A stretch of 63,801 nucleotides of DNA, the filler included, from Octopus bimaculoides (lineage: Eukaryota): assembly GCF_001194135.2 (NCBI RefSeq). It is 6 parts of 6 records of this genome, joined end to end, with 100 filler letters (N's around TTAATTAATTAA, not from the genome) between each part and the next. Parts side by side here need not be neighbours in the genome. Positions count along the whole stretch, not along the records: positions 1 to 13,392 come from NC_069008.1; 5 more parts are not named here. One strand, given 5' to 3'. Made by a program: the position numbers and the translations under genes. How positions within the stretch are numbered: position 1 is the first letter of the stretch; the number at the start of each line of letters is the position of its first letter. Shown piece by piece: positions 1-63,801 of this stretch. Under the pieces are notes generated by a model. That model searched no databases and had not been told where the DNA came from. It saw only the letters and a list, made by a program, of their open reading frames with translations.

Positions 1-20
1 GTAATCAGCGGCTCAACCTG

Positions 21-214
21 TCACCAGATTGATAAAAAGAAAAATAGTTGAGAAATCTTTAATAGTGTTGGCAATCTGATATGGATGGAGTGCAACAACA
101 GCAACAACAACGATAGCGACAACAACAACATCAATATTTGCTGTAGATATCCTGTGATTGGTAAATTTTCTCTCAGCTGGATGAATATGGCCATGGAATC
201 AGCTTTTCCATATC
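21..214 (-). CDS. Terminal exon of minus-strand spliced gene: (G)YGKADSMAIFIQLRENLPITGYLQQILMLLLSLSLLLLLLHSIHIRLPTLLKISQLFFFLSIW*
   Basis: Acceptor ttcttgatacttccag| at 216-215. Its phase 1 start fits the upstream exon ending AAC AAT G. Stop TGA at 23-21. ADSMAIFI resembles the C-terminal motif of the domain family as I recall it. Confidence 0.75.
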
Positions 215-265
215 CTGGAAGTATCAAGAATAGCAAAATCAATAACTACTACTACTACTACTACT

Positions 266-302
<37 letters not shown>

Positions 303-759
303 TCTACTAAATCGTACAGTAGCAGAATCATATTGTATAAGAGTTTAATCTTTGGTTTCTTTCGTTAGCTAAAACATTGTGTAAAATGTAGCATGCACAT
401 TACTATTTCAAAGCATTTTCAGTAATTCCAAGCATCCTCAATTGTATATATAGCGGGAATTCAAACTCTAGCTGCTAGATACACGGTTAAGGACCAGAAG
501 TGATCCACAAGAGTTGCACGTAATTGATCTATCAATCGACAAATGTGCGTGAGGCTGTGACGTGATATGGTTTCCTCGAATGTTCTACTAACCACCCTGT
601 CCACCTTATAAAAATCGTTTCGGAGCTCAACTCCTCGCAGAGTGTTCATGGCAGCCGACTGATTTACACGATTCACTTGTTGTTAGCCACCCCAGAGGGT
701 CGTCCCCCCTTTTACCATCCAAATATCACATACTTCTCGAAATACTTTATTTTAACTGG

Positions 760-915
760 TAACTATCGTAACTTAGCGGTTCAGCAAAATATTCCGATAG
801 AATAATTAGCTGCCTTTAAGTGTAATAAGTACTTGGATCGGTTTGTTCGACTAAAACCTTTCAAGGTAATGCTCCAATATGGTCGCAGTGCGATAACTGA
901 AACAACTAAAGGTCA
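760..915 (+). mobile_element. SINE family B, decayed 3' part
   Basis: gtaacttagcggttcagcaaaa...gctccaatatggtcgcagt...actgaaacaa matches the 3' half of the full copy at 50416-50874. Confidence 0.7.
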
Positions 916-1355
916 AAACATTATACAAATATCCAGCTTTAAAAAAAAAAACCAAATCTTATCAAATATCTATTGGGAGTGGGGATGTGGGCTGTTACGA
1001 ATAATTTGTTTTATTTAATCCTTTACTTGTCCTGTGTATGACATGTGAACTACGGAGCACATTTCGCTGGCCTCCATGCATCCTGTAGGATGTATGCATC
1101 CAATTTGTTTGAAGTACCAGAGTAAGGACTTATGAAAGGAAACAGGGGCTAACTTAAAGTCTGAGAACAAGACTGGATAAAATGGATAAAGGTTAATTAA
1201 AGTTGAGTTTGAAGCATGTAAAATAGAAATATGGATTCCTTGATTTTTGGAAAATCATAAAAGAGTTCCGTAGCTAAATACGTTTTTGGTAACCCTGCTC
1301 TTATTAAAACAAAAAGACAAAGTTATAAACATTCAGACGATGATGAAATACTTAC

Positions 1356-1519
1356 CATTGTTCCATGTGGTTTTCATATCCGTTTTAGAGTAAAAAATTG
1401 TAGGGTTATAGTCTGATTTCGCCCAACTACAAGGAACGGGAGGTTCAGTTATAAAGAGCCAACCCCTGTCTTTTGAGCAAACGTCATGATAGTTTGACAC
1501 ATAGAAACGCCGTTGAGAT
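1356..1519 (-). CDS. Internal exon: SQRRFYVSNYHDVCSKDRGWLFITEPPVPCSWAKSDYNPTIFYSKTDMKTTWNN(G)
   Basis: Strong acceptor (tttttttcttttatcccatacag|) and donor (|gtaagt at 1355). 164 nt, phase 2 to phase 1, open frame. Motif RRF..C..D.GW....C.W....P.+.YS. Confidence 0.88.
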
Positions 1520-1710
1520 CTGTATGGGATAAAAGAAAAAAAATGGTCCACTTTCAATTATTGTTGTTATTATCCTATAAAGCTGCACTTATAAACCAAC
1601 TTACAATACTTTCCTGACAAAACCTATCTCTTGTTCAACTGTTTCATGTCTTGAACTAGAGCTAAACAATTAAAATTAAAATTCGTACACGCACACACAC
1701 ATAAACAAAC

Positions 1711-2330
1711 AAACACAAACACGCGCTAGCACACACACTCGCGCAGATGCGCGCGCTTATACTCATTAGGCAATTGAGTAAGGCAGTGGGTTGGCGCAAT
1801 CTTTAGCACACCGGGCAAAATGCTTCATCCATCCATACGTTTTGAGTTCAAATTGAATCGAGATTGACTTTTCCTTTTATCCTTTGGAGGTCCATAAAAT
1901 AAGTGCCAGTTAAACACTGAGGCCAATGTGATCGATATATCTTCTCTCTCGAGATTACTGGCCTTGTGCCAATGTTTGAAACTAATATATGTATTATTTT
2001 AACGCTTGAAAAGAAAGGAAACTAAAAGAGATTGGATCAGAAAATACAGACAGACAGATAGATAGACAGAAGCTGCTGATTCACCTTTAAATAATTCCTA
2101 GATATAACATTGATAATACGCAAAGAGTTTAAGCTATATTTCTCAAAAATAGACCTCCAAAGGGTAAAATGCAAATTTCGACTCAATTTGAACTCAAAAC
2201 GTAAGGATGAATGAAGCATTTTGCCCGATGTGCTAAAGACTGTGCCAACTCGGCCGCCTTACTTAATTTGTTTAATGAATATAAGTGCGCATAACTGCGC
2301 GAGTGTGTGTGTTAGCGCGTGTTTGTGTTT
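1711..2330. repeat. Inverted repeat: arms 1711-1892 and 2152-2330, including part of a family C SINE plus unique flank
   Basis: The reverse complement of 2152-2330 aligns to 1711-1892 (aaacacaaacacgcgcta...cctttggaggtc). Spacer about 260 bp. Confidence 0.9.
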
Positions 2331-2399
2331 TGGTAAACCTGCTCTTATTAAAACAAAAAGACAAGGTTATAAACATTCAGACGACGACGAAATACTTGC

Positions 2400-2540
2400 C
2401 ATTGTTCCATGTGGTTTTCAAATCTGTTTTAGAGTAAAAAATTGTAGGGTTATAGTTTGATTTCGCCCAACTACAAGGAACGGGAGGTTCAGTTATAAGA
2501 AGCCAATCCCTGTTGATTTCAAACGATGGTACTACGTCAA
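2400..2540 (-). pseudogene. Decayed duplicate of exon 1356-1519 (GC donor, frameshifted 5' part, no clear acceptor)
   Basis: 2327-2512 matches 1283-1470 closely. Donor is |gcaagt instead of |gtaagt. Upstream codons TAT CAT GAC GTT TGC have become TAC CAT C GTT TGA. Confidence 0.75.
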
Positions 2541-2695
2541 GAATTTTTGAGAATAGGCATATAATTAATAACATCGGTGTGGTATTCCATTGGTTCATAT
2601 TTTTGAATTGAACTCCCGAAGATTAAAGATCAAATCGGAATTCGAAAACACAATGTACAGGTAATTACGTAACAAAATGTGATAATAGGAACTAC

Positions 2696-2859
2696 CGAAA
2701 TCCAGCGAGTGAGAAATAATTGGTACGCCCTGGTTCTAGATCCTTCCATGGGGAACTTTTTAAGTTGTTCGGAGAGAACCAGTTTTCAATGGTTGTATTA
2801 CGTCCATCAAACACCATCGTTACAACAGCTGTTTGCTTTTTGTATATTACAAGTTTCAC
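2696..2859 (-). CDS. Internal exon: VKLVIYKKQTAVVTMVFDGRNTTIENWFSPNNLKSSPWKDLEPGRTNYFSLAGF(R)
   Basis: Acceptor ttttcatttcttcag| at 2861-2860. Donor |gtagtt at 2695 is weak, but an in-frame TAG follows. 164 nt, phase 0 to phase 2, fits both neighbours. Too short for the supplied ORF track. Confidence 0.85.
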
Positions 2860-2886
2860 CTGAAGAAATGAAAATGTATATATATA

Positions 2887-2925
<39 letters not shown>

Positions 2926-3356
2926 TAGTTAATGTGAAACACATCGTCGTGGGCAAATTTACTGCAGTGTTTGTTCAGAGATAATATCAATAATTAATAT
3001 GCTGGGTTTAAAAATACAATATGTATAGGAGGGAGACGAACATCGTTCCAACAACGGCGTGTGAAACAGCTACATGCATTTCTACCGCTTTGGGAGTCCT
3101 GTCAATGGTGTATACTCACAACCAACTACTTGCTTAGAGAAGAGATATCGCCACAGATATATAAGGAAACAATGAGTAAACAATCACTGGTGCTGTGAAG
3201 AGCCGCCCAGATGAACAAAGATCTGTTATATGCAATAGAAGCAGTATAAGATTAAAATAACTATTTACGTATCACATTTAATGTAAATACCCCAATGAGC
3301 AAATTTACAGCTGTAATCACTAAGGATATATGTAGCGTGTTTGTGTTTATATATAC

Positions 3357-3535
3357 CTGCTCGATTGGTAAACGGTTCCAGAAATCAAGTAGAGGGTGTC
3401 GGAAGAAATTAGGACAGTAGATACCATTGCACTTGTCCACATTCCAAGTGGAAGGACTTCCTATATTGAGGAAGGAATTATAGACGAACGAATCTGCTTT
3501 CATTGATATGGCATAGATTTTAATCCATTCACTTC
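3357..3535 (-). CDS. Internal exon: (G)SEWIKIYAISMKADSFVYNSFLNIGSPSTWNVDKCNGIYCPNFFRHPLLDFWNRLPIEQ
   Basis: Acceptor ttttctttttcag| at 3537-3536, donor cag|gtatat at 3356. 179 nt, phase 1 to phase 0, lies within ORF 3261-3644. Confidence 0.85.
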
Positions 3536-3566
3536 CTGAAAAAAGAAAATTATAATAGCTAGTTTG

Positions 3567-3634
<68 letters not shown>

Positions 3635-3822
3635 CGGAACCCATAACAGAACCAAAGAAAAGAACGGCGACGGATAATCATAAATACTAAAAAATAGTTG
3701 AATAAGGGCACACTGCTATGCAACACCCTCCAAAAACATACAAGAATAAATTCATACTGTAAATACCCAACAAAATGAAGAAAACGCACAACCCGACAGA
3801 ACTGAACCTGCGTTACACAAAC

Positions 3823-4104
3823 AGTTGTTGTTGTTGTTGTTGGCACTCCGTCGCTTACGACGTCGAGGGTTCCAGTTGATCCGATCAACGGAACAGCCTG
3901 CTCGTGAAATTAACGTGCAAGTGTCTGAGCACTCCACAGACACGTGTACCCTCAACGTAGTTCTCGGGGAAGATTCAGCGTGACACAGTGTGACAAGGCT
4001 GACCCCCTTTGAATTACAGGTACAACAGAAACAGGAAGTAAGAGTGAGAGGAAGTTGTGGTGGAAGACTAGAGCAGGGTTCGCCGCCATCCCCTGCCGGA
4101 GCCT
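3823..4104 (-). mobile_element. SINE family A with (AAC)n tail; 5' head lost in gap
   Basis: Closely matches 21632-21895. (GTT)n tail at 3823-3841. Confidence 0.85.
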
Positions 4105-4335
4105 NNNNNNNNNNNNNNNNNNNNNNNNNNNNNNNNNNNNNNNNNNNNNNNNNNNNNNNNNNNNNNNNNNNNNNNNNNNNNNNNNNNNNNNNNNNNNNNN
4201 NNNNNNNNNNNNNNNNNNNNNNNNNNNNNNNNNNNNNNNNNNNNNNNNNNNNNNNNNNNNNNNNNNNNNNNNNNNNNNNNNNNNNNNNNNNNNNNNNNNN
4301 NNNNNNNNNNNATCCCTCCCATCGTGATCGTAGCA

Positions 4336-4380
4336 CGAATGGACCCGGATTTCAGGGTTATTTCCCTTCGTCAGCGTCCG
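4336..4380 (-). ncRNA. Type I hammerhead ribozyme motif, copy 1
   Basis: Minus strand reads cggacg-CTGACGA-AGGG aaataa CCCT-GAAA-tccggGTC-cattcg. It has the full catalytic core, a 4-bp stem II, a quasi-palindromic stem III and a GUC cleavage triplet. Stem I pairs 5 of 6 positions. Confidence 0.8.
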
Positions 4381-4684
4381 ATAGCTACAGACCTTCGATG
4401 AGAGATATAAATTCTTGGCAACCTTATGTATATTTTTCCAGTGAAATTCTTCACTGATATCGAAAAAGTGAAAACAAGCAATGTTAATTCTCTAAATGAA
4501 GTATTAACAGTAACTGCACGATAAAGTGAAGTGTATTGCCACTTAAGTGTGGCTGACCCCTAGGGGTGGATGTTACTGTTTTTTTAGCCCCAGGAGGACA
4601 TCTCCTCCAGCTGGCTTATCGACACAATACTGTGTCCTGTTTGTTTTGCCAAGGGAAGTTATCCCTCCCATCGTGATCGTAGCA

Positions 4685-4729
4685 CGAATGGACCCGGATT
4701 TCAGGGTTATTTCCCTTCGTCAGCGTCCG
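4685..4729 (-). ncRNA. Type I hammerhead ribozyme motif, copy 2
   Basis: Identical to copy 1, 349 bp away. Confidence 0.8.
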
Positions 4730-5033
4730 ATAGCTACAGACCTTCGATGAGAGATATAAATTCTTGGCAACCTTATGTATATTTTTCCAGTGAAATTCTT
4801 CACTGATATCGAAAAAGTGAAAACAAGCAATGTTAATTCTCTAAATGAAGTATTAACAGTAACTGCACGATAAAGTCAAGTGTATTGCCACTTAAGTGTG
4901 GCTGACCGCTAGGGGTGGATGTTACTGTTGCTTTAGCCCCAGGAGGACATCTCCTCCAGCTGGCTTATCGACACACTACTGTGTCCTGTTTGTTTTGCCA
5001 AGGGAAGTTATCCCTCTCATCGTGATCGTAGCA

Positions 5034-5078
5034 CGAATGGACCCGGATTTCAGGGTTATTTCCCTTCGTCAGCGTCCG
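5034..5078 (-). ncRNA. Type I hammerhead ribozyme motif, copy 3
   Basis: Identical to copy 1, 698 bp away. Confidence 0.8.
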
Positions 5079-6887
5079 ATAGCTACAGACCTTCGATGAN
5101 NNNNNNNNNNNNNNNNNNNNNNNNNNNNNNNNNNNNNNNNNNNNNNNNNNNNNNNNNNNNNNNNNNNNNNNNNNNNNNNNGTAAAGTTAAGATAAATGAT
5201 GCAAGTATTATTGATAACCTTTCTGTAATCAATATCGATTATAGAGTTATCATTTTCATATTCTCCGGACAACAATCGTATTGTTTGAAAATGAAACCTG
5301 CCCTTTCCAGTTCATTAACACAAAACTTGCTGTGGTATAAAGAAAAGAAACCAGAAACGCTGAAACTTGTATTGTTGTTACAAAATCAATTGTTTCTTTT
5401 GTGAGTTTGTTGCGTGAAGCTTGCATATAATAAATAGCTTAACTTTAGACACTGCTTAAGTTATAGAATTCATTTTTCTCTTGTCATGTCTACACTTGTT
5501 TTTTTCTGTTTATTTTACAATGTTGCAGCCTACACACTTCTTTTTATACTTAAAGTCAAATTATTTAGCCCTAGGTTGTAATATCCTACGTGATTTATTT
5601 CACTATTATTTCAGGTTATTCTACATATTTCAGTTAAAATTCATACTGTACCTGTCACCATAAATATACAGGTCTCTTTTCATTGTCATTTTGATAAACA
5701 CTATCTTTCTCCGTCAGATTATCAGTGATTTCGTTTAGTGACAATCATTCTTCTTGCCTTTCCCTCCAGTCAAGTTAATATACTTAGAGTGGAATTGAGA
5801 TTATTATAAACTGTAAGTTATTACCAGAAGCGATTATTAATACTTACCATCGTAATCTATTTAATTCAACTCTGTTTAGTATTCATTTACTACATCTATA
5901 ATATTCTATCAGATTCTTTTATTCTTTTTCAGAGATCATTTGTCTAGTCTATTATAGATTCTGTATATGAGGGGCACTCTATCACTATTTATCTGATCTA
6001 TTAGAGATCATCTTATCTACCGATATAATAACTATTGGTATCACATCTATCTTCTTTTAGGGACCATATATTTCAAGCCTTCACTACAGATCGTGGGCCT
6101 CCTGTTTTTTTTCACTCTTCTGTCATTCCATATTTAAATATATCCAGGTATTGCAATATCACTGATATTTTATTGGTTTATATTTTATATATTACAAAAC
6201 AATATATATATATTCATATCAATACTTGATGTCTTCTGTTCTTTAGCTTTTTACTGTTGATGTTGTTTATTGTCATGGTACCCTTCAAATCTTTTCCAGA
6301 AATTACAAGAAATCCAATTAAAAATTTTTATTTAAGCAACTAAATTTCTTTCAACAATTTCTTTTCTCTTAAGCGTCAGGTACGTACAAAAAAAAAATGC
6401 TTATAAACGATCACTGTGCATAGACTATGCTAAGTAGTCAAATACTGGGGCATATAGGCCCTCGACGGAAAAAGTGCTTTTTCTTCTAATATGCCTCAGT
6501 ATTAGACTATTTACCTTAGTCAATGCATGGCGATCGCTTATAAGCTTTAAACTTATAAATATTATTATTATTATCATTATTATTATTATTATTTTATGTT
6601 TGACTTTTGTTTTGCATTTGTACAAGTTGGATCCAAGTCTCACCCAGAGACCTCAAGAGACAACAAGTTAGAAGTTCATGTAGGTGTTATGCCTAGGGTA
6701 CCATATATTTGGATTTGTACAGTTTTGTTCAAGTGAATGTTTAAGAAACCATAAGAAAATTATGTGTTTGCTTTAAAATTTGAGATCACATAGACAGTAT
6801 TTTACGTAGGATATGGGCAGTTCCCATGAGCACTATCTTTTGAACTTCTGCCATTTTGGGGTTTCCTGGAATCTGATCTAGGTAGTA

Positions 6888-6888
6888 A

Positions 6889-6970
<82 letters not shown>

Positions 6971-7260
6971 GAGTGAGAAAGCAGTGCATGCCATCAAAGT
7001 GACACTGGTGTAAAATATACGAAGTCAATTATACCCATCATGACAACCCCCTTGATAAGGGTACACCAGGCACATGTATCGCAACCATATGTGCGCGACA
7101 TGGTGATCTGATATCAAGATAAACAGCGCATGACCTTGCAGGTGGGGCCCAGTTAGAATATTCTTCAGGTTGAGTAGCCCATCACGCTCAAAAATTCCCG
7201 GAATAAGGGTTGTTTAAAGTTGTTGAACGACACACTCATGCTTCCAAAAGTGAATTATTC
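6888..7260 (-). mobile_element. 3' end of a retroposon with long (AAT)n tail
   Basis: (ATT)n at 6888-6969 abuts a more GC-rich body (gagtgagaaagcagtgcatgcc...) that I recall as a common octopus repeat. Confidence 0.5.
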
Positions 7261-7479
7261 AAGCAAAGTAACTGTCCTAATTCAGATTTGGTCTGGAAGC
7301 ACGTTATCACAGCTAGGGAGAGCGAAGGTGGCGCAGATGTACATGGCATTTGTTATCATCTGACCATCGTACCTTGCCTCGATTTGTGGCTGTCGCACTG
7401 GTCAGGTCGCTTTTGGGGCGCTACTGAGAGCATGTAACGCAGTACAACCCGTTGCATGCATCACGACATCGGGAAATTG

Positions 7480-8110
7480 GTAAAAGCTGGTATAGGTTGC
7501 GCGCTCGGCAGCCAAAGTAGCACCAGTAAAATACCTATCATATCCTGTTGAACTCGCTCTGAACCTGTAAGTTGCCGTAATGGTAGTTGTTCGAATTACT
7601 GTGTGTTGGTCCTGTCGATAGAATGTGGTAAAGGTTCGATTCCGTGCTCACAATATATCTGATGCAGCTGTGCTCACGTTCGACCCGGAAATCAAACCAG
7701 TGTTGCTCCGGGGGGCAGCCTTCGCTAACATAAAGAAGAGGTGACACTATTGGAGTTAGAAGAAATAAGTACCCAGAACTGGTGTGGCAGGGACGTAAGA
7801 GCAACAATCCAGGCCACACCAACAGATATTGATAGCATACCTGAGATCGTCATCCTTTCGGACGATACAAGAGTACATAAGAAAAATGTGTTCCAAGGGC
7901 CTACAACCTGAAATGCAGGGAAAAAAGCCAGACAGAGGCCAGTATGCAGCAGTAGAGAATGGAAGATGGGGAGAATCAAGAGGAGGTAATGGTGGAGACG
8001 GAGAAAGATACACCGTCTACTTCAACGACTGCGGAGCTGAAGGAGAAGCAGCAGGAGGAGATGGTGGAAGGAGAGACAGTCACGACGGAAGAAGTTGACA
8101 ACTTTCTCTC
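7480..8110 (+). mobile_element. Decayed LINE ORF1 (gag-like) relic
   Basis: Frameshifted reads FDPEIKPV / LLELEEISTQNWCGRDVRATIQATPTDIDSIPEIVILSDDTRVH, a degenerate zinc knuckle (KCREKSQTEAS) and an acidic tail (EVMVETEKDTPSTSTTAE). Confidence 0.5.
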
Positions 8111-8398
8111 TTAATGTATCTGCTTCCCATGCCCATCTCGTCCTCCACCGCGTTTCTTTAACCTCCTTGCCAGAACATTACTCTCTGCTAGATATTGTAT
8201 CCTAAACATATCTATTTTTCTTTACCGTTACCGCCATCCTACAGCATACCGTTAACACTTCTCTCTCCCACTTGTCTCTCACTGTCTTTTTCCCTTGCTC
8301 TTCGCCTCTCTCTTCAACTAACCACGTAATGCATTTGGCCTCATTATAGTCTTTCTCTACTTCTTCCTCACTTCTTTCTTCTCCACTCACACTCCTCA

Positions 8399-8404
<6 letters not shown>

Positions 8405-8456
<52 letters not shown>

Positions 8457-9110
8457 TTTTACTCCACCTCACTAATTCAAGTATAACAGGTGAACAAACA
8501 AGTAGATTATTACACAGATATGTATACATGTCACTGGCCTTCTCTCTCTCTTTCCCTCTCTCTCCCCCTCTCTCATACACCTTCTTTCCTACCTCATATA
8601 TTAATACCATTCCACCCCTTTTGCTCTTTATCTCCTTTCCTTCATACCCTGCCATTATCTCTTCCTCTCCTGCTCCACATTATCTCTTTCTCACTCTCTC
8701 TCTTTCTTTCTCTTATTCCCCCGCCCTCTATCTATCTGCCTCTCTCTCTATCTATCTGCCTCTCTCTCTATCTATCTGCCTCTCTCTCTATCTATCTGCC
8801 TCTATCTATCTATCTGCCTCTCTATCTATCTATCTATCTATCTATCTGCCTCTCTCTCTATCTAACTGCCTCTCTCTCTATCTATCTGCCTCTCTCTCTA
8901 TCTATCTGCCTCTCTCTCTCTCTCTATCTATCTGCCTCTCTCTCTATCTATCTGCCTCTCCCTCTATCTATCTGCCTCTCTCTCTATCTATCTGCCTCTC
9001 CCTCTATCTATCTGCCTCTCTCTCTATCTATCTGCCCCTCTCTCTATCTATCTGCCTCTCTCTCTATCTATCTGCCCCTCTCTCTATCTATCTGCCTCTC
9101 TCTCTCCTTG
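8405..9110. repeat. (CT)n/(CA)n and ~20-bp TCTATCTATCTGCCTCTCTC minisatellite
   Basis: Directly visible. Explains the Ser/Leu ORFs at 8490-9529. Confidence 0.95.
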
Positions 9111-9201
9111 CACTGTGGCTCTCACTCAATGTTTTTCTCCCTCTCTGTCTCTCTCTTCTTTCCTTTCTCTCTATCACTCTATCCCTCACTCAGTCCCTTT
9201 G

Positions 9202-9235
<34 letters not shown>

Positions 9236-9729
9236 ACTCTCACTCTCACTTTCTCTGTCGCTGTCAGTATCTCTCTCTCTCTCCTCCTCTTTATCTGTCG
9301 CTTTATGTTTGCTTCCCCTCTTTTTCTCTCCCTCACCCACTCTCTTACCTTCTCTATCCCTGTCTCTCTCTTACTAAACATATGCATATCTTTTTATTAC
9401 ATTTGTGCCCCCCTCTCAGTCTTTCATTCCTTTTCCTCTCTCCTTGAATCCCACCTCCTTATATATTACTCTATCACTTCACCTCTCGTGCTTTCTCTCT
9501 CACACATACGCGCATACAATCTCGCGTGAAAGCTATGAAGTTCTAAGGGAGGCTATAACTTTCTTAGAACTACATATATATAATGATTTATCTCCCTTAA
9601 CACAATCGTTATAAATTTTCTCAAACATTTAATTACATAATTACTTCGTAGTTCATAATTTATATAATTAAATAATCTGGGCATTGAAGAACAGGTTAAG
9701 AAAGAATTTTGTTATAGTTGGTTTCACAT

Positions 9730-10200
9730 CATGCTAGGAATCACAGCCAGTTGCCTTCAAATTTGTGCTGTTTTTAATGCAAAATAGAAGGACGTTTTAC
9801 AAACTTGTCCCATATGAGGTACTTATTCATGCTAGAAACAGTAACCAAGTGCCTTCAAATTCGTTTGGATTTGTTATATAAAAATAGGATACTTAATTGT
9901 TTATACAATATAATGAACTATGTGGTCCTGCATGATGCGAGAAATAGCAACCACGTGGCTTTAAATCTGTGTGTGGTATATATAAAAATTGAAGGGTATT
10001 TTACGAAGCCTGTGTAAGAATATAGCCCTACAGGTGGTCTCATATCATGGTAGAAATAACGAACAACAGCCCTTAGATTTCCTCTGTGTTTAAATATATA
10101 AATATGAAGGACACTTTTAGAATTTATAATAAAATATTATCCTATAAGTAGGATAATATGCTAGAAATAACAGCCATGTGCCCGCAGATTTGCATTGTCT
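9730..10200. repeat. Old degenerate tandem repeat, about 5 units of 98-112 bp
   Basis: Motif catgctagaaa..a.cca.gtgcc.t.a.at recurs at 9730, 9828, 9934, 10046 and 10157. Confidence 0.7.
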
Positions 10201-10289
10201 TTCATATAAAAAAAAGCTGTCTTTTCGCTTCCTAAGAAACACATGTTATACAATGTCTTGTCTCGCTTATTCCTATCCGAAATGTTGAG

Positions 10290-10800
10290 GGCTGGGAACC
10301 ATGGACGCATTCACCATATCCCTCCATCAATTCCTGTCTCGCACTAGAAAGAGTAGCCAAGTGCCTTCATATCTGTGAGATGGGACGAGAGAAAATAATT
10401 CCTGAATGGTTGGATGGAGGTGGTGAGCATCATATATCACTGCCTGGGCGTTGTGCCTCGCCTCAGTTCACTTCTAACCGATCTGTAACGCCCGATATTC
10501 TGCTGTCTATGCGAAGGATGTGTTCCATTGTTCAAGCGCTCTATTTGCTGTCAACACCCGCTCAATGGAGGGCTGGGCATGCTGCGGCTGACGATACGTA
10601 GGAATGCACTGAGGCTGCAACATCCCTATCAATTCCTTGACAGTCATCAGGTGTGGTCTCTGTCTTTTCCCAGTTCATCTTTTTGACGAGGTTACAGTCC
10701 TGGGTCAGTCGGAGATCAAAACAGGGCCTTTGACATCTGAGATATTGTCATGCCCTGGCGACCCTCTAGCAGTCGGACAATGCAGTACCTGGAAGTCCCA
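10290..10800 (-). mobile_element. Decayed RTE-like LINE ORF2 C-terminal relic
   Basis: Frameshifted IERVLTA..HILRIDSRI..SELRRG resembles the RTE W.GHV.RM.D.R.PK...GEL..G motif. Confidence 0.4.
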
Positions 10801-13392
10801 TATTGGCTTTTTAATGGGGATGTTCGTGAGCAAATGGGTTTAATACGTCATTTAAGTGAAATGATGTGATGTCACAATCGTCACTTCCGGTTTCTATCAA
10901 TTTATTTTAGGACAATTCACGTTCATTTTCTTTACGACTATAAACCACAAATTAATCTTCTACTCCCTGGAATTGAATTCTAGATGGTGGAACACTGAAA
11001 TTTGAATGAAAAGAAATATATACATTCGCATGGATTATTCTGCTTACTGTAACTCAACTGGTGAAACTTTATGTGTTTGCTACGTCTGCTGGAATTAACA
11101 GTCAAATCTGTTTTTAATCTCTCTTAAAAATTTAAGTACACACTGGATAATAAAAGTTTTGTGGGATTTTTCTTAGATGGGAGCTGGAAATTGAATAAGG
11201 TTGTGTGTCGTTTCCCACATAAACCACTCCCAATATTCAGTTTTAATGAATCATATTATTTCCATATTGACCACAGAAAGGTTACTTGTCGGAGGCTGTA
11301 TTGTTGTATACTAGAAGTGTGTTTATATATGTTTGGCAAAAAGTGAGATTATTATATGTTCGTGCTGGTGAGAGGCAGGAGATGAGAATGTTCTGTGTTC
11401 GTGGTAGGCAAGGTGAGTATTTTTACTCGTAGTGGACAGGCATGGCGAACCAGGAATCTTATGCGACGCTTCTGTCTTCTCTCGAACCTCTGTCCTGCTA
11501 GTACAGGAGAAAGTGAGACTTCAACTAGGTCTGGTTGGAAAAAGTGCACCTATATTTTTCCATTTGTACATTCGTTTGACAACGACAATGTAGTGAAATT
11601 GTGCTCACATCAGATGCAAAGGAAAGTAGATATATACTGCACTTTTCGATAATCAGATTGGAAGAAAATGACATTTCACTGTCTAGTGCAGAATGTAAAA
11701 TGACAAAAATAAAAAGGTTTTGTATACTCTTCAAGGAGATAAGTCAGGATTCAATCAACGCAATCGATATTTAGTCTTTGGTCATGAAAGAAAATAGGTT
11801 CTCCATTTTGTCGATGCGTTATTCTGCTCTTCGGACGTGAAGACAAAACATCGGCCAAATGTGTTTTCTGTCGATGATTAATTTCGAAATTTAGTGTAAT
11901 ATTTGAGTGGCAAAGAATAACTTTTAACTCTTTTCCGTTGTCAGTTATTGTATGCTGCCATAAAAAAGTTCTCTGTAAAAAGCATTGAAACAGAACTGGA
12001 CACCAGCGCATTCCCAAGTCGAAACAGGCGATATTGTGCAGTCGGGTAACTCTTGCTCTAAAGGTGGATTGCTGTATGGTTCACAGATCTTAAAAACTTT
12101 GTATAAAAGTTGTAGTTCTTTCAATCTTTGTTACCAAATAAGGCTTCTCACATCGGGGTCACCCAATTAGCATCCATATTATATGTCGATAATATTAATG
12201 CTATAAATAAGAAGGAAATGTTATAGAAATTTGACAAACGAGTCTTTTTCTCAGATAAAGAGGTTTTATTCAACAACAATAAAAATTACTGAGTCACAAA
12301 AGAAGTATAACAATAAAGTAACAATAAAGAAGAATCACTCTTTAAATATTACAGTCAGAAAGCAAATACGTGAGTTTGTCTTTGTGTGCAATAGAAAGCT
12401 TACTGAAAGCTTACTGAACATACGACAAAAAAATATGTGTATATATACGTGAGAAATATCTTCCATTTCCAAGTTGAACATTGATTCATGCAGGTGAAAG
12501 ATAAACTGTGAAATAAGGAATCCAACAACACATTAGATTTCCAGGTTCTAAATTCAGTGGGCGTGAGCACATAACAAAAAAGGGCCTCACATCCCAAACA
12601 ATTTAAAACTCATCTCTCTTATATTACGCGAAATATTTCATTAGATAGAATATACATAATTGTATTCTACATGCATTAAGTTCATGTTTCAGTAACAATG
12701 TCATTATGTATGAAACTTACAACTACTGATTAAGATGTGACGTGAAAAAGATGGAACTCCGGGGGATCGTTCAGTGTCGAGAAGTTATGACGTCAGGGTT
12801 TGTTTTGGTTCTTCAGATGTCAGCGGCTACGAACACATCACAGGAGATTGAGAAAACAGTTCAAAAGCACAGGAGGTGGGTCAAATAAAATATTAATTTC
12901 AGAAAGTTTTTCCAAGGCCATGAAAGATATCCAAGAAGGTATATTCGACTTCTATCACACAAGTGAACTAAAGAGTGAAAAAAAATGATGAAAAAGCGCC
13001 AGTTTTGAAATATGTGGTCGTGGGGATCGGTCGCTAACCTTGCTCCTCTTTTAACTGCTTGGCCGCAATTTACATATTGTAAAACAAACTCAGGTGTTCT
13101 CTTCAATAATTTGTCGAGCGTACCAGAAATTTAGCAGGATAATTGATTACAGAGACCAAGTCACTTGTCTAATTTTCACCATATTACGTATTGTTTTATT
13201 ATTCCGTAAAGCGTAAGTAATGAACCCTTGTAGTATATTAGTGTAAATTTAAATGATAAGTCCATCGCAGTAAATTATTATTTTCCAGCAAGTATTACCA
13301 TGCAGCAAAATATTGCGATGCAGAGGCAATGAAGTTAGTGTGAAAAATCATGTAGAATATGGGCAAGAAAAAGTTTTGATATCTAATCATAT

Positions 13393-13492
13393 NNNNNNNN
13401 NNNNNNNNNNNNNNNNNNNNNNNNNNNNNNNNNNNNTTAATTAATTAANNNNNNNNNNNNNNNNNNNNNNNNNNNNNNNNNNNNNNNNNNNN
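13393..13492. other. Assembly linker N44-TTAATTAATTAA-N44 (same 12-mer at 31464, 45095, 49556 and 62568)
   Basis: The identical all-frame-stop 12-mer is centred in a 100-bp N block five times. Confidence 0.95.
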
Positions 13493-13549
<57 letters not shown>

Positions 13550-14369
13550 CACATATATATATATATACATGTATATATAGGTATATAGGTGTATAGGCAT
13601 ATGTCAGTGTGTGTGTGCTTCTTTAAATATATACATATAAGCCACATATATGAGACTATGTGCGTGCATGCGTCTGCGTTTGTCTGTGCGTGTGTGCAGT
13701 AACACAAAAGTGCACAAGCACACCTATATTTATATATAAAACATGAGCACACATACTTTTTTATTCTATGAGGGAAGTTATTATATTTTTTGTCTACATA
13801 TTAGTGCTTATGTTATTTGCCTAAATATTACCAACAGTTATAAAGTAAACAAATCTATTGAGTTCCTTCAGTTCAAAAGCTTTCTAAATATATCTAAATA
13901 CATATACAACGTTCTGCAACAATAACTAACTTCGTTACCATAATTAATAGAATGCTTTGATGTAACCACAAACAACCGGAATTGGAGAGCGGCTTTTATA
14001 TTCTGTCTGAATTAAGGAGTAGTCTCGTGTGTGTGCATGCCTCTATTTGTAAGAATAAATATAAATACACACGCATACACACGCACAAAACACGCACACA
14101 CACACGCACACTTACACACGCACAGAAGCACACGCACATACGTACACGCACACATGCACACACACATATAGGTATATGTATCTACACAAAATTATATATA
14201 CTGGCTTTTATGTAGAATTTATGCCAGTTCAAATTATGTTTTGCGTAATGGAATTCCACGTTATGGTACAATTTCCTGAAACATATTCCAGTAATGTACC
14301 TACTGATTCTATGTGTATATACTCTCTTTATATGTATAAATATACATGTGTGCGTCAGTGCGTGTGTAC

Positions 14370-14408
<39 letters not shown>

Positions 14409-14759
14409 GACACACACATATATATATACATATATATATATACGTATATATAAGTATATAGACGTAGATAGACACATAGATGTAATAATTTTGTTGGGAG
14501 GTTAACCCCGGAGCTTACGTATTAAACGCATCCAAGGGTGTTGGCTATGATACAAAGAAAGTAATCTGAAGCTTGTTTTCTCATGCAAATGTTTGGAATT
14601 CCACAAATAGCCACATAGTTTTTAAAATGATAAACAACAAAGCTGAAGCGGAGCAAGTCTTTTAATATTTAAACTTGCAATTGTTTCATCTGAGTTTTAC
14701 CTAATTTATATTGCAATATTACGTAATAAGTATTATGTGTGTGTGTGCATTTATCTGGC

Positions 14760-15720
14760 AGTTTTTTCTATTCCTTTCGAGCAAAATCCAGCTGTCTTCG
14801 ACAGGAAGAAACTTTCCACATACATTTTTGCCTGATCTTCTTGGGAAAATTTGTTGCCCACCTGAGCATGTCATGGAGAGCGAAAAAATGGCAATCAGTT
14901 AGTGCAAAGTCTGGTGAAAATGGTGGATTGGCTAGAAGAGACTTGCCCAAATCCATTATTTTTTCCTGCGTGGTTCTTGCTAAATGTGGTCTTGCACAAT
15001 GTTTCTCCTATTGACGAGTGAAGCACGTTTACTTAAACATTTTCCATGCATATGTTGCAGATGTTGAGAATATAAGTCGGCATTTAGTACTTGATTGCAG
15101 TTTTAAAATCCATAATAAATGATACTGCAGTGATCCCACCATACACTCAACAAAACCTTCCTTCTATGGAGCTCATTTCTTGAGGTAGGTTGTAGAAATT
15201 TATTCTTGTCAATCCATTGCCTTTTGCGTTGAACATTGTCATAAAAGACCCATTTTTCATCACCTGTAGTGATATAACAGGAAAAATGGGTGATTTCCAT
15301 GCCTTGAAAGAAGATTGTTCACTATGGACATGCGACTTGGTCTGTTTTTCTCATTAAGAGTATAGGGAGCCCAAACATTCTGCTTACTCACTTTTCCTAT
15401 CTTTTGTAAGTGGCAGCAAATGCTATATTGGGATGCGTTGAGGACAATTGCTTATTCCCGAGTACTTTTACGAGGATTGAGTCCCGCTAATTGTCTTAAA
15501 GCACCTTCATCGAAGTTTGATAAGCGTCCTGGTTTCTGAGTTGATCTCTCAACGTCAAATCTCCTGAACAAAACTTTGAAGTCAATTACGCACTTGCTGC
15601 TCAGAAGCGAGACTTTGGTCATAAACACTGCATATTTCCTTAGCTGTTCCTGTGGTGTTTTTCCATTTTTAAAGTTCCATAACATCACGTCGTATATTCA
15701 CTTTCAGTACATTCTTCTTA
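14760..15720 (-). mobile_element. Mariner (DD34D) transposase relic
   Basis: N-terminal LWNFKNGK..RFDVE..PGRLSNFDEGALRQL..NPRKSTRE; ITTGDEKWVFYDNVQRKRQW..KVLLSVWWD; FSPDFALTDCHFF (the YSPDLAPSDYHLF motif). Broken by stops and frameshifts. Confidence 0.9.
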
Positions 15721-16889
15721 GGGGAGTGAAATTTAATATTAAAATACGATGTGCACGTTTTCACTGCTTAAATATGAATGACAAATGTAGCTGATTTTGA
15801 AATAGTTGTTTCGATATCAATTTTAAAAAGGTGAGGCTCGAAAATCGTCATTATAATTTACTTCCAAAAAAATGGAAAATGTTTATGACTCTATCCATAT
15901 TTCACTGTTTTCTCCCACCTATCGCATCCTCTCTCTCCTGCATTTCCCTTCCTCGCTTTCCCCCCTCTTACCATCTATCCTTTCCTTTCTCTTCCTTCTT
16001 CCATCTATACTACTCCTCTCTCCGCTACACACACACACACTCTCTCTCTTTGCTATCACCAAACTCGAAGGTGTCTTCCGTTTCTTTAAACTTACATTGA
16101 CTATATAAATACTTCCCGCTCAATCCCAATCACTTTTATCTTTCTTGGTGTCGCTATTGAACAGCACCTTACACATAACGGAATATGAGCAAACTTAATT
16201 TCTCTTCCCTCTTTCTACTATAACTTCATTTTATTATGGTTCCTTACTGCATATGCCTTTTCTACATTTTTCTTACCATGATTTCTCCAACGCTTCACTC
16301 CCTTGCCCCTCTCTCTTTCTCTATTTCTACTGAATCCCAAACTCACTGAAGGATCACTTCCGTTTTCTACCTTTTGTCTCCTCTATATAAATGTAGTAGA
16401 TTTTGACTGGTTGAAATGTGCATAATAGCAAACTCTAACATAAAGGTATAGAAGCATTTCCTAACAATCACCAAGTGATTTAAACCGGATAAAGCCATTA
16501 ATTCAACTTAGGTGTAATAATCCCTTGGAAAACGTGAACCACTTTTTAGTATCTTACAAGGTATTCGATATAATTTTAAATAATGGATGTTTCCGAGAGA
16601 AGAGTCTTTCATAATCTTGGCATCCGATAGAATACAGTAATTATCATGTACAAGACAATATAGGAACCGAAATAACATAGGAATGACAGCTGGAGGAAAT
16701 AAGATTTATTTCCCTCTCTGGATTTTCTAAAGTATTAATGTGCATATTCTTGATGATATAGTTCATGTATTGTTGGATGATTCCTCTCTTTCTTTGACTT
16801 TTATTTAATATTATTGCTCAACTGATGGATGTAGTTTGTTTGCTGAGTGAACCAAAAGCTTCCGTCATCAAAAACCAATTAGGGTAAAC

Positions 16890-17360
16890 CGGTTATGCTC
16901 TTGTGATGAAAGACAAACTTCTGAAGCAACTCTTGGACTTCCATTTTAAAGAACTCAAATATAATAGAGATAGGCAACAGAATATATTCGAAAATATCGG
17001 GATCAACAATAAGAAAACAAAGAGCACAGAGGGAAATCTCTGGTGAACCAACATCCACAGTCGAAAATCATTTTTCGAAGAGAATAATGGTACATTATTA
17101 GAAGGGAAGAAAAATGAAGTAGCAAATAAAACCTCAAAGCTATTTGGGACGAAACGTCCCAAGAGTAAGAAGAAATGGCAATTTGCAAAGCAAAGCGTAA
17201 ACACTGATTTTACCAGGGAATTCATAACTAGTTCTCAATAACAAAGGCCAACAACATAAAGTACGAGATATAGTCGCTAAGAAGATGTCTACGATGTCGA
17301 TATCGTTGCAATCTCCAAAACGTCTTATGATTCTGAAGAGCGTAATGTGTATCAATTAAA
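16890..17360 (+). mobile_element. Decayed LINE fragment covering the start of the APE endonuclease
   Basis: LNNKGQQHKVRDIV followed, after a frameshift, by DVDIVAISKT, resembling APE motifs I and II (NV.GLN...DI..LQET). Confidence 0.5.
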
Positions 17361-18292
17361 CTTCTGTAGTATACTCGCAGAATTTTACCAGGTTTCCGGA
17401 TTTTGAATGAATATAGAAATCAGCTGCAAACATCTAATAAGAAGTCATATAAGGAAATTAAGGTCACACCGCATGCACACGCACTCACGCACACACGCAC
17501 ACACGCACGCACACGCACACACACGCGCAAACACACGCACAAGCACGCACAAGCACATACGCAAACACACACACATGTGTGCATGTAAGTATGAATTTAT
17601 TTAAACGTGCGATCGACTGTGTGTGCAAGCGAGGGAGGACTTGAATAATTGAAATTAATCTTCGTCTTATATTTATTTTAGTCTAGAAATAGTCAAATAC
17701 TCCATACATATTCAATATATATAATATTATGTACGTTTCATTCTTTCGTGTTTTTATTACATTGGTTTTACAATGAGGTATATTGCTATATGTTATGCGA
17801 TTGATTCATGGAGAAATGTGTTTATACTATAATCACACATACATATACACTTATATAAATAGGACTCTCTCTTTAATCCTTCATATATATATAATGTTGG
17901 AGCATCTATATGGAGCTGGTAATCAATATGAATTAAAATATACTGTATGTTTTCATAAAAATTATCATCAAGACGTACAAATGAATATATAAAATAATCA
18001 TTGATTACAATTAATATATGAGTATATGTATGCGGTGTTGGAAGTTTGTGACCTTGCTGGTATGCATGAATATTAGTTTTTTGCGTGTGTGTGTGTGCGT
18101 GTGAGCCTGTCTGGGTATGCATGCATCGTATCTAATATATATGCACTGTTGATATCTAGCTACTGCATTATGTATTCGGAGATAACATTCCCTACGAGCA
18201 TGCACTTCAGGGTGGATATTCGTAATACCTGTGAAGATTTTTCTATAGCAGAAGCTCAAATTCTCGATCGGACACCTATTCCGCTAAGATTA

Positions 18293-18657
18293 TCTTCTAT
18301 ATATATAAAAATGAGAATGTGTGTCTGTCTGTATGTCTGTTTGTCTGTATGTCTGTCTGTCTGTGTGAATCCCTAAAACTCGAGAACTACGCAACCAATT
18401 TCATTCAAATTTTACACATGCCTTACTTAGGGTTCCAGTTGTGTTTTAGTCAAAAACAATTATTAACTTCTTGCAGAGTTCGAGCACACGGCAACATAAT
18501 ATCTCCTCCACTATTTAAGTATTACGTGTCAAAAGTGAAACAAAAACACTCATGTCAAATACTTTCACTTTAAAACTGAAACTATTCCACTAACTGAAAC
18601 AATCACATTTCGATACTGTAGTGACAGATACTTTCACAGAGAGAGAAAGAGAGAAAG

Positions 18658-18696
<39 letters not shown>

Positions 18697-19851
18697 NNNN
18701 NNNNNNNNNNNNNNNNNNNNNNNNNNNNNNNNNNNNNNNNNNNNNNNNNNNNNNNNNNNNNNNNNNNNNNNNNNNNNNNNNNNNNNNNNNNNNNNNNNNN
18801 NNNNNNNNNNNNNNNNNNNNNNNNNNNNNNNNNNNNNNNNNNNNNNNNNNNNNNNNNNNNNNNNNNNNNNNNNNNNNNNNNNNNNNNNNNNNNNNNNNNN
18901 NNNNNNNNNNNNNNNNNNNNNNNNNNNNNNNNNNNNNNNNNNNNNNNNNNNNNNNNNNNNNNNNNNNNNNNNNNNNNNNNNNNNNNNNNNNNNNNNNNNN
19001 NNNNNNNNNNNNNNNNNNNNNNNNNNNNNNNNNNNNNNNNNNNNNNNNNNNNNNNNNNNNNNNNNNNNNNNNNNNNNNNNNNNNNNNNNNNNNNNNNNNN
19101 NNNNNNNNNNNNNNNNNNNNNNNNNNNNNNNNNNNNNNNNNNNNNNNNNNNNNNNNNNNNNNNNNNNNNNNNNNNNNNNNNNNNNNNNNNNNNNNNNNNN
19201 NNNNNNNNNNNNNNNNNNNNNNNNNNNNNNNNNNNNNNNNNNNNNNNNNNNNNNNNNNNNNNNNNNNNNNNNNNNNNNNNNNNNNNNNNNNNNNNNNNNN
19301 NNNNNNNNNNNNNNNNNNNNNNNNNNNNNNNNNNNNNNNNNNNNNNNNNNNNNNNNNNNNNNNNNNNNNNNNNNNNNNNNNNNNNNNNNNNNNNNNNNNN
19401 NNNNNNNNNNNNNNNNNNNNNNNNNNNNNNNNNNNNNNNNNNNNNNNNNNNNNNNNNNNNNNNNNNNNNNNNNNNNNNNNNNNNAACACTGTCTGTAGCT
19501 GGTCTTCTCTTGGAAGAGCCCTGCTTCTCACATGGACAACTGTATGTTGGCTGCTCAAGAGTGGGCAGCAACAAAAAACTTATTTGTATATGCTCCACAA
19601 GGGAAAACAAGGAACATAGTTTACAATGAGGTGTTATAATCACAATAGCAAGAAAGTATGTACATGATCACCTTCTTTTACGAAACTTCATTGACTTTCA
19701 TATATTTATATTGATATACATATATATACGTGTGTTTGGGTGCGTGTGTGTATATACATCTCTATATATGTAAAGATGATGCGTAGTCTAGACGGCGTTT
19801 TTAGATTTCATTATTCTCTTTAACCCGGACAACGCCGGGTATTTCTGCTAG
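18293..19851 (+). mobile_element. Helitron with both termini and a helicase C-terminal fragment (790-N gap inside)
   Basis: A|TC at 18292/18293. 3' hairpin acccgg-acaacg-ccgggt at 19823-19840, then CTAG|T at 19848-19852. 19485-19639 reads TLSVAGLLLEEPCFSHGQLYVGCSRVG/NLFVYAPQGKTRNIVYNEVL*, the PIF1-type Helitron helicase end, with a +1 frameshift. Confidence 0.92.
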
Positions 19852-19997
19852 TAGTAATTTAAAAGGACGAAAAGTACTGAAATGCAAATGCTCTTTTCAC
19901 TGGCCATCGTCGGACAATACACTTTCTCTCACTGATGTTTATTACCATTTTAAAAGTAGCTACATTTACATTGGTACATAAATTTCATTATTCTCAG

Positions 19998-20188
19998 GTG
20001 AAGATATCTGTGTTGACTATTACCTTCTCATCGGGTGTGGGAAGATAATATCCGTAGGGAACTTTTGTTACAGAGTTAATAGAATTGCAGTCCAAAAAGC
20101 TAACGTTTATGATGCACGAAGTGCGTTTGGTGATGATTGCAACTATTCACATTGTGGAGTTACGTGCAAAGCAGTAAAGTCACGTTGA
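19998..20188 (+). CDS. Candidate Cys-rich terminal exon (G)EDICVDYYLLIGCGKIISVGNFCYRVNRIAVQKANVYDARSAFGDDCNYSHCGVTCKAVKSR*
   Basis: Acceptor ttcattattctcag|, open phase 1 frame of about 63 codons, 6 Cys. No upstream exon identified. Confidence 0.35.
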
Positions 20189-21631
20189 TCGTATGGAACG
20201 AACTACAGCGTCACTGTATAGTAATGCTTAGCGTCTGTATTTGATGACGTTTTGATGATGTTTTGTACTATAGCGGAAAGATTATTGGCGACGGGTTTTT
20301 GAGTAGAGAAATGAATGATAATGATGCTTCGGCAGGTGCAGTTGTTCTTTGTAAATAGCATATATTCTTTGAAATCATTCAGCTTTAATGCACTGTTGTT
20401 AAATTGTTAGGCACTGGGATAAGAACCGCCATCAAAGAGAGACATGCGTTTACGTATCTTTCTGGCTACGCTTCCCATATTTAAATGATGGATGGCTACA
20501 GTAATTTTAATATAATATGCTGATTTCATTTATTCTATAGCAACAAAAATTGCACCCGAATACAACTTTCCATGCATATTATGTATACGTCCGATATCCA
20601 TAAAAATTATTTATTTTTCGATTTAATTTCATTTCTACATTTTCTTAAGTATTTATGTACATTTCCATGACGATTGCATTCAAGTATTGCTGGTTTATTC
20701 TTCTCTTTCAATGACTTTTATTTAATTTCCTTGCTTTGCTGATGGAAGTATTAAGCTCCTTGAGGCATCGTACACGTGATATGAAGTTCAGCGGAGCATC
20801 TTCACTTGCCTGATAAACAGGAAATGTAAAATTATGATAGATAATTACTCATACTCAGTTTCTGAGGCTTCTGCGCCCACAGGATCAAAGACTCTCGTAC
20901 ACACGTGCACATGATCGCTCGCACATACACGCACACATATTTTCTTGTTCGTTTATTTTAATGCAGCGTAAAAGTACGGCAATAAATTTAATGCCTGTAT
21001 TCAACCTTGAACACATGTTTGAATATCCACGTGAGTTTTAGTGTATACACTGTTAGAAGTTTAGTTATAAGCATTTGGAAGATACAAACATTTACTTTAG
21101 TAAAACCGGGAGCGCCTATTTTGTGGGCCACTAAATCCCACTGTAGAAAATTTCTTTGAAAATAGTGTGTGATCCCTAGAAAATATTGTCAGATTTTCTC
21201 TAGAAAGAAACATTAAGGAAGAATTTACTTTGAACTCAATATTTATCACATCACTAGATCTCATGTCAAGTTTAACTACAGCTTGTTTAATCATGCGCCA
21301 TATGTTCAGGTTAACATTTTAATATATATATGCATGCGTGTCAAACAAACATGTATGAAATTATTCCATATTAATTTCTGTTTTCCTTCAATAAAGATAC
21401 TAAACATGAGCCACTGTAAAAATACTTTTGGGTAACTTGTTATAAATTTACCAAATCGTGTCCTACAGCATCAATGTTTGCTGAATTCACTGTAGATTCC
21501 GATTTATATTCGTTAAATTCGCTTTTTTTTGTTTAAAAGTTCTACCTGAAATGTTTTCTTTTTGAGCGAAGCAGCAAAATAACGAGAGCTCCAGGGCAAC
21601 ACGCTGAAATAAATGTACTACTGGTATATAT

Positions 21632-22012
21632 GTTGGCACTCCGTCGCTTACGACGTCGAGGGTTCCAGTCGATCCGATCAACGGAACAGCCTGCTCATGA
21701 AATTAACGTGCAAGTGGCTGAGCACTCCACAGACACGTGTACCCTTAACGTAGTTCTCGGGGATTTCCAGCGTGACACAGTGTGACAAGGCTGAATCTTT
21801 GAATTACAGGCACAACAGAAACAGGAAGTAAGAGTGAAAGAAAGTTGTGGTGGAAGAGTACAGCAGGGTTCGCCACCATCCCCTGCCGGAGCCTCGTGGA
21901 GCTTTAAGTGTTTTCGCTCCATAAACACTCACAACGCCCGGCCTGGGAATCGAAGCCGCGATCCTATGAACGCGAGTTCGCTGCCCTAACCACTGGGCCA
22001 TTGCGCCTCCAC
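21632..22012 (-). mobile_element. SINE family A, full length, tRNA-derived head
   Basis: A box TGGCCCAGTGG (22000-21990) and B-box-like GGCTTCGATTCC (21957-21946). Homologues at 3823-4104, 22583-22730 and 46372-46680. Confidence 0.9.
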
Positions 22013-22582
22013 ACTTTACCACCTAATTCTTCTTCTTCTTCAACATCATACTCGCACAAATACAAAGAAGTACACACACACACACGCACACACACACACA
22101 CACACGCACACACACACACACATGCACATTCACGCACAAACATATATCTTTGTAGAAAAGCAATTTGTTTCAATGTCTTATGAATACTACATGTGTTGTG
22201 GTGTATAGCTGCTTTCCGTTTGAAAGTATATGGATACATTCCCTTATTTTTACAATTGGAGTTATGCTGGTGTGTTACAGTTTTCATATCAGCTGATGGA
22301 TTCGATGTATCCAATGCTTTTTCATTTGAAAAGACGTACACTCGAATAATGAAGAAAATATGCCGAGAATTATACTTATATAAACGAGAGATTAGTTTAC
22401 TTGTATTTTAAGAACTAAAACAGAAAACATGCGTTATCCCCAAGGTTTTGTAGAAAGCTTTCATGCATTTTCTTTACAATTTAGTATTCGTTATTGGGAG
22501 ACATGCAGTTTTACGAAGAACGGTTGTACTGTTGGGATGATCTTCCATGCACGATTTCACATCGGAATCTTGCAAACTTGCA

Positions 22583-22730
22583 CTGCGTCCGTTACGACGA
22601 CGAGGGCACCAGTTGATTCAATCAATGGAACAACCTGCTAGTGAAATTAATGTGCTTGTGGTTGAGCAATCCACAAACACGTGTACCCTTAACGTAGTTT
22701 TCAGCGTAACACAGAATGTGAATTACAGGT
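22583..22730 (-). mobile_element. SINE family A, old decayed 3' fragment
   Basis: gttacgacgacgaggg..cagttgat.caatcaa.ggaacaacctgct..gtgtacccttaacgtag aligns to family A. Confidence 0.7.
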
Positions 22731-25596
22731 ACAGGTCATTTTTGCCAACTGAATGGACTGGACCAACGTGCTGAAGGACACAATGCACCTCTGGGAGTCG
22801 ACTTCACTAATCTTCCAAAACAAATACACAGACGTAGTTTAGTTTTCTCTAATGATCAAAAGGAATACGAGTAATGAAGCCAAATTCCACTGTGAACTAA
22901 TATTACAAATCTTATTTCAGACACTACAAGTATCATCATTTTTTTTCTGTATAAACAATTTAATTTATAACCTCTTCCTCTTAGATTATCTATAGTGTTA
23001 AAACTATAGCCAAATGAAATGGGCAACAAATATATAAAGTTCGTCGATTTCAACATTTTTGGTCTGTATTTTATTGGTGACAAGTTTTCTAAGTGTAACA
23101 CTGATTGATGTAGGTGGTATTGTTGATAACAGTTACAAAATATAATTTTTTTTTTAAGATGTGTCTGCATATCTCATTTAGATCTCTCCTCTTTCTCTCC
23201 CCCATCTTGATCATCTTTGGATTTTTTCTCCGTCATTTCTCTTTCTATAAATTAAAATATGTTAATGAAGAGGATGTTCTCAATATTTCAAAATCTCATG
23301 CGTTATCAGGAATTTTAAAAACAAATCTAAAAACATATAAAAATAGATATACAGAAAAATGTCCACATGTCTATATATGTATGTAATTTTATATGTATGT
23401 TACTAACGGATTGATTGAGCAAACTAACATGAAAGTTAAAATCAGATAAGAAACCCACTGATATAAGGAGAATTAAATCTCGCAACCAATAAAAACTTAG
23501 AAAACGTTTCTCAATATGTTTATAATATGTATGTATGTATGTATGTATCTATGTATGTATGCATATATGTATGTATGTGTATATAGATAGATAGACAGAT
23601 AGGAATAGATATACATATCACATTTTCGAAAATTCGCAATCCTGTCCTTTAACTTCTGTTACATGTATTAACTACGAATTCTAGTCCAATGTTTAGTAAC
23701 GGCATCTGTAGTGTCTTGAAAATACCTTACTTAGATCTGCAACATTTAAAGTATATGAACTATGCACGTTTCATAGAATGTTGGGTTATACACCAAAGAA
23801 TATATTACTTGTACCATTTCATGCGTGACCCGTTGTGGACAAAAGCAATAAACTCTCAGTTGTCCAGTTTATCAAGTTGTCAATCAGCACGGCAAAAATA
23901 GATGGTTTATTGACTTAAGGCGTTCGGGTATTGGATAATTAATAAGAGTTTTGTATGTAATATTGAATCTATTACAGGTAATGACTGGATCACTAGTCTT
24001 TGACATACTGCACAATAACGAATCATTTAGTGATGGCATCCAACGACGCATGTGATATTATTTGAAGTTTCAGCTCAATAAACATAGCACTTAGCATTTA
24101 TTCTGCTATAAGCTTTATCGTTCTTCAATTAAGCTAAAAGTTAAAGCCCCTTAATCATCACGTGAATTGCAACGATCAATAGGACCAGATCTGAATTCTA
24201 GCTTCCGTAGTGATGAATATGAGATATAAATGGCATAAATATCCCACTTAGATTAAGCGGTTGTCTATCACAGTTAATTTCAAAGTATCTCCAGTTATTT
24301 ATCCTTCAAAAGATGTGTATTGATGCAATGCGGTATCTAATAGCTTACTTTGAATCAACATGGATCATCGATAGTGGATATGATTTCACGATACTATGAT
24401 ACTATAGCTATTTGGCATCTTTTTCTACAGGTTTAGTTCAAAGAATGTAAAATGTTATCACATCTGTTTTCCGGTTTACCTCAGATTTCAAAGTGAATGT
24501 AAGGCATCTCTACTGTCTCTTGTACGATTTACCTGATATATTTCAATATAGACACATAACAATATAGGAAACCTAAACATATGAATGCCAATAGATGGAA
24601 CAAATTATTTATAATTGCATGAACCAATGGTCTGGCTCGATTGATTGCAAAAACTATCTTTGCAACAAATATGAGTTAGGTCAGTTAGTATGTTTCATTT
24701 GGGCTGTTTATTTAAGATAATTATGTTATTAGCGCTGTTAAAAGAAATGAAGGTGTTCTGGATTAAAATGCTATTTCCAGTAACCAATCTTAATCGAATC
24801 TCCAAACCATGGAAGCAATAATAGCAAATGCAAACATATGAAGGGTCAAAGTACGTGTTGCTGTGAGGTATTGACAACACTTCTTTATGAATGAAAGATG
24901 TTTAAACACCTTAAATAAAATTATCATCTAAACAGTTTTACGGAGTTCCTCGAGGTATTATTGATAACTAACATACACCAAAACTTATTTGACAAGCGGG
25001 AGATTTGTAGGTGAGGAAGTTAACTTGAATATATGTGGTGTTATGGTAATCTGTGTATACACATTATTATTGTATGAATATGATGAATACTTTTATAACA
25101 GGCATTTACCTGTCCTTACCATTTTGATATAATGAAAACAAAGAGAGTCTGATGAAAGATTCCTGAGAAGCAGAGCTGGAATTCTCTATAAGAAGCATAG
25201 ACTTTTATGATTGCCATGGCTTCGGCAATTTTCTGTCAGCTACTAGTACACACATAGAAATGATCGAGATGACAATGGAGTAATTTTATAGAGCAATAGT
25301 TCATGACATTAGTTCATCCAATAGCAATAATAATGTACCAAATTCTGATTGTCTGTGTGATTCAGTTGTACATGGAAAGAGACTAGGGTTCAAAGGTTAA
25401 TGTATCACACCAATATTTACAATAAGAATGATTATAAAAAAATATTGATAATTAGACTCACTTCACATTTATATTGTGCCGGACTTGCTGCTAAAGAACA
25501 TAATCATTAATATTGTTGTCATCGACGACTGTGTTTTGCAGGTTCAGTCTTTACTACCTAGACATAGCAATTTTACCATCTTCAGTGTTATTTTCA

Positions 25597-25632
<36 letters not shown>

Positions 25633-28005
25633 NNNNNNNNNNNNNNNNNNNNNNNNNNNNNNNNNNNNNNNNNNNNNNNNNNNNNNNNNNNNNNNNNNNN
25701 NNNNNNNNNNNNNNNNNNNNNNNNNNNNNNNNNNNNNNNNNNNNNNNNNNNNNNNNNNNNNNNNNNNNNNNNNNNNNNNNNNNNNNNNNNNNNNNNNNNN
25801 NNNNNNNNNNNNNNNNNNNNNNNNNNNNNNNNNNNNNNNNNNNNNNNNNNNNNNNNNNNNNNNNNNNNNNNNNNNNNNNNNNNNNNNNNNNNNNNNNNNN
25901 NNNNNNNNNNNNNNNNNNNNNNNNNNNNNNNNNNNNNNNNNNNNNNNNNNNNNNNNNNTATATATATATGCATGTATTTATATGTATATATTAGTTACAA
26001 GGAGTGACAATGAAAAAAATAGAATTCTTGGTTTAATTATAGAAAATGAAACGATGTTTCAAACGACTATTTCACTCTTTGAACAGGGTCCATTTTCTTC
26101 TAAGTGGTTGTAACACCTTTGCAATATGGCATGTCGAACTCTGAAATGGTGAAGTTTTAAGAGGCTTAAAGAATGACCTACTGGTTTCAAATTTCGGGGG
26201 ATGTTATTACAATCAGACACTAGCTATGAACACAACCGATCGCAGTGAGACACCTACTGGACATTCATATACACAGAGCATTATGGTGACAGCATATAAT
26301 GCAGTATATTTAGAGAACTGTAATCAAAATGTTCGGGAAGTAGACTAAATGGGTTTAGTTTATGGAAGGCTACGGTGTTTGAAATAAAGACCGATAAATG
26401 TTTATCCTATGTTGGATGTTAATATGGATAAATGAGCTTTTGATCTGAATGTTACATGGGTTTCATTGAGTTTCAAAGGAGAAAGATGCAGTCTGTGACA
26501 GGGTGGACCACAGTAAACGAAAGTTTTGGAAAAGTGTTTATTGTATCACTTTTCATGCTTACATGATATAGCTAAGCGAGTTATTGCTGATATTTCTTGT
26601 AATATAAGCGTACAAGCGAGTGAGGAGAGGTTTCTCCACTTTCTAAATTATGATAAGTAGCCTATTGTGGATGTAAATGACCGCTTGCAGCAATATACAC
26701 TGTGATACACCAGTTACCAGAGATATCAGTAGGGTGACATATTCTAGTTATATATAGTTTTTGCTACAACAAAACTAAGGGCATATGGAGTACATATATT
26801 ACCGAGTGTATTGTTTTCCTGTCTTTACTAATATAATTAGGTAATGCTTATTCTCTTGTAAATTCTGACATAGTGTTCTATAGTATATATTATTGTTGTT
26901 TATTTGAAATCTACAATCGTTATGCCTTATAATCGGAACTTGTGATTCATAAATGTTATAAGAACTAGCTATAGTCGTTGATACTTCGTGGAGGAATTAT
27001 CACTTATATATAAATATATGAAGATATATATGTGTGTGTCTGTGTGTGATATAGTTCTTTAAATAATATTGCCGATATTTTGATTGCAAAATTTGCATCA
27101 TTAAATAATTTATTTTGAATATTGGCTATTATATACACAGCTTGAATGAACAAGAATACGTAGTTTTAATTGTACAGAAAGCAAATAACATCCAGAATTC
27201 TAAAACAGCATGGGTTGGTTTTAGATGTATATATACTTTTAAGAATTATAACACAAACGGCGTTTTAGAGCGAGGTTAAACATATTTTTTGTTATCTTTT
27301 ATGCAATAAGACAGATGACAAAATATCTACTTTACAAAATATTGACATTCATAGATATAAAATTATATCTTTTATATGTGGAAATAGATTTATTTTGACC
27401 AGGCACAATCTCATTTATGCAAATGAAGAACTGTTACAGATTGCATCAAGCACAATAATATAATATTGTTGGCATTTACCTTTTAGACCCTAGTGAGATG
27501 AAAGGCAATGTTGACAATAGCAGGATATGCATTCATAGCAACAATGTATTCAAGTAGATTCTTAGAAAAACACCATTAAATGTGACTTTTTAACACGTCG
27601 TTTTTTTCGTTCATGTTTTTATTCATTTCATGAATATATTGCAAATTTATCTGTAGAACAGAAACCATCTGCAAAGGTGAGATGTAGTCAAAACGAGAGA
27701 TAACAGTTAGAAAGAAGTCAAGAAAATACTGAATACCATATACGTGTAATAAACCCAAACATTTTCAAAAGTATTGTTACAAAATTAAATGCAAATATGA
27801 TTTATAATAGCTTTTATAAAATTAGATTTCACAATCTACTGAACATTATCAAGGAGCATTTCTTGATCTATATTGTTTATATATTAATTTCTAATATTAC
27901 CAATATTTCATTATTAGTCCTTACGTTTGGATTAGATAAAATATCTTTCTTCAGTCAAGTAACATTTTAAGGATATATCGGGTTCATCTTGATTGAAGTG
28001 GTTAC

Positions 28006-28179
28006 CTATTAGTAGCGTTTCGCTTCGTAAGAGGTTGCAGGATTGCGTATGAGTAAACGGCACGAAGAACAAGAGTGTCCAATGTTGTGGTAAGTACTGT
28101 GAATAAGTAATAGACAGGACGTTTTACAATTGAGTCATTGGTACTCAATGAAACCCATGTAACATTGGTACTTAGAAGG
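28006..28179 (-). CDS. Candidate internal exon LLSTNVTWVSLSTNDSIVKRPVYYLFTVLTTTLDTLVLRAVYSYAILQPLTKRNATN
   Basis: Acceptor ttttttattattcatag|, donor ag|gtaacc. 174 nt, phase 2 to phase 2, open, with three N-glycosylation sequons. Family not identified. Confidence 0.4.
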
Positions 28180-29368
28180 CTATGAATAATAAAAAAAAAT
28201 CTTTGGAAATGTGACTGGAGAAAAAACAAGTCATACACATTCAGTAACATCTCTCATTCAAAAACTCGGAGGTAAAAGAAAAACCAAGAAGCAAATGCGT
28301 AATTAAATTATGTAAACTTCATTTCTCATCTCCCCAAACGACCTTTTGAATATTTCTGTTTTTATTTTCTCGTCACCGATGGACTGCTGCCAGAAAAAAC
28401 CTTTACTTATAGTGTGAAACAAATAAATAAATTGAAACTCTATACTATCTTGAATTTAGTTGGTCTACGTTTTGTTTGGTTCATATAACCAGGGTAACAG
28501 AGACCGAGATATTCGTTTCCGATAATCATTTGGTAAACGGAGAAAATCTTTTCTTTTGAAACACTCACAGTTTAAATATGTTTCAAATATTAAATGAAAG
28601 TTTAAAGAAAAATACTTCTGTATATATTGCTTTTGTTTTGTGAGCGACATGTGTTACTTCAAGCTTAAATTTATTTCTGGTCATCACGAAAGATTTAATC
28701 TACGTACGAGCGAAGTCAGTCTGGTAACTATACTCTTGAAATTGCTTCGAGGTTCAAGTAATATTCTAAAGTAATACATTTAAGTAACACCTTTAATAGA
28801 TTGTTTTGAAATAATGTTTTCTTAAAAAAAAACATTGAATGTGCATGAGCGTACTAATTTTACATGCGGTCCTACTTAGACATACATATGTCAGTTCCGA
28901 CATAAAATGAGATTCGGCTTTCTTGAAATAGTTATTGCTGTTATCTGTGACATGTCTTTATGCACTCGAAATTATCTGGTCTATTATAGTTAGTGGGCAA
29001 CCATACAGGAATTTTACCTTCTTATTAATGTTACGGTGAGACTTTTCTTTCAACAAAATTTGAGAATTCTTACTCAGGCGAGTTATAATGCAGGGCACCA
29101 GCAGAACAACGCCTAACCTAAATATAGACGTCAAACAACTATAAGCCACTTTGAGTTGCATTCCATTGGCACAAGGTTGAATGGGAGGAAAATGGATAAA
29201 TGAGATTTCGTAAAACTTTGGTTAACTCCAAATCTCCAGTACTCTTGATTATAATTATATATATATAATTATATAATTACATATTGATTTTACCTATATG
29301 GTTTTTACTATTTGCTGGCCACTGATAAAATCATTTATGTTTCAAGATTTCATCCTTAATTATGGATA

Positions 29369-29585
29369 CAGTAAACCCTCGACTATTGCGGGTGTTACAT
29401 TCCAAAACCCTCCGCAGCAGGTGAAAATCCTCGAAGTAGAAACATTACTGTATTTTTAAAAATTATTTTAATAATTTGTATATATTTATTTTATTAAAAA
29501 TGCAAAAACAACACTACAGTGGAATTGACATAAGCTTAAATTATAACCCGCGATAAGTGAACCGCGATACGGCGAGGGATTATTG
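29369..29585 (+). mobile_element. Tigger/pogo-type MITE
   Basis: TIRs CAGTAAACCCTCGACTATTGCGG / CCGCGATACGGCGAGGGATTATTG, TA on both sides, 217 bp. Confidence 0.85.
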
Positions 29586-29601
29586 TACATACATACATAC
29601 A

Positions 29602-29633
<32 letters not shown>

Positions 29634-29977
29634 TAGCTGTTTTCTGCTCAGTTTCCAACAATAAAATTTTTCCTGAAACTGAATTCATTATCCAGATTAA
29701 ACTCGAATTACTTAACATGCCGCTCAGTTGGATCGAACGTGAAATTTATTTGTTGCGCATTAATTTACATAACTGTGAATATATTTGAGGTTATTGAGCT
29801 ATGGTTAGTATGGTTTTTTTTATCGCACCCCTTTTATTTATTCAAATCACTTTTTCGACGACTATCTTAATATTTTAAATTCATTTTATAATCACAATTC
29901 GTCTTATTTTAGCATGATGTGCACATTCAGTTGTTAAGGTGTTGACAAAGAATGTAGTCTTTAATATCATGTGCTGT

Positions 29978-30195
29978 TAAGGCGGCAGCGGTCAGAATCT
30001 TTAGCACATTGGACTAAATGCTTGGTGGTACTTTGTCCATCACTGCGTCCGAGTTCAAATCCCACAGAGGTTGAGTTTGTCTTTTATCATTTCGGGGTTG
30101 ATAAAATAATAAGTACTAGTTGAACACTTGGTTTGATGAAATCGACATAACACGTTCAAGAAATTGCTGGACTTATGCCAAAATTTTATACCAAT
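29978..30195 (+). mobile_element. SINE family C
   Basis: ggcggcagcggtcagaatctttagcac..gagttcaaatccc..ttttatcatttcggggttgataaaat. Related copies at 1775-1980, 32060-32480, 38570-38735, 40518-40710 and 41800-42003. Confidence 0.8.
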
Positions 30196-31386
30196 ATTGT
30201 ATGCGTTTATGTGATCGCATGGGTACAATGTGAGCAAAAAATTTGAAGTATAACGCAAAACATTTCAAACCTAAGAGAAGCAATTTAGCAGCAAGCACTT
30301 GTCATCACTTTCCAATAAAAAAAAAGAACATGAAGCGAAAGGTAGTATGACAAAATAAAAATATAACCTAAAAGAAGTTGCGCTAAATTAAATCGTCAAA
30401 TTCATTTTTAAAACACTTATTCTTATTCCATGAACATTATACATCTGTATATACTTCCAATATAAACAATATCATACAATGTCAATTTCCTTTGTCAGTT
30501 GCCTCTATATTGTTACAGCCTAACAATGATGTAGATACAAACAAAAAAGAACATGAATAAATGATGATTAAAAGCAAAAAGGTATGCATTATATGTCTAT
30601 ATCGAAAGGATAGCGTAGAATGTTTGGGAAGCAATTCTTCCGGAAAAAGTTACGTTTAAATCGATAAATACATATCCAACAATGACGAAACAAAAACAAA
30701 CATCGTAACCAGATTCACGGGTAATCATACCACAAACATATCAGTAATATAATAAGAAATATACAATTGAATTTAATATGGAGGCTGCCATGATGAAGAG
30801 TACCTTAAAACAATTATACAAAGTTGAGGGGCAGTTTAGGAAATGAATTTGCTAATCGCAAATCTATTGTTACTTCAACGAATCCTAATCTCACTCAATG
30901 GATTCCACAAAAGTTTGTCTGGATGCACGTTAAACATAATGATTATATATGTGCATTTCCTTCTCAAGCATTCAATCATTTAATTGTTAATAGCTATGGT
31001 TATAAATTTTACAATTGTAAACGATATGAATTCCATCAGTTATTATAAATCTAATATTTAAATAGGATCGTAATTACATACATGATTCATCAGTAATTTC
31101 ATATTGGGTAGCACCTAATTTGTTGTGTTAATTCTTAATTGTACTTTTGTTGTTTACTCATATATTACAAGGCCAAACTTCAACAAAACCATCTAGAGTA
31201 CTTATGAGAATTAAGAATAAAGGCAAAGAAGAGAGTAGAAGCGACAGGGAGAGAGATTGTGTGAGAGAGAAATAGAGAGAAATGTTTTAATAGTACAGGA
31301 AACATATTAGTCTAACTTTATCTTACGATGAACAACTGTATTTCTGTTAATACGCTAGTAAGTTATTAATCGACCTTGTCATTATA

Positions 31387-31419
<33 letters not shown>

Positions 31420-31519
31420 NNNNNNNNNNNNNNNNNNNNNNNNNNNNNNNNNNNNNNNNNNNNTTAATTAATTAANNNNNNNNNNNNNNNNNNNNNNNNN
31501 NNNNNNNNNNNNNNNNNNN

Positions 31520-31589
<70 letters not shown>

Positions 31590-32059
31590 GTATGTATGTA
31601 TGTGCGTGAGTGAATACACACACAAACGTATATATATATATACATACATACATTTGTAATAACATGCATATATCTGAACTTCAAAGAAATCTAAAATATG
31701 TTCCTATAAAAAGAAGAAAGAAACCCTTGCTTTTTGGTTATTATCTATCATAACCTGAGCAATGAATTTAACTTCTTTCAGCTTTCCATGATCTCCATAC
31801 AAAAAAAAAAAAAAAAAAAATTAAGTAATAAATACAGAAGAAGATTTACTCTACTAAGTCCACCCCACATTATCAACATCTTAGTCCTTATCATCACATC
31901 ATCACCATCATCTTTTCATTTGTTTTGAATAAGTTTCTACTCAAAGTTCTGCATTACGTTTTGTACGTAATGAAATTTTGATTGTAAAGTTCGTTTATTT
32001 AGCATTGTTGTTGGCGTTTATTTTATTGTAATTTCGGTCTTCTGTAAGGTTACAAACTG

Positions 32060-32480
32060 GAGAAATCGTTAGCACATCGGTGAAGATGCTTAACAGAATT
32101 TCTTTCGCATCCTTACGTTGTGAATTCCTATTCCACCAAGGTTGACTTTGCGTTTCATCCTTTCGGGATCGATAAAATAAGTACCAGTTAAGTACTGGGG
32201 ACGATGCAATCGATATACCCCTCCATCAAAATGTCTGGCCTTATGCCAAAATTTGAGAGAGCAATTATTGTGTCCTCTCTTTTGCATTTCGTATGAACAA
32301 AGTGAGTTGTGCTGTTTTGTGTCTTCTAGTTTTACGTTCCAAATTCAAATTCCATTGAAGTCGGCTTTGCCTTTCATCCTTTGAAGATCGATAAAATAAG
32401 TACCATTTGAGTTCTAGGATTAATGTAATCGATTTATCCTTCTGCTAAAGTGCCTGGCCTTGTACCAAAAATTTGAAAGA
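32060..32480 (+). mobile_element. Two tandem family C SINE copies sharing 3' flank
   Basis: gactttgc.tttcatccttt..gatcgataaaataagtacca..ggcctt.t.ccaaaatttga.agag.aatt.t.gtgt occurs twice, about 240 bp apart. Confidence 0.75.
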
Positions 32481-33471
32481 GTAATTCTAGTGTTTTATCT
32501 TTTGCATTTGGCATGTTCAAAGTCAGTTGTGATGTTTTGTTGAGTGGTGATTAAATTTCCTATATCTTATGTGAATGTTCTTACGTGTTTTATCGTTCAG
32601 TTCGCAGCTCACTGTGTACAGTATGAGGCATGCGAGTTATGTCTTACAGTTGGTGTTATAGTTTCAAGTCTCTAATTTTGAAAGACTATTTTTATATTTT
32701 TGATTGGACGTTGATCGGGCAGAGTATGTTAGTGCGTGTTGTGTGATATCTGTTTAGTTGGGATTCATTGGGGGTATATATATAAGCTGTATGTTCTGCC
32801 TTACATTGTTTTGTAGCGTTTGTGTACAAGTATGTGCTATGTGAGTTGAGAAAGTATTACTGGATGGTAATTGTATAAGCTGTGTTGCAAGCAGACAGTA
32901 TGAGCCCTAATAAATGCTATTTGAATGGAACTATCTTGCATAGGACACGGGCTGTAAACTAACAGGTCAATTTTGGGATAATAGCTATGTAATAGAGTTC
33001 TAATCGTATAACATCCGTGTGTCCTTTTAGACGTTGTAAATATAACCCTTCTTTGTTAGATTTTTGATAGTGTATTCTAAATAAATTGTAGTCCATCTTT
33101 CCCCCATCTAGTCTTGGAATATTTTTAGCGCATCGTCGAAACTTTCATACCAATAGCTTGTTACTGGGGCATTTAAAGTATGCTTCCTTATTACGTAACT
33201 GTTTTACAATTAGCTCTGTTTTAAGTATTAATCTAATACTTCTATAATATCTTTTTACATTCGTGTGTGTTGTACTCTGCTTAGTTTATTAATTCCTAAG
33301 TATTTGTATGTCTGGTCTAATTTTCTGGTCTTGCTTTCTTCATCTAGCATGATATTTTTGATCTTAATTAATTTTCCTCGTTTCATGTTTGCCTTGATGT
33401 GTTTTCTAACCCGATTCTCGTAACATTTCCATTATCAAATCACTGTGTGTTGTCGGCAGTATTGCTTTCGG

Positions 33472-33521
<50 letters not shown>

Positions 33522-33747
33522 NNNNNNNNNNNNNNNNNNNNNNNNNNNNNNNNNNNNNNNNNNNNNNNNNNNNNNNNNNNNNNNNNNNNNNNNNNNNNNN
33601 NNNNNNNNNNNNNNNNNNNNNNNNNNNNNNNNNNNNNNNNNNNNNNNNNNNNNNNNNNNNNNNNNNNNNNNNNNNNNNNNNNNNNNNNNNNNNNNNNNNN
33701 NNNNNNNNNNNNNNNNNNNNNNNNNNNNNNNNNNNNNNNNNNNNNNN

Positions 33748-33789
<42 letters not shown>

Positions 33790-33793
<4 letters not shown>

Positions 33794-34990
33794 CATCAAG
33801 TACAGGACATCACCAACGAGTGAAAAGTACGTAAGCACACGACAGATAAGTACAGGACAAAATACCAGAAAATATACAATAAGAGCAGGACATCGCCAAT
33901 GATTAAAAAATACGTAACCGCATAATGAGAGTCAAGTACGGGACAAAATATCAAAAGAAGTCTAACCTCTCTTCAGTTCTCGGATGTTAATTACTTCGTA
34001 TTTCGAGCTTTCAACGACAAGATAGGAGACCTTCATAAAACAGCATCATCCCTAAAATTTTAAAGTATAAAATTTCTGGAGAGTTAGAACTTCGAAGGAA
34101 CAAACAACGTTGGAGTGGACGAACAGAGTAAACAATCGACGAAGACAAACATTAAGGACCGTTAAGGCAAGAAGCGTTGCAAAGTCACGTTGTAAAGTCA
34201 CGTCTGCGTTTTGTTGATGCGTAATTAAGATTGATAACCGAATGAATCTTTACGACACATGATCTGCACATGAAGAAAGGGGGTGAGCTGGCAGAGACTA
34301 CGAACCCGTGGTCTGCAGGAAGGGACACAACAGGCGTTCTGACTGTGTCCGCACGTCGAAATTATTCATACGCACATCTATGAACAGGGCCTTGGGCTTA
34401 ATTCAGACAACAATTTGAAGCTTCTGGAAAGTGTGTTCAATATACGTCTGAAAGAGAGAGTGGTTCTTTGGCTGAGAGTATATATTAAAAAGGGAGGAAT
34501 AAAAGCTATTTGCATATATTTTACGAAGACCAGTGAGCATTTTCATACAACACCGAAAGAGAAGCTAGAGGGGCTTTGGCCGATGGATGCGATTGGATGT
34601 GCACCCCTCCATCGATCAGAGAAGTGCATATGCGTTCGTGTGATACACAATTGCCCGCAAGTCGCTGCCGTAATATTCGTACAACACACATACGAAGATC
34701 ATGGTCAGTAATATAGCTGATTTTGACCCTCCTCTAATCGTGTGTGGTGAACAATATCTGATCAGGAGAACTCTACATAGATATACATTTAGCCATATAT
34801 CACAAATACTCCACGTTTTTGCGGTTTACCCAAAACCGAATCCGATTAACCTTCTACCAAAATTCACAAGAGTCAGGACTCAGATGCACGAGGCAAAATT
34901 AATTATATCCTGGCTACAGTTCGCAGACAAGCGAGGGCGAAAAGGAACACGCAGTGGACGTTGAGCCAAGTCGGGGTACTTCTCGGTCTT
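33790..34990 (-). mobile_element. Decayed Penelope-like element (GIY-YIG region)
   Basis: Minus-strand reads TCGQLCITRTHMHFSDRW (compare C..C...YIGET...L..R) and QRPLRVPFRPR (compare PP..AFRR). Heavily decayed. Confidence 0.4.
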
Positions 34991-35184
34991 TATTAAGTAA
35001 TAATTTCTCACCCCTTGGTGGGTGGTAACTTTCCCTTTAATTAAATCTGATTAGATGTTAATCTGTTTTTCATAATGTATTTGTCTCCACAACACTCTTT
35101 TATTGCATCTGTTTTATAACCCTTCTGTCTACGTTTTCTGACCCAATAAATACCTTATTATTGCTGCTCTTATCATCATCATCA

Positions 35185-35230
<46 letters not shown>

Positions 35231-35340
35231 ATTACTGATTACGTATGTATATATGTTTACACAAACGCACATGCTCACACACAAACACACACACACATAC
35301 GCCTTTGGATGTACATTCATGCATATATACATATGTACAT

Positions 35341-35376
<36 letters not shown>

Positions 35377-36152
35377 ATATNNNNNNNNNNNNNNNNNNNN
35401 NNNNNNNNNNNNNNNNNNNNNNNNNNNNNNNNNNNNNNNNNNNNNNNNNNNNNNNNNNNNNNNNNNNNNNNNNNNNNNNNNNNNNNNNNNNNNNNNNNNN
35501 NNNNNNNNNNNNNNNNNNNNNNNNNNNNNNNNNNNNNNNNNNNNNNNNNNNNNNNNNNNNNNNNNNNNNNNNNNNNNNNNNNNNNNNNNNNNNNNNNNNN
35601 NNNNNNNNNNNNNNNNNNNNNNNNNNNNNNNNNNNNNNNNNNNNNNNNNNNNNNNNNNNNNNNNNNNNNNNNNNNNNNNNNNNNNNNNNNNNNNNNNNNN
35701 NNNNNNNNNNNNNNNNNNNNNNNNNNNNNNNNNNNNNNNNNNNNNNNNNNNNNNNNNNNNNNNNNNNNNNNNNNNNNNNNNNNNNNNNNNNNNNNNNNNN
35801 NNNNNNNNNNNNNNNNNNNNNNNNNNNNNNNNNNNNNNNNNNNNNNNNNNNNNNNNNNNNNNNNNNNNNNNNNNNNNNNNNNNNNNNNNNNNNNNNNNNN
35901 NNNNNNNNNNNNNNNNNNNNNNNNNNNNNNNNNNNNNNNNNNNNNNNNNNNNNNNNNNNNNNNNNNNNNNNNNNNNNNNNNNNNNNNNNNNNNNNNNNNN
36001 NNNNNNNNNNNNNNNNNNNNNNNNNNNNNNNNNNNNNNNNNNNNNNNNNNNNNTATATATATATATATACATGTATGTATGTATATGTGTGTACATATAT
36101 ACACATATATATGTTATTGTTAATAATAGTAATAATAATAATAATGATGATG

Positions 36153-36196
<44 letters not shown>

Positions 36197-36406
36197 TATA
36201 ATAATAATAATAATAACAATAATAATAATAATCACAACTACAACTACAATAATAATAATGCGTATATATGTGTGTTTTCTAGGCTAATTACCAATTATGA
36301 AGTAATGTCAACAGACGGTGTCGTAGGGTCATCATATTTGATAAATTGTAAACATTACTTCTGTCAGGGTCAGATATACTAACAGATTTCGGCTGAAACC
36401 GTTCAA

Positions 36407-36453
<47 letters not shown>

Positions 36454-37027
36454 GAGGAGGAGAGAAGGGAGAAAGAGAGGTAGAGAGACAGACGGAGAAA
36501 GAGAAAGATAGATTAATAATATAACCACACCTACATCAGACCTTACCTTCGTCTGCCTGACTGTCTCTTTTCCCCTCTCTCCGTCTGCCCTCTCTCACTC
36601 TCTCTCACACACACACTCTAACTTACACACATGGGCACATCTACTCTATCTCTCTCTCACACACAGACACACATACTCTCTCCCTCTCTCTCTTTCTCTC
36701 TCTCTTTAAACTTTCACTCTTTCGTAATCAATTCCCATAACTTTATTTCATCATGTTTTTTATTTTTCTTGAATTTATTAGTGAATATCTTCCCAGCTTC
36801 CTTCTGTTTATCTTTCAAATTTCTCATCATCAACATCATCATCATCATCATCATCTTTTATTTATTTATCATATTTTATTTTATTTCGTATTTTATATTT
36901 TATTTGTTTCTGTCATTGGACTGGCCAGGCTGGGGCACCGCTTTCAAACATTTCGTCGAACAAATCAACACTAGTACTTATTTAAAAAAAAGTCCAGTAC
37001 ATATTCTATCTTCATCTNNNNNNNNNN

Positions 37028-37250
37028 TGGGGATGGTCATATTGCCAGTTTAGCCAATAAAAACACGCGCACTGTATATTTGGTGTTAATTTGCTTCAGC
37101 TTTATATTACATTACATTACATTAATCCTATTTCGGCCAGAGTTCTTTCGTCACACTTCTGTGACCTCATCAGTGGTCCTTTGCTTTCTTCTTCTTTCCT
37201 ATTTGTGTGTCTTTCCTTTATTGGCTAAACTGGCAACATGACCATCCCCA
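37028..37250. mobile_element. Foldback/MITE-like element with 33-bp TIRs and an internal hammerhead-like motif
   Basis: 37028-37060 matches the reverse complement of 37218-37250 at 32 of 33 positions. Confidence 0.85.
37135..37179 (-). ncRNA. Hammerhead-like motif (variant)
   Basis: ggacca-CTGATGA-g-GTCACA gaag TGTGAC-GAAA-gaaCTC-tggcc. Perfect 6-bp stem II with one extra G, minimal stem III. Confidence 0.55.
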
Positions 37251-37289
37251 AATACAACAATATCTGTTTCAACACACGATTTCGCATCA

Positions 37290-63801: not shown

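What the first reader, a model, noticed from the sequence alone, without database searches (positions are those of the whole stretch)
4312..5099. 349-bp tandem array with one type I hammerhead ribozyme per unit: candidate octopus non-LTR retrozyme (circRNA-producing) locus
Seen: units of exactly 349 bp differ at about 5 positions, and each carries an identical minus-strand motif CTGACGA-stem II (AGGG/CCCT)-GAAA-ATCCGGGT-like quasi-palindromic stem III-GUC at 4336-4380, 4685-4729 and 5034-5078. Known: metazoan non-LTR retrozymes are tandem repeats of a few hundred nt with one type I hammerhead per unit, and self-cleavage releases monomers that circularise. Minimal hammerheads with palindromic stem III, as in Penelope-like elements, cleave as dimers, which a tandem array favours. 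Inference: this is a retrozyme array that could yield a 349-nt linear or circular RNA. I do not know of one described from this lineage. Stem I has one mismatch, so activity is not guaranteed.
Basis: partly seen in the sequence, partly recalled or inferred. Interest (0 to 1): 0.92.

Follow-up and report, generated by a model that had tools for sequence, protein, structure and literature searches.

The report
Hammerhead-ribozyme tandem repeat (retrozyme-like)
A 349-bp DNA repeat carries, once per unit, a sequence that fits the self-cutting "hammerhead" RNA, so it looks like a retrozyme, a known kind of animal mobile element that spreads through small circular RNAs; it is a new example rather than a new kind, and its activity is untested.

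Summary
Positions 4312-5099 hold 2.26 head-to-tail units of exactly 349 bp. The two full units differ at 5 positions. Each unit carries an identical minus-strand type I hammerhead, with cleavage after C at 4342, 4691 and 5040.

Helix I continues through a 3-nt/1-nt internal loop into a 5-bp distal helix and then a long closing stem. This matches experimentally active amphibian and mussel retrozyme ribozymes, not the minimal Penelope-type variant.

Supporting evidence:
- The chance expectation is 1.4e-5 per window.
- A covariance model built only from four validated retrozyme hammerheads ranks the three sites first (13.4 bits).
- Unit size, GC (0.42), absence of ORFs and a strongly self-paired monomer (z about -5 to -6) meet the published retrozyme criteria.

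Caveats:
- No Rfam hammerhead model matches.
- Helix I has a C·A mismatch next to the cleavage site, and 10.1-11.1 is A-U.
- A competing hairpin is 13 kcal/mol more stable than the monomeric catalytic fold. A double hammerhead in tandem transcripts is far better.
- The array sits between assembly gaps.
- I found no other copies, no expression data and no way to verify the taxon.

Verdict: probable new member of a known kind, of moderate to low interest.

The parts
4312..5099 (-). Tandem array of 2.26 units of 349 bp. It is cut at both ends by assembly gaps. The functional strand is inferred to be minus.
   Evidence: TRF period 349, 98% matches, no indels. There are 5 differences between the full units. 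GC is 0.42 against 0.38 for the window.
4330..4388 (-). Hammerhead domain, copy 1 (59 nt): distal helix I GUAGC/GCUAC, internal loop UAU/U, proximal helix I CGGACG/CAUUCG, core CUGACGA...GAAA, helix II AGGG/CCCU with loop AAAUAA, helix III A-U and U·G capped by CCGG. Cleavage falls after C4342.
   Evidence: Covariance model R1 hit at 4335-4377, 13.4 bits.
4679..4737 (-). Hammerhead domain, copy 2, identical to copy 1. Cleavage falls after C4691.
   Evidence: R1 hit at 4684-4726, 13.4 bits.
5028..5086 (-). Hammerhead domain, copy 3, identical to copy 1. Cleavage falls after C5040.
   Evidence: R1 hit at 5033-5075, 13.4 bits.
4342..4690 (-). Predicted 349-nt monomer RNA released by cleavage at 4691|4690 and 4342|4341. 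Helix I continues into a closing stem of about 40 bp that brings the two ends together.
   Evidence: Linear MFE -109.1 kcal/mol, z = -5.1. Circular MFE -107.7, z = -6.2, 62% of bases paired.
4691..5039 (-). Second predicted 349-nt monomer. It differs from the first at 6 positions, all outside the hammerhead domain. G23->A changes G·U to A-U in the closing stem.
   Evidence: Circular MFE -106.2, z = -6.5.
4105..4311 (.). Assembly gap (207 N) on the left of the array.
5100..5180 (.). Assembly gap (81 N) on the right of the array.

Best explanation
This is a genomic copy of a non-LTR retrozyme-type element: a short, non-coding, AT-rich tandem repeat with one type I hammerhead ribozyme per unit on the minus strand.

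Shown in silico:
- The repeat itself.
- A complete hammerhead core with type I topology and a canonical metazoan layout.
- Helix I continuing into a long closing stem.
- An unusually stable, self-paired 349-nt monomer.
- A palindromic helix III that gives an 8-bp intermolecular helix.
- A double-hammerhead conformation in a dimeric transcript that is about 18 kcal/mol better than two single hammerheads.

Inferred, by analogy with the coral, mussel and axolotl retrozymes:
1. The minus strand is transcribed as a multimer. Pol II or read-through is the likely source, because the minus-strand unit contains TTTT and TTTTT runs that would stop Pol III.
2. Neighbouring ribozymes pair as double hammerheads and cut after the GUC at each unit.
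3. [quoted passage not shown]
4. The closing stem holds the ends together for ligation by a host RtcB-type ligase into a circular RNA.
5. In the monomer or circle, the ribozyme segment refolds into a stable alternative hairpin (5' GGAC with GUCC) that buries the cleavage site and protects the circle.
6. A reverse transcriptase from autonomous Penelope-like elements copies the circle into multimeric cDNA, which reinserts as a tandem array.
For: - Repeat.
- Core and helices. The layout parallels four experimentally self-cleaving retrozyme hammerheads from the supplement of PMC7229834. These include the mussel's palindromic hexamer helix III (CGCGCG against UCCGGG) and the axolotl's 6-bp helix I plus 3/1 internal loop plus distal helix.
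- Chance: the descriptor gives 0 hits in 39 Mb of shuffles and an analytic 1.4e-5 per window.
- A covariance model built only from the four validated ribozymes ranks the three sites first (13.4 bits, rough E of 0.04; next best 9.1 bits).
- Operational retrozyme criteria (TRF repeat, HHR in at least 2 consecutive units, motif MFE below -5 kcal/mol) are met, with a motif MFE of -14.8.
- GC 0.42 and a 349-bp unit fit 'about 300 bp, GC <45%'.
- No ORF with a Pfam match and no tRNA in the window.
- Monomer fold z = -5.1 linear and -6.2 circular. This is at least as structured as the validated coral (-2.9) and mussel (-0.9) units.
- Helix III duplex is -9.7 kcal/mol, within the range of validated ones (-4.6 to -13.4).
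- Double hammerhead -121.8 against two single hammerheads -103.5 kcal/mol.
- The literature documents that internally looped helix I extensions and dimeric cleavage are features of amphibian type I hammerheads.
Against: - No Rfam hammerhead family matches at the gathering score, or at E<=10 on the window, the array or the 74-nt segment.
- The 10.1-11.1 pair is A-U instead of the highly conserved G-C. A validated axolotl ribozyme does tolerate U·U there.
- There is a C·A mismatch at helix I position 1.2/2.2, next to the cleavage site.
- The monomeric catalytic fold lies 13.2 kcal/mol above the MFE, against 3.1-7.4 for the validated controls.
- Only three copies are available and they are identical, so there is no covariation or conservation evidence. 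The lack of differences within the ribozyme is not significant (about 0.33 by chance).
- The contig is flanked by gaps.
- No other copies were found in the window or in the searchable collections.
- No Penelope-like RT is present in the window.
- No expression data are available.
- A few chance motifs per Gb-scale genome are expected.
Confidence: 0.65

Rival explanations
1. This is a relic. The repeat descends from a retrozyme or hammerhead-bearing satellite, but this variant is catalytically dead or very slow. The causes would be the C·A mismatch beside the scissile bond, the A10.1-U11.1 pair and the dominant alternative hairpin. The locus would then be inert satellite DNA that yields no circular RNA.
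For: The gap between the catalytic fold and the MFE is about twice that of validated ribozymes. No Rfam hammerhead model matches. Helix I is weakened. No second locus or expression evidence could be found.
Against: The units are 98-99% identical, which suggests recent amplification or homogenisation. The double-hammerhead form is energetically accessible. Mussel and axolotl ribozymes with non-canonical loops or a U·U at the base of helix II are active. All core nucleotides are intact in all three copies.
Confidence: 0.22
2. This is a chance hammerhead-like motif inside an ordinary satellite with no ribozyme ancestry.
For: The descriptor is expected about 1-5 times per Gb-scale genome by chance, and the finding was selected from a large scan. 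The three occurrences are one event copied. Rfam is silent.
Against: The per-window expectation is 1.4e-5. The motif sits in a repeat of the size, GC content and non-coding nature typical of retrozymes. Features not in the descriptor are also present: a distal helix I with 3/1 internal loop, a long closing stem, and a fold z of -5 to -6. The independent covariance model ranks the sites first.
Confidence: 0.05
3. This is part of a Penelope-like element: tandem pseudo-LTR fragments of an autonomous element whose ORF is hidden in the gaps.
For: Penelope-like elements carry type I hammerheads with palindromic helix III in their pLTRs. They form partial tandems and often break short-read assemblies.
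Against: The ribozymes are 349 bp apart rather than about 3 kb, and no ORF lies between them. The gaps are only 207 and 81 N. The window holds no RT or GIY-YIG remnant. The ribozyme lacks the Penelope min-HHR traits: helix II of 6-8 bp, a bulged nucleotide after A9, helix I of 4-5 bp, and no helix III.
Confidence: 0.05
4. This is an assembly artefact: a single-copy sequence falsely duplicated in tandem, or a contig misplaced in the scaffold.
For: The 788-bp contig lies between two N gaps and starts and ends inside the repeat.
Against: The two full units differ at 5 positions, and the third unit differs at another. At least two or three distinct copies were therefore assembled head to tail within one contig. 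Contigs that break at both ends inside a repeat are typical of a collapsed, longer array. Misplacement in the scaffold would not change what the array is.
Confidence: 0.03

Closest known systems
Metazoan non-LTR retrozymes, especially the Mytilus galloprovincialis 350-390-bp family (Cervera & de la Peña 2020, PMC7229834)
   Same: [quoted passage not shown] Helix II is 4 bp with a 5-6-nt loop. Helix III is A-U plus a palindromic hexamer (mussel CGCGCG, here UCCGGG). The monomer is self-paired.
   Different: There is no sequence similarity, even within the ribozyme. Here 10.1-11.1 is A-U, helix I has a C·A mismatch and a strong competing hairpin exists. No expression or cleavage data exist for this one.
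Amphibian satellite 2 / axolotl retrozymes Rtz_331 and Rtz_353
   Same: The units are 330-350 bp. Helix I is 6 bp, followed by a 3-nt/1-nt internal loop and a distal helix (Ax353 CAGC-UUC-ACCUCA/UGGGGU-U-GCUG; here GUAGC-UAU-CGGACG/CAUUCG-U-GCUAC). A weak helix III with a palindromic loop favours cleavage as dimers.
   Different: The lineage and sequence differ. The amphibian helix I is fully paired, and the loop 1/loop 2 contact nucleotides are documented. Here that contact cannot be assessed.
Minimal hammerheads of Penelope-like elements (Cervera & de la Peña 2014; Lünse et al. 2017)
   Same: Both are type I with palindromic helix III and dimer-dependent cleavage. Both are tied to retroelements, and these elements are the presumed source of the RT that mobilises retrozymes.
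   Different: Penelope min-HHRs have helix II of 6-8 bp with a bulged nucleotide, helix I of 4-5 bp and little or no helix III. They lie in pLTRs about 3 kb apart around an RT-GIY-YIG ORF. None of that is seen here.
Schistosoma Smα and related hammerhead-bearing SINE-like repeats
   Same: Both are non-autonomous, repeated, non-coding elements with a canonical type I hammerhead.
   Different: Smα is described with a promoter followed by the ribozyme, as a SINE-like element. Here the minus-strand unit has TTTT and TTTTT runs, no tRNA-like part was found, and no promoter was identified.
Avsunviroidae and viroid-like circular RNAs (such as the ASBVd double hammerhead)
   Same: Both use a hammerhead to process multimers. 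Both can form a double hammerhead when helix III is weak, have a branched self-paired monomer, and adopt an alternative fold that silences the ribozyme in the circle.
   Different: This element is encoded in genomic DNA as a tandem array. The ribozyme is in one polarity only, and there is no evidence of RNA-to-RNA replication.

Membership tests
Hammerhead ribozyme, type I | Conserved catalytic core CUGANGA / GAAA(Y) / (R)UH | tested here: met
   CUGACGA ... GAAAU ... GUC|C in all three copies. This matches the filter 'CUGANGA / GAAAY / RUH' used in PMC7229834.
Hammerhead ribozyme, type I | Three helices around the core, with the open end at helix I | tested here: met
   Helix II is AGGG/CCCU (4 bp). 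Helix III is A-U and U·G capped by CCGG. Helix I has 6 positions (4 Watson-Crick pairs, one G·U and one C·A mismatch) plus a distal 5 bp. The helix I mismatch is a caveat.
Hammerhead ribozyme, type I | G10.1-C11.1 pair at the base of helix II (highly conserved in canonical hammerheads) | tested here: not met
   Here the pair is A10.1-U11.1. It is a frequent feature, not an absolute one: active axolotl HHR_Amex2 has U·U at this position.
Hammerhead ribozyme, type I | Match to the curated Rfam hammerhead models at the gathering score | tested here: not met
   No hammerhead family matches at the gathering score or at E<=10, even on 74 nt alone. No positive control with validated retrozyme ribozymes could be run through that tool.
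Hammerhead ribozyme, type I | Recognised by a structure-aware model of experimentally active metazoan type I hammerheads | tested here: met
   Covariance model R1 (4 validated sequences) gives 13.4 bits and a rough E of 0.04. The three sites are the top three hits; the next best is 9.1 bits. The score is modest.
Hammerhead ribozyme, type I | Loop 1-loop 2 tertiary contacts | tested here: inconclusive
   The geometry is present: a UAU/U internal loop in helix I and an A-rich 6-nt loop 2 (AAAUAA). The specific contact nucleotides are shown only in figures I could not read. The mussel ribozyme lacks most of them and is still active.
Hammerhead ribozyme, type I | Covariation or conservation of helices and core across copies | tested here: inconclusive
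   Only three copies are available and they are identical. All 6 inter-unit differences lie outside the ribozyme, but that has about a 0.33 probability by chance.
Hammerhead ribozyme, type I | Site-specific self-cleavage | not testable with these tools
   This needs in vitro transcription of monomer and dimer constructs.
Metazoan non-LTR retrozyme | Short tandem repeat (about 150-450 bp unit, dimer to multimer) | tested here: met
   349 bp in at least 2.26 copies, truncated by gaps.
Metazoan non-LTR retrozyme | [quoted passage not shown] 2026 pipeline) | tested here: met
   Three consecutive motifs. The 45-nt motif has an MFE of -14.8 kcal/mol. That MFE structure is the competing hairpin, not the catalytic fold. 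The criterion is given.
Metazoan non-LTR retrozyme | Low GC (<45%) and no ORF, LTR, PBS or PPT | tested here: met
   GC is 0.42. The unit has no ORF longer than 74 aa, and a composite query of its translated frames (which include stop-to-stop stretches with no start codon required) had no homologue. The units abut directly with no LTR. PBS and PPT were not searched specifically.
Metazoan non-LTR retrozyme | Monomer predicted to form a stable, highly self-paired structure | tested here: met
   z = -5.1 linear and -6.2 circular.
Metazoan non-LTR retrozyme | Many dispersed copies in the genome, co-occurring with Penelope-like elements | not testable with these tools
   The source genome is not searchable here. 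There are no other copies in the window and no RT in the window.
Metazoan non-LTR retrozyme | Expression as linear and circular RNA of unit length | not testable with these tools
   This needs RNA data or experiments.
Penelope-like element pLTR hammerhead | Ribozyme in pLTRs flanking an RT-GIY-YIG ORF (about 3 kb spacing) | tested here: not met
   The spacing is 349 bp with no ORF or Pfam domain.
Penelope-like element pLTR hammerhead | min-HHR architecture: helix II of 6-8 bp with a bulged nucleotide, helix I of 4-5 bp, helix III absent or minimal | tested here: not met
   Helix II is 4 bp without a bulge. Helix I is 6 bp plus 5 bp. Helix III is 2 bp plus a tetraloop.

The most novel reading that the evidence does not exclude
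It would produce an abundant 349-nt circular RNA through a double hammerhead. Its ribozyme variant (A10.1-U11.1, a C·A next to the scissile bond, and a built-in off-switch hairpin) is invisible to the Rfam models. If so, Rfam-based annotation undercounts such elements.
Probability: 0.3. Interest if true: 0.45.

Novelty: new member of a known kind. Interest (0 to 1): 0.3.

Why it matters
If active, the locus would add a lineage to the list of animals that make small ribozyme-processed circular RNAs. It would also give a natural example of a hammerhead that curated covariance models miss. That is useful for improving ribozyme and retrozyme annotation and for tracing the link between retrozymes and Penelope-like elements. 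It would not change the current picture. Retrozymes are already documented in cnidarians, a bivalve mollusc, amphibians and many invertebrate phyla, and type I hammerheads have been counted in a cephalopod genome annotation.

Tried and rejected
- **Rfam.** I ran it at the gathering score and at E<=10 on the window, the array and a 74-nt segment. No hammerhead or other credible family matched; only chance hits appeared, such as SCARNA7 over a TG microsatellite.
- **Degenerate pattern scans.** Scans of the ribozyme pattern gave 3 hits in metagenome contigs, 0 in viral contigs and 1 in prokaryotic genomes. The hits are unrelated soil or bacterial contigs with no helix I and no tandem structure.
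- **Other copies through spurious ORFs.** A composite query of all unit translations against the 5.8-billion-protein collection returned nothing.
- **Taxon check.** A composite query of flank ORFs returned nothing.
- **Coding content.** Ten flank ORFs gave no family above threshold. No tRNA genes were found.
- **Homology.** blastn of the unit against the rest of the window found no other copy. blastn against the validated coral, mussel and axolotl retrozymes found no similarity.
- **Literature.** Searches for octopus or cephalopod hammerheads, retrozymes and satellites turned up only the giant squid Rfam count. Lünse et al. 2017 is not held.
- **Penelope-type minimal hammerhead.** Considered and rejected, because the architecture differs.
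- **Pol III SINE-like transcription of multimers.** Considered unlikely because of the T-runs in the minus strand. Promoter motifs were not scanned systematically.
Full report
**1. The observation**

Tandem Repeats Finder reports one array at 4312-5099 with period 349, 2.3 copies, 98% matches and no indels. Direct comparison gives 5 differences between units 1 and 2, and one between the 90-nt third unit and the other two.

The minus strand reads ...GUAGC UAU CGGACG CUGACGA AGGG AAAUAA CCCU GAAA UCCGGG UC|CAUUCG U GCUAC... once per unit. The 45-nt motif lies exactly at 4336-4380, 4685-4729 and 5034-5078, with C17 at 4342, 4691 and 5040.

It starts and ends inside the repeat. The true copy number is therefore unknown, and its linkage to the flanks rests on scaffolding only.

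**2. Is it more than chance?**

I wrote a descriptor for the canonical metazoan type I hammerhead:
- CUGANGA;
- helix II of at least 4 bp with a loop;
- GAAA;
- a Y...R palindromic helix III of 2-8 nt;
- UH;
- 6-position helix I with at most 1 mismatch and the first pair formed.

It hits only these three sites in the window, only on the minus strand. It gives no hit in 39 Mb of dinucleotide-preserving shuffles.

The analytic probability from the window's composition is 5.3e-10 per position. That is 1.4e-5 per window and roughly 1-5 per Gb-scale genome. The formula reproduced a simulation of a relaxed sub-descriptor (10 observed against 9.9 expected).

So the bare motif can arise by chance a few times in a large genome, and the three sites are one event copied. 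What makes chance unlikely is the conjunction with features outside the descriptor, covered in sections 3 and 4.

**3. Anatomy compared with experimentally active ribozymes**

The supplement of Cervera & de la Peña 2020 (PMC7229834) prints four retrozyme constructs that self-cleave in vitro: coral, mussel and two axolotl. Parsing them with the same code gives the same layout as the candidate:
- Helix II is 4 bp with a 5-6-nt loop.
- GAAA is followed by a palindromic stretch (mussel CGCGCG, axolotl CACGUG or CAUG, coral CAGUACUG, here UCCGGG).
- UC or UA follows, then a 6-position helix I.

Beyond helix I the candidate has a 3-nt/1-nt internal loop (UAU/U) and a perfect 5-bp distal helix (GUAGC/GCUAC). 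This is the same geometry as axolotl Ax353 (CAGC-UUC-ACCUCA / UGGGGU-U-GCUG).

The literature describes this as the canonical metazoan type I hammerhead: helix I of 6 bp, helix II of 4 bp, and helix III of 1-2 bp capped by a 2-4-nt palindromic loop (PMC4209133). [quoted passage not shown]

By contrast, Penelope-like minimal hammerheads have helix II of 6-8 bp with a bulged nucleotide, helix I of 4-5 bp and little or no helix III. The palindromic helix III and the dimer idea are right.

**4. An independent structure-aware test**

I built a covariance model from the four validated ribozymes only, with the type I structure. It ranks the three candidate sites first in the window, at 13.4 bits and a rough E of 0.04. 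The next best hit is 9.1 bits. This is modest support. The model is small and leans on the primary sequence of helix I.

**5. Evidence against a textbook hammerhead**

- Rfam 15 gives no hammerhead match at the gathering score, nor at E<=10 on the whole window, on the array, or on the 74-nt ribozyme segment alone. In that last search an 8.9-bit chance hit to another family is listed. I could not run validated retrozyme ribozymes through the same tool as a positive control.
- The 10.1-11.1 pair is A-U rather than the highly conserved G-C. An active axolotl ribozyme does have U·U there.
- Helix I has a C·A mismatch at 2.2/1.2, next to the cleavage site.
- The nearest-neighbour MFE of the 59-nt domain is not the catalytic fold. 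It is a hairpin in which 5' GGAC pairs with GUCC across the cleavage site. Its energy is -19.2 kcal/mol against -6.0 for the catalytic fold, a gap of 13.2. The four validated controls also fail to have the catalytic fold as MFE, but their gaps are 3.1-7.4 kcal/mol.

**6. Dimer mechanism**

The sequence AUCCGGGU is self-complementary with two G·U pairs. As a duplex it gives -9.7 kcal/mol, within the range of the validated ribozymes (-4.6 to -13.4).

In a double hammerhead, both helix III and helix I form between neighbouring copies. In a dimeric transcript this arrangement is fully nested. Constrained folding of the 408-nt dimeric construct gives:

| Conformation | Energy (kcal/mol) |
|---|---|
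| Double hammerhead | -121.8 |
| Two single hammerheads | -103.5 |
| Unconstrained MFE | -131.3 |

The gap to the MFE is about 4.8 kcal/mol per active site, in the range of the active controls. Cleavage in multimeric transcripts through double hammerheads is thus the most plausible mode. This matches the newt, axolotl and ASBVd cases.

**7. The unit as an RNA**

The 349-nt monomer released by cleavage (minus strand, 4690 to 4342) folds at -109.1 kcal/mol with z = -5.1. As a circle it gives -107.7 kcal/mol with z = -6.2 and 62% of bases paired. The second monomer gives z = -6.5. The validated coral and mussel units give z = -2.9 and -0.9 under the same procedure.

Helix I continues into a closing stem of about 40 bp that brings the 5' and 3' ends together. 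This is the arrangement expected for ligation into a circle. The complementary strand is almost equally structured (z = -4.8), as expected for DNA-level self-complementarity. The fold therefore does not by itself tell which strand is functional; the ribozyme does.

In the monomer MFE the ribozyme segment adopts the alternative hairpin. By analogy with viroid-like RNAs, I infer that this protects the monomer or circle from re-cleavage.

The six differences between the two monomers all lie outside the ribozyme. One (G23->A) turns a G·U into A-U in the closing stem. With so few copies this is anecdotal, with a chance probability of about 0.33.

The minus-strand unit contains TTTT and TTTTT runs. 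Pol III transcription of multimers is therefore unlikely, an inference from the known Pol III terminator. No promoter was identified.

**8. Surroundings**

The window is AT-rich (GC 0.38), full of microsatellites and non-coding:
- No ORF has a Pfam match above threshold, and there is no tRNA.
- There is no reverse transcriptase or GIY-YIG remnant, so the array is non-autonomous.
- No other copy or fragment of the unit occurs in the window.

**9. Related sequences elsewhere**

- Degenerate ribozyme patterns found only unrelated prokaryotic or soil contigs.
- A composite query of all unit translations against the large protein collection found nothing.
- A composite of flank ORFs, meant to identify the organism, also found nothing. 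The taxon 'octopus' is therefore unverified here.
- The unit shares no detectable similarity with the validated coral, mussel or axolotl retrozymes. This agrees with the published statement that unit and ribozyme sequences are species-specific.

**10. Comparison with what is known**

Non-LTR retrozymes are defined as short tandem repeats (about 150-450 bp, GC <45%, no LTR, PBS, PPT or ORF) with one type I hammerhead per unit. They are expressed as self-paired circular RNAs of 170-400 nt and are probably mobilised by Penelope-like elements (PMC7229834, PMC7761336, bioRxiv 10.64898/2026.07.22.740005).

They are documented in cnidarians, a bivalve mollusc and amphibians. They are reported bioinformatically in rotifers, platyhelminths, annelids, crustaceans and insects. 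The giant squid genome paper lists 235 Rfam Hammerhead_1 hits. I found no paper describing a retrozyme in an octopus or any cephalopod, but the searchable library is incomplete.

All in-silico defining features that I could test are met. Expression, circularity, genome-wide dispersal and co-occurring Penelope-like elements could not be tested.

**11. Verdict**

This is most likely a genomic copy of a retrozyme-type hammerhead repeat (confidence about 0.65). A substantial possibility (about 0.2) remains that this variant is catalytically weak or dead. Chance, a Penelope pLTR and an assembly artefact each have a small probability.

It is a new member of a known kind. Interest is moderate to low (0.3). 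The most notable points are a possible first characterised cephalopod example and a hammerhead that the curated Rfam models miss.

Noticed in passing
window 1284-1469, 2328-2513, 1711-1895, 2149-2330: These are interspersed repeat copies. 1284-1469 matches 2328-2513 (94% identity, direct), and 1711-1895 matches 2149-2330 (84%, inverted). The stretch 2149-2513 looks like one composite element whose two halves recur separately. It is unclassified, with no Pfam hit for its ORFs.
   Followed up: partly
window 8683-9283: A CT-rich minisatellite with a 20-bp unit (CTCTATCTATCTGCCTCTCT, about 19-30 copies). It shows extreme strand asymmetry (GC skew about -0.78) and creates long spurious Leu/Ser-rich ORFs.
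   Followed up: no
window 3567-3633, 6889-6970, 2887-2924: Perfect or near-perfect microsatellites: (ATA)22, (TAT)27 and (TG)19. The TG run causes a spurious sub-threshold Rfam SCARNA7 hit at 2793-2957.
   Followed up: no
window 4105-4311 and 5100-5180: The hammerhead array is an island contig between two assembly gaps. This is typical of a collapsed or unresolved longer tandem array, and its neighbours in the scaffold may not be its true neighbours.
   Followed up: partly
window 4679-4737 (and the two other copies), minus strand: The ribozyme segment can fold into a stable alternative hairpin (GGAC/GUCC plus helix II) that buries the cleavage site. This hairpin is the predicted state in the monomer and the circle, and may act as an off-switch.
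   Followed up: partly
L001-L004 (metagenome contigs and a Gammaproteobacteria MAG): The loose pattern CTGANGANGGG(N6)CCCNGAAANCCGGNTH occurs in only 3 of 241 million metagenome records and in one prokaryotic MAG contig. None shows a helix I or a tandem arrangement, so they look like chance matches.
   Followed up: partly
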